A stretch of 64,000 nt of DNA from Iphione sp. A-MEVVRFRX5 (taxonomy: Eukaryota): the NCBI GenBank assembly GCA_976226885.1, contig OZ320316.1:90768001-90832000 (forward strand), given 5' to 3'. Below the pieces are notes generated by a model. The model was not told the origin of the DNA and ran no database searches. It saw only the letters and a list, made by a program, of their open reading frames with translations. The first letter of the stretch is position 1; the number at the start of each line of letters is the position of its first letter. A program made the translations under genes and the position numbers. Positions 1-64,000 of the stretch are shown piece after piece.

Positions 1-425
1 TTACCCCATGCTGCCTGAGGCTGCTGACAAGCTATATTGTAATGTGGCCTGCACATTGTTGTGTCTTAACACTGAAGCTTATCTAGCTATCTTCAGACTG
101 TGTATACATATTTTCATTCTGTTAAAGTGATAGATGGGCTAGTAGGGGCTGAGATGCCTCATGAGGTATCTTAGTAGGTATCTTAACAATGGAAAGGAGG
201 TATACTGTCTAACATTGACTGATTGATTGAAAAATTTTAATTCTGAATATGAGCCGTTACCATGAACGGTATATGTGTTCAAATTTGTGTACAAACAAAT
301 GACATGAAAATGATTGATATCGAAGCCCTACCACCTACATTTTCCTTTTTATATGTTAGGTACAGCAAATTATTTACAATTTGTTAGTTCATATTAAATC
401 ATTTATCATATTTGCATACTATTCG

Positions 426-570
426 CACAAACAAACATTTTACAGTGTTTTGACAATAATTCTGTGAGATCCACACAAAAATCACACAATTTACACAGAT
501 TTGACAGAAAGTCAATGCGATCCACAGAATAACCATGCAATTTAAACAGATCGGACAGAAATTCAACAAG
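426..570 (+). repeat. Degenerate ~51-bp tandem repeat, ~3 copies
   Basis: GATCCACA...CAATTTA.ACAGAT..GACAGAAA.TCAA units start at 468 and 519; a more diverged unit precedes them. Confidence 0.55.
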
Positions 571-756
571 ATGCAGACAAAAATAATGTAATTTACACTG
601 ATATGACATATGGACATACAGACTATACTGAACATGCAGTCCGTGACCAAATCCACCATGACCGTTATGCTGGATTCCTGGGCGAACTTTGAACCGTATT
701 TGATATAGGAAGAGAGTCATCTAAAAAGAAGGGATACCTGCTGAGATTACTGATTA

Positions 757-1113
757 GGCCTTATAGAAAAAGATCTGTGTTTCTGGTAACCAGACAGACT
801 GTAATATTTTAGCTATTGGAGCTTTTTCTATTATTTTGTGGATACCTTCAGAATGTATAACAGCAGAGGCGTATCTGATACACCATTGTCTTTTCTAGGA
901 ACGCAGCTTTCAAATGATACCTGATACCTGTTTCATTATCCAAGCAGTAGAGGTTATAATGCTATATACGTCTGTTGTTTGCAATTAACATTGCCAAAAA
1001 ACATTGTTTCAATTAACATTGCCAAAAGAAGAAAAGAAAAAAATTGCAACCTACCTACCGACCGTATATTTTTTCAATTTGTTATGGGAAATACAGATAA
1101 TCCTTTTTAGGCC
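757..1113. mobile_element. Non-autonomous DNA transposon (MITE), PIF/Harbinger (Tourist)-like, 357 bp
   Basis: Imperfect ~35-bp TIRs (left GGCCTTATAGAAAAAGATCTGTGTTTCTGGTAAC; right, reverse-complemented, GGCCTAAAAAGGATTATCTGTATTTCCCATAAC), flanked by TTA at 754-756 and 1114-1116 (3-bp TSD typical of PIF/Harbinger). Confidence 0.7.
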
Positions 1114-2322
1114 TTACTCTGTGCCGAGGTAGGGGCTGAAAATGTCCACAAGTGACGGGAGTTGGGGCTAAAGATACGGGGAAGTAGCATCCCTGAAGTT
1201 CTGTTTAGTCAGATTATTATCAAGTAAGACTCTAGTGGTCGGTTGGTCGTTATTACTAGTTTATATCCAAGGTTCGTACCTTGGCAAAGGCAGCTATCGG
1301 AAACGGCTTGTTTATATGCGATCTTATATCCAAGATAGCCAGATAGGGTGAGGTTGGTAGAATTGAGACAGCTAAACAATAATGACCAAGGAGAGTTAAC
1401 ATTATATCAAATGAAATTGTTGGAATAAATTTGATCAATTTATAAATATTGTTTATATTTTACTAATTACATTGTACTAAGACTTGCCATGACTTTGGGA
1501 AATACCTCAGTATGGGGGAACCTTGCTGGATGCGGGTACCGTTCCCAAGGATCTTTTGCTTTCTTTCAGATTTCGGTGCTTTTTCCATGTAATTATAGAC
1601 AAGTAGTTGTATATTTCAACCTAATCACGATATTTGAAGGATGCCTTTTTATTTTAGCTATATTGATGACGTAATGGCCATATTGATGACATATATACTG
1701 ACGAAGTGAGATACTGATGTTGGTTTGCGCTCGTCCATATCTTCCTCTTTATCCGGCAACAACAAGGGACAGTTAGCCCGTTCGACCACAGTGTCGTACT
1801 GCCACCCTTTCAGTGGATGTTTGTGTGGTCATGGAATATGGCCGGCATATATAAAGAGGTGCAGAAATCTATGTGCTGGAACCATGGTGTGTTGTGGCAG
1901 CTGCCGTTCCTAGGTGGTCAGAGTGTACCTGCTCAGGCACTTCTTCATGCTATATTGTGAAGCAGCATTGGTACGGCTATGGAGGCTGGTAACAAAGAGG
2001 TGGAGAAAACCCTTATCTCAACTTGCATATATTTGCTCTGTGTGTGGGTGTGTTTTGTGAGTGTGAAGGAACCGTCACTGACTAACGACAAGCTGTGCGT
2101 CATGGCGCCTATAGTGTGCGCCTAGAGCTGTGAATGAATAATTGTATAGTTGTAACGGCATAGTGGAAAGACGCCTCAAATCAGTATGAAGGTATCAGCT
2201 GCTGCGCACACCCGATACATTTCTCATGAAGTGCAACTGGACTTGGATGTATGCTATGTTTAAAATGTGCAATGTGCCAGCAGCAGATAGGCATGTTCGA
2301 GGATCGTTCAGATAAAATATAC

Positions 2323-2440
2323 ATGCCTAGGTACAATTTGATCGAAAAATGTATGCGAAGTCAACAAAATAATGGTTATGTCTAGGTACAGTTTGGCTGA
2401 AATCTGTATGGTGGTGCCACCAGATGGACATACATGTGCT
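2323..2440 (+). repeat. Degenerate ~55-bp tandem repeat, 2-3 copies
   Basis: ATG.CTAGGTACA.TTTG...GAAA..TGTATG occurs twice, with a partial third ATGTGCTAGG. Confidence 0.45.
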
Positions 2441-5400
2441 AGGGTGAGAAAAATCGTGGAGGAAACAAATCTGGAAAAATGAGGTTTTTAAAGTGGAAGG
2501 AATGGTACACTTTCAGATAGGAAATACTGGAAATTTCCTACAGGCATATTAATCAATTATCATTTAGACTTTCTTTCATGCATTTTTTTTCCACAAAAAG
2601 CATACTGTATACGGTCAGAATTACATGTATTTTCAATCGTTGGATGCCATCAAACAGGAGACAGTCTTTTGAGCTAAGTTCTGATAAACGTAGAAATAAG
2701 AAGTAAAAATGAATATAATGAATAGAAAGTTTAAGGCCAAATACTTGACTACCACAGGTATCATCTTTTCAAGAAACATTAATACAAAATAGAGATTACA
2801 CTCCTTTTTCATGTACTTATTATCGTCATGGGCCAACGTCTCCGTCCTTTTATTGCATGAATGATCAAGTAAGGCAGTGAAACAAGTGTGTTTTAAAGGG
2901 CAAAATATAATTTAGAGCAGTAAAAGAATAGATATAACGGCAGTTGGAATCATTATAGTAAGCTGCTGCTGTAACGTTTCGCCCACTTGGAGTGGGAGAA
3001 ATGTCCCAGCAGCCTACTGTGATTTTAACATTATCTTGTTCCATTCCTATGTGCGTGGCGCACCGTAGTTATCCTGACTACTCATGCATATATAGACTAT
3101 ACCATTTGTTACTTACTACATTGAAACTTTGTATTCTTCATTTCACAATAAATGTTTTTCTACCTTAAATCACTTTGAACCTATCTTCTAAAAATTAAAT
3201 GAAATAGGACAGAGTCTTTGGGATACTATTGGAGGAGTATTACTCGCTTTGATTTAATTCTCATAACAGCGACATCCTAAAATCTGATTGAACCTCCTAC
3301 ATACATATCATAGGCATTTCTATGCTGCCTGAACCCACATCCCATGTTCCTGAATATGAAAGTATACTGTTATTTGCTCTTGACTTCAAGCTATGGAATT
3401 GAACATGTAAGCAGCTGTAGAACCGTTGTCTGTTGAAAGAGATTCTAAAGTCGACTCAATTTGCAGTACGAATGGCAGACGCATCCATTCATTTAGTAAC
3501 TGCTTAAAAGGGTTGATGTGTAGAGAGACGTTTTTTTCAATCGAAAGTTTAATGTACTTGATACTTATTTTGTATGATCGATTGGGAAGGGCAGGGGCTA
3601 GGAAAGTGACAATAAAGTAGCAATGCTTTGTCGAAATTGCTACATTTGTCATTCTGTTCTGAATGATATTGTCAACCTGAAAGGTATTTTGTTCCTTTGA
3701 ACGTACACAACCATACATTTCGATAATGTCCATGAATACATGTAACAATCGGTAACGGGTAGAGTTGCTATTTGCATCAACTGTAATGAACATAGTGAAT
3801 ACTTTTCTTTAAAAAAACGGCCAAGTCATTAATTTGTAATTAACTAAAATGAACCATGAACGTCTTCTCTGTGATAACACTCATAATGAAACTAATAAGG
3901 GATATTTTCCGCATCCTATGACTGGTTATACTTTCTTATCAGCACAGTGATTAGAGAGTTTGATTGTAGTGGTTTTTATCCTGTTAGAATAATCAAATGT
4001 GTAAGGAAATAATTTGTTGTCGTTAATCACTTTTAGCCGATTGGAAAGAGTTTTTCTGACATAGAGGCTTATACAAGGCCCATCCATCTTATTGTGAATA
4101 TGTATCGAAAGGACCATCTTTTCTTCATATTCCCATTAACGCACGTCCATATCACTGAGTGTCTCTCTCCATGTGCAGTTAGAGAGTGTCTGTTTATTCA
4201 AGAAAACATCAACCATATATACAGGAGAGTCTTAATTTCTGACTACATCGATACCGACCAAACCGGCCATTCTGACCATTTTCCTTCAGAACGGAAATAA
4301 TTTCATACATTTCCTATATGATTGACTATTGATTTAAATTGATTGACAGAAGTATTTCAGAGATTATCTTTGAATCAGGTGAAATAACATAAAAAACCAT
4401 GTCAAAGGACATAAAAAAACATCCTTTAACTAGTGAAATTCACTGGTTTTTGCCGCTGTTCCCATCATAAAATTAGTGCATGTAGAGACGGAGACATTAC
4501 TCAACATGACATCGTGATCTCTAAGCAAATTAAGCCAAATTTATATTGAATCAGCGTTTAAGTGATGGTCTGTATGGAGTATACAAAATAATCCGCTTTC
4601 CTGATACATTTTATACTGTACTACAATAACAATAATTACTGATTTTCCCCTGAATTCTTGTTTCAAATTAATAAAAATTCTCGAATACTTGTTCCTTCTT
4701 AATTAATCTTTCTGGTACAATGGGATCCAATCATGGAATGCCCGACCTGCAAAAGCAAAGTCTAATAAGACCATGAAAGTCTTTAAACAGTAACAAGCAA
4801 TATGTAATTATATTTTGTAACTCAAGCTAATGAAAAGAAAACACTTTCTTGATGTATAGTATCTTTAATCACAAGTGTGTCTGGTTTAACATTCTTTACA
4901 TTAATTAATGAATAAAAGTCTGTAAATTATCATTTGGTGATATAATTATGACCTAAATAGGATAATTGTCCACATCCAGATCTATGATATCTCTAGATCT
5001 CTTGTAGGCAGAGCCTAATAAGCCATGATGCAACTACCTAAGATTCTTTCAAGCTGTTCCTGAACTGGATAGTCTATCTCACAGTAATCAGTGTAGAAAA
5101 CATCCATTTAGCTGCATTGCAGCATCTCAGTTTCAATATATAGTAAACTAAGTGCCACGCGATGATGCATTGCATGTAACGTAGTGCTTTATATAATTAT
5201 TAGCTGTACTTTACATAGAGGATCAACCTTTGCTGTTAATGAAGCTGTAATGCCAAACTTGTATCAATGTATGCAGAATCCAGTCATTGTAAATAATTAT
5301 TAGCTTGATTCAGCTCTACAACGTTCTACATTTCCATTAAATTAATTTAGGATGCAATATTGTTTGATTTCGTCATGTATCGAGACGTTCATTTCGCGTA

Positions 5401-7136
5401 TACAGAGCACATGTCGGCACCCCAGGAAGGTTGAATTACAGGACATACACCCGGGATTTCTGACCGGAACAACCGCAATAATAGTGATATCATTGAACAT
5501 CTACTTGGCGTTAACATTTGATAATGATCCGGCAGTAAATATATATTACAAGGGATTTTTTAGAAGTGTCAATCAATGTGAAGATATTCACACTAAAATT
5601 GTGATCCTGTTCTAGAACTCGAAGCCTTCAACGTATTCCACACTTGAAGGTTTGAATATCCACTTAACATGCATAGAAACATTGATCCGAAGAGGCTTTC
5701 AACACTAAAGTAGGCGCAAAGCCATTTGCAACATCAATTCTCCTGCAGCAGGTGCCCTCTACGTGTGTTAAGTGAATCGATATATATGTGGATCGAGATT
5801 CATTGTATATAACACTCCTCGTCCGAACGACAGAGCCCATGTGATCTTGAGTCATCTAGAGTCGCTCGCATGTTAGTGAGCGTGTTCTGTACCACACATT
5901 TAGTACTAAGTGGTCGCTGTACTATTTGTCCCTGCTTTTTGTTTCCTTTGCCTGGGCCTACACTTATGATATCCAAACTGTGGGCACAGGTGTCGAAAAG
6001 CTGGCACCACGACCACTCTCCCTGCCATTCATATATTCGATTTCTTAAATATGATGTTATTAGACCAGTGGAATAGGAAAAATTTCGGACCAAAACGAAC
6101 AGTTGAGAATCAAATCATTTGTAAATCTGAAGCATTCTTTAGCCTGAAATTGTTGGTGATGAGCACATAGTTGCCGGTACTTCCGTTTAGATTCGGGAAT
6201 AATTTACAGGTGTGCGAAAGACACAGAAGAAAGATGATGGAGAAGATCCATTAGAAAAGTAATAATTGATTTGATGACATGCAGAGCACTACAGTGATTC
6301 TATGCTGTGTTTCCATCACAGAAAATTGTAGATGGTTATTCCATAAAGATTACATATATAATCGTTTGAAGTAAGTGCATGAGTGACGTAACCAAACGAT
6401 TTTGACAGAGACACTCATTCCTGTGAAATATATCCTGTGCTCAAAGTCCCCTTATCACAAACAAATATTGAGGTTTTATATGATTTTCGGACTAGTGAAA
6501 TATAGATAAGTATTTACTGTTGTCATGCATTATCAATGTATGTGTCAATAAATCTTATAGAAAGCAATAGAGATATACACTGTGTTTGCTTTGGATGATA
6601 TTAACTGGTCTAGTTTGGCTGATATATCAGTCATAAGATTGAAGTTGGGCTCATGATTATTTTCATGCCAGGGCAAATGGTTCACAATATCACAGAATAT
6701 TAGGAACAATATTAATAGACACGGTATCAATGCATCGCAGTCCTTCTACAGATATGCCAGCCCCTCATGAGTATGAAAAAGTAATTTCATTGCATTTACA
6801 TTTTTCATTTACACACATTTTAGACACACATAGCCTAAAAAAATGGCTGTGATTCTGGAAATGTGCTGAAAAAATAAAGGAGTGGTAGATAGGTGGTTAT
6901 TTTAAAAGGTTTTCCTCTGAATTCATTGTTAATGGAGCTTTCAAACAAAGAGTATGTGTTTCCAAGCTTGTAACTACCACTTGTACTGCTTGGATCGAAA
7001 TTTATATCATATGAAAGCAGAGGGCCTCAAAAGGACAATGGCATGTTGTATGAGTGTGTAGCCTTATTTATTCGCAAGATATCGGCAAAACAATGATTTT
7101 TAAAAAGTTGGAATAGCCAGAAATATTATTTCGTTT

Positions 7137-7170
7137 GGGTTACTGGAAAAACAGATATTTTTACCAGGCC
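7137..7170 (-). mobile_element. Isolated TIR fragment of the same MITE family
   Basis: rc GGCCTGGTAAAAATATCTGTTTTTCCAGTAACCC resembles the TIRs at 757 and 18010; no partner TIR identified. Confidence 0.4.
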
Positions 7171-8399
7171 CAAGAACATGTCTGTCGAATCTACCACGAT
7201 GTGCAATACGTGTTCAGGCTGCTGTTCTAGTTGTATGTGTAACAATAAAATACAATACAAATAGATTTCACTTCTCCAGCTATTGCCCTTATAGGATAGT
7301 GCAGAAGGTTGTACAATGACAGCATAAACATAACAACAAAAGAAGGGTTATTAGGTCTTGACCTAAAGGTTATTGATTCAACCCTATATTTGACACTAAC
7401 CACTCAGGCCTAATATTCATCCAATCGCAAGCCCGTAGCCAGTAACTAGCTGGTCCAAGCTCAGTACGCTACATGGCAGCACAGGCTTTGTAATACCCAT
7501 CTTCTTCGACGTTCAAGTTGTTTTTTTCAGTTTAGTTTGACGGCAAAGACTAGTAACAGTCTTCACGAGATGTATTCCTATCTCCATGCCAGAAATCAGG
7601 GTTTATACTCACACTACCGATGGGGGCAGAATTTATACACATCACGCGTACCAGCTAGAGGATAAAACAGGATTCATAAGTCCACGACAGGGTATTTGGG
7701 TTAGGCATTAAGAAGAACCACTAAGGAAAGGGATTGGGCGATAGGCTAATTTAAACAGGCTAGGGAACAGATCAACCCAGCGCACACTTTGACAGGATTT
7801 TCGGAGGAGGGACACAGTACCTTTCACTGTCCCCTCGTCCTTTTATTGTGCAGCGATAGAGAATGTATCTATGAGATAAAAGCTTCAATCTTATGCATTG
7901 CGAATTTTTCATGGCTGACTGTGATTTGCCTTGTGAAATGGAGTTTAGAAGTATAGGGGACATGTTCATCTTGGGGGGGGATTCCACGTAAACGACAAAG
8001 TCCAACTGGCCCTCAAATAGCAATTAATCTTGCTCAGATATGTCCTCAATCCGAATGCCACGAAAGTCAGGCCTGCCCAAGATAATGCGATTGGAAGAAT
8101 GGGTATTGAAGAAACAAGATATAAACGGACTAGAATCAGTAATAGACAAATAGCTTCTTCTGTGGTACAGCCGCTCAATGACCTCTGCAAGGGTGTAAAC
8201 CATGGCCGGACACAAACACAATGCGCTAGAATGTTCATGTACACAGACATTTCAGACGTTAGGCCACCCATCCATCTGTATGTCAAGATTCAAGTTTCAT
8301 TTTTTTTTCATTTTCATTTCAGTGTATCTTTAACCAGGAACTAGATAATCTCTTTCACATGACAGAGCTCTTACATATCCTCCTGGGGTAGCATACTAC

Positions 8400-8652
8400 C
8401 ATCTATTGTTGAGAATTGAGAGACCAGAATACCCGGGGTTGTCTCCTACTCTTATTTCAAATAGGTTTCTGGGGTCTTTTTGTGCATAGGGGACAGAATC
8501 CTATACACCCATAGCCTTTTTACGAGTTGTGGACCACTCTGGGTTGGGGCTACAGTAAATCTGTCTGGTCGTAATCAAGAGTCCCAAGCCTGGGATTGAA
8601 CCTGTGACCTCTCAATCAGTGGACCAGTGCTCTACCACTGAGCTAACTCCCC
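8400..8652 (-). mobile_element. tRNA-derived SINE (head 8652-8583) with Meta/MESC-like central core
   Basis: Minus strand GGGGAGTTAGCTCAGTGGTAGAGC (A box)...GGTTCAATCCC (B box); the D arm is intact but the acceptor and anticodon stems do not pair, so this is not a functional tRNA. Downstream TGCACAAAAAGACCCC...TTTGAAATAAGAGTAGG...CCCCGGGT (8494-8431) resembles the metazoan SINE Meta/MESC core as recalled. Confidence 0.7.
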
Positions 8653-11600
8653 ACCTGCAAGATCATTTTATTGCCTTCTCCATATATGGTGGTACAGAGT
8701 GATCAGTAGACAATATAAGAGAACAAACATTTAAGTAGATACTGAAAACATGTGGTAGATAACATAAGACCGATGCGATGAAACACATAGTAATGCCAAA
8801 GCAATGTACTGGTGTGTCATTTGCGTGTGTCATCCGTGTCCGTCATGTCCGTCACTGGTATGTACGTTATCCACCGAGGAACACTTTTAGGGCATTCTTG
8901 TGTGTATAGTGCCTGTTGACATATCACCACTACATGACATAATATTCGGGTGTACATATTCAATAATCTCACTTGTCAGACGAGTATGTAGGACGTGGAT
9001 GGAGCGTTGATTCGCATATCGGTAATGTGTGTTAACTTACTTGATGTTACGTACGCCGTATGCACATACACCAGTTGCAGTTCATCTGATGGACACTCAA
9101 TGCACACGACACATGCATACTTCAGCAGATGACCTTAATGTGTGAGGAGCAAATGTTGTGACAACTTGTTAATTTGATAAAAGGCTGATTAAGTTTTTGA
9201 TCAGGTTGTAAAACGTATTTGTATTTCTCCGTGATATGCAAATGCATGATACTTCATAGAATCATTGTAATTAATCATAATACTCTTATAAATTTGTTGT
9301 TTATTACGTCTTTTAAACAGATTTCTGGCTTATTTTGAAAATGCTAAAAACATTTTCAATCCAACAGCGTAACAGGTAGAGTTCTGTACACATGCAAATA
9401 ATGGTAACATGTCCTATACCTGGCATAAAGAGTATCTACACTATAGATATTTACGTCTTACTGTTTAATAAGGAAAGATTATAGCTACAACTCAAACTTA
9501 TCAATGACATACATTTTTATGTAGCCAAACATAAACTCAGACCAGTATGAAAACATATTCAATGCATCTCTGTAAACAAATTATACATGAACATGTTACA
9601 AGGTGAAAACTTCTTATCTGAACATTTTCTATTTTCCTGTTCATTGTGTAAATGTGGGAAATAGTGTATAAATTTTCATAAGATGTCTATGTTCAATCTT
9701 ATCTTTATCCAGGCAGAATCTCTAGGACACTGAAACCACCGGAAAGTAGGCATGCTTAATTAATGGTGGTAGTGGTGGGATTCTAACATTTAGGGGAGAG
9801 AAGGGAGTACCTGAAGGGTTGTGTGGAGAACCAACTTGCTGATGTATCAGGCCCGTTACCCTGTTGCCCCAAACCCTGTCATGGCTAACCCGTTTCCAAA
9901 GCTCATCAAGGACAAGAGTGGGACAGCCACGAGAGTGCTTCAACCGCTAGAATCGCCGACATGGCCATTATGATCACCCCCATGTCGACAGTGTATACAT
10001 GTGTGGGAAAATTCCCTTCAGCCTACTAGGACCGCGGAAAAGCACAAGAGGTCACCGGTAGGTATCCGAGGACGATTTGCAACCGCTGCCACTGCATACA
10101 TTAATGCTTCTGACCATGGGTTAGTGTGTAGGATATGTCGAATGTCCTGTCCGATTGGAGCCAGTGAACCTGCCCGTGCTTCGGAAGGCTACTGGGTTTT
10201 CGGGCTCTCCAGGGTGCCCGTGGTTATAAAGGCCTGTTCTGCTGCCTGTAAAGTAGCGGGTAGAACTAGAAAACTTATGGGGAACCTACCAGTCAGTTTG
10301 CAAAAGCTGTCCGACCACTCCCACATGCTCTTGACAGGGATGCTAAATGGGTTTCACATTGTTGCTAGAAACCTAGTGGACCGTCAGGATCAGTGGTAAG
10401 GTCGGAGTAAGTGACCAGAAGACATGTCCGGAGCACTGATGGGCAGCCGTGAGCGAGGAACTCGAGCAGCAAGCCGGGAGAGCCGGAATATTAATTGAGG
10501 GTCACCCTACGTTTGTTAGTTTGTAAATGTATTTATTGACCAGATGTCCGCAGGATATACCGATACACTCTAATAGCTCACAAGCTACCGTTGACTGAGC
10601 ATCAGCTTTGGGTGTGAGAATTGCTGGCTGAATCGACCGGATAACCCAAGGATGTCTGTGAATGAACAGGCACAAAAGACGGCATCGGAATTGTGCTTGG
10701 CGGAACTTCTCGGTGTGGATTCTTTCCGGATCACAGAGATTGCCGCTGGGACTTTTTTCCAAGAGAGTCTGCGAGCTCTGCGCCAGGAGGGAAGCATAGT
10801 GATGATGCAGACGTTTACTGTGTCATCAGAACAACATTCTGTTCATCGAACGAAATATGCGGCATGTGTACATGTACTTGAATAAGAGATGAAACCACTG
10901 GGCTGATATCACATTTTGTATTTGAGTCTGCAGTCAGAGTATTGGAGAGTAAAGGTTGCATAGAGGCGGGACCCTTTGGCCTTTTAACATATAAAACATA
11001 TTTTAGCAGGTGAGACATATGGCAGAAATGAAAAAATCAAGGGGATTTTATCTGAGAGTAGGGTTATGATTTATGAAGAAGGCTTTGCAATATGGTTTAG
11101 AAATAGAAGAAAAGCTGTCTAGGCTTGTCACTGGAAGTCATAAGGATTAGTAGCTGTGTTCAATTATTAGACAAGGATTGTCAAGTGCATCCAGATCTAG
11201 AATTTGGTAAAGGGGGACTAACTTTCTAAAGAAGTCAGAAATTGGACTTTGATACAGGTAGTCCCAGAGAAAGTGTGCATGTTGTTTTTGAGCTTGGTTT
11301 GAAGTCAATAATGGTCAGGATCATGGGGATGGCTGGGAGATCCGGAAGAAATCTCGGGTATCGGGTTAGATTAAGTTTGGAAAATATTTTATTCAGGTTG
11401 CAAGACAAGGAATGATAAATAAGATAGATGGAAGGTGGCAACACTGTCTTTAACCTGAGAGAAATAAACTTGTTACTCAGGATCTTCACAATTTAATGTC
11501 AAATCCCTTTAACAAAGAAAGCTACTATATAAAGAAAAGAAAGTATGACAAATGAGGGATGAGTTGTGGTTGTGTCAAGAGCATAGCACATTAATATCTA

Positions 11601-14182
11601 GATACTTTTGAATGTATATCTCTGCCAATAGCGCCTTTCTCATCCTGGAGAGGGTATAGGATGCACAGACCTTATCGCCAGACGACGCCTGAAAGATGTC
11701 TGTCATCATTTTATCTCTGGTACTACCATTGCTTATACATCCACAGTATCACATGAAACATCACAGACCATGCCTGCGTGATATGCTCTTTGTGTTTCAT
11801 CTCTTCCATCGTTCTTTTCATTTATTAATTATCAGCGAGCGGAAACTATCCCTTGTGAGGTTTTCGCTCCCAGCAGGGAGTAAATCCCATAGGAGGCTGC
11901 CTTTGAACAATATATTAGAGTGAAACCCTTCTCTTGTTGGTTGCGGTCTCGGAAATGTTAATGTCCTCTGTCTCCTGGTTCTTCATTGAACATTGCCTGC
12001 AGTCGAAAAGAAAATGTCTATGGCTAGTCCAGATATATATTGTATATTTCATTTGTTGATACACTGGAAGTACTGCAGACTACATGAGATTAAAAACATG
12101 CGCGTTGTTTAAGGTAATGCCAGACTGCTTTTTTTGCCCGGGTTTAGGTTATCTGTAGGAACTACCTTGATGGAGGTAAAGAAGAACTGGAATGCTTGAG
12201 GGAATATATCATCAAAGTGTCACAAAAAGGAAACGTTTTTTTTCTGAGCTGCAGGAGCACAAGATGTCCTAGTATAAAATGTTACTCATGGCGGATAATC
12301 ATACTCCCAAGAACCTGTGCTAGTCCCGGAACTAAAAAAATGGGTTAGCAAAGTAGGTGTTGAAGAGTGTAAGCCTGTACTATGTCTTATCCACAGACTG
12401 ATGGGGTGTCAGAAACTACACTGACAACTTACGAGAAGGATGACCAGAGACTTGCTCTGAACGTGTGCCCTGTGTCTGCCTCCGGGGCCACGCCTCACGC
12501 ATTGTGAGAGGTGGGTGTCGGTGTCAGCGTCTGCGTGAAAAAATGCCTGACCCAGAGAAGCATCTCCGGGTCGATTTGTGAGACAATTTAGGTAGCAGGT
12601 ACAAAGATGCCAAGCTGTCTTCTGAAAGCCTGTAGAGAGCAGCCCGGCAACAGAAAATGCAATAAGACAGATCATTCAAAGAGAGAGGACATCAGCGCAA
12701 ATGTTCCCAGTTATGACTGATTTCAATGATAATTGATTATATAATGAAGTCTTTAACCTTTAGACTCTGACCTGGGTTACTGTCAGGTCAATTTTTCAAT
12801 TAACCCTGGCACCCAGGTTATAACCCCACAATTAGTAATTCCGCCAAGTACAACCATACAAACAACACTCTACAGCTTTCTATTGACAGCTTACTCCGAG
12901 AACTTTATCATATGGTACTATGTTCACAAAAATATCCTTTTTACTTCTCATGTCATTAAACCTGCCGGCGATACATGCAGCATATGATTAATCAATTGGA
13001 ATACACAAGCAGTACTTTAATCCTTATATTTGGACACTATACAATGTACATGTATTCACTTTCCATAACACTAGTAACAATTGTGCTTTAAAATAGAACA
13101 TTATTGTAATTTGCTGGATAACATTATCTGATGGGGAACAACATTATAACAACCACTGTGTTACACTTTCCATGTCTGTCTATGTATCTCTTCCCTCCCC
13201 CCTTCTGTATGATTTCCCTCTCTTTCTACTGGTTCACGAGAAACAGCCTGATCCCCCCTCCCTATTTTGTCAAGGATCTTTTCGGGATTCCGCTTCCAGA
13301 TTCAGAGAAAAGCCCTGCGCATCTGGTGCTGATTCAGAATTTCATTAAGCTCTGCCAAGGTTTGTAGATAACTGAAGACCAACCATGTGTGGTAGCTTCG
13401 AAGGACGAATGTTGGTAGAGAAGCGTTTGCTGCTAAAGAGGCTTAGCATGACACCGTCAGCACCCGACACATAGTGTCTTCTGGTCAGTCCCCCCATGAC
13501 GGTCTCTGAGATCAGTGATACAGGGTGTGTTCAATCTATTGACAGCATGGGGACTCAAAGGTAACTGTTCAAGTCGTGCTGGACTCCTCACGTGCTAAGA
13601 TTAAGAAAACTAGAAAATTTCACGTGGAAAGCTTGATGGGTGGGTGACCGCCTGTTACGGTATCTAATTTGCTCCTTGAAGACATTTCACAAATGAGCAA
13701 AATCATCAGATTATAGATAAATTCTACTTGATATTAGTAATGGGCGACAAATCCATCTCAAAGCCCGGGTATTTCAGCCTTTTCAGTTGGTTATGGTGCA
13801 AAACTTCCAGCTCCCTAGGTTACCACATTGGGAACTGCCGAAACGTGGAAACACACACGAGATGAGAAATGTGGAGATGGTTCCTCAAAGGACAGGGACA
13901 GCAATGCTGTGGTAAGGTGGAACGCAATGATGCTAAAGGTTTAAGCCGCTATCCCCAAGTATGTGGGTTATCTAGACCCAGACCTGGGGGAATGGACATC
14001 AAGAAGACTGCAGCACTGTATTCCAATAGGAATGTTTTTGTGTACTTGGGTTACACAGACACATATGTGCGTCCATGGTGTCGATCGGGGATGGTCTAGT
14101 CTGTCTGCATGTGGGTCCGCATTGCAATGTGCAGACCCCAATATCAGAGAATAGAATAGAATGGAACTGAATAGGATGAAAT

Positions 14183-14295
14183 TTGTGTAAAGTGAGGCAT
14201 ATCAATGGAAATTGTTTTTTTGTGTAAAGTGAGGTATATTAGTGGAAATTGTGTCTTTTTTGTGTGAGGTGAGGAATATTATGGAAATTGTTTGG
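14183..14295 (+). repeat. ~36-40-bp tandem repeat, 3 copies
   Basis: TTTGTGT(AAA/GAG)GTGAGG.ATAT...TGGAAATTGT occurs three times. Confidence 0.7.
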
Positions 14296-16277
14296 TTTAT
14301 AATCAAATGATATGCAAATTAGGTAATTAATTTAAAAGAATCTAACATACGTTAGGACTTTCATGATTTTCTATACAGTGTGGATAACCTGCGTACATGA
14401 AAATATCTGCTTGCCACCTGTTGCATTTGGGTGCAGACTTCTCAGAGTCCAGCCCGGCACGCGGGTTTTAACCTGTGTGCATGGACATACTGACCACAAA
14501 GCATCAGATTGCACTACCATTGTTGGATATGGGTTTTAATGTTGCCATCCTTTACCAAATTGACTGGTTTGGTTGCTGGGGCAACATGTATTGAAGAGGG
14601 CCTGATGCACTATAGTTTGGCATTTGTTCTGGTTCAGTGGTAAAAAAAGCAATTAAACATGATGGACAAGACTGTAGCACTAGGGACGAGGAAAGACATA
14701 AATGGCACAGATCTTCGTGCCTTCAGTACTAGGAGGCCACATCAAAGACATACCAGGAACCAGTTGTGAATGCATTAATCGAACAAGCACAGGTCTCTTA
14801 CGACGGAGACAGTGCAATGATGAGAAGAAAACAGGATTATTGGTTGATAAAGATGTGTCATTGCGTGGAATAAGATATGTTTGTTTACCATTGCAGGAAT
14901 GGTGTTAGAAGATAAGGCACAACAATGGAGTATTCCAAGAGTTAGGGCCCCTTCAGTCGGGAAGGACGTATCAAGATGCTAAAACAAGGATCATAAAGAA
15001 AGAAATTGAGCCCTGGGGCTGTTCATCAAAGCAAGAATATTAAATTTTATATAGCACATGGAAAGTGTCAGCGTCACTCTTCCCAAGAAAGTACACACCG
15101 ACTTGTGGTGTACAGCAACCCATTCAGCTCTGCGTCTGGGGGAGAGTGTCAAGAATATTGAGAACAATGTATACAAGACGATCTGTTCTGGTTTAAGACT
15201 AATTCCCATCTCATACATAACTCAGTTTTATATTATTATAGAAATGGACAAATGTTACTGTCGATCTATATCACTTTGTCTAAATTCCATCATTAAATTA
15301 ATCCATTAGCATTCCTGAACGCAAAATCAAGTATGGAAGGTTGAGACAGTAGGACTAAAAATCCACAGGCATACTTAATTGATTACATTCAAAATAATCC
15401 GACAGGACGTATATGCGAGCGTTGTTTTCATTGAAAGTCTCCTACGATCACAATGTGATATATGCGACGTGTACAACTGCACTTAACGTATTAACTCTAC
15501 TTTCAACTCTACATATACAGGATAGCTAGTCAAGCCCAGCAGCAGCAGATTTATACATCATGATTCGTGCGAGTATACTCTAAAGTAGCAGGTGGCTCAT
15601 TTAGATATTTGTTAGCAACTGGTGGAAGAGGTACACCTAGAGCAGTTCGAAATGTAGATAAAACCTAAATTCCTTCACTAGATAGAAAACATGAGAGTGT
15701 ACAGGAGAAAGGCTCGAATGGAAACACCCTTAGTACTTTCTCAAACTGTTCCTGAGATGTGTCCCTACTGGAGACTCCTTTTATTACAGGGAAAGTGCAG
15801 TGTGCTCTTCCCAAAGGTGTTCCTATTACAGGCATGCCCGTTTTGAAGACTGTCTAAGGTGGCTCTTTACTGTACTTAAAATTTTATCTAGTGCTTTATA
15901 GAGGTAGTTACTATCATTTTGAAATAAAGCCAGTAAAACGACGTCGCGCCTACTTTAATAAAGCGAAAATATAAGCACTATAAAATGTAGAACACTGTTT
16001 TAGGCTTGATGGAAACGCCTTCACATACAGCTTTATATATACATATATGAAAGAGAGCGAAAGGAAGAAAATTTAATTCACTGTCGCTTTAATAATGTGC
16101 GAGCGGGCAGAATTCTTTCCAGCCAAAGTTCTCTTTGAAATCGTCCACAATTTACGAGGATAGGTTCCTTCTATTTGAATATTAGAATGTTGTTGCTTCA
16201 GGCCGAATTAACATTAACCACTTATTTCCTGACCTGAAACTTGGTTGGCCAATGTTCGATCTAACCTCAGTATCTTG

Positions 16278-16367
16278 AGCACTTATCAGTATAGGTAAAC
16301 TGATACTAAGCAGTATGTTCCTAGCACTTATCAGTATAGGTAAACTGATTCTATACAGGACGTTCCC
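16278..16367 (+). repeat. 45-bp tandem duplication with internal hairpin
   Basis: AGCACTTATCAGTATAGGTAAACTGAT is identical at 16278 and 16323; each copy contains the inverted repeat ATCAGT-N8-ACTGAT. Confidence 0.75.
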
Positions 16368-16599
16368 CCCAGTAAACAGTTCTTGGGAAAAGGTGATTAT
16401 CTATACCGAAGTTAATGTTTTAAAGCTTTAATTTCACCTGGCTAGATGTAGACAGGGCTTAACAATTTTATAAGAATGGATAAAGGGGATGCTACACAGC
16501 ATGGTTTGTGCAGATAGATTATATAGTACATTTGCAATAATTGCATTAAGATAATTTGTATCATTACTAGGATATACATCTTTAGTGTTCATGCTGTAC

Positions 16600-17600
16600 C
16601 TAGTCTCATCTTCTTGAAGGGACTCTCCCGTTTTCCTTTCTTGTTCTTTCCAATAACCATTTCTTCAAGTAATTCTTGAACAATTTGGTGGGTATTTCTT
16701 TTAAGTGGGGTCTAGTGCATTGCACAATACAGTTGCATGTGGTGGGGGCTCTATTTAAACATTGCCAACTTCAATTTCAAATTGGCTATCAGGGCTTGAC
16801 GAGCTCTACATGTGGACTTTGCTTCCATGTGTTTATCCTTTAACCAGTATAAATTCTGAGGTTCAGAGTGAAATACAGGTTGCATTTAGCTGTTGTCATT
16901 ATTTAGTTCTGATGTAACAGGATTCTCATATCAGAAAGATCATTCTTGGTTGCTATGTGGACTGCCTGAATACACGTAATTGGTTTTCTAGTGGCTGAAC
17001 AGTGGACTCGAGTAGTTGTATATTTATACAGATTCCATTTCCTTTACACCACTGCTGCAAGTTAATTCTGTCTCTTTAGAGTATTTTAGCAATATTTTCA
17101 GGGTTCTTATCAGACACTAGGAGGATGATGTCATCAGTGTACATGATACACTTGCAATTGTTAATTCACTGGTCGCTTTTCGCCTGACTGCTTCGCCCAC
17201 CCAGCAACATCACTGGAGCGTGTTTCTTGGATAGACATCCTTCATCTTCCCTAGGCCTTTCTAGGCTTAAACTGTCATCCTTGACCCCTTGTATTTGAGA
17301 ATTATTGTTAATATATCTCCTTTATACTGTCAGAAGCACAAAACTCTATCTGTAATATTAACAGAGATATTTAACCTTCCCATTGACTTCAATGTTAGCT
17401 TTGTTTGCCTATCGTTCAAATTCCCCACCCTCTGTGGTAACTGCAGTTTGATTGGCGGATGCAACTGTAACAAAATGAAAAGTGATTGCTGAATACGTTT
17501 GATGCTATCATTGATATATAGTATGAACAGGGTTGGACCTAATATACTTCCCCGAGGGACACCTTCTAGCAGCTCTTTTTGAGATGACTCATGCCTGTCA
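16600..17600 (-). mobile_element. Decayed non-LTR retrotransposon (L2/CR1-like) reverse transcriptase fragment, interrupted
   Basis: EGVPRGSILGPTLFILYIND at ~17566-17505; CKCIMYTDDIILLVSDKNPENI with YTDD at 17141-17130; C-terminal PHLKEIPTKLFKNYLKKWLL near 16720-16660; multiple stops and frameshifts. Confidence 0.75.
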
Positions 17601-17699
17601 ATTTTACTTTATTATTTTGAATTTAATTGAATTGCATAAATATCTATTGCCTTCTTTGCATCAAGTTACCAAGTTCTTCAGGTAATAATGGTGTAGATA

Positions 17700-18415
17700 A
17701 CACAAGGGAACAAATAGGTGACAAGAATGATCAAATGGATATGACATATATGCATACACAGATACAGTAGTAGTAGAGCGCACACGTGCAATGTATAGTA
17801 CACAAACATGCAAGGTAAGCACAGTACAAAGATGGTTTTTCATATATTGACAATAGGCAGGTGAAACATGCATATATTATGCTGGATTACATAGCACAAT
17901 ACTAGGCATAAGGGAACCAAATTATTGAAAAAGAACATCCAAATGGATATGACATACATGGCAGTAGAGTGCACAAGTGCATAATACATTAAACAGACAT
18001 GCAGCATAAGGCCAAAAAGAAATAGGTGTGTTTCTGGTAATGACCAACCAAACACCTAGGTAGGGAGGGGGGTATCTTTGTTTTTTTTTTATAATTTTTT
18101 TCCCCATTTTCCTGCTCTGGTTTTCAATAGTAGTAAAGACAATATGAAGAACTTTGACCAATTTGCATGAGTTTTACAGTTTTTTCTTGAATTTCCATGG
18201 ATTTTGTTGTTTTTTTTACTGAATTTACCAAAAATTGTGAAAACACATACCTAAGGAAATTCAACCTTGGGAACTCTTTGAAGCCAAACAATTTTTAGAA
18301 AGGGTGAGGTTTTACTATGTAGGGGTGGCTTACCAGAAAAACACCAATTTTTTTGGCCTAAACACAGCAATCAGGGTTACCACTTATACATTGTACAAAA
18401 GGCAGGTGACAAATG
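17700..18415 (+). repeat. Old ~208-bp tandem duplication; second copy interrupted by the MITE
   Basis: ATGGATATGACATA at 17735 and 17943; similarity resumes after 18361 (CACAG...AGGCAGGTGA). Confidence 0.6.
18010..18358. mobile_element. Second copy of the Harbinger/Tourist-like MITE family, 349 bp
   Basis: TIRs GGCCAAAAAGAAATAGGTGTGTTTCTGGTAATG and (rc) GGCCAAAAAAATTGGTGTTTTTCTGGTAAGC; TAA TSD at 18007-18009 and 18359-18361. Confidence 0.8.
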
Positions 18416-18762
18416 TCAGCTGCAGGTGCTATAAGGGCTACTGATCTGGAAGTTGCCATTCCAAGGATGCTGGCGGGAATGTGCTAATTCACAGAGATGC
18501 TTCACGTGCCACGTGGTTTCAGCTGAGTATGAGAAACATGCTTATGGTTCACATCAGTGTGATATATATAACGAATAGGCAAAACAAGAGTATTTCATTT
18601 TATTCTACAGGGATGCCACTGGTGTGGTACAACTGTGACATATGAGCAGAGATGCAGCTGTTGAAAGTCAGCTTATCGAATAACATGTGAAAGTGCAGTT
18701 AGAGGCTTATGATTGGTGTGTGCATGCTCGTTGTAGCATAGTACAGTGAGATAATCGAGTAG

Positions 18763-20450
18763 TCACACTACATGGTAACGCCGAGGGACTGAGATCACAC
18801 GATGCTTCATCAGGGACCAACGGCCCTTGATGACCACACCCAAGCCCTGAAGGCCCCAAGCCTTGGGGCCTCCTTCATGTGTGGCGGCAGTCTGTTCCAA
18901 TGTGACAAGGCTTTGTAGTGCAGACTCCCCGTGAATTTGCTGGTCAATCTTCCTCCTGTTGGAGCTGCCTCCATGTGTCTTGGAGAATTCTTCCACTAAT
19001 TCCTCCACCCTTTCAATGCAACGTGATTGGTTGATGGTTCGGGCAGATGGATGGCAACCATTTTGTACAAAAATCCTAACACACCTGCTTAGGTGTACCT
19101 GCATATTGCAGGTTGCTGTTTTCGAGCAGCCATAAAGAAGAATTGCTCCGTAGCTCAGGTGGGACATGACTAGAGCTTTGCTTAGTTGAAGCCTCTCTCT
19201 TAAGGGCAACAGGTTCTTGATCCCTGAAACTTTTAGTGAGGTGCTCCACATTTTGGCTTTAATGTTCTACTGAGCTTCCTTGAAGTTCAAGTTGGCATCA
19301 ATGAGATACCCCAGCAGCCTAACTTTCACTGGCATATCAAGCGATGTAGACCCTAATTAAAGGTAAAGGGGGGTGTTGGCTGCTTTCCCGAGTGGCATGT
19401 AGCTGCATTTGGATTCACTTAGTAGCAGGCCTGCAGACTTACACCAGCCTACTACCGCATTAACTGCCCGTTGAGCAACTCCTCTTAGGCAGAGTAAGTT
19501 ACCTGTCTCCACCAACATGGTTAAGTCATCAACATAGAGAATTGGTGATGTGTGGTGATCTCATTGAACATGATTTCAAAGGCATTGGGGTCAAACACCG
19601 ACCCTTGAGGGATGCCGGTGAGTACCTCCCTGAGGTGAGAATTTTCACCAGTACATCTAACAAATTGTGTATGGCCACTGACTAGCTGGACACCAATTTG
19701 ATACGTTTGCGGCTGGTGCGGGCCATACGTAGCCTTGCAAGCACCCCTGCAGAAGGCACTAAGTCAAACGCCTTCTGCAGGTCAAAAGTGAGAAGACAGC
19801 AGTAGCGGCTACTAAGTCAAACACCTTCTGCAGGTCAAAAGTGAGAAGACAGTAGTAGCGGCCTGCATTAAGAGACTTGTGAGCCTTTAGGAGTAGGCTA
19901 AAAACTGCAGTCTCCATGTCTTCCGACTTAAGCCTGCTCCAAATTTCAGTTTTGCCAGTATTTTTTAGCATTTCTTTTACTTTTCTCAAAGATTTCCGTG
20001 TGGAATTTGGTTGAATCCTTTGATACCATGCATTTTGCCTTGTATGCAGGTTTTTGGCATTGTTAAGAGAAAAAGGGTCTTTTGGGGCCATTCCTTAAGT
20101 TAAACAAATAAATCCTTTTTCGGATCGCATTCCTAGTACTGAGAGATAAATATAGCTGAGTAACTGTTTTGTGTTGAGACGTGTTGTGGAGTCATGTCTG
20201 TTATAAATAATTTCAGAGGGGTCAATTGATGTGATGGCTTTCCTTCTATGCAGTATAGTGACCAGGCCTTCGGATTTATTTAGCCACTTGTAGTTGCTGG
20301 TATGGAGTTTATTGATATCAAGCAACTTGTTTTTATAATCTCCCAAAAGGATTACCTCATTGTGGATAAGTTTAATGCCTCTAGGTACTTTCAATGTTAC
20401 TCTGTAACACAGTCATATTACAGAAGCAACCCACCCTGCAGGCAACTCAA
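18763..20450 (-). mobile_element. Decayed LINE (L2/CR1/Jockey group) with APE endonuclease remnant and RT
   Basis: VILLGDYKNKLLD (APE-like GDFN motif, ORF 20095-20394); LLTFDLQKVFDLV / DLQKAFDLV (RT); GIPQGSVFDP (~19620-19590); ILYVDDLT (~19540-19520); C-terminal LPLRERLQLSKALVMSHLSYGAILLYG...LSRCVRIF (ORF 18763-19251). Confidence 0.82.
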
Positions 20451-20619
20451 CCATGTGGGCAATGGGCATCAGCAGGTGATTCTCGTTAGTCCCAAATGTG
20501 CTTTCTCTATAATTTAATATAATGGATGCCCAGAAAGGCAGGCAACGCATGTTTATGGGCAACTCACCCTGAGACCACATAGTTAAATAAGCAATTACAC
20601 CAGGAATACAATATATTTG

Positions 20620-20752
20620 AGCATTCTGCAGGAGTGGGGACATTGGCGAACCCTCTAGCAACATGCTGGTCATGGTCTATTTGATACAGTCTGGCCTCCT
20701 GCGGACATGGGAACATTGGCGAACCCTCTACCAACATGCTGGTAATGGTCTG
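20620..20752 (+). repeat. 73-bp-period tandem duplication
   Basis: ACATTGGCGAACCCTCTA.CAACATGCTGGT.ATGGTCT at 20640 and 20713. Confidence 0.75.
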
Positions 20753-23700
20753 TTTCATATGTTTGACCCCTTCCTAAGCTCATTCAGATATACAGATAGT
20801 CATCTAGATGTATATTTTCAGAAAAGCGACCAATGCACAGTCGTGGGCAAATCAGCCCAGTCCCAAGGCTGGTCATATTGTCGAGTTGCTACTGTATTCA
20901 CCAATTGCTTTTGGGCAGATAACTCCTCCTACACAGAAGTGCTCAAACATGAACATCCTACAGCTTCTATGGGCCTCTCAACCTTGAACCTTTGTAACTT
21001 AGGAACTATTTATTTAAAAATACAAACTTTACAGTTAATCATTGTTGATATATTCTATTTATGCATACAAAAGCAAATAATTCTATGCAATTTAACCTTC
21101 CCATAGACTCCAATGATAAATAGCTCAAATTGCCACACTTTTTGCACGATTTGTTGTGGTTGGTTAGCCTCCAATCAATCAAAAAGGCGATCGGTAAATT
21201 GGACAACTAGTAAAAAATGTACTGTACATGTATTTTAGCAAACAAGACGCTGTTAGAAGCCCATGATCTTGATCCCTATAGATGTCCTTGACCGGAGGTT
21301 AGGGGTAAATTAAAACATGGATCCCAAGTTGGTGTTCGCACTATAAGTTATATTGTCATAGACTCTTAGAGTTGTTGGATTCTAAAATCCTTGACACTCA
21401 ACTGAATATTGGTCTGGTTAATGTTGAACCTGCCGACCACAAATGTTATGTCTCTCTTTACGGACAAAAGAATGAATGCCATGATCTGAACCGACTTATG
21501 TAAGTAGTCGCCCTTGTTTCATTTTCTAGGTGTCCTACAGTGATTTACCCCTGCTCGTATATGAGACGCTGATTTTTTAGGAAAAATCTATCAATACTTG
21601 AGACCTGGGATTAAAACTTATGTTATAGAGTCCTTGAACGACATTCTGTCTCCAATGATTGTCCTGAGGAAATCTGGTTTGTCGTTTCTGTCGTGTTGTC
21701 CTCATACTATTTTTAAAGAAACATTTCTGGCTACAGAGTGCCCTAGACTCACAAGAAAGCGGGCTTTCATCCACTCATACATATGAAAAAAGGAGAGAAA
21801 TATTTCAAACCCTGACCATTGTCCACCTTATGGTAATATGCACGGTTGGTGCTCATGATATGGCAGGTAGCTTTAGCGTCTCTCCCCATGGTGCCCGCCG
21901 TGTCATTGGCCGAGAACGTAGGCGTGTTGTTCCGGTTTTGCTGTCTGAAAGGCCAACATGTGACAACGTGGGAGACGCCAATAGTCATAGTATAGGCAAC
22001 AGATACATCAGGAGATGTATTACACTCGATGCCTTGCTGCTGAAGGGTACCGAAGCGTGTGAAAGCTACTTTTGGCCCCTATGTCTGACCAATAAAAGGC
22101 AGAGCCACGGTTAACAACGGAATCTTAAGTGTCTATGTGCAGGCCTGTAGCTAGGAACTGTTGGGGGGGGGGTATCGGACGATACCCCCGATGCCCCAGA
22201 GGTGGAACTCCTGGAGACAATGTCTATGCTGGGCTACAGAGATTAGGATTTGCGGGGGGTATTGGACGACACCCCGATACCCCCTTGACTATGGGCCTGA
22301 TGTGTGGAGGCATATTCTGACTCATTCGAATTTTGAATTGAAAGCTACAAAATATGATAATATTAATTTAAAATGCGACCTAAAACAATCATGGCGTCTG
22401 GGTCCACAATTCAGTAAGAGTATATTACACCGAGACGAGAGACCATCTCTCTCATCTAAGCCGTACTGACATAGACCGCCATGGCAGCAGTTGAATGGAC
22501 TGAGCCGCCCGGGCCCATAGTGGAAAAGAGGGAGGATACCCAGCTGCTTTCCTGTGGCCACCTGACTGGACTCGGAACTGCTGCCACTATTCACAATGAC
22601 TTATTAGTACATGTACTGCCTCTTTTGGGAGCAGAATAGCTGAATGGAAGTGCGGCCGGCTAAGAGAGACAGAGAAGAAACCATGAGCAATGGGTCTAAA
22701 CGTAGCCATCGGCACGCACACGCAGTGGCACATATTATGAAAAACGTGTACAATAGAGTCAAGATGTCTTCTTTACGCGGAAGATAATGATCGGCCAGCA
22801 TGTTATAGAGATACATTTCTTGATAAATCATAATCACAAAATTCGACAATGTCGAATATTCTTGTTTATCGCTCATTTCACAAAATTGGATGACGAGGAT
22901 GAGATGGATGAAATTCCCAGAAACTATGACTCTAAAAATGTTAATATTACACCATTTGCAACGCAGTCGAAGAAAAGTCGTGTCCCCATGGGTTCCTTGA
23001 ATCTTTTCACAACAATGCTACACGCAGGCAGTACCGATTTTTTTGTCTTTCGAATTTAACCTTGGGGTTTTGAATATTTTTTTTTCAGTACAAATGGTTC
23101 ATAAACAGCCTGGACGCTCCTAATGGCCGCCCCTCGTCATCAAGCGCCACCGAAAAATTGGGGGCTCAGACCCAGAATGGATTGTTTCGTTATATAAGCT
23201 ATATTAATGCAGGCTATCTACAAGAGACGATTTATTATAATACCTAATGATCGCTTCCACTTCGATCGGGCCCAGAGCGTCGCCAGACATCAAATACATG
23301 CACATTGCAAACGCACTCCTACAACAATAACGGACATCAGAGCGACAGATGCTTCTGGCGGGTCGTACGTCGACCTTGAATATCGTGCAGGAATAAACAA
23401 AGATGATATTTCTTCAGTGCATGTTATTGACGGGCTTCTACAATACACATGGTTGAAGTGTACGAATATAGTGGGGAAAATAAATGTAACATAATGGCTA
23501 TTGCTTACTGATCCACACTAACACTGGACATTCACAGTCAATTCAGTGAAATAAAATATCGTTAACAATGGATGTTTTAAATATTTTCAGTCTAGTATAT
23601 AGATTAACATTCTAAAGTCGGATTTCGTAAACCTCAAAAATTTTATCACTAAAGAGTATTTCAAGTTGATTATAGACTGCCATCGCCGACTGATGATCAC

Positions 23701-24194
23701 TAAAACTAGTTATCACATTGCGTGTGGTTCCAAGACACTGTTACCAACCCGAACCATAGCCTACTACGAACAGGTTCTGCCGTTACTAAGGTGGCCGGGG
23801 TGCAGTCATTTGCAGCCATGAGATAGAACGGGAGACTGCGGAATATCACCTGTCCCACCCCTGTCAATTACACTAATCAATAGCTTTGCGGCTACAAGGA
23901 AGGGTTAGCATTTACAAGAGTTAAATAGTAATTTTGAAAATACAATGTTTGGTTGAAACACCGTCTCGTGTATTTCTACGACTATGATGGGAGCAGGAAC
24001 TGCTGTGAGTTCATAGTCTTTCTCGTCAACATACACTTCATCCTTATCCACTTCATGTTCCAGCAGTTTCCTATCCTGCAGGTGCTAGCCACGGGGGTCA
24101 TGGCTGGGATAGGTTGCCATCTTTTAGAAGCAATCACGAGTAAGTGTTATGCTACTTCCTGAAGAATTCCGTGAGAGGGAGAGGTCATTCTTTT

Positions 24195-24247
24195 CTCCTC
24201 CTCCTCCTCCTCCTCCTCCTCCTCCTCCTCCTCCTCTTCCTCCTCCT
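24195..24247 (+). repeat. (CTC)n microsatellite, ~17 units
   Basis: Direct reading; one interruption (CTT). Confidence 0.95.
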
Positions 24248-24651
24248 AGCTTTTAGGATTAGGGTAGGGGGTAGTTTGCTGGGCGCCACGCTTGCTACAG
24301 CACTTTCAGAGTATGAATACCTGTAAAGCTAAGACAGATTCCTTCGTCCGAGTGATACAACTAATGGCCCCTTACCAATGCTCCCGATGATTGAATCTTT
24401 ATTGCATCCTGCCTATGCCTTGGAAATCACGTGTTAAGAGAGGCACTTGGAAATAATATTGTTGATATTGTGGACGTGATTAGGCCTGTGCTTTGCTTGG
24501 TGCTACCGGGTCAAGTGACTAACGAGCCTTAGTGGGCCCCTATATGTACTCCTGTTTGTTTGGAGGCTGCTATGGTCACAGTGCTTAAGGTCTCCCTGTG
24601 CTATTTCATTCTTCTCTGATTTCTTTACTGGTTAGTATAGCTTACTTCTTT

Positions 24652-24690
24652 AACGCAGTTTCGACATGTGTCTCTTCAGGCACCTTCATG
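24652..24690 (-). ncRNA. Minimal type I hammerhead ribozyme-like core at the 3' end of the Penelope element (probably decayed)
   Basis: Minus strand CATGAAGGTGC-CTGAAGA-GAC ACAT GTC-GAAA-CTGCG-TT: CUGANGA box (24679-24673), 3-bp stem II, GAAA (24662-24659), A-C/G-U stem III with GUH triplet (24654-24652). The 3' strand of stem I is missing. Confidence 0.55.
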
Positions 24691-26345
24691 TAATGGTTGT
24701 AAATCCTTAAGTCAAGTTGGAAACAAATTTTGTTATTTTTTTATGACGAGGCTAGTTGTCCTATTGGAAGTCACCATGTAGGATATTCAACCCATATGGG
24801 GAAAGTGTTTTGAGTCTGTGGATCCATTTTAATTCTAGTTTGTTTCTCAATATGCGGAACTTGTTCTTTTGGTGAGATGTGTATGCATTCTAAGACTCTT
24901 ATCATCATGTCTTTATATCGGTCGTGCTTGTTGCTGTTAAAATGTTCTGTTATTAAGTTTTTATCTGCGGGTTTCTTTAGGTCATAGAAGTGGTTTTTGA
25001 ATCAGTCCTTAATTCTTAGCTTGGTCTATCCCACATAGTTGATTTTACATTTCTTACATGTGATGGCATAGATCACATTGTTGCTGTTGTAGCTTAATTT
25101 GTGTTTTATTTCATATTCTTGGCTGTTGTGTTGGTTGGAGATCTTTTCTGTTGTGTTTATGGCTGGGCAATATCTATATTTATTGACCTTGCAGCCATCT
25201 TTGGAGTCTTTTGTTTCATCTTTCTCTGTGTAGGTTATTAGTCTGGCCCTGACCAGGTAGTCTCTGAGGTTCTTGGGCCTCCGATGGGCTATCATCAAAC
25301 TCTCCTTACCTATTTCTCTTGTGGTTTTTTGTTTAAGTAGTAGTTCCGAATCTTTCTTGATTATTGTTTCTACTTCGTTGCTGTCTGGTTGATAGGTGCT
25401 GATAAATATGTTTTTATGTCTCTTGTCTGTTGTTCTTGTGTTGCCTTGTTTAAGCAAAATGTCTCTCTCTTTTTTGGAGGCCTCATGTAGTGCCGTTGCT
25501 ATGACCATTTTCGGGTATCATCTTTCTAGGAGGTCACTGGATTTCCCTAGGCTGTGGTGTATGAAGTCTTCATCTTTACTACATATTTTTCTTACTCGTA
25601 GGAATTGGCCATAAGGAATATTGTTTTTCATTTTCAGATGGTGAGCGGAGGTGTAGTGGAGGGTATTGTTGACATCAGTTTCTTTTGTGCACAGGTCTGT
25701 TTCTATCCTCCCTAACTCATCTCTTATTATATATGTGTCTAGGAATTCTACCGACTGTGTGAATCTTTTGACTGTAAAGGATACGTGGTTGGAGGCGTTT
25801 TCCATGGCTTTTAGAAAAGAGTGCAAAATCTCCAATCCATGGGGCCATATGAAGAAAATATCATCTATGAATCTTACATAGAGGCTTGGTTGCAGTGGTT
25901 GTGTGTATATTGATTCGTCATCAAATTTACTCATAAACTGGTTGGCATACGAAAGAGCAACCCTGGTGCCCATGGCAGTTCCTCCTACTTGTAAGTAGTC
26001 TTTGCCACTAAATCTGAAGTTATTTTTGTAAGGACTATTTCTAACAGTTTACACAGTGTAGTGTTGGAAGGTACACTTGTTTCCTTCCGGGGTTCTTCTA
26101 GTTTGTCTCTTATCGCTTCCATCCCCTCTTTCTTCGGTATATTGGCGTAGAGAGAGGTGACGTCCATTGTGACTAAGAGGTCATTTTCTGATGTTTCGGA
26201 TCTTGAGAGTTTATTTAGAAAATCAGTTGTGTCTTTGATGTAGGACTTCTGTAGTGCTGCTATTGGTTTTAGAAAACCGTTTAAATATGCCAATATCTTT
26301 TCCGTAGCGCAGCCGTTCGCTGAAATGACGGGTCTGCCTGGGGTG
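24652..26345 (-). mobile_element. Penelope-like retroelement (RT + GIY-YIG endonuclease), 5'-truncated and frameshifted
   Basis: PGRPVIS, SYIKDTTDFLNKL, LVTMDVTSLYANIP, GTAMGTRVALSYAN, LYVRFIDDIFFIW (FIDD at 25871-25860), TDLCTKETD, IPYGQFLRVRKICS, and GIY-YIG CPAINTT...NVIYAITCKKCKINYVG (25200-25026). These are diagnostic Penelope-clade motifs. Confidence 0.93.
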
Positions 26346-27237
26346 GAAATAACATTGTCTCCACAGCTCAAGCTTTCCTAACACCTCTGTCTCTTTTCTC
26401 TTTTCCCCTCTCTCTCTGTCTCTCCTCTCAAGTACAACCAATGAATGCACAAAGAAGGTGGTGTGGTGTAGTAGCAGTAGGGGCAGTAGGGAGTAGAAGT
26501 GGGAGGGAATCAGAGGCAAACAAAGGGAATAGGAAAAAAGGAGGGAAGAAACTATTGGAATAGAAGAGGGACTACGCGAAGGAGAAGAGTAGGAGGAACA
26601 GGAGCCTATCTGCCCCTCCCTATACCTTTTGTCTCCACTGTTTCCATTAGATATCCTCTTCCTCTCTTTATCTGTGTCTCTTCCTTTCCACTTCTGTTTA
26701 TGTTACTCTTCTCACTATTCCCCTTTCTGCCTCCTTTCCTTCCGTTCTCCTTTACTTTTTCCTTCTTTCGCCTCTCTCCCTTTTCTCTCCTAGTATTTCG
26801 CTCTTCTTATTTCGCCTTTCACCCTTTCATCCTGTTTTTCCCTTTCTTCTTTTGCCCTGTTTCTCCTCATTTTCCCTCTCTATATCCCTGTCCCTTCCTC
26901 ACTGTCTGTCTCACACATCTACAGATCTCCTCTGACTGGCCGAGCTTCATACCAAATGGCTTAATGGCCCAGAGACACTTCACCTTCCATGATAAGATTA
27001 GCACTCTCCTATACTGGGTCCCTGCTGCTCATTTAACTCTATGGTTGGGCTAATAGGTATTGTTGTCCTCCAGAGAGGTACACATGAGCAGAAACTGATG
27101 AAGGTGCCTGCGTTCCCTAGGAATACTGTGGCAGGCCAAACGCTATTGGACTTAATCTTAATGCCATGCAATGTATGGGGGGGAGATAGGGAGTGTCTGT
27201 GTTTGAGAGTGTGTCAGTGTGATTGAGTGTGCATGAA

Positions 27238-27450
27238 TGACAGGAAAAAATATGAAAAAGGACAAAAATAATGCCAAAAGTTGTGAAAAACAGCAGAAAT
27301 GACAGGAAATATGATGTAAAAGGACAAAATTGATGCTAAAAGTCACAAAAAACAGCAGAAATGACGGGAAAAATGATGTAAAAGGACGAAAATGATGCTA
27401 AAGGTTGTGAAAAATGGCAAAAATGAAGAGAAAAATGATATAAAAGGACA
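27238..27450 (+). repeat. 62-bp minisatellite, ~3.5 copies
   Basis: TGA(C/A)..GAAA..ATGAT.TAAAAGGAC units start at 27238, 27300, 27362 and 27424. Confidence 0.85.
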
Positions 27451-28502
27451 CACATGTGGGGAAATGTGTGGTAATGACACTCAAAAGTGAGTAAAAGTGA
27501 ATAAAAACAAGTAAATAAGAAGAAATACCAGTGCATTGGTGTGCGTTGCCATGCGTTTGTGGCAAATTTATGGTCCCGGCCCAAAAACGGTCAACACATG
27601 ACAACGCAAGTCAACGCACACAGACAGCCACTGCAGGTATAGAACACCCTCCACTGTTTCTCTATATACCATTAATAATGCATACAAATGCAAAGAATCG
27701 CACACACATACCACCGCAGGTATGGAAACCGGGGCTAAGACATGGACAGTTTGAAAGGGGACCAGGATGCATGTAAACTATATGCATGTAAGTATATGTG
27801 CACCTGTACGTCTGGCAGTCTTTGGAAACTGATGCCGCAGAAATTTGCAAGACATAGTACTTTGATGAAGGATTCGTAACACCTGAAGATTATTCGAGTA
27901 CATCTATTTCCTTTTCTTTGACTAGAACAAGTGACAATTGAAACGGAAAGTCTTCTCCAGAAGAAATTAAACATGCTGGAGGAATAAAAGCTTAAGAAGC
28001 AAGAATTTCACAATTGGCCAGACACTCGTTCATCCCCCTAGGCGAATGAAAAAATCATTCTAAAATCAATTCTATTACAGAAGAAAAGACATTTCTGAAA
28101 TTCAATCCAATTAAAGGTTACCAATAACTCAAATGAAGCTATCATTAACCTCATAAAAATGAATGCTAAGCGATTCCACTTTTTCTCGCTTTGCCGAGAC
28201 TGATAAATGCACGACTAACAAGTTTTCAGGATAAATGCCATAGTTTTTTTTGGTTTCTTTTTTTACAAATTTAAATTTATAGGCAAGTTTGACGGAGATG
28301 CGATTGTTCCATTTTGGATAGTCTCATGTCATTTATTACGGCATCTTGGTGTAGCGTTTAAAATATAAATATATTTTTTAAGTTAAAGTGGTATATGTCC
28401 ATCCAAATTACATAGTATTCCTATGTTTATGATTGACAAAACCGGGAGGATATGGAAGATCCCTGTCATATGATAGGTGAATATATTCCTGGTAAAAGAT
28501 AC

Positions 28503-28526
28503 AATGAAATGAAATGAAATGAAATG
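28503..28526 (+). repeat. (AAATG)n microsatellite, ~5 units
   Basis: Direct reading; could be a retroposon tail. Confidence 0.8.
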
Positions 28527-29210
28527 ATGGGAAACTCAAATTCAAGAAACAACCTGTCAACCAAAGATTATGCTATTTGTTTTAACTTACATGTACTTCC
28601 ACATATGAAATATACAAATCTATTAATATATTGTGTCACGAGATCTCCAACTTCATAATCACCCTGTAGAGAGACAGCTTTAGCAAGGACAGACTGCTCA
28701 CTGGACAATTTTTGTATTTTTGTGGGCATCGGGAAATATATGAATCAAAATGTACAGAAGGAGAAACACAGAGCACATTTCTATGTAGATTTCAGGGTAC
28801 ACAACTTTTGACACAGTCATCCCTAAACAGTGTCCGTTCTCTACGTAGGCCTACTTGGAGGGTTAGGTTACAATTACACATTCTTGATTTAAATAAATAT
28901 AGGTTTCTTTCCCTCGGTAAATTAGTCAAAAGCGTTTCGGGTGTTTTCCTAGAGTAGTTTTCTTACATGTTTTAGCTTGAACTCAGAAAATCAATGCTTA
29001 ACCGGAGAAAAAACTGACATTTAACTGCGTGCCACTTTCGCCTCTCAGCTGCAGGAGTTCTGATCAATGTGTTACATTGGGCAAAGAAATGAAACGGATT
29101 GTTTTTATTGCATTTTCTTGACTAAATTTCATCATAAACCACTCATACAAATGACCGTGTTAAGTTAATGAGGCCATAAGGTCAACCTCTCGCCCTCGGC
29201 TAGTAGGGTG

Positions 29211-29285
29211 TCCCTTTTAACTCAGACGGATAGGTGTTGGCCTGTCATGCCAAAGATTTCGGGTTCAATTCCCCACTGGTGCTAG
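29211..29285 (+). pseudogene. tRNA-Asp(GTC)-derived pseudogene or SINE head
   Basis: Perfect anticodon arm TTGGC-CTGTCAT-GCCAA (29237-29253, anticodon GTC at 29244-29246); A-box-like TAACTCAGACGG; B box GGGTTCAATTCCC; acceptor and D stems degenerate. Confidence 0.6.
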
Positions 29286-32200
29286 CTCCTCAAGACCAGA
29301 AGTCTTCATAAACTAAAAACTGCATTTCTTTGAGTTTCTATAGGGCCTAATTATTTACCCGATCTCTCTAGAATATCATTTCGGATTTGAGTATCTGGCA
29401 ATGATGACGTGTGAGGTGACCATATTCCCTTACATTTCTTTATACAGCTCAATGGTTTTGAATGTACTCTTATCAGTTTTCCGAGAGTCCCCTTTCGTGA
29501 GAGAGATTATGAGAACACTGTACAAATAAAAGCGTTTGTCTCGAGGGCGAATTTAGATCTCTAATTTCGGGTATGCTGCCTGATTTGTCCAAATGGTCTT
29601 TATATTTTCGGGGTGGAGTGACTACTATCATTAAAGTAGTATGACACCTCCCTGCATAGCTCAGCTGTGAACATCGGGCCGCAGCTTCAGTTTCGTCCAG
29701 CAGCCCTTCTTACATTTAAATTGAAGCCTTCGAAACATTATTCAAATAATATGCTAAACTTTCCCTCTAATATTGTTGTCTGAAGAGAAGAGAAATTTTC
29801 TTGAATAACCAGGATTGAGCATGATATAACACACCATTAATGTATTTGTACTGCTATGGTACATGTGTATACTGCTTGTTAGTTATGACTTTAGGTAATA
29901 TGATTAAAAATGAAAAACCTTCATCTCTGTATGTGATACAAAGGTGCAATGGATCCAAATGGCTTAGCATCTGCAAACCGTACTTCAGACACTCTGATCC
30001 AATCCATATATAATAATCTCCCGACTGTCTGGACTATCCCTAACTCTCATGGGAATTCTAAGGGTAACATGGTTCCCATCCCTGGTTCCATTTGTATGAT
30101 ATTCCCCATGCAATCTGCAGGAAATTCCATACATCTGCACTAGTGTGCCTTTGTCCGGTTTCAAGGAAACGCTCATTCCGCAATACATGTTGGCTGATTT
30201 TTAAACAAGCTGATTCACATTATAGTTTCTCAGGTTCTCAGGTTTTTAGTTTTGTGCCAACTCGTTACGCACTCCTCAGTTCAGACCTAAGTTCTTGCTC
30301 TTGTAGAGATTGCAACCTTTACGTTTTACTGCAAATTTCTCCTGACCGTACCTTGCTGCTGCTATGCTCCGAAGGACATGTTCTGCAGACTGATACCTAC
30401 ACCTCCTATAAACAGCAGTGTGGCTCAAATATGGGGGTGCCCTGTATGAATTGCTACGGTATTGTTTAACACTATTTCTACCGGTCTTAGTTCGGAAAGC
30501 AATTCCTTAACAATAAGAATGATGCCCTTTTTGGACCATCCAACTGCAACTCAACACCATTCACCTTGGCCTTTTCGCCCGTTTTCTAAGCGACAGTTGC
30601 TATCAATTATAGTTTAGATTGTGGTCCTCTATGGCTCCTACTGTGACATCCTGTCTTGTGTAGTTGTGCAAAAAATGCTTCATTGCAAAATCCTTTTCTG
30701 TGTATCCTCACTTGAAAAGCCAACCGAACACACCTCTCGATCAAGCAGCCTCTGTTTTTCCAAGTCATTACACATTAACAACTGTGGTTGTCATAATTCA
30801 TGTTAGCCACGTGGAGTGTCTTTATGTCGACATAAACTTCTCAAGTGCAGCTGTTCTCCCTTCCATTTCTACGGATTTGGTACATGGGTCTTCACATTTT
30901 TCCTTTATCAATTTATTTCCGTTTGCACAGCTTTGACAGGACTCTTTAGCTGCTGAACTTTGCCAAATCTCTTTACAACTGATAATCTCATTCGGTTGCA
31001 CGGGGGGAATCTTCATCTAGATCGTTAGTATCTTGGGGAAACCCGCATACTCTCCCACATGATGATAAAATAGAACAAATGATTCAGTTATTTTAACACA
31101 GCCCTTTAAAATGAGGCATTTCAGTTACTGGGGAAATTCCCTTGAGCAAGAAATAGGTCTTCCCTAGCTATTAAGGGTTCTTGTTTGGAATTATAAAACA
31201 CTAGGGCGGAACCCACATACAATAAGATGTACATCCTTTTTGAGAAATCAGCATTATGTATTACAGTGCCTGTTCCATCAAAATTACTTGCACTTAGCAA
31301 AACATTTTTCTCAGTATAGGCAGTTACCATGTCTTGTATTATTTTGTAACGATGGCTTTAAAATGTTTCCAAATAGGTAGAATTCGTGGATTTAGTGTTG
31401 CAAAAACAGATTTTCAGTTTCCAAACAGAAATGTACTTATAAGGAAATGTGTAAAGACAGATTGAAAAATAGACCAAATGGCCTAATATACTATTAGACA
31501 ATTGGACAGCTAAATCTATATGAATATTCATCCCTCAAAGTATAGATCGTAAGAGTCCAAAGAAGCTGAGGTTTCCCAAAGGCTTATCAGACAATCTTAC
31601 AAACATCTTCTAGCTGCAGAGCTGTGCAGTTACACTTGCAGTTACACTTGGCGAACTTGACAAATGTGAGAACATGATGTATTAAAAACTGTGTTATTCA
31701 GTCCATAGTCGAGACGGGTATGATACTGCTGTATTCTGAAAATCTACCTGCAATAATCCTAGCTACATGTATTTAATATCCTATTTACAGCAAAAATCAA
31801 GTACCCACTAAACTGGTACGAGTCATTCAGCGATCAAAGAAATGGCATACTAGTACTTATGGACCAATAGTCTTTGAAACACTGAGGTTTTAAGTAGTAA
31901 CAAGCTAGTTTATTCAAGAGACATGGGTCTTGGAAGCTTATCAGAAGTTTCACTGTGAAATTAGAAATTCAAACTTATTTTCGTCTTATTCACGTGGTAA
32001 ATCAAAATATGCAAGATACATGTAGACGCCACTGTGATATACATGTTTTACAGAAAGGGATTTGTTGAAGCATACAGGTTCACATTTTATATTTACATAG
32101 GTGTCTGAGATGTGATAACTCTGTGAATATTAGTACCATTTTATGAATGTATATCATCCTAACATGGCTTCCGTTCATCATATCCGGTAAAAAGAGTCGT

Positions 32201-33012
32201 AGTGATGCCCTCTAGATTAAGTTAAACAAATGGTGTCATGTAGAAAATCTGGTAAATCAGCCCTGTCAATCAAAAAATGTTTGGTATCACTTCGTTATAA
32301 GTGAGAGACTAGGAGGAGACTGAATACAAGCATCAGCCTAAATAGGCGCAAGACTGCCATGTTACACATCTAGGTTTTAGTAATGAAACTCAAAGAAAAT
32401 GTATATGTAGTATGACTTTTCATAGAGATAGAGATAGGATATTGCCAAACATTAGCACTGCATTGCAATAATCCTGATCCAATGTAATGTGATCATCTAC
32501 CGTTTTCTCTCTCTACCAATATACTGTGTTGTCTGTGTCGACGAATGTACTGAAAGATCTCAATGTATAACCACCATTGTACTATGAGAAATAAATGAAC
32601 GAATATTCAATTTAATTCTATCACTGGCTAATATCCTACCCAGGCACACTTCTATGAAGGACGATGTCCAAGTCACATGAGAGTAATATCACCCGTGTAG
32701 ATATCAGTGCCTAGCATCCTACTAGCTAAAGGTAAACACTTTAAAGCAATTGCCAAAATACAGTCACTAATGTAGATCCTGATATTAGAGGCAAGAGCCC
32801 TATCAAGCCAATCAAGGCAATGGGAAAGCTGCAAAGTATGTTATCAAAGAGGAGCAATCAGTATGGATTGAAGAGTAAGATAGTAGGTAGAATAAAACTT
32901 TTAAGTCACGGTTAGCACCTAGGGCAAAGAGTAACCAAAATAGACAGTTGCTTGTGCACATACCTAGATCAAACATAAGAGACTTATCAAGACCACAAGA
33001 CCAAGCCCACTG

Positions 33013-33787
33013 GTGACTGTTTACTTTTTGTCAGACTGGGACCCATGGAATTCAAGCTTGGAGTCAATTAAATACAAACATCACACCCTACATAGACAAA
33101 TGAGGATAAAAATTCTTGGATATACCATAAATGAAAGCCTAACCTGGAAAGAATCAATAAACACAACCATCAGTCGGATGTGGTCAAGTGCATACGCAAT
33201 AGGGAAATTTAAAAAATATATCCCCCCGAAATTGAGAACAATCTTGTTTAAATTATATATATACCCATTTATTGATTACCTCTCTCCTATAATATGCAGA
33301 GCAAAGAAACAATTTCTGGTCAAACTACAAAAGAACTACAATATATGTGCTAGACTCATTATAAGCAGAAGATTAGCTGGAAATAAGCAGAACCCAGTCT
33401 TGGTATATGACATAGATAGCATGAACTATAGAATCTGGTTAGGTACACTACAATTGTTGCATCTCTTGATATTAACTAACCGGTTACCCCTGAAAGAAAA
33501 AAGTAAAACCAGATCAGGTTCAGAAAGACAAATCATGCTATATAAGTCAAAAAGAAAAATTATTCGTAGGTCTATGTTTGAAGTTGGAGCTCTATTGTGG
33601 AATAAACTGCCTCCAACTGTAAAGAACTGTAATACTATGAAGGAATTTTACAAGCAATTGAACAAATTATAAGTCTGTATAATACTGATTGTACAATACT
33701 ATTGAGCATGTACCTACTGTGTCCACTGCGGAAGAGCTCTGTCTGGAGATGTTTCTGTGACAATAAACATTGCATTCATTCATTCAT
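33013..33787 (+). mobile_element. 5'-truncated L2/CR1-type LINE: RT C-terminus, 3'UTR and (CATT)n tail
   Basis: KILGYTINESLTWKESINTTISRMWSSAYAIGKFKKYIPPKLRTILFKLYIYPFIDYLSP...LWNKLPPTVKNCNTMKEFYKQL is the typical C-terminal part of L2/CR1 ORF2. It ends with AATAAAC followed by GCATTCATTCATTCAT (~33762-33786), an L2-like tail. Confidence 0.85.
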
Positions 33788-35604
33788 GCCCTCAGTTCAT
33801 AGTATTGTGAGGGATGAGCTGGGTGACAGGTTACCAGTCTAAATGATATTTTAAGACATCTTCATCCTGTACACACATATGTAGGGATGAAATAAATGCC
33901 ATTTTGCTCTAATGATGTGATTCGGTGATGTAATGGGTAGGAATAATACAACTTTTACTATTTGTCTACGTTGTAACTGGGTTGACACTCTGAAAATGGC
34001 AACAAACAGGGTTAACCTCATAAATTTGGGGAGTCGAGTTGATTTGGAATAACTCCGAAAAGGTACATCCTGGAACCACTAGAAACTGGGCATTAGAGAC
34101 AAACGCAAACTAGATACTAATTGCTATTTTTTGTTTTGAGTAAGGTTTATTGTTCTCTTGGCATAAAAATGACGAGACCAACACAAACTAATGAAGATAG
34201 GATGGTGGATACCTCATGCAAAAGACAAGAAAGTGATATTGTTTGGTATACGGTAACAATTAAGTAATTTCTCGTTTTCTGGTGGATAACTTCAAGTGGC
34301 TTCATATTGGCAACCATTGATGACATTAGAAACTATTTATGGAAGTGCCGAGAAAGGATCGGCGTTTCATTTGCAGTTTTGGAGGATGTTACTATTGAGT
34401 TGTTCACGATCGAGACATACAATACCTAATCTAGCGTAATGGTTTAGTTTGCCAACTGTAACTTTTTACTTCATCGAATGTAAGCAAGACCTTCCAGTAG
34501 TAATAACACTTCATTCATCTGGCACTACTTTCTAACGTAGTTTCTCTCAGTCTTGCACTCTCTTTGATGCTATTGGATGCTTTGTCCGTAGCATCTACGT
34601 ATCTACGTCGGTGGTTCTGGAGTAATTTGTTGCTTGCAGACTGGAGTGTTATCTCCTCACGCTTGGTTGGATAGCTGAAGTGGCCAACTGTAAGGCAGAA
34701 CACTGGCAGTCATCCATGTGAATATATCAGTAGTACATTGGGGGGTAACATCGCGTCTATGAATAAACAGATTTTAATTATTTTTTCTTTGTCATTGAAC
34801 AATTTCAAAAGGACAAATGGGGACATTATCAACATATTCTAGAAGTGGACATATTCAGACAATCAAAAACCACGTACAAGCAAAACCAAAACAATATCTT
34901 TGATGTGCACATGTATATAGATAAGCAAGCCTAAATTATTCGGTTACCGGTGATCGCACTCACAGTGGCCAAATTTTATTGTAGTTTTAGGCATATTCCT
35001 AGCCCTCTGAATGAATGGATTCTTTTAACGTTACGATAGAACTATCCAATAGTATAAATACTTACAAGAATTCTGTTGTAACTATTCAAATACTAATTTT
35101 CTGGTATATAAAGCTGTGACAGTATGCGGAATAAATAGCTGGATAACACCAATAATATTACATGTATCATTAAATCATTTAGGTTAGTAACATTTAGGTG
35201 AAACTCAATCTTTGTGTGGTGACTACAAACTTGCTGGTTCAGAGAGGTCACTGGATAGGTGAGATGACCATATCCTAAGGATCTGTTGACGATGACCGAT
35301 CCTGTAACTAGGGATCCCAGGGTTTGGCTGAATCCCCTACAGAGAAGTTTAATTCCACTTAGATACAAGGCACCTGATTTCTGAAAAATAATCTTACGGT
35401 TTTTCTGCTTTGCATTGTCCCACAGAATCGTAAAACTGAATCAATATTTGGATGTTATCAATATACCTATGAAAAATAATACACATTAGTTACACTTGAA
35501 CCAATACAATGCATTTCCCCTCTAGTTCAGGCACCTGAGTCAACATCTCTGGATATATGCCTATCTAAAATGCAATTTTGACCTAGGGTGCCAAAACAGC
35601 TATA

Positions 35605-37462
35605 CAGTTGACTCTACCCCCGTGACATGTCTACAATGCAGATGGATCTGAAATGCAGATGATTCAGTGCAGAACGGAATGAATTCCCATACTTAACCTA
35701 TATAACAAGACAGCTCTAATCAGGACAGCCATTTTTGCAGAGCATCCCCCTGCAGACACGGAGTTGTCACAGTACTTTTAAAGGAACAAGCGCCTTCGGA
35801 GCTTGCACCGGTTGTTTACAGGGTGGGGGAATTTTCTATGATGACGTCATCAATGGGAAACCCCCATTCAGTCAGCGGCCGAGTCAGCAGAGCTGGGCAC
35901 CCAAGGAAAATAGTCCCCCTCTCCCAAATTCTTTTTCTTACTGCTGTATTCTAATAATATTTTGTAGTCTTGAAATGCAAGTTTTTAAGAAAGGGGCCTT
36001 TATGAAGTGTAAATATGTATAAAGGATTGATTTTCTTAAGCAAAGGAAGGAACCGCTTGACCGATCTACTTTCAACCCACTTCCGGCAGCCGTTTTAAAA
36101 GAGGGAGTGTAAAAACAAGCCTCCAAAGTCAAATGAGTGGGCCACTGCAACAACCAGGGTATGTATACATGTGACCTCATGCCTCTGGTGTTATGGATAC
36201 AAGGATGATGAAAGGGATAGGTGTGGTTTTGATTTCAAGGTGTTCTATTGGGCTTGGCCAGCTCAAAAGCATCTTGGAGACAGCATCTTTGATGTCCTCA
36301 CATGTATACAATTGCAATTGTCACCTCTGTGGTTTGGCTCGACATTGAATGCATACATAATGCCTGCAGAGATGAGGGACCTGACCCTAGGGGAGAAGGT
36401 TGAAATCATAAAACATTCTCCAAGCTGCAGGCTATGACAAGTAGCAGAACAGTTTGGAGTGGGCAAGACCCAAGTCGGCTCAATTTTTAAGAGAAAAGCT
36501 GAAATTATGGACGATTATGAGAAATGTGGGGATCCCACAGCCAAGAGGCATTGTCTGGCAGCAACAGCATCAACACTGGATGAAAGAGTCTTCTCCATTT
36601 TCAGCTGCATCTGTTCTCTCTGGTCCAATGATTTGTAGGAAAGCCTTATCCATTGGCAAGGAATTCGGTATGGATTATTTCAAGGGATCATCAGGATGGT
36701 TGATGAAATTTAAGAAACACCACTCCATAGGAGGCTTTAGGATCGTTGGCAAGAAAGCTGCAAGTCAACGAATGAGTGGTAGAGACATACATAGAGCACC
36801 TACCTGGAGAGGGTATGTGCCAAGAGACATCTTCAACATTGATGAAAGTGGTTTATTCTACAGGGCATATCAGATCATATTCTCTCGGTCAGGGGGTCAG
36901 AAAGAAAGCAAAGGAGAAAATTACAGCAGTTTTCTGTATGAATGCACTTGAAGAATTCTAAAAGACTCTTGTCACTGGGAGGTCAGCATGTCCCAGGTGT
37001 TAGCGGAATGTGAACGACCTATCATCTCTCCCAGTTGTGTGGAGAACCAATGAAAGAGCATGGATGACAACTGCTTTGTTTAAAGAGCGGCTACACTCAT
37101 TCAATAGGAAGATGAGAGCTCAGGGCAGAAAAGTGTGCTTACTTATGGATAGTGCCCCCTCACACCCCTCAGTAACATCAAGGTTACCTCCCACCAAAGG
37201 CCACCTCGGTTCCACAACCTCTGGACTAGGAAATAATCCAGGCCATCAAGCTCCACTACAAGAAGGCATTCCTCCAGTATGTTGTGGGGATCACCAAGAC
37301 CCTAGGGCAACTATTGCCACTGTAGATATGCAGCTGGTGGTGTCTTTTGGTTGAAGGCTGCAGTGAAGGCGGTCAGGGCAACCACAGTTGAGTCATGCTT
37401 CATCAGGTTGGGGGTCAGTTTGGGTAAGAACGGTGGGTGTCCGCATTTGGGAAAGTCAACTG
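35605..37462 (+). mobile_element. pogo/Tigger-family DNA transposon (~1.86 kb) with TIRs and TA TSD
   Basis: Left end TA|CAGTTGACTCT (35603-35615); right end AAAGTCAACTG|TA (37452-37464); 11-bp TIR core with one mismatch, starting CAGTTGAC as in Tigger-type ends; encloses a transposase pseudogene. Confidence 0.78.
36372..37420 (+). pseudogene. Tigger/CENP-B-like (DDE_1) transposase pseudogene
   Basis: MRDLTLGEKVEIIK...QVAEQFGVGKTQVGSIFKRK (HTH), LSGPMICRKALSIGKEFGMDYFKGSSGWLMKFKKHH (Tc5-type HTH), DIFNIDESGLFYRA (first D), AWMTTALFKERLHSFNRKMRAQGRKVCLLMDSAPSHP (second D), QPLD*EII, TTVESCFIRLG; several stops and frameshifts. Confidence 0.9.
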
Positions 37463-40249
37463 TACTTCCCTAATTTAGACGTTTATTGGTTAAAGATAGA
37501 ACTTTCTCTCAGACAGAATCTGTTTATAACATGAGATGAATCTCACGCTCTACAAGTCAATTACATGGACCCTTCAGTTCCTAAACATTACAAGTGAGGT
37601 AGCTAGGGTGAGTGAGGTTAAGGGTGCCATTAACTGTGCATCTTAAACCTCATACTTGCCAAACGTTTGGAATAGGTCACTGATGCCGGAGGTCATTGCT
37701 CAGGTCTTAGTGATTCTTCAATCAGTCATTAATCGGATACTCGCTTGACTCCGATGGCATCCTGTGGCATGTTTTCCAGTGGATGACTGCAGGTGCATCC
37801 GGGCAAGCTAATACGTTCTCGAAGGACCCTTTTCACAGCTAGATCTGTCTATATTCTTTCACCCGCACTTGAATATCTCTTTCGGATAAACTTAACGCGG
37901 AAACATCCAAGTCATATGGCAGAAGAAATGGCATGAATGATGGGCGTGGAAAATCATAAAATATCGCGGTGCTGGAACAGAAACTTCTGACCATTTGTCA
38001 TCACAATACGCGGCACGCTTCCTTGTTGTTTGCGGATGTTTCCTGTCGCAGGATTGGTTGCACGTAATGTTTGGTCTTCAAATCAGGACCACTGTTGTCA
38101 TCGCGAATTAAACGGCAGGGTGAGCGTGATCAAAACTCAGGAGATGCATAGATAATTCTTCCTCTTACGTTTCTTTTCGCTACAAATAGACCAAACACAG
38201 ATCAATATCCATCCCATGCGAGAGAAGAATACGTAACGTCTATCAATGCCTTCATACAATGGAAACACTTGAAATATATGTAGTCGTCAAATACGACTGA
38301 TGATGACCTCACGCCTCTATGCACAAGTCGACTTCTTATATCTTGGAACTATTGGTGTGGATAGACTGTATTTAAGATAAATGAGGTTAAGCATGTGATT
38401 ATTTCGCAGATTTGGAACATTAAGAACCCAAATGCAACCGATCGGAAGCCATGAACGCATCCATGTCAGGGACGAGTGGCCATCAAGTGTTTCAAAGGAC
38501 CACCCTTGTCAATCAAGGCTGTTTCGAGGCGTGATAAACGGTGTTACTAAATGCATCGTCCACTTCGGTGGTCCCTTCTCACCGTGCTTTCAACGTTCTT
38601 GATTGTACTCTCTGTTTCTAACACGAGAGAAACTGGTGCTTGCATTTGTCATGCAAACAATATTGAAATTTCAACGACTTAATTTGCTTTATGCGTCAAT
38701 ATCTTTGCCAATAATGAGTGAATTTAACCCATTAATAATTTTAGATGACATTATAACGGTTCTCAAAATAGCGCCATCACTGTGGGACTGCTTAGTGTCT
38801 AATACACTGAAAAATGAATTCAGCTCTATTGGAATTATGGCATTCAGGGAACAACAGGCCGTGTATGTTTAGTGTACCAATTCACAGCTTTTGGAACGCT
38901 TGGCTGAAACGGTCTGTTTTTCGCAGTGAGGCCCGCAGGCCGGTTGAATATAGTTTTGGCTTAATGGCAGCCAATCAACCTCACTAATGCAAGTAACGCC
39001 CAAGCACCAGGCGATCGTTAGTGTGCCTGTCCGCCACTTTGTGGCGTGGTGGTCCGACAAGACCGTGTTGCAGCACCGCGGCCCTCTACATTTGCTCCTA
39101 GGCGTACACGTGAGTGGGTCAGAATAGCCTGCGTGAAGCACTATCTCCTTACAGTCACCATGGTCACCGCCTTGCAAGGCCACATGATCTGCCGGGTCCT
39201 TTACAGGGGAGGTTTAAGAAGAGCGGGCGACAACCTCAACTCACAGAATCGAAAGTAGATCCTCACCTGCAGGTACGTTCAGGAGACACAATTGGCCACG
39301 CAGGCCCCACTCTGGTAATAGCGAATCATATTTTCGTTACCACCCACATTGTTCACGGGGTGGTTTCAATGTGCCTTGTTACATTGACCACATTTACTGC
39401 CGGACACATAGTAAGGTTAAGATCTGAGGCAATTCTACTCCCCATCCCTGAGATGGCATGTGGAGCTTGGACAATTCAGCAAGACAGCTGAACATCTGAT
39501 TGCTCTGCGGACGAATTCACCTCAGGAAGCGGCATCGGGTCGACTGCAATAATAACAGTAAGTCATGCAAAACCGCATCATAATTTCTTCCGTCAGCGAC
39601 TTACCTTTGGCAAAATGTATTTTATGAACCTCCGGCAGAAAATCATCTTACATCAACGTTACCTTCTTCTAGCATAGTATTGAGAATCACCATTTTTACA
39701 AGCCGGCAGTTTAACCCAGATCGAGCTGTTCGGAGCAGCTCAAATGTATGCAGCCAAACGTTCAAAGCGAATAGGATCTCTTAGAGGCAGCAGGCAACAA
39801 ACGTTGAGCAACAGCTGCTCTCAGTAGCATTATAGATCACACAGAATTGGACAAGAACAAGAAACTCCATAATATAGAAGAGCTGTCAAGTCTAATTTGA
39901 CGACGAGTTGTATTCTTTGAGGAAGACATTCTTCGTACGAAAGAGGTCTAATGAGGCAGTAAGTTTTCAGAAGCTGTTATTTAATATGTAGTCCCAACTA
40001 TTAATGAAACAGAAGTTACATCCTTCGTTTCAGCTATTTGCATTTCTGAAATAACAATACTTTAGTGCCAGGACACACGCGGGTTAACCTGTGTGTTTCT
40101 GTTTTAACACTATTAAGTTATTTTTATCCATTGTTATAACTTATGAAGACACACATGGGAGACACCGTGGTTGTGATCCTGGTCTAGCCCTCAACTAGAT
40201 TCCCTTAGGAAGGAGTGATAAGTGATCGTTACTGTGTCAGGCGTGCGTT

Positions 40250-40800
40250 AGTCCCTAACAAGCCAATAATACATCGTCCACACATGGTGAGCTGACCCTA
40301 CATAAGGGTGACGTAAGCGCCGGACGCCTGCGAGCTTACCGCCAATTCGAACGCACGACGTCGCTGTTGGGTTGGAGCAACTCGCAGACAGCAGCTGCTA
40401 CTGCCACCACAGTCGCAGTCGCCACGGACTCCCCTACTGCTGTCCCGAACACTATCAGAAGCCATCGATGCACGGTTCGACTCGGTCTGCCAGTGCGCTT
40501 GCCGAACCTCCGAACATTCCCGAGAGTAGTTGTCACAGTGAGGATCTAGTCAGACAAGCTGTGCTGAACGTCGTGTTTCTTTTCGCCGCGCATAATGAAA
40601 GATCTACTCAGTCCTATTGACATATGGTTGACGGATCTTCTAGGAATACACCATTCTCCTGTTTGCAACTGCAAGGTGCTTGCCGCCATTCCATTTGGAA
40701 GAGCAAAGGACATAATCTCACTTAGTAGAAACAAGGGATTGTATTTATACCAATAAGGATTCTGTGTCCTACACAACGCCGTTTCAATTCGTCTGTAAGG
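40250..40800 (+). promoter_or_regulatory. Putative promoter and non-coding first exon of the GPCR gene
   Basis: GC/CpG-rich island in AT-rich DNA; CCAAT at 40263-40267; CRE-like TGACGTAA at 40309-40316; strong donor AAGG|GTAAGT at 40801; acceptor ttatattgCAG at 42531-42533, 35 nt before the Kozak ATG. This implies a 5'UTR intron at 40801-42533 (inference). Confidence 0.45.
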
Positions 40801-42568
40801 GTAAGTAAAACGTGTAGTATGGAACTATTAATGAATTATTTACAAGGACACACAACCTGCTTCCTCTTGTTCTTCCGTCATCGGACAGACCGTAACGCAG
40901 TGTTTTATAAACCATTAAGTGCCCATTCCAGGGTAATCTTCTTTGATCAAGGATACTTTTTAAGGCCGTCTCTGTATCATTGCCCAAGAGTGTGTCGAAG
41001 TTCAGATTAGTTATACTAGAACCTTCAATTATTTCATAACCTGTTGATGTTTCAGTACATTGTATATCTCATAAGGCGGTGAATTTTTTCAGGGCGAAGT
41101 CGTAAAGACAGCATACAGTTATTTTGAATTTAAATACAAGAAAAAGGATCGTACCAGTCTATTGCCCTTTAGTTGGATTTAGTTGAAGATCTGACTATTA
41201 AAAACAAAACCTCGCCATCTCTTTGACAACGGTTGCAACGTGTCTTGGTGTTCTTGCAACCCCAGCAACTGAAGCAACTGCTGTCACTCTGTAACCCAAT
41301 GTGTCCGTCGCATATTTATATAATGTATAACACATCTCTTTACGGCGAAGGTAAATACCATCATGCCGTTATTCCTTCACTCTGTTTTCTGTAACACTTG
41401 GACGAGCCATTGAGGAACGATCTCGGCACCGTAAAAGGTCACTTGCTTTCGGTGGATTCGCCTAACGGCTTGCGTACTGGTTGGCTGCAGGCCCTTGCTT
41501 GAGAAGTACATGAGAAAGTACCGTTGAGTCAGGCAAATTCAGCTCAAGACAATACCATGCGCCTCCCAAACCACTGTCTTTTCGTAATGGAAATACCTAT
41601 TCTCTGTACCCCTGTCTGATGCATACACCCATATAATCTTGTACAATATTCGTATGCAGTTCCACAAACCAAGACCAAGTCTTCCAGTTTTCTCAGAACA
41701 TTTCACAGCCTGTGTTATTTTGTTACATAAGCTTGCCAGGTGAACAGAGGAATATCCATCCTAACAAGAATAATACTTATGTTGTATTCAATGCGAAGGT
41801 TTAGTTCCATAACAAAACCTCTGTCAACATATACATGAATACACTTTACTACGAAGCATGCGATTCAACTTTAATTAATACGGTCCCTACATCTTTAGAA
41901 GAATAACTATTGACAGAAAGGTATTGCCCCTGCAACTGGCATTAAAACACTGTACAATATACATGTACAAGTGCTGGTATTCGCGAACCACTTTGCTGCT
42001 AAGAACGTGGCACAAAATTTGTATGGTATGCTTACATTGAAAATGTAAACGGGGTTTGTTCTCTGCGTAAATAATTTATCAAATGTATTCCAAGCACGGA
42101 GTCATCCGCATGGTATGTTCCAGACAGTATGTCCTACTGGAGAGGCGTTCAATTTCATAAGCAACTGGTATAAGACCGTGCCATTGGCCTATACCTTGTG
42201 ATGTGCTCGTTCATTCTTTTACAAACTAGCTAGCTTTCTGTCGTTAGACTAAATGTGAATTATAAAATATGTACGTGTAAATATAATCAACTCTTGGTCC
42301 ACTTTGTAAAGCAATTCATAATTATAGATGTTTTATATATATATTGGAGAAAACAAGAAACAATGTTGAGATGTTTTAGGGGCCGCTTATCAAATGGATT
42401 TTTTTTGCAAAACGTACAATACCAAACTTTATAGATATGATATCCATGCGGCTTTGTCTAATCCTCAGCATAAAAACGCACAGCGATGATCCTCTTATAA
42501 TCCAGTTCCTATTTATACTTGATTATATTGCAGTCTCTCCGTCGGGACAAGGAGGGAACACCGCCACC

Positions 42569-43642
42569 ATGTCGCACTGCCAGAATCAAAGCTATGTCAA
42601 CCAGTCGGATCGGTTTAACGTAACATCAAGCTGCGCCCTCTTTGACTTCACTATATACACCGTCGTATCTGGGACGCTCTGCCTGCTGGGCCTTGCGGGC
42701 AACATTGTTTCGTTCACGGTGCTGTTCCATGACTCGAACAAGTCTGCCACGGCGCTCCTGCTGCGCGCCATGGCCGTCGCCGACTCCATGGTTCTACTGG
42801 TCGCCATTCCTTTATACTGCCTATCTCCTATTTATCCATATACAGGCTACCTACAGAACTTTTTCGACCTTCACATGGGCATTCTCGCATACCTCTGGCC
42901 ACTCTACTTGATACCATACACCGGTACCATCATGCTCACTGTACTCGTATCCGTCAACCGCTATATCGCCGTCTGCAAACCATTCCGGTCATCGTCTTTC
43001 TGTAGCATGGCGGCGGCTAAGAAGCAAATCATATACATTGCTATATTCTCCATAGTATATAACATTCCCCGGTTCTTCGAGTATGAAAAAGTAACCATTT
43101 GCATCGGGGTGAACGAAACCAAGGACGGCTTCGAAATAAGTGCCTTCGGTGACAATCGATACTATCGGATAATTTATGCAAATATTCTCTATTTCCTCGT
43201 GATGCATGGTGGGCCCCTGTTGTCTTTGGCTTTTCTTAACATGAAGCTCATTCGGGCATTGAAGAAACGCCAGAAGAAACGTGCACAGATGGGAAGAGGC
43301 GATTACCAGCAGGACGTGACGCTCGTCCTCGTGGTCGTTATCTTCGTTTTCATGAGCTGTCAGACCCCAACGTTCATTGACCACATCTTATGGACGGCTG
43401 TGGATCAGTCGGCACGTAACTGTGGCCATTGGCACTACTACTATACGGCAGTGGGTGACATGCTAGCAATTACTAATTCATCTGTCAACTTCCTCATCTA
43501 CATCTCCACCAATAGAAAGTTCCGACAGTTGCTCATGGCCTCCTGCACCACCAACGGTGATTTCCAGAGCATTCAGCAGGAGCGGGTGGAGATGACAACA
43601 GCGCCCACCAAGAACACAAATGCGGCGCCCAACCATTTGTGA
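42569..43642 (+). CDS. Rhodopsin-family (class A) neuropeptide GPCR, FMRFamide/sex-peptide-receptor-like, 357 aa, single coding exon
   Basis: Strong Kozak GCCACCATG at 42563-42571. N-terminal NQS/NQS/NVT sequons. Seven hydrophobic segments with GLAGN (TM1), LAVADS-like MAVADS (TM2), VSVNRYIAVCKPF (TM3 end), YNIPRFFEY (TM4), CQTP (TM6), NSSVNFLIY (TM7). YNIPRFFE and NSSVNFLIY are typical of the FMRFamide-receptor-like group. Confidence 0.93.
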   Translation: MSHCQNQSYVNQSDRFNVTSSCALFDFTIYTVVSGTLCLLGLAGNIVSFTVLFHDSNKSATALLLRAMAVADSMVLLVAIPLYCLSPIYPYTGYLQNFFDLHMGILAYLWPLYLIPYTGTIMLTVLVSVNRYIAVCKPFRSSSFCSMAAAKKQIIYIAIFSIVYNIPRFFEYEKVTICIGVNETKDGFEISAFGDNRYYRIIYANILYFLVMHGGPLLSLAFLNMKLIRALKKRQKKRAQMGRGDYQQDVTLVLVVVIFVFMSCQTPTFIDHILWTAVDQSARNCGHWHYYYTAVGDMLAITNSSVNFLIYISTNRKFRQLLMASCTTNGDFQSIQQERVEMTTAPTKNTNAAPNHL

Positions 43643-43981
43643 TATACGCCTAAATTGTGCTGCGCCACATTTACAGGCAGAAAGGCCAGCTCATGTGAGG
43701 TGCCAGCGGATTGTGGTGATGGCGGTCCTAGTCAGCGTTATGAGCTCGCAGAAAGACGCTTGTTAAGTGACCGTGCCGATGTGCTGCTTCCGCCTGCCGA
43801 TGCGCCAATCACCGGCAATATGCTGACAAAGAGCACGGACAGATTTGACACATTGCCCAGTGCTCCCTTGGGTCTTTTAAGCGGCAAAGGCGTCGTCGAT
43901 CTGAATGGGGATATGCCCGTGGACAAAAGCGACGCCCGAGACAATGAGAGCAGCAACATCATCAGTGATACAAATACTTGA
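43643..43981 (+). CDS. Candidate in-frame C-terminal extension (112 aa) of the GPCR beyond its UGA stop
   Basis: Same frame as the GPCR (42569, 43643 and 43655 are congruent mod 3); no stop until TGA 43979-43981; GC-rich, coding-like codons; S/T/D/P-rich tail-like sequence YTPKLCCATFTGRK...SNIISDTNT. Confidence 0.5.
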   Translation, partial: YTPKLCCATFTGRKASSCEVPADCGDGGPSQRYELAERRLLSDRADVLLPPADAPITGNMLTKSTDRFDTLPSAPLGLLSGKGVVDLNGDMPVDKSDARDNESSNIISDTNT

Positions 43982-46900
43982 ACTGTCAGTTTCCCGTCGG
44001 GTCTGTACAAAATTACATTTGACTTCACACGCGGTTCTATAAACATAAAAGCCGGATGACGATGCTGCCACGCCATTTGTCTATTTTTTTCCCTTGCCAC
44101 TCGAAATCAAAGGGTATGTGGGGAAGTGCCGAATCTCATCTACCCTTTCTTTCTTGGCATGCTTTTCGTGAACCTTTTGTTGTGTTGCGGTTTTTGAAGA
44201 AGGTGATGGACAGCCTTGAAATCCGGCGTAGAACTGGTGTTATCAGGGACATGCATTATATATGTTTTGTCTCTGATGTTCCTTGCAAAATTATATAATG
44301 TTGACGTTAATAGTAATGTTCTGATCATAACGTCTAGACTGAGGCCTTCCGTGATTGGTTTTTCGGGATGTGAACATGATTAAAGTCAAGAAAATGATTG
44401 GAAGTTTGACGTCTGTACATACAAATTAAACGGGAAATATATGTGAGGGGATGTGTATCTATAAAAGGGTTCTGTATTGTTATATGTTGCCGATGACATA
44501 ATCCTGTGAGTTGAAAACATGGGGGATAATGTGATTCATTGATATCTTTTATTTTAGTGACCAAAGGGGATTTTGATGTAACATATGCTCGCAAAAGATA
44601 GAGAACATGAAGAATTGTCATGCCAGCACCTCCCGTCATTACACGTTCTCTAATGGAACAAATCCTTTCGCTTGCTTGATACCTACGTCCAATCCCTGAA
44701 ATGTTTACCCGTGAAGCAAGATCAAGAAGTTTCGGTGACGCTGAAAAAAAACACCTGGCATGTTTACCTTTCATATTGCCAGCGCACCAACATAACGTTC
44801 TCGAGAGTATGTATGCATGTACTCTCTTCCATCTTAACGACTAGCTGATTGTACATATGGGGATGTATAACGTTGTTGTAGCCTAATATGTTATGAATAG
44901 GTGATAGATTTCAACATTCAAGTCATACTGGGAGCCAACTACATGAGACCTAGTATTCTGTGTACCACGGATAAGTTAAACTATTTCATCGTACTGAAAA
45001 TGTCTCGATTAAGAAATTATACATGATGTCTACCAATGGAAAGATTGAATGAGGCAGGCTATAGCGACGTCTGCCAGCCATATTTCTCGATACTTTGGGT
45101 GAGATAGCAGATCTATATTGAAATGTCGGAGAGAGAGAGAGTTGTAGGGATGTTTTTCATAGGAATTGTATGTTCTAATATCTTCGAGTAATTATTACCA
45201 CACCCATATCAGGGCATGATCTTGATGAAGAATTATTCTTTACTCCCTACAAAAGCTAATTTGTTCCACATATGTACATAGATTTACATATAGAAATGCC
45301 AATTATAGGGTGAATACATTGAGAATAAATTGGATGTTATTTGGTACTTAAAATTCTTATAGAAAACGGAATTTATATTTAAATTTATATTTAAAGCGTT
45401 TCGTCAATTACTGGTTTCTTATATTTAAATATTGTGTATAATTGTTTTCCTTGAGCATTGGTGCCTTGATGTCATGAATATTATTAATAATCTCATGCTA
45501 TGATACAGACGTGTGTATCAGACATGAAGGGATAAACCAGATAAAGTGTTCTCAGTGGTTATATAATTATATGATTTAGGAGTCACAACTAAAGAGAAAT
45601 CTGATCGGTGTTGGCTGCACCATGTTTACGGTTTGTGCGTAGCTATCGTCGGCATGGTATATGGTGCCACTTGTTGTGTCATATCAAGAGGAACAGAAGG
45701 TTGTAGCGTATTTGTCGATTTCTTTCATGACAGTCTAAAGAAATAAAAGTGTGAACATATTTGATGAGCGATATCTTTCAGGTCACAATTATCCCCGAAT
45801 GAAATATTTAGCTTATGGAATATCTTGACAAAAGCACGTGTGTGGAAACAATAAATAACAATAGTAATAGTTAAAAAATAAATCTACTTTAATTCTACTT
45901 CTGAAAATTTCGTCCGCTCGTATGTCCAATTGACGCGACAGGAATTTTCCGAAATTATTGGCCTCCCCTTCAGGAAGAGTAATATATTTTGAATATGTTT
46001 AATGTTTTTGATCGGTCTCCCGCAGGTTTTTCCAATGAGTAATTCAGGTGTTTGCAGTGTGTCATTCGCTATATTCCCTTTGGGGGTAATGTTTCCTCGC
46101 CATGGATATTATGATAGCTAACTTTGAATTTAAGCATTTAAATAACCTTTGTATTATAATTCCTGTTATCATCAGCCTTCCCCTATCATGTATTACCATT
46201 TTGTTTCTTTCCAATTTTAAAATTTAGTGTGTTGATACGTTCGCGTACCTTCTCTCTTTAAACATGTACACCAAGGACCATGGAAGGACTTGCTGCATGA
46301 AGTGATCACATAAACAAATGAGTCGAAGCCTGCACAATCTTTACGTCTGAGTGCCGAAAGGAATGCCACCAGAAAAAGAAAATCTGAGACAACATAACAG
46401 AAAAAGTATACCTCTGGTAAAGAAGTATATGTGTTTCGTAATAATATTCCATCGTTGGAAACTATCAGAGGACTCCATTGCAGCAATTAATATAATAGTT
46501 TTTGTTTTTTGTCTGATTTTACTAATAAGGCACCTGTCTTTGCAATAGAGCATGCCAGCATTTGTTCTGTTTCTTTTATGATTCTTTATTAAAAAGGATG
46601 AAAATGTGGCCATAGGCCATAGATTCTATCCAGGATGTCAGCTTCATTATAAAGGAGGTTTTCCTCCGAGGCTTCCTTGATAGACGATTAGGCGTCATTT
46701 CCATGTGTGTATGTTTGTACATGTGTGTAGTATGTATTAGTCTTGTGAAGCACTATAAAAAGGTTCACAATGTGCTCACTGCCAAAATCAGTCAAATAGA
46801 AAGGGAAACTGTGTTGACCCCTGTATCATCCCAGTAAATTCCAATTTCCATTGAAACTATGCCTAGAGATGCATACAAAGCAGTGATAATTAGGAAAATT

Positions 46901-48146
46901 TGAAAACATCCTATATGCAGACCTGCTACTCAGTACACGCTACATACACATGGTGATACACCTTGGTATAAGCAGAGTACCAAAAATACATGCTGAAAAC
47001 ATGACAACATAGCTGCAAAACATGCACGTTTGGAAATTAGGCCTTACCTGTAATTACTCTCTGTAATGATTTTCTCTGGCTTTATATTATTCTAATGGCC
47101 TTGTTGGCTTAGCACTCCATACACCTTACATAATGCAACGCAACTTGAGCAAAAAATTAGCACGAGAACTGAGTAAGACGGATACCAATACATGCCGTAT
47201 TGTGCTCTAGTACAGGCGCATTGTCCTTCAATGGTTACCACTCTTGTGTGTTGATAACTAGTCGTTGGCACCTACTTTCTTTGTTTTGCATTGAATGCAC
47301 TCTTCAGCATGATTTTATAGATATTGAACACTTAGGTTGTGGTATGGTGTGAAGCAAAATGTTTTTGGGTTTACCGGGTACTGGCATTAATATATGACGA
47401 GTTTGAATTCTTTCCTATGCGATCTCTGCTAATATTTGGCGACACAAGCCTACGCATGTTTACACAAACGAATATACGTACATGTATGCACACGAACACA
47501 CGTATATACTTCCGAATGAGGGTTGGCTGTCCAACGCAAAGCGGCGGAGAGTGTTGCCACACCTTGATTCCCACTGCCTAATGGTTGGCAGTGTCTTATC
47601 CTTTTCGACACGACCACAAACCACCTCTTTCCCACCAGAGGCTGTTAGGTGGTGTTCCCTGCCCTTTGGTGCGGTCCCAACGCACCTGTTTCCTCTCTAA
47701 GCCGTCCGGATATATATCTGCTCTCCTGAAGCACTGTCCTGACACACCTGTTCTTAGCCGGAAGGCAGGTGGCAATGTCATGCATAGTTTGGACAGCATC
47801 TCATCACCTTGAAAGAGCATCGCGTTGTAATACCAGTCATTTCCTTCCCTTGGAAGACACCCATTACAAAAGATCATCGGTTTACTCTGTTGCACACTAT
47901 GTAAGAGTCCCCTGCGGAGGTTTGAAAGGCGATAGCTATATTGGATTGACGTTCCCAGTACAGTTTCATTATTGTGTATCGCGTATCGTTAGTTGGTAAA
48001 TAATTGTCTATTTGGTAAGAAAAGGCACAACAAGGAGAAAAAATTTGCTTAACATCTTTTAATTGAGTATTTTGCTGGTACAGTTTATCCCTTTGTTAAA
48101 AGGCCTATCTTTCTACTAGCAGTTTGATCATACGGATGTTGAACTA

Positions 48147-48218
48147 TTTATTCATATGCTTTTGTTCAATATAACATGTGGTGGTTATCTTAAATGTGAT
48201 GGTAGATTTGCATTTATT
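48147..48218 (-). promoter_or_regulatory. Candidate polyadenylation signals (AATAAA x2) of the apolipophorin-like gene
   Basis: tttatt on + strand at 48213-48218 and 48147-48152, about 110 and 180 nt after the stop codon. Confidence 0.5.
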
Positions 48219-48328
48219 TCGTTCTCAATATCACAACTGGTGTTGATGATACTTGTGACTCTTGGTCTTATGTTATCTCTTGATGTTATGTTTTGAGTAC
48301 ATGGCTGTCTTCTACACTATATCTACAA

Positions 48329-48679
48329 TTACTGTTCCATGTACTCTTGGAGGTCTGTCATAAATTCGTCGTTGTTGTCCTGTCGTTGGCACTGAGTTGG
48401 GAGTGTCACATCCACTTCACTACGGCGACACTCGGCGACGTATAAGGCACCAGCATTGCAACTAGCACCCTCAGGCTGGCTGACTTGGTTGGCACAGATG
48501 GCCTTGAATGGCTCGGGGTTCACGATACGGTAGCACGGACGAAGAGTCGATTCTCTGCTGAAGAGTCGCGTGCATTCTTGTCTGGCGGCGTCCGTTGCAG
48601 ATGTGCGCGCCATGTTTCGGCTTCGGGCGCAGCGGCGGCCCACGGCCCATGAAGAGGCAAACTGTGAGATGCTGGTGAC
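48329..48679 (-). CDS. Terminal coding exon with C8-like cysteine-rich domain
   Basis: VTSISQFASSWAVGRRC...CTRLFSRESTLRPCYRIVNPEPFKAIC...CNAGALYVAECR...QC...EQ*; a C8-type Cys pattern following the VWD domain. Confidence 0.82.
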   Translation of the reverse strand, partial: VTSISQFASSWAVGRRCARSRNMARTSATDAARQECTRLFSRESTLRPCYRIVNPEPFKAICANQVSQPEGASCNAGALYVAECRRSEVDVTLPTQCQRQDNNDEFMTDLQEYMEQ

Positions 48680-51600
48680 CTACAGGAAGGCAATCATTCA
48701 TTCTTGTATTCATCATTAATGAAATGAAAGCATCGACCCGTCATCCTATACATATTGCAGAAAAGGGAACCCATTTTTCATCAGTACCGAGGGGTAATGT
48801 GGGAAAAGATCCTTCCCTCTGTTCAGGCATAGAAAAATAACGTTACAGGCAGGCAGGCATTGACTCAAAATAATTCAACTTTCCGCGAAATATGTGCCAG
48901 GCCACTAGTCTTACCTTGTTGCCCTCAGCTGTGGTGAGATCGTCAGCCTGTTCATTATTGTATGTGCCGAAAAGTCCCGCCAACTTGCCGAAATACCAAC
49001 CAGCAACGTTCAACGTGCATGAATCGTATGCCAGGTCGCACTCAACCGTGAAGCCCTTCTTATCTGTTACTGTCAGGATATCCTCGTTCACACTGACAGT
49101 TGTGGTGGCCCACTGGGAAGGCAGTTCCGCATTCTGGCCGTCGATTGTCACCTGAAAAATACAATTTACTGATAGTAAGCACAGTTAAGTAAACAACAGA
49201 ATTACCCTTGAAAAGACAGCAACGCGTAGCGAAATTCATTTGGGCAAGATTGCTCGTTTAAAGTGGTCTTAATTCTATCTACTTTCACGAGAAGAGAGAA
49301 AAAGACATACACGTCCATCGGTGAAGATCTCAATCTCCTTGCCGGCTGAGGCAACGATTACAGAGCGCTTGCTGACACCACTGCTGAGGCCGTCGTAGTT
49401 GACGGTCATGGAGAAATTGCCATCCACGAAGTCCCTGGCCAGCAGGTAACTGCATGGGGAGGCAAAGTCGTAGTGCTTGCCGTCAAAGGTAATGTAGTGC
49501 TGGCGGCCCGCTAATGTGGCGTGGGCTGTAACAAATGAAGAATAATGAGAAGGTCATTCTTAGCCTATGATGTTCGGACTATCGTCAAGCAGGTGACACA
49601 ATTTGGTTAACTGGCATTGTTTGATTTTCTCTGCTTCCCCCTTTAGTGTCTAACCACGTTTTTATATGCAGGTAATACTACATGATACTTGCCCTTGAAT
49701 GGTGGTAGCCATTCGGAAATATCTGAGCTGGGTTTGAACTTGTAGTATGTATCCCAGACGCTGTAGTCCATGTCAGGGAGAAGAGCGGTTACAGCCCGCG
49801 TCGCGCGCTGATAGGTAGCGGTCATATCGACGAAGGAGACGGTCTGCAGGCGTGGAACTTCCATGGGGATGTGAGCCTGGACCTCCAGGTGTCCGCTGGC
49901 CGGGCTCCATTCAATGATACGGTTTTCCTCCAAATGCAGGTACTCATCGAGGAGGTAGTAGGAATTGCGTTTGACGAAGTTCACTGCCCCGAGTACCACG
50001 TCCCGGACGAAGGCCTTCGTTCTGCTTGGCACATCCAACTGTACGAACGCGGCGCTCATCTGAAGACGAGAATGACAGGTTATGCAGGAATCTTATATAA
50101 CGTTTCTGTCGTATTAAAGTGGGTGGCCGACTCCATCACTAAAAACTTTTACCAGATAGCTTACATAACTCCATAAACATAGACATTTCCGTAGAAAACT
50201 TTAGGTTATTGATCATAGAACCCCTCGAATATTCAACAGAAATTTCTGACATTTTCGTCGGATTTTCGTTTATCACTTCCTATCCGTTGCATCTTTAGAC
50301 TTATGTCAGAAGAAACAAGGTTACATGGGCGTATGAATAACAGGGCATTTAATGTACTGCATAGTTTTGCAGGAAACCAAAAGAAGATAGCACTCAGTGT
50401 ACTGGATGTACCTCATTGTAAGCCCTTTCCATCAGCTGTCTGACGCGTTCGCTGTTTTCGTGTCTGATGGCAGCCTCGATGTATTCTCTGCAAACCGTCT
50501 GAGTGCGGCTGAGGTACTGTGCCGCCGTCTGCAGGAAGTTGCTGGCAAGTCTGTCCAGGAACTCCACCATTGTTTCCAAGTGCGACCGCACCACTTCGTG
50601 GGCGTGATTGATGGCAGCGACGTTTATCCTGCTCAGCTTTTCGGCAGCCGATACCATGAACTCATTTGCTTTGGTTATGAAAGTATTGTACCACGCTAGC
50701 ACCTGCTGAACGCGTGGGTTTGACATTAGAGTGGCGATGACGTCTGAAACGGAAAATAGGCTTCACATAGAACAAGATGTTCTAACAGAATGTTTTATTT
50801 TGCATGGAAAGAAAGTCCTTTATACCAGCTTTAACCGTTGCTGACGAGGTTGTTGCGTTAACTAAGTAAACCCTACGCTGGTGATAAAAGGATATTTAGG
50901 GCCTTCGATTGTGAATGGTCCCCGGCTCTTTCTAGCTGATTTCTGTAAACTGTTACATATTGAATGTAAGAAATGTAATTTGATGTTATCACTGGCACTC
51001 ATGTGCCTGCCGTACTTTATATGTTGAGTAGTTAGCGTAAGAGCTTTATAATTTCATGTGTATAGATATTTGATTCTTTCCACGTGTAGTTGATGTAAGA
51101 TTTCATTCAAGGATCAATCGAAACTGTATAAATTGACGATTTCATTTTAATCTGCTTATTTACAGCGGAGCTTTAAACACATATGCAGTATGTTTTGTCT
51201 TTTCAAATAGCACCTCTGATGTGAAGGGTAAGGTAACATTTAACCTGCGTGGTTAATAAGGCGCTTACACAGGGATCATTATTGAATGTTTGTACTCTTA
51301 CCATCAATATATTCCTGCACCATGACGGTGGCTGATGACACAATATCCCAGGCACGTGTAGCGAGAAGTGAGGCTTTGTGCAGGGCAATCTCGACATATT
51401 TCTGTTTAAATGTAACACATGCGTTCTATGAACCAACAAAAAACGATGAGGGCTCGTAAGATGGATGTACATGTACATGTATGTAATAAGTTACTTTATC
51501 TCCTTTATTGAATTAGCAGTGGGTTGATATAGAACTGACTTTCATATAATCTGCTGATCTAGACAAATCACAAAGGATGGCCATGTTTAAGAATCGTGGA

Positions 51601-54600
51601 TTTTCATCCTGCCATTTATAACATTTTTTTTCTCTGCGTTAAAACACCTGTAAGCTGTTAGCACCTACCTCAATAACAAGGAGAGCTTCCTCACGCAGTG
51701 CAATGTATTTTTCCACTGCCATATCATAGTACTTCTCGTATTTCTTCACAGCCTCACGGGCGGCCACCATAGCCGCATTGGCCATCGTTGAGGCTCTTGC
51801 GACGACTGTGTTCCACATCTCAGTGCACGTCTCAGTAACGAACCGAGAAACCTCAACACTGAACTTCACTATGGCCTGGTTAGCAGCAGCGGCATATGCA
51901 CCAACGGCCTCTTTAACTTTGGTGTATGTGGCCCTGAAACCATAAACGTATTCATGGAATTATTTGACTATCACGGCTGATATGCGCATTAATTAAAGAA
52001 CCGATATCTAGCTATTCGATTTTGTATTAGATATATTCGAAACCAAAATTGTACATGTACTCACAAAAGGACAATCTTTGGATAACTGATACATACCGCA
52101 GAGCTTCAAGATGCCGTGCACTGGCACGATAAAGGGTTCTCATGTAGAATTCATTCGAGTTGAACATGCTCAGAGTTACCCTCTTCGTGACACGGTAGTC
52201 CTGGTAGAAGCTCCTTGCTTCCTCAGCAAAGTAGCTTGAAATAGGTGCGGTGCTTGGCAGAGCTGTCCTGATTGCGTCTCTCTTGGCTCTGATTTCCTTG
52301 GTGAAGGCCTTAGACACGATCCTGCTGATTGAACCAATCTCCTGACGGGCTAGTTTCTTTGCCTTTTTGGCAGCGAACTGTTTTGGAGAAAATTATAATG
52401 GCATACTTGCATAAAGTTGGTTTGGGAAATTCATGAAAATAAAATTTATTGTATACAGAGCTTGAAGAATACATGTATATTCAAGTCAGTAAAATAATTT
52501 TTTATTATTAAATCGGGGCACCGCCACTAGTGTATTCCTAAGGTCTTACCATTGCCTCTTCGTAGGCATCTGGTCTCCAGTAGACTTTGGTGTTGAGAAG
52601 GTGCTGATCCTTAAGGTTCATTGACATGTGGCCCTCGAGGGTTTCACGACCGTCACTATGGCGCTTAGCCTCCACCACGAGGGATTTGCCATCGATATAC
52701 TTGCCATACATATGGAGCATGTTGTTTGGCTTCCCTATGAAAAACACGGAATGCAAAACAGTCGATATTAGGTATCACATGTCAGAATCAATACAACTTC
52801 GAATGTAATAAGGAAAACTGAAAAATGACACATATAATCCCTACTTGACATCAATACCAGTTGTTTCCAATCTTTTTAGTATCAATGGATGCTCTTCTAC
52901 ATATACATTTTTGAACAATTCTGTAATAGATGCAGCGTGCAACAAACAATTATAAACAATTATAATGGAAATACAGATGAATCTCTGGACACATTTTGTT
53001 TTAAAAACTATATTACTTCGTAGTATAAGGGATACCATTGAGGCATTACTTACGGGGTGAGTAGTACGCCTTCATATCGACGGTCTGTGCTTCTGTGTCC
53101 AGGTTAAGCCTAGCTGAGACCTGGTTCTCCTCATCCTCAGTGGCCACTACGTTGACAGAGTACCCGTTCTCTTGGTCCCTCATCTTTCCGTTCAGTTGCA
53201 GCTTCTTGACCGGTGTTAGCAGCTGTAAATATAGAATATTAAGAAGAATTTATTACTCTGTTATTTTCTTTCTGCTACTCATCTGTCAGACTGCATGAAA
53301 GCCAGTAAAGTAAATAATCAAAGCTGTTTACGGTGTTGACGTATTAATTCAAGATGTTCACCTCAACATTGAGTTGCTTGCGGATCTTCTCGATTTCTCC
53401 GCGAAGACTCATGTTGGTCACCTTGCGGCGAGCCGTCATGTAGTTGATGTCCATACCAGCAGAGAAGGAGCTTGCGGTGTTGGCCATATGAGAGTTCATC
53501 CTTACGTCCAGTTTGCTCTGTGGGTGTGAGAGGCCGAGCTCAACAGAATAGTTGCCAGAGTGATCCTGAACCAGAGTACTCATCACTAGCGTATCGCTGG
53601 AGTCGCCAGTGTACTCAATCTCGGTGCGGCCGGAGTAAATGATGTCATCGATGTTCATGGTCCATTGGTTACGGAGTACGATGTCCTAGAAAATAATCCA
53701 CAACGGAAATAAGCTCATGTAACACTTAAATATGAAAGGGTGGAATTGGTAAAAACACAAGACAATCTGTCAGGTGGTATCTACGATATAACAGGAAAGA
53801 GAAATGGACCTTACCTTGGCCATTCTGGGATGTGAGATGACCAGCTGGTGCTTGTGTGTATTTCTGATGTTCTCGTAGGTATTACGCAAGGTGACCATGC
53901 GGCTGGCATCACGGGCGGCATCCCACTTGGCCACAAGCTCCGTTTCGTACTTCTGGCTGTCGTCTCTGTGTTTCAGCGTCGACTCGACAGCACGGATTGG
54001 CGTGTCCAAGCGGATGCGTGATTCGAAGATGCGGTGGTAGCGGGACTGACGGGAGAGAATATCGACCTCGTAGGAGGCCTTCTTATCCTTAGCCTCGTCC
54101 CAGATCACTTCGAGTTTGTGGGCAAAGCGAACAGCAGACCGCTCGAGTTCCACGTTGATTCCGGTGGTACGGATTGCGGTGATGAAGCGTAGTCCCACAG
54201 TACGCTTGGCTCCCTCCAGCTTATGACGAAGCTCGACGCCGACTTTCTTGTCCTCACGGCGGGTGTCCCAGTGAAGAGTGGTCTTGGCTGTGAAATCTGC
54301 GGGTTCACCGACAAATTCAACATCGATGCTCATCGGGTGAGGCTCAGCCATGGAGAAGGTGACCATCTGCTTGTTACCAGATACTCTGTAGTGATTCTGA
54401 GCATCAAGAACCTTGTTGCCGTTGTAGGTAAGTTGAACATTTGTCTCCACTGAAGCCCGTGCCTTCTTGAAGCCGCCTGACATTGTCATCTCGTTCAGAA
54501 GTCTGAAGGGGGTGCTCAATGTAAGTTGACCGTCGAAGTCCTGAGATGAGCGCAGATTGTAGCTGCCGGCTAACTGAACCTGCTGCCTGTTCCACGTGGC

Positions 54601-57600
54601 AACTAGGCGAGGTTGGTGACGCGTTCCTTCAGGGGCATCGCTCATTTCAATGCTTGTTTCTTCCCAGTTGGTGAAAGGTGTGTACAGTTTGACAAATGCC
54701 TCAACCGGCATTGCATTCTGCTCCCTGTAGATACTGTCAACCTTGATTACCTGGGCGTTTAGGTTTCCTTGAGCAGTGCTCTTTAGATTCTTCCAGTTAC
54801 CTTCCTGCTTGAATTCAGCACCGACTGATTTTACCGCATTGAATGGCGTGTTCAAGTTGAGGGAGACATCTAGAGAGTTAGGTTTCCTGTCAAAGGTCCC
54901 CTTGATGCTTATTGTCTTCTTCGAACCATACGTCAGTGTGGCATCGCTGTCAACAAGGTCTTGTTCGTACACATGGTTGAACTTCAGTGCGGTCTTCTTG
55001 AAACCCCTGAAAGGAGTCATCAGCAAGATGCTTCCAGAGATCTTTGGCTGGAATTTGATGTTAACTTCGGTAGAAATAGCATTATTGTAGTAATGGCCAT
55101 TTGCTTTGGTATACAGACCGGACGAGGACATTTCATGGCGGAAAGCAGCAGAGATCTTCTCCATGTAAGGGATGGTGCTCTCGAGCTCAACGTGACCGAC
55201 TGTGCGGGCATAATTCTTGAAGTCCATGTTGAAAGACATCACACTGGCACGGTTGTGCTTGATATTCAGAGAGGAGTAGAGGGCGCGGCGGTTGCCTCTG
55301 TGACTCATGTCCAAGGTTATTTCACGGACTTCAGCGAAGGGCGTCGCCAAGCGGACTTGCACGGTCAGTGGCTTAAGCTTGTAGTTTCCATCAAGCTCGA
55401 ACTTGCCATAGTTGGAAATAAGCTCAACATTGATGCTGTCGGCCGAATATTTGACATTGACAGACGCATCAGAGATGGCATGGACTGTTGACTTCAATGT
55501 GGCTGCAACCTCTCCACCTCTCATAGCAAATGTTAGATCGGCCTTATGCTGGTTGACCTCGGCATGACACTTGAAGTTCTGAGGTGTTCCCTCATGGTTG
55601 TAGATGACATTGAAAGCCTCCTCCATGAATGGAGTAACAATTCGCAGTTGACTCTCGAAGGTGTTACCGGATAGATGATACTTCACCAAGGTGGACATTT
55701 CCTCTCCTTTGTATTGTACGCTGGCGTAGACAACAAAGTTTCGTCGATCACCCTGATACTTTACAGTGACACCAGCTTCGTGCAGTTTGGTGTGCGGTGT
55801 ATCGAACTTGGTATAGATCTTGATGACTGACGAAGTTTCAACCTTAAGCTCAGCGTCGAGTGCTCGTTGTCCATTGTAGTGGGCCTTTGCAATCGTGTTG
55901 AAATTAGCGAGGGAACCCTTGTGGCTAGCAGTGACAACTATGTCACTAAGTATGGCGAATGGTGTCTTAACTTTGTAGACGACATCTACTTCAGGTTGAC
56001 CCTTGAACGAAAGGTATGAGCTGAATCTCTCTTCTCCGTTGTGTGAAATGCTGGCAGTGCTTGTAAACTGTGTCAGAGAGCCCTGGTGAGAAATAGTAGC
56101 GTCAATATTGTGTGAAGCAGTGAATGGTGTCGCCAACTGCATCTGCACACGGATTGCTGGTTGCGTAGCAAAAACTACTTGCCCATCAAACTTATTCTGG
56201 CCATTGTGGCTGACAACAGCTTTGCTTGTGAACTGGTTTAGTGTTCCCTCGTGAGAGAGAGTGGTGATAATGTTGTGGCCAGGGGTCCTGATTTTCATCT
56301 CACCTCCAAATTTAGGCTGGGCAGCAAAGGTTAACTCGCCATTGAAAATGTTCTGGCTGTTAAGGTCAACAGATGCCTGGCTTCTGAATCTGCGCATTGA
56401 ACCGTCATGGTTCAGAGTGGCGGCAACGCGTCGGGCTGCTGAGAATGGTGTCTGCAGTTGGATGTCGGCCTGCATTCTTGGGTAGGTCTGGATGTCGATC
56501 TGGGCCTGTCCAATTTGCTGGCCATTGTGGTTTACTGTGGCGTGAGTGTTAAACTGGTTAACGTTGCCAGAGTGGCCAAAGATTACACCAAACTGACGCA
56601 GAGAGCTGTAGGCCGTCTTTACCTGGACATTTCCTTCGATGCGTGGTTGATATTTAAAAGTTAACCTACCATTGAATTTCTCGTGACCATTGTGGTTGAG
56701 TGTCAGGGTCTGATCAAGGTCCATTAAATCACCTTGGTGGCTCAGTGTCATCACCACATGGCGTGCTTGTGAGAAGGGCGTCTTCAAGCTGAGCTCTCCC
56801 TCTACGTCGGGTTTGAACTTCAGATTGATCTTGCCTTCATAATTGTCATTGTTGTGCTTTAGTGTCACATCAGATTGGAGCCGACGCCTCCATCGACGGT
56901 GGTTAATGTTCAGCTCAACATTCTTCATCGGTTGCCAGGGTGACGCAATCTTCACAGTGCCGTCCAGACCGTTACGTGCCTTCATATCGACGTCCATTCT
57001 GAAGAGGTTTGCTCCGTAGGTAACCGTCAGCTGATCCTTGAAGATATTTCGCTGGTTGGCACCCTTGAAGTTGACGCGCAGGGCGTCGATGTAAGGACAT
57101 GTAGTATCAAAACGGAAAGAGGCTTCAATGGTCGATGTGCTGTCAAAACTAGCTTCATAACTCACGATGCTTTCTTTGTTTCTTAAGTGTGTTCCAGAGC
57201 TCGAGAAACTGCGAAGGTTTCCATTCATAGTGAATTGGATTTCATGCTCGGCACAATATGGACTGTCGAATTGGACGTTTAGTTCCACGGACGGATTTGT
57301 TTTCAGCGAGGTAGAGGCCTTAATGACCTGTCCAGGAGCATATGTAAATTCAACACTTGATTTTTGGCTGTTAGCATCATCTGAGTGTTTGATGTTCAGC
57401 CTGATGTTATCAAGTCCAATGATGGGTGCTGACAGGCGGAAGTTACCAACAACAGATGGAAGAGTGTGGAAATCGGCGTCGAGGCTTACGGTTGACAATT
57501 CACAGTTGAACTCTGCGTGGGATTTGAATTGCTGAAGGTTTCCAACATGATCAAAAGCAAGGCTGAAGTCTTTCAAACATTCTACATCACTGGTGAAGGA

Positions 57601-60600
57601 AAATGCGCCCGCCAGTCCATTCTGTGTCTTCAACTCTCCGTTAGCGCTCATGGTGAAATGTTCAGCACTTTTTACCTCAATGCGAGAATCGAAATTGGAA
57701 AGATCGCCATCATGGTTGAACTTGATGGTATACATCTTCATGTTTTTAATGGGGCTTTTGAATATGAACTCACCACGCATTGTTGGTGTGAGGGTAAGAT
57801 CAACATTAGCCTCGATCTTTCCACATCCCGCGCAGGTGGCCTCAACGTGAGAACGAAGCTGCCCAGTTTGGCTAAGGTGAGTGAAAGCTAGGCTGAAATC
57901 TTTGATGGAACGGATATCACTAGTGAAGGAAATTCCCCCAGCCATGGATCCGGATGTTTTCAGATTGACCTTCAAGTTTGCGTGGAAGTGTTCCCGGCTG
58001 GCCACATTCAAATCTGTTTTGAAGTTGTCAAGGGGTCCCTCGTTACTGAATGATATGGTGTACTCCCTCATGTTTGTGAAGGGTGTTTGAAGCTTGAATT
58101 CGCCATTCAGTGGTGCACTGGCAAAATCGGCATCAATCTGCACCTTACCACAGTCATCGCATGTTGCCTCGGCGTGGCAGCGGAACTGCATCATGTTACC
58201 TTCGTGGCTGAATGAGGCGCTGAAGCCTGAAACTGACGGAATATCAGTGCTGAACGAGATGGCTCCTCTGTTCTCAGTGCCGATTTTCAGGTTAGCGTTG
58301 CCTTCCATTTTGAAGTGTTCTTTGCTGACAACAGTGACCTGTGTTGTAAAGTCATTGTTAGGACCTTCATGTTTCAAGGCAAAGCTGTAGTCCTTTGCGT
58401 TTGTGAACGGTGTCTGCAGTTTCAGGTTGGCTGCGATGGATGGCGCGGTGGCCAGGTCGCCTTGCAGTTGCATCTTTCCAACGTGGCTGAGGTCGAGCTG
58501 AGCAGCAGCCCTGACGTTAGGGAAGGAGCCGACGTAGCTGAAAGTGGCGACGTGCTTCTCCAAATAACGGAATGGTGTCTCAATGGCCAAGCGTCCGGTT
58601 ACATCTGGGGCAAAATGAAGTTCGCCTTCGGTCTTAATGCCCTTGAAATCATCGGAGTTGAATTCCATTGCGCCTTGTATTTTGCGGCTGTCTACTGCTC
58701 CAGACAAAGACAGTGTCACGTCATTTGCATGCGGAATCGGGGACTGGAAGCGAAGTACAAGATTATTGACCGGATCAGCATTGAAGGTCATAGCCGCGCG
58801 GGTTGAAATGCCGTTCAAGGTGAAGGTGGCCTGTGAATCGGAAGCCATTCTGTTGCCCGCATGGCTGAATCTAAAGCTGATGTCCTTCAACGAGTCGCAG
58901 CTTGTCTTCAGCTCGTAGGAGCCTTCGATTGATGGCCTAGATGTGAAGCTGTTGGTGAGCTGAATGAGGTTGTTGTCGTTGTATGTGAGCAGGCCGTCCT
59001 GGGTGTACCCGTTGTTCGATGTCTTGTGTTCAAAGCTGAAATCCACCTTCTGCACAGCGTTGATACTAACACGCGCCGTCATGTCGGGGGTCATGGTGAA
59101 CTGGATCTCGGCAGTCATGGGGTCCTCTGGTTGCACAGTCAGCAGCACTTTAGAGGTGAATGCCCGAACATTTCCTGAATGTGAGATCTCGAATGTAACG
59201 TCCCTGATTGCTTGAACCGTGCTCTTCAGAGTAAACTTGCCATTTATGTCTCTGAGTGCCCGCAACTCCGCGTTGGCGTCGATGTGTTGGTCGTTCATGA
59301 AGAGGCGTGCAGCAGTATTGAAGCTGAGCAGACTACCTTCGTGGGAAACGACAATGCCGGCCTTCCTTACTTCTCTATAGGGTGTATTTAATTCAAACTG
59401 TACATTGATATTGTCGTTCACGGAGGCGGCCCCATTCAGAATGACCTTCTGGTTGGCATACTGCACTTCGGAGATATGCTTGAAGTTGATGAAATCACCT
59501 TCGTGGTTGATGGTGACGGTCAAATCCTCGGTGAAAGGTGTGGTGAGGCGGAGACTACCCTGGATTCCAGAGTTTGCATTCAACTCGGCGGAAGCAGCGA
59601 TTCTCTGGTTGTTGTATTTGAGGTCACTTGTGGTCCGCAAAGCATACCAAGGTCCATTGTGGGAGAAGTTGAATTCGATGTTCTCGAGGGACCTGATGGG
59701 AGTGACAGCTCTGACGGAAGCAAGGATGGCATCGGCTACTTGAAGAGAGGTGTCTATTTCCGTTTTCTTGTTCTCGTTCAATTGGGCTTCAATATGCGTT
59801 ACCATATTGCGCCAGCCACCATTGTGATTGAACGCCATCTGAAGGGAACGAACATGTGACCAAGGGGTCATCAGAGTGATTTGACCCTGCAGGTCTTGTA
59901 CGCTCTGGAGACTTAGCTGAGACCTCAGGACGATAACCTTGTCTGATCCATAACCGGCCTCCAGTGAACTGATGTACCTTCGGGGACCCTGTTCCTTGTG
60001 GCCAGCCTTCAGTTTCAGATTTTTGAATTCGGTAAACGGACTGGTGAATGAAATGGTTGCATCCAAATCTTCAATGGTTGCTTTAACGATGGCCTCGAAG
60101 CTTACTTTTCCCGAAAGCTGATTGTGCGTGATCTCAGCATTCAGTTTGAAGTCATTTGAGGCGCCTGAAAAGCCTGCATTAGCTGTCATATGTCTCATGT
60201 AGCTGAATGGGGAGACAACTTGGATGTCAAGTGTCTTACTGTTGCCGCCGCGGGCTCGCACCTCGGCCATGATCTTCTGGTTGGCGTAGGTGAATTGTAC
60301 TTTGTTGTATTTAGTTTCAGCATCATTGCGCATAATCACCTGGAGATGTAAGTCTTCGAATCCCCTGAAAGGACTGTTGAAGGAGAGCGACACTTCCTTT
60401 GCAACTGGGTCGTATTGAAGTTCTGTGGCAATTGTTACGTCGGCATGTGAGACAGCAGCAATTGATACCCAAGTATTTGAGACTTTCTTGTACTTGAAAA
60501 TGAGAGACATTGTGTGCTCAGGAGCATCCAGTGCGATGTGGGAATCAAGGAAATCGGTTTCTTTGGTGTCATAATGTCCATTGATCTTTCGCATGTTTCC

Positions 60601-63540
60601 GAAGCTGACGGCGGCAATCTCAAACTTAGACTTGCTGCTGCCATTCATCTCTTCATATTCACCAACGGACTTGATGTTTGAAACTGCAGCGAAAGGAGTC
60701 TTCAGCTCAATGGTTACCTTCTTGTCATCAGACTGGATGTCAAAATCGATCTTCTGTGAATGTCCGAAGTTAAAATCGGTATGCCAGTTTCCTCGTTCCA
60801 TATGATGGTTCAGGGCAAGGTTAAGTGGCTGCATTCCTGGGTGGACCAATTTCATGTTAGATATTATTCGACGTAGTCCATAGACATTGGCCATTGTGGT
60901 GAAAATGGTCTTCTCACCAGAGGTGAGCAAATCAAAGTTGAAATCGTTCTGGAACCGGACGCCCTCTCCCGTGTGTCTCAGGCTGGTCTTCAGGCTCTCC
61001 AAATAGCGTGATGGAGTCTCCATGTCCAGGTCAAATTTGATATTAGGATGGATTGACACAACAGTCTGAATTTGAACCTTTTGTCTTGGAGCATACTCGA
61101 ACTCTGTCTTGGACTGCCATTCATCGCCGACCTTCTTGTGCACAATGTTTAAAGTGACATCCTTCATAAATGAAGCAGATAATGTGGCCTGCGCATTAAA
61201 GTCATCTCCCGAATTGGCAGTGATACTTGAGTCGTAGTTTACGTTATGGAAGTCGCTTGCATAAGCAGCCCTCATCTGGCTTGCGAAGCCGGCACGACGA
61301 ACATTGTGGTTGAACTGAGCAGTTGCACTCTTCAAGTGCGGGCATGGTGTTTTCAGGCCAATGGTGATGTCCATCGCTGGAGCTGGGGTAAAGGTTGTGT
61401 CCAACTGGATCTTGCTGTTCTCTGCATAGTCGAAGGCAAGTGAGTTGATGTACTTGTTACCGGTCATGCTGTGGTCAACGCTCAGCATGAGGCGCTCAAA
61501 GTTTTGGAAGGGGCTGACAAAGCGAATGTTACCTCTGGCATGGTTGGCGTCCGCGGAGAGTTCACCCTCTACTGCCACCTTGTTGGTCTTGTCCCATTCG
61601 AACTCAACATGTCCAGCGAAGGGAGATGCATCAGCCTTCAGGCTTGCACTGGTAGAGAACAATCTGCCTGCAACGTTGATATCTGCTTTGCCGTCGTAGT
61701 TCATGCGGGCTACTTTCATGTCGAGGTCCACATTGAGGAGCTGGGCATTGTTCTTCGATAAAATAAAGGTTCCCTTGGTTATGCCGCCATTTTGTGTCTT
61801 CTGTGCATCTACAGCAAGGCTCCTGACAGCCTCGAAGGGTGTCTCTATCTGAAGTCGTGTGGCTAGTTGTCCACGGTTGGCCGCAGTGTGCGTAAGGTCG
61901 ATCTTGGCCGATTGAGAGTTGGCGCCGATCTCGTAGTTGATCCTGACGTTTGAGGAACGGATGTTATGCGTCCAGGTGGCAATGATGTTCTCAGCATTCT
62001 GGAAAGGTGTGCTGATCCTCAGCTGTCCATTGTTGATGAGATGTTGTCGGCCTGTCTCGTGGATTAGATCAAATGCTGCAGACAAGGTGCGTCCTTGGCC
62101 CAGACTTGCTTCCAATAAGTTGGTGAACTTGTTGCCATTGGTGGTATGTTTTGCTCTGGCGGACATGTCCTCAAAACTGCGGAAAGGTGTCTTCAGGTGG
62201 ATGTTGAAGTCAGCGTCACGCATGTTCCTGCCAGTGAGGAGCTTTCCTGTAACAGACACTTCGGCTTCCTTGTTGTTTACATAGCCACTTGCGCTTGTGC
62301 TCAGATGACCATTGCTGAACCTGTGGCCAAGGGAAACTCCGGCACGGCGGACTGTACGGAAAGGCGTCCTTGTTGAAAGGGAGTATTCCATCAGGTTAGG
62401 GTAGCTGTGCTTACCTGTGATATCGAACTCCATCTTCTGGCCAGAATATACGCCTTCAATATGAGCGGTTACCTGGTCGTCGAGCGTGTTCAGGTTCAGG
62501 GCACCGTTGATAGTTTCAACGAAAGGCGTGCTGATGGTGAGATCGCTCTCAAAGTTCCTCCATCCCGACAGCTTCTTTACCTCGAGGACGCTGCTGATCT
62601 GCTGGCCCTCCTTCCATGAGACGACGATCCTGTTGTTATAGGTGCGATGGTTGTTCATTCCGCTAACGGACATCATGATATCTTCAAGCTTGGGGATGGG
62701 ACTTGTGAATCTGACAGTGCTATCCATTGAGAAGCTGTCGCTGCCCTCACGGATGAATGTCGATTCCGTGTGCAGACTTACCGTCTGACCGGGAGCCCAG
62801 GTTGCCTCGCCATGGGATGTGTACTTATTGTTCCTCTTCTCGTGGTGGAAGGCGACATTGTACTTGCGAGTTGGGCAGATGACGTTTGCCTCTCCCTCTA
62901 CACGGTTATTCTGGTTCATGAATCTACCATTCAGACTGATCTTCTTGGTAGTGTCGCGCTTGGCGTCCCACATGACAGTGGTGTCGTGGTCGAAGGACAT
63001 GGCGTTTGGATCTCTGTTCAGTACAGAAGTCACGGTGATGTATCTGCTGGGGTACTCAATGTCCAACTTCCCACTGGTGGACCTGCCCATCTCATTCTTG
63101 TACTCTGTTGATACGCCAATCCTACGTCCAGCATGCTCAACGCTGGCAGCAGCCTGGAAGTCATCCATGTTGAGGGATGTGCTGCCGACAAATACCGTGC
63201 TTGGAACACCTGGTGGGTTGATTTCGAGGCGAGCATCGTACTTGTTGTTGGGGCTGATGATCAATTCACCGTTGCTGGTGAAGCGGGATGTCGGATGCCA
63301 TTGGAAGGCCATCTCATGAGCGTATCCTGTCGTCTTCTCTTCAAGCTTCTCATGAATAACTATGCTATTGCCTGGGTATGACAGTGTACCGTCGACGATC
63401 ATTGTTAGGGCTGAGGCACTTGGCTTACGGAAGTGGAAATCGAGATCAATTTTCTTAGTCTTCTGGGATGTAATAGAGGCCAGAGTCTTCACCTCATTCG
63501 AATCATGTTTGTGATCGACTTTGGAATCGATATCAATGTT
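48329..63540 (-). CDS. apolpp: Apolipophorin / apolipoprotein B-like large lipid transfer protein (LLTP superfamily), 3' portion; 12 exons, 4183 aa in window; N-terminal part not in window
   Basis: Hand-spliced exons (minus strand): 63540-53815, 53685-53362, 53222-53054, 52734-52550, 52377-52097, 51933-51669, 51401-51302, 50743-50412, 50059-49693, 49525-49311, 49151-48915, 48679-48329 (TAA at 48331-48329). Total 12552 nt. All junctions have AG acceptors and GT donors (one GC), with matching phases 0,0,1,0,2,0,1,0,1,0,0. Domain order is amphipathic beta region, amphipathic helical region, VWD (PPFKAHATLAGRQHYITFDGKHYDFASPCSYLLARDF), then Cys-rich C8-like; this is typical of apolipophorin/vitellogenin/apoB-family proteins. 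Symbol indicates family, not proven orthology. Confidence 0.88.
48915..49525 (-). CDS. von Willebrand factor type D (VWD) domain exons of the apolipophorin-like gene
   Basis: Exons 49525-49311 and 49151-48915 encode HYITFDGKHYDFASPCSYLLARD...VECDLAYDSCTLNVAGWYFGKLAGLFGTYNNEQADD, which are canonical VWD motifs. Confidence 0.92.
49693..53685 (-). CDS. Eight internal exons of the apolipophorin-like gene (end of beta region plus Ala/Lys/Glu-rich amphipathic helical region)
   Basis: Exons 53685-53362 (DIVLRNQWTMNIDD...), 53222-53054 (LLTPVKKLQLNGK...), 52734-52550, 52377-52097 (FAAKKAKKLARQE...), 51933-51669, 51401-51302 (KYVEIALHKASLL...; 100 nt, not in the ORF track, needed to restore phase), 50743-50412, 50059-49693. 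Confidence 0.85.
53815..63540 (-). CDS. Giant 9726-bp coding exon (3242 codons) of the apolipophorin-like gene; tandem amphipathic beta-strand repeats
   Basis: Acceptor tttctcctAG at 63542-63541; donor AAG|GTAAGG after 53815; uninterrupted frame matching the 3240-aa ORF-track entry. Recurrent motif [L/F]x[L/F]xTPF...H.G...F with alternating hydrophobic/polar residues. Confidence 0.93.
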
Positions 63541-64000
63541 CTAGGAGAAAAATTGAAATCAAAACAAACCATGGGAATAATATCCAAATGATACAATTAC
63601 AAACTACTCACAACAATAAAAACTAGAATAGTGTAGTGGTGCGAGTATGGGCTAAGAATAGACATCGGGGTTGACTGTTATTACATAATCTGATGTCTAG
63701 ATATTGTGTAAGGGTGGTCACATGGTTATTCTGGTAACCACTCCAGTTACTTTAACCGAACAACCAATGAGATGGTTGCAGGAATTATTTTTAGTAATGA
63801 ATCTAGACAGAATGTCTAAACAGTGAATATTTTTAGATCAGAAGCCAGACATATGTCTGGGATGTTACTATTGTTAATGTTCTTATGTAATCATGGTATC
63901 ATATGATATCTATAGAAGTATATAAGGAAGTACTTTTTCCTGTAATAAACAGTTATTCTCTCAATTGCACTTCGAGAGAGCACCATTCCAGCAGGCTAAA

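Follow-up and report, generated by a model that had tools for sequence, protein, structure and literature searches.

A 3242-codon exon of an apoB-family gene in Iphione sp. encodes a 55-residue repeat array predicted to form an uninterrupted amphipathic beta belt

Most of the belt of vertebrate apoB is encoded by a giant single exon (APOB exon 26, ~7.6 kb). In its solved form (9E9R, 9EA7, 9BDT, and 9BDE), the apoB-100 belt has 120 strands, with nine interstrand inserts totalling 1,779 residues (PMC11839476). Several other large lipid transfer proteins (LLTPs) have been described from invertebrates. Crustacean dLp/HDL-BGBP (~4,830 to 4,890 aa in Astacus and Scylla) is a precursor that is furin-cleaved into subunits, two internal sites releasing BGBP (PMC8416765). 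Insect apoLTP-II/I (Apoltp, CG15828) scaffolds the lipid transfer particle; it carries a furin site behind its N-terminal module and works as a transfer catalyst, not a bulk carrier (PMC3406001). Insect apolipophorin-II/I (~3,300 to 3,400 aa) is split N-terminally by furin, giving subunits of ~80 and ~240 kDa (PMC8545670). Finally, the discoidal lipoprotein of the polychaete Nereis virens consists of subunits of 247 and 85 kDa, and its scaffold protein is still unknown (PMC8416765).

Here, we analyzed a window of 64,000 nucleotides of Iphione sp., in which an earlier note, made from the letters alone, had proposed a single giant exon encoding a tandemly repeated, apoB-like lipid-wrapping belt. 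The minus-strand frame is open from 63540 to 53773 (3256 codons), and the exon itself (53815..63540, minus) comprises 3242 codons translated without a stop. It is preceded by a splice acceptor AG (63541..63542, minus) with a polypyrimidine tract upstream (…tttttctcctag|AAC ATT GAT) and followed by the donor AAG|GTAAGG, with the GT at 53814-53813. Both sites are canonical and, together with the open frame, bear out the single exon; its start point is shared with the ORF-type homologues P0003, P0005, P0006, P0008, and P0010. From this donor, a 129-nt intron (53686..53814, minus) runs to the acceptor …ttttctag|GAC, and the tblastn alignment with homologue P0004 continues in-frame across it into the next exon (53362..53685, minus; 108 codons), where homology to P0004 extends up to residue ~3850. 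The intron upstream of the giant exon contains a dispersed repeat of ~365 bp (63637..64000) that does not belong to the coding feature; of the 40 genomic matches scored for it (first-look candidates, 1,251), 39 were other copies at 79 to 84% identity.

The self-similarity of the exon, calculated as BLOSUM62 autocorrelation against 50 shuffles, peaked strongly at a lag of 55 residues (z = 14.7), with harmonics at lags of 110 (z = 7.7), 164 (6.2), and 219 (7.3). Along similar lines, [TS]P[FWYCIG] motifs were spaced 52 to 60 aa apart or at multiples thereof. A repeat profile derived from the exon gave 55 matches within it, 44 of them clear (i-E < 1e-6, covering exon aa 3 to 3214) and ~11 weak. 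The number of strands modelled by AlphaFold in exon aa 1 to 1164 (84, that is, 21 four-strand units) extrapolates to ~59 units over all 3242 codons, in agreement with the first estimate of 55 to 60 copies; the example unit given with that estimate maps to exon aa 2254 to 2308. The profile columns showed four strands with the strict hydrophobic/polar alternation and the TP(F) and HxG turns noticed before, the complete set of turns being H-x-G, N-G, P, and T-P-F. Units of the array shared ~20% identity with one another, and Tandem Repeats Finder detected no DNA-level tandem repeat in the exon. By sequence comparison, the most similar repeats of the array were three 110-aa double units with C-x-x-C turns (57421..58413, minus; exon aa 1710 to 2040), which were 36 to 44% identical at two-unit spacing. 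Orthologues P0001 and P0002 have one extra double unit in this same region. None of the 3242 residues is covered by a Pfam model, and the matches to LppM (24.9 bits; cut-off, 27) and Ig_VWA7 (12.7 bits) were taken as chance or generic beta matches. The repeat unit was undescribed in the literature searched (one library, which is no proof of novelty), where the only hint of it was a label, "internal repeats," in a figure of a snail LLTP.

Two fragments of the exon were modelled with AlphaFold. The first, of eight units (55636..56949, minus; exon aa 2198 to 2635), had 32 strands with a pLDDT of 94.9 over 438 aa, and the second (60049..63540, minus; exon aa 1 to 1164) had its 84 strands at a pLDDT of 75.4. 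Both models (1602 aa together) were all-beta, with no helix of at least 4 residues and no inserts or long loops. On this basis, the models predict with high confidence that the exon product is an unbroken up-and-down amphipathic beta meander to which each repeat contributes four strands, in keeping with the continuous amphipathic sheet that had been anticipated; such alternation would be compatible as well with a pair of sheets packed against each other. The apoB-100 belt was the best solved match for both models, by fold only, and the only Foldseek matches at a probability of 1.00 were apoB-100 entries (9e9r [E, 6.5e-13], 9ea7, 9bdt, and 9bde), which supports the suggestion of an apoB-like belt fold. 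A local match was found to the lipid-cavity sheet of lipovitellin (Z, 9.0; rmsd, 4.6 Å; 126 residues). Structural matches carry very large rmsd values (15 to 78 Å) and are common to any long up-and-down meander, such as those of outer-membrane barrels and teneurin/Rhs shells. Most VIA-align matches were to outer-membrane barrels, VDAC, and ushers (rmsd, 14 to 32 Å), and we set them aside as shared meander topology, not kinship.

In addition to family membership, the exon and the apoB-100 belt have in common a long amphipathic antiparallel sheet of ~11-residue strands. However, the apoB-100 belt is half as long (120 strands versus ~234 here) and has helical inserts, whereas the 1602 modelled residues of the exon were free of interstrand inserts, and no regular four-strand repeat like the present one has been described for it. 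At the sequence level, no belt similarity to apoB-100 was found in the PDB at E ≤ 10 using the whole exon, the repeat profile, or an 8-unit profile built from window pieces and proteins, and the earlier idea that the array may preserve the repeat ancestry of the apoB belt thus gained no support from sequence. The von Willebrand D (VWD) domain, present in the gene studied here, is not known from apoB.

Among the other exons of the gene, three that lie immediately outside the window on the same strand matched Vitellogenin_N (PF01347; 58.8, 39.8, and 40.2 bits, above the cut-off; E, 5e-16), and three matched the open beta-sheet domain (Vit_open_b-sht, PF09172, DUF1943; 80.0, 82.2, and 33.9 bits versus a cut-off of 23.7; E, 5e-23). 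A genome search for the latter domain recovered the same locus. DUF1081 (PF06448), a marker of the APO family, was weak (18.5 bits versus a cut-off of 25, in one exon) and is carried by full-length homologues. The first exon of the gene is signal-peptide-like. The only PDB match of the N-terminal exon L004:5328-5804 was to human apoB-100 residues 542 to 647 (E, 1.4e-08), and exon L004:4294-4656 had no PDB match; the N-terminal module of homologue P0004 matched apoB-100 with an E value of 4.5e-63 versus 7.7e-28 for lipovitellin. Downstream of the giant exon, two open-frame pieces within 48846..49553 (minus; 49278-49553 and 48846-49184) matched VWD (Pfam PF00094; E, 2.8e-10 and 9e-09; also tblastn), and a cysteine-rich C-terminal exon (48332..48679, minus) was homologous by tblastn to P0004 and P0014 at their C8-bearing end. 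Thus, the Vitellogenin_N, open-sheet, and VWD domains and the N-terminal match to apoB-100 all favor the apoB-family membership claimed at the outset, and by its domain content the gene is classified as encoding a secreted large lipid transfer protein of the apoB family. Exons were compared one by one, and the full length, estimated from homologues, would be roughly 5,400 aa (~1270 N-terminal, 3242, and ~950 to 1130 C-terminal residues). This agrees with the expectation of more than 5,000 aa, but such a size is not unusual, since family members of 4.1 to 6.3 kaa are ordinary.

Orthologue P0001 was 53% identical over 3234 positions and collinear save for one two-unit indel, with the same exon layout at its genomic locus. 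Another homologue was recovered as a single ORF of 4985 aa, carried by a transcript-like contig of 15.4 kb. Like the sequon depletion described below, these two findings point to selection on the protein. The repeat was present in annelid, mollusc, and nemertean homologues, was weak in crustacean dLp/HDL-BGBP, and was not detected in the insect apolipophorin, Apoltp, or apoB-100 belt sequences. Two shorter paralogues occur in the same genome, their belt exons having 1399 and 2242 aa versus 3242 aa here. The absence of a DNA-level tandem repeat, the ~20% unit identity, and the collinear orthologue together indicate an ancient array that is common to the protostome gene family and not peculiar to this genome. 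The expanded belt of the earlier note is therefore not an expansion in this lineage. That the belt grew by duplication of units, as the note suggested, is supported and follows most naturally from the ~59 homologous units, the two-unit indel, and the different lengths of the paralogue exons.

The conserved exons of the gene were 44 to 50% identical to annelid, nemertean, mollusc, and large insect homologues. In a tree of the N-terminal module (47 of 130 proteins, unrooted, with no apoB/vitellogenin/MTP outgroup), the lophotrochozoan family appeared with Apoltp and dLp/HDL-BGBP, split from insect apolipophorin-II/I with an SH-aLRT value of 100. The gene itself is absent from the tree and was placed through P0004 and P0032, which are in it and are 48 to 50% identical to its conserved exons, versus 35% for insect apolipophorin. 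On these identities, the gene is grouped with apoLTP, dLp/HDL-BGBP, and a vertebrate LOC400499-type protein, not with apolipophorin-II/I. The closest characterized relatives are accordingly crustacean dLp/HDL-BGBP and insect apoLTP, instead of the apoB and apolipophorin-II/I named initially.

Crustacean dLp/HDL-BGBP has a similar size, is not separated from this family by the main split of the tree, and carries 6 weak repeat copies (i-E ≤ 0.1) with a period of ~53 to 55 aa. However, the repeat is barely detectable there, the two internal furin sites have no conserved counterpart within the exon, and no VWD match was recorded in the crayfish protein. Insect apoLTP-II/I belongs to the same tree group, with 41% identity over the conserved exons, and has the same succession of Vitellogenin_N, open sheet, DUF1081, a long middle, and then VWD, as well as a furin-type site after the N-terminal module (a motif in our gene), but it has no detectable repeat or 55-aa period. 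Apolipophorin-II/I shares the superfamily and the domain order, yet it falls on a branch apart (SH-aLRT, 100), is only 35% identical over the conserved exons, lacks the repeat, and is ~2,000 aa shorter.

The exon was also distinctive in its N-glycosylation sequons (N-x-S/T), with 2 observed versus 38.7 ± 5.0 expected, a ~20-fold depletion that did not affect control motifs. The same depletion recurred in all lophotrochozoan homologues tested, while sequons were enriched in insect Apoltp, the opposite trend. Regarding furin-type sites, an RSRR motif in exon L004:4660-5208 aligned with the REKR of homologues P0004 and P0014. Within the giant exon, there was a single R-x-[KR]-R (aa 2216), which was not conserved in orthologue P0001; release of a BGBP-like fragment from inside the exon is therefore improbable.

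Taking these data together, we consider it likely that the giant exon provides a secreted apoB-family lipid transfer protein with its lipid-binding beta region, and we infer that the sheet both binds lipid and girdles a particle. Each 55-aa unit would fold into four antiparallel strands of ~10 to 11 residues, with one face hydrophobic and the other polar, and its four turns would carry T-P-F, H-x-G, N-G, and P. Head to tail, the ~59 units would make one uninterrupted sheet of ~234 strands that, given a beta-strand spacing of ~0.48 nm, would be ~110 nm long and ~3.5 nm wide. The N-terminal module would nucleate lipid in the endoplasmic reticulum (ER), and the hydrophobic face of the sheet would be laid on lipid during synthesis, girdling a large circulating lipoprotein particle. 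By analogy with apolipophorin, apoLTP, and dLp, the RSRR site after the N-terminal module probably frees a subunit of ~80 kDa.

The same sheet could instead curl into a trough that moves lipid between lipoproteins and cells, the protein being a lipid transfer catalyst like insect LTP or a groove conduit. Repeating-beta-groove (RBG) transporters (VPS13, ATG2, and TamB/AsmA) are also long amphipathic beta structures made from repeated units. Nevertheless, their unit has five strands plus a loop, versus four strands in 55 aa here, and RBG proteins are cytosolic bridges, or periplasmic, whereas our protein appears to be secreted (signal peptide, VWD, and sequon depletion). No sequence relationship to VPS13/ATG2/TamB was found, and none of their structures was among the PDB matches listed in three comparisons, in which apoB-100 was present. 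Bacterial TamB/AsmA groove proteins did appear as weak shape matches among Atlas predicted models (TM, 0.30 to 0.42), and the pTM of the 438-aa model (0.69) suggests a defined curved shape. The tree position of the lophotrochozoan family next to Apoltp also favors a catalyst, since Drosophila apoLTP moves lipid and carries little of it (PMC3406001), although the lack of the repeat in insect Apoltp goes in the other direction. Overall, we regard this function as unlikely. A mainly non-transport role, either in yolk or storage, in VWD-based clotting, or in beta-glucan/pattern recognition as in crustacean HDL-BGBP, seems very unlikely given that it is difficult to account for a one-sided hydrophobic sheet of ~3200 aa unless lipid is involved and that the only internal R-x-[KR]-R is not conserved in the orthologue. 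This holds even considering the VWD and C8-type end, the weak repeat copies in dLp/HDL-BGBP relatives (6 matches in the Astacus protein), and the functional shifts within the superfamily represented by decapod apolipocrustacein and clotting protein (PMC8545670). A relic or an artifact of annotation, with the giant frame silent or internally spliced, is hardly credible, as 3256 open codons are not expected by chance, the frame is kept stop-free at 44 to 53% identity in two other species, its splice sites are canonical, and the sequon depletion implies selection on a translated, ER-routed product.

The lipoprotein of Nereis virens, also a lophotrochozoan, can be compared by size. Its subunit sizes fit a furin-cleaved family member; however, the 247-kDa subunit fits a shorter paralogue better, since the C-terminal product here would be ~470 kDa unless cleaved again. 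A further proposal, which we consider doubtful, is that the 55-aa four-strand unit is the ancestral block of apoB-family belts, that belt length acts as a molecular ruler, and that the belt is kept glycan-free for assembly. On this proposal, the belt exons of 1399, 2242, and 3242 aa would give sheets of ~48, 77, and 110 nm and three lipoprotein size classes with diameters of ~15, 25, and 35 nm, and N-glycosylation sites would have been almost entirely lost because the belt could assemble only in a glycan-free state.

A structure of the apoB-100 belt became available only in 2024, and this belt is irregular, with half of that region made up of inserts. The present family would provide a much more regular, insert-free belt composed of a single recognizable unit. 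This regularity makes two questions testable, namely, the relationship of belt length to particle circumference, for which the paralogues and the orthologues differing in units would serve as length variants, and whether duplication of units gave rise to apoB-family belts. In addition, candidates for the scaffold genes of annelid and mollusc lipoproteins can be drawn from this family.

The giant exon lies on the minus strand at positions 63540..53815 of the window, within an open frame running from 63540 to 53773 (3,256 aa open), and contains 3,242 codons and no stops. Its 5' boundary is a pyrimidine tract plus AG (…ctcctag/AACATTGAT) and its 3' boundary is AAG/GTAAGG; after an in-frame minus-strand intron of 129 nt, homology carries on in a next exon of 108 codons (53685..53362, minus strand). 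The exon starts at the position of residue 1266 of P0004 (P numbers denote homologous proteins found by search), and the same boundary is the start of several ORF-type homologues. The intron upstream holds a dispersed repeat of ca. 365 bp (63637-64000), probably a SINE-like element, with at least 39 genomic copies at 79 to 84% identity (40 matches scored of 1,251 first-look candidates). Elsewhere, the 2-kb bin 24001-26000 had an AT skew of -0.303, a clear outlier among the window's bins.

We extended the analysis of this 1.18-Gb assembly by 40 kb past the end of the window (G000:C10:90768001-90832000). P0004 and P0014 aligned by tblastn to ca. 12 more minus-strand exons beyond the window, as well as to the in-window exons downstream. 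Domain matches, scored exon by exon, included Vitellogenin_N (58.8, 39.8, and 40.2 bits), Vit_open_b-sht (80.0, 82.2, and 33.9 bits), a VWD domain (49553..48846, minus strand), and a weak DUF1081 (18.5 bits, under the cut-off). The sole PDB match of one N-terminal exon was human apoB-100 residues 542-647 (E 1.4e-08), and the N-terminal module of P0004 matched apoB-100 at 4.5e-63 versus lipovitellin at 7.7e-28. A candidate first exon has a signal peptide-like start (MEGKALVLLALVAGVISG), and an RSRR motif stands at the site of REKR in homologues. The gene thus belongs to the apoB family. Given that the giant exon starts at P0004 residue 1266, we estimate the full product at ca. 1,270 + 3,242 + 950 to 1,130 aa, with exons handled singly rather than as a joined spliced model.

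The 55-aa tandem periodicity that the earlier note had seen within this single exon is real and far beyond chance. Autocorrelation of the exon protein (BLOSUM62, 50 shuffles) had its maximum at a lag of 55 residues (z 14.7) and further peaks at the harmonics 110, 164, and 219, and an exon-derived profile gave 55 matches, 44 of them with an i-E of <1e-6. The unit quoted in that note is located at exon aa 2254-2308. Per-column hydrophobicity of the profile showed strict hydrophobic/polar alternation in four strands, separated by T-P-F, H-x-G, N-G, and P turns. The His of the H-x-G turn (profile column 15) is present in 34 of 46 copies and would form a row along one sheet edge; it is also the consensus across 116 homologous segments. 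C-x-x-C motifs (…EATCDDCGK…, …EATCAGCGK…) at aa 1788-2013 (57421-58413, minus strand) occupy the same turn in successive 110-aa double units and are kept in P0001; there are only 13 Cys elsewhere in the exon.

The array is not a recent expansion in this lineage. No DNA-level tandem repeat was found in the exon, and 43 well-defined units had a mean pairwise identity of 19.8% (maximum, 43.6%). Units two apart were slightly more similar (24.5%) than neighbors (20.6%), owing to three double units at aa 1710-2040. The exon is collinear with P0001 (53% identity over 3,234 positions) and P0002 (44%), the sole large difference being a 107-aa gap at aa ca. 1783, where each of those species has one more double unit. 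The P0001 locus, on a 3-Mb genomic contig, has the same layout (N-terminal LLTP exons, a 10.1-kb ORF, and VWD plus C8 exons), and P0004 is a single 4,985-aa ORF on a 15.4-kb transcript-like contig. A family-wide profile found ca. 1,000 units in 72 proteins at an i-E of ≤1e-4 (none in reversed decoys). At an i-E of ≤0.1, with one decoy match overall, there were 50 matches in crustacean dLp/HDL-BGBP-type and large insect (ca. 5.4- to 6.2-kaa) proteins, 18 in decapod proteins of ca. 3.4 to 4.5 kaa, 20 in chelicerate proteins, and one in apolipophorins; Apoltp and the gecko protein had none. Several arthropod members also had a 53- to 55-aa autocorrelation peak. The collinearity and this spread place the array before the split of these species, and, as judged from sequence, within this subfamily the unit extends across protostomes at a minimum.

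The best matches of the exon were P0001 (48% local identity) and P0002 (41%), followed at ca. 20% by mollusc and annelid proteins of 4.3 to 5.4 kaa that carry Vitellogenin_N, the open sheet, DUF1081, and VWD. The Capitella N-terminal module, used as a query, retrieved 130 proteins, including lophotrochozoan members (3.2 to 6.3 kaa), crustacean dLp/HDL-BGBP (4,889 aa), insect Apoltp (ca. 4.0 to 4.5 kaa), other insect proteins (ca. 6.2 kaa), a gecko protein (4,079 aa), and insect apolipophorins (ca. 3.3 to 3.4 kaa). An unrooted tree of 47 such modules split insect apolipophorin-II/I from all others (SH-aLRT 100) and grouped the lophotrochozoan proteins (95) and, separately, Apoltp, dLp/HDL-BGBP, and the large insect proteins (100). 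The gene's conserved exons were 48 to 50% identical to P0004 and P0032; identity was 44 to 47% with annelid, nemertean, and mollusc proteins, 41% with Apoltp, and 35% with apolipophorin. The very large insect LLTPs of ca. 6.1 to 6.2 kaa (P0059, P0077, P0122, and P0060/62/66, from Anabrus, Blattella, and Cloeon) are distinct from Apoltp and apolipophorin, group near crustacean dLp/HDL-BGBP except for a long-branched Cloeon row, and were 43 to 45% identical to the conserved exons, on par with mollusc. The gecko LLTP (P0116) is full length and carries the Vitellogenin_N, open-sheet, VWD, and C8 domains, and vertebrates seem, from this sequence, to retain a non-apoB member of the subfamily. Pfam PF21013 (LOC400499 family), which matched annelid members too, covers the stretch directly after the open beta-sheet domain in P0116 and directly after DUF1081 in annelid P0021.

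Within the genome (assembly G000), the open-sheet domain occurs at three loci, each with a large open frame that contains the repeat: this gene on contig C10 (3,256 aa open) and apoB-family paralogues at C10:48.67 Mb (L010, G000:C10:48669001-48679000; 2,242 aa) and C2:116.72 Mb (L011, G000:C2:116719001-116729000; 1,399 aa). One genome thus holds three belt lengths. The paralogue frames end in …HPRIR and …HPDLER, after which comes a possibly intronic tail rich in V and R; their resemblance to …HPRMAK/V of this gene suggests a common 3' boundary.

An eight-unit fragment (aa 2198-2635), modeled with a 65-row alignment, was predicted at pLDDT 94.9 and pTM 0.69. Each unit contributed four of the 32 strands, and a helical turn of three residues marked every T-P-F. 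The model of aa 1-1164, with only 13 alignment rows (pLDDT 75.4), had 84 strands, no helix of ≥4 residues, and no inserts, the strands extending through stretches with a weak sequence profile. Extrapolation at 13.9 aa per strand gives ca. 234 strands for the exon. The apoB-100 belt, in contrast, has 120 strands (mean, 11 residues) in 1,774 residues, is ca. 4 nm wide, and is interrupted by nine inserts totaling 1,779 residues (PMC11839476). Among the Foldseek matches listed, only apoB-100 structures reached a probability of 1.00 with either model (9e9r, E 6.5e-13; 9ea7, 9bdt, and 9bde). However, the rmsd was very large and VIA-align scored other long meanders (outer-membrane barrels, VDAC, ushers, and teneurin/Rhs shells) equal or higher, so the match indicates shared topology and local geometry rather than proven belt kinship. 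A low-rmsd local match was the lipovitellin lipid-cavity sheet (Z 9.0, 4.6 Å, 126 residues). In the ESM Atlas, the chordate LOC400499 family was nearest in shape (TM 0.51), ahead of an arthropod LLTP fragment (TM 0.49) and then bacterial TamB/AsmA and LptD.

Among characterized proteins, dLp/HDL-BGBP and apoLTP are the gene's nearest relatives. The sheet is unlikely to be an LTP-like transfer catalyst or groove, and a nontransport role (yolk, clotting, or glucan binding) is distinctly improbable. On the likely reading as a lipoprotein belt, modeled on apoB, apolipophorin, and dLp, lipid would be nucleated in the ER by the N-terminal module, and the sheet would then lay its hydrophobic face across the growing particle. 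At the textbook spacing of ca. 0.48 nm per strand, 234 strands would make a sheet of ca. 110 nm, sufficient to girdle a ca. 35-nm particle.

N, S, and T are among the four commonest residues of the exon, yet it has only 2 N-x-S/T sequons versus 38.7 ± 5.0 in shuffles (ca. 20-fold fewer), with no depletion of the control motifs N-x-[AV], Q-x-[ST], D-x-[ST], and [ST]-x-N. All lophotrochozoan homologues tested, among P0001-P0040, behaved alike (1 to 5 observed, 34 to 71 expected), and lepidopteran Apoltp and the gecko protein were enriched instead. This sequence pattern points to a product that is translated and routed through the ER, and a nonexpressed relic is scarcely credible.

Public databases already list these genes as uncharacterized or "apolipophorin-like," Pfam has no model covering the exon region, and the unit was not described in the literature searched, where a snail paper only labels "internal repeats" in a figure. 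The models predict a regular, insert-free, double-length apoB-family belt. In the polychaete Nereis virens, the scaffold protein of a discoidal lipoprotein with 247- and 85-kDa subunits is stated to be unknown (PMC8416765); although these sizes better fit the shorter paralogue, the gene family described here is an obvious candidate.
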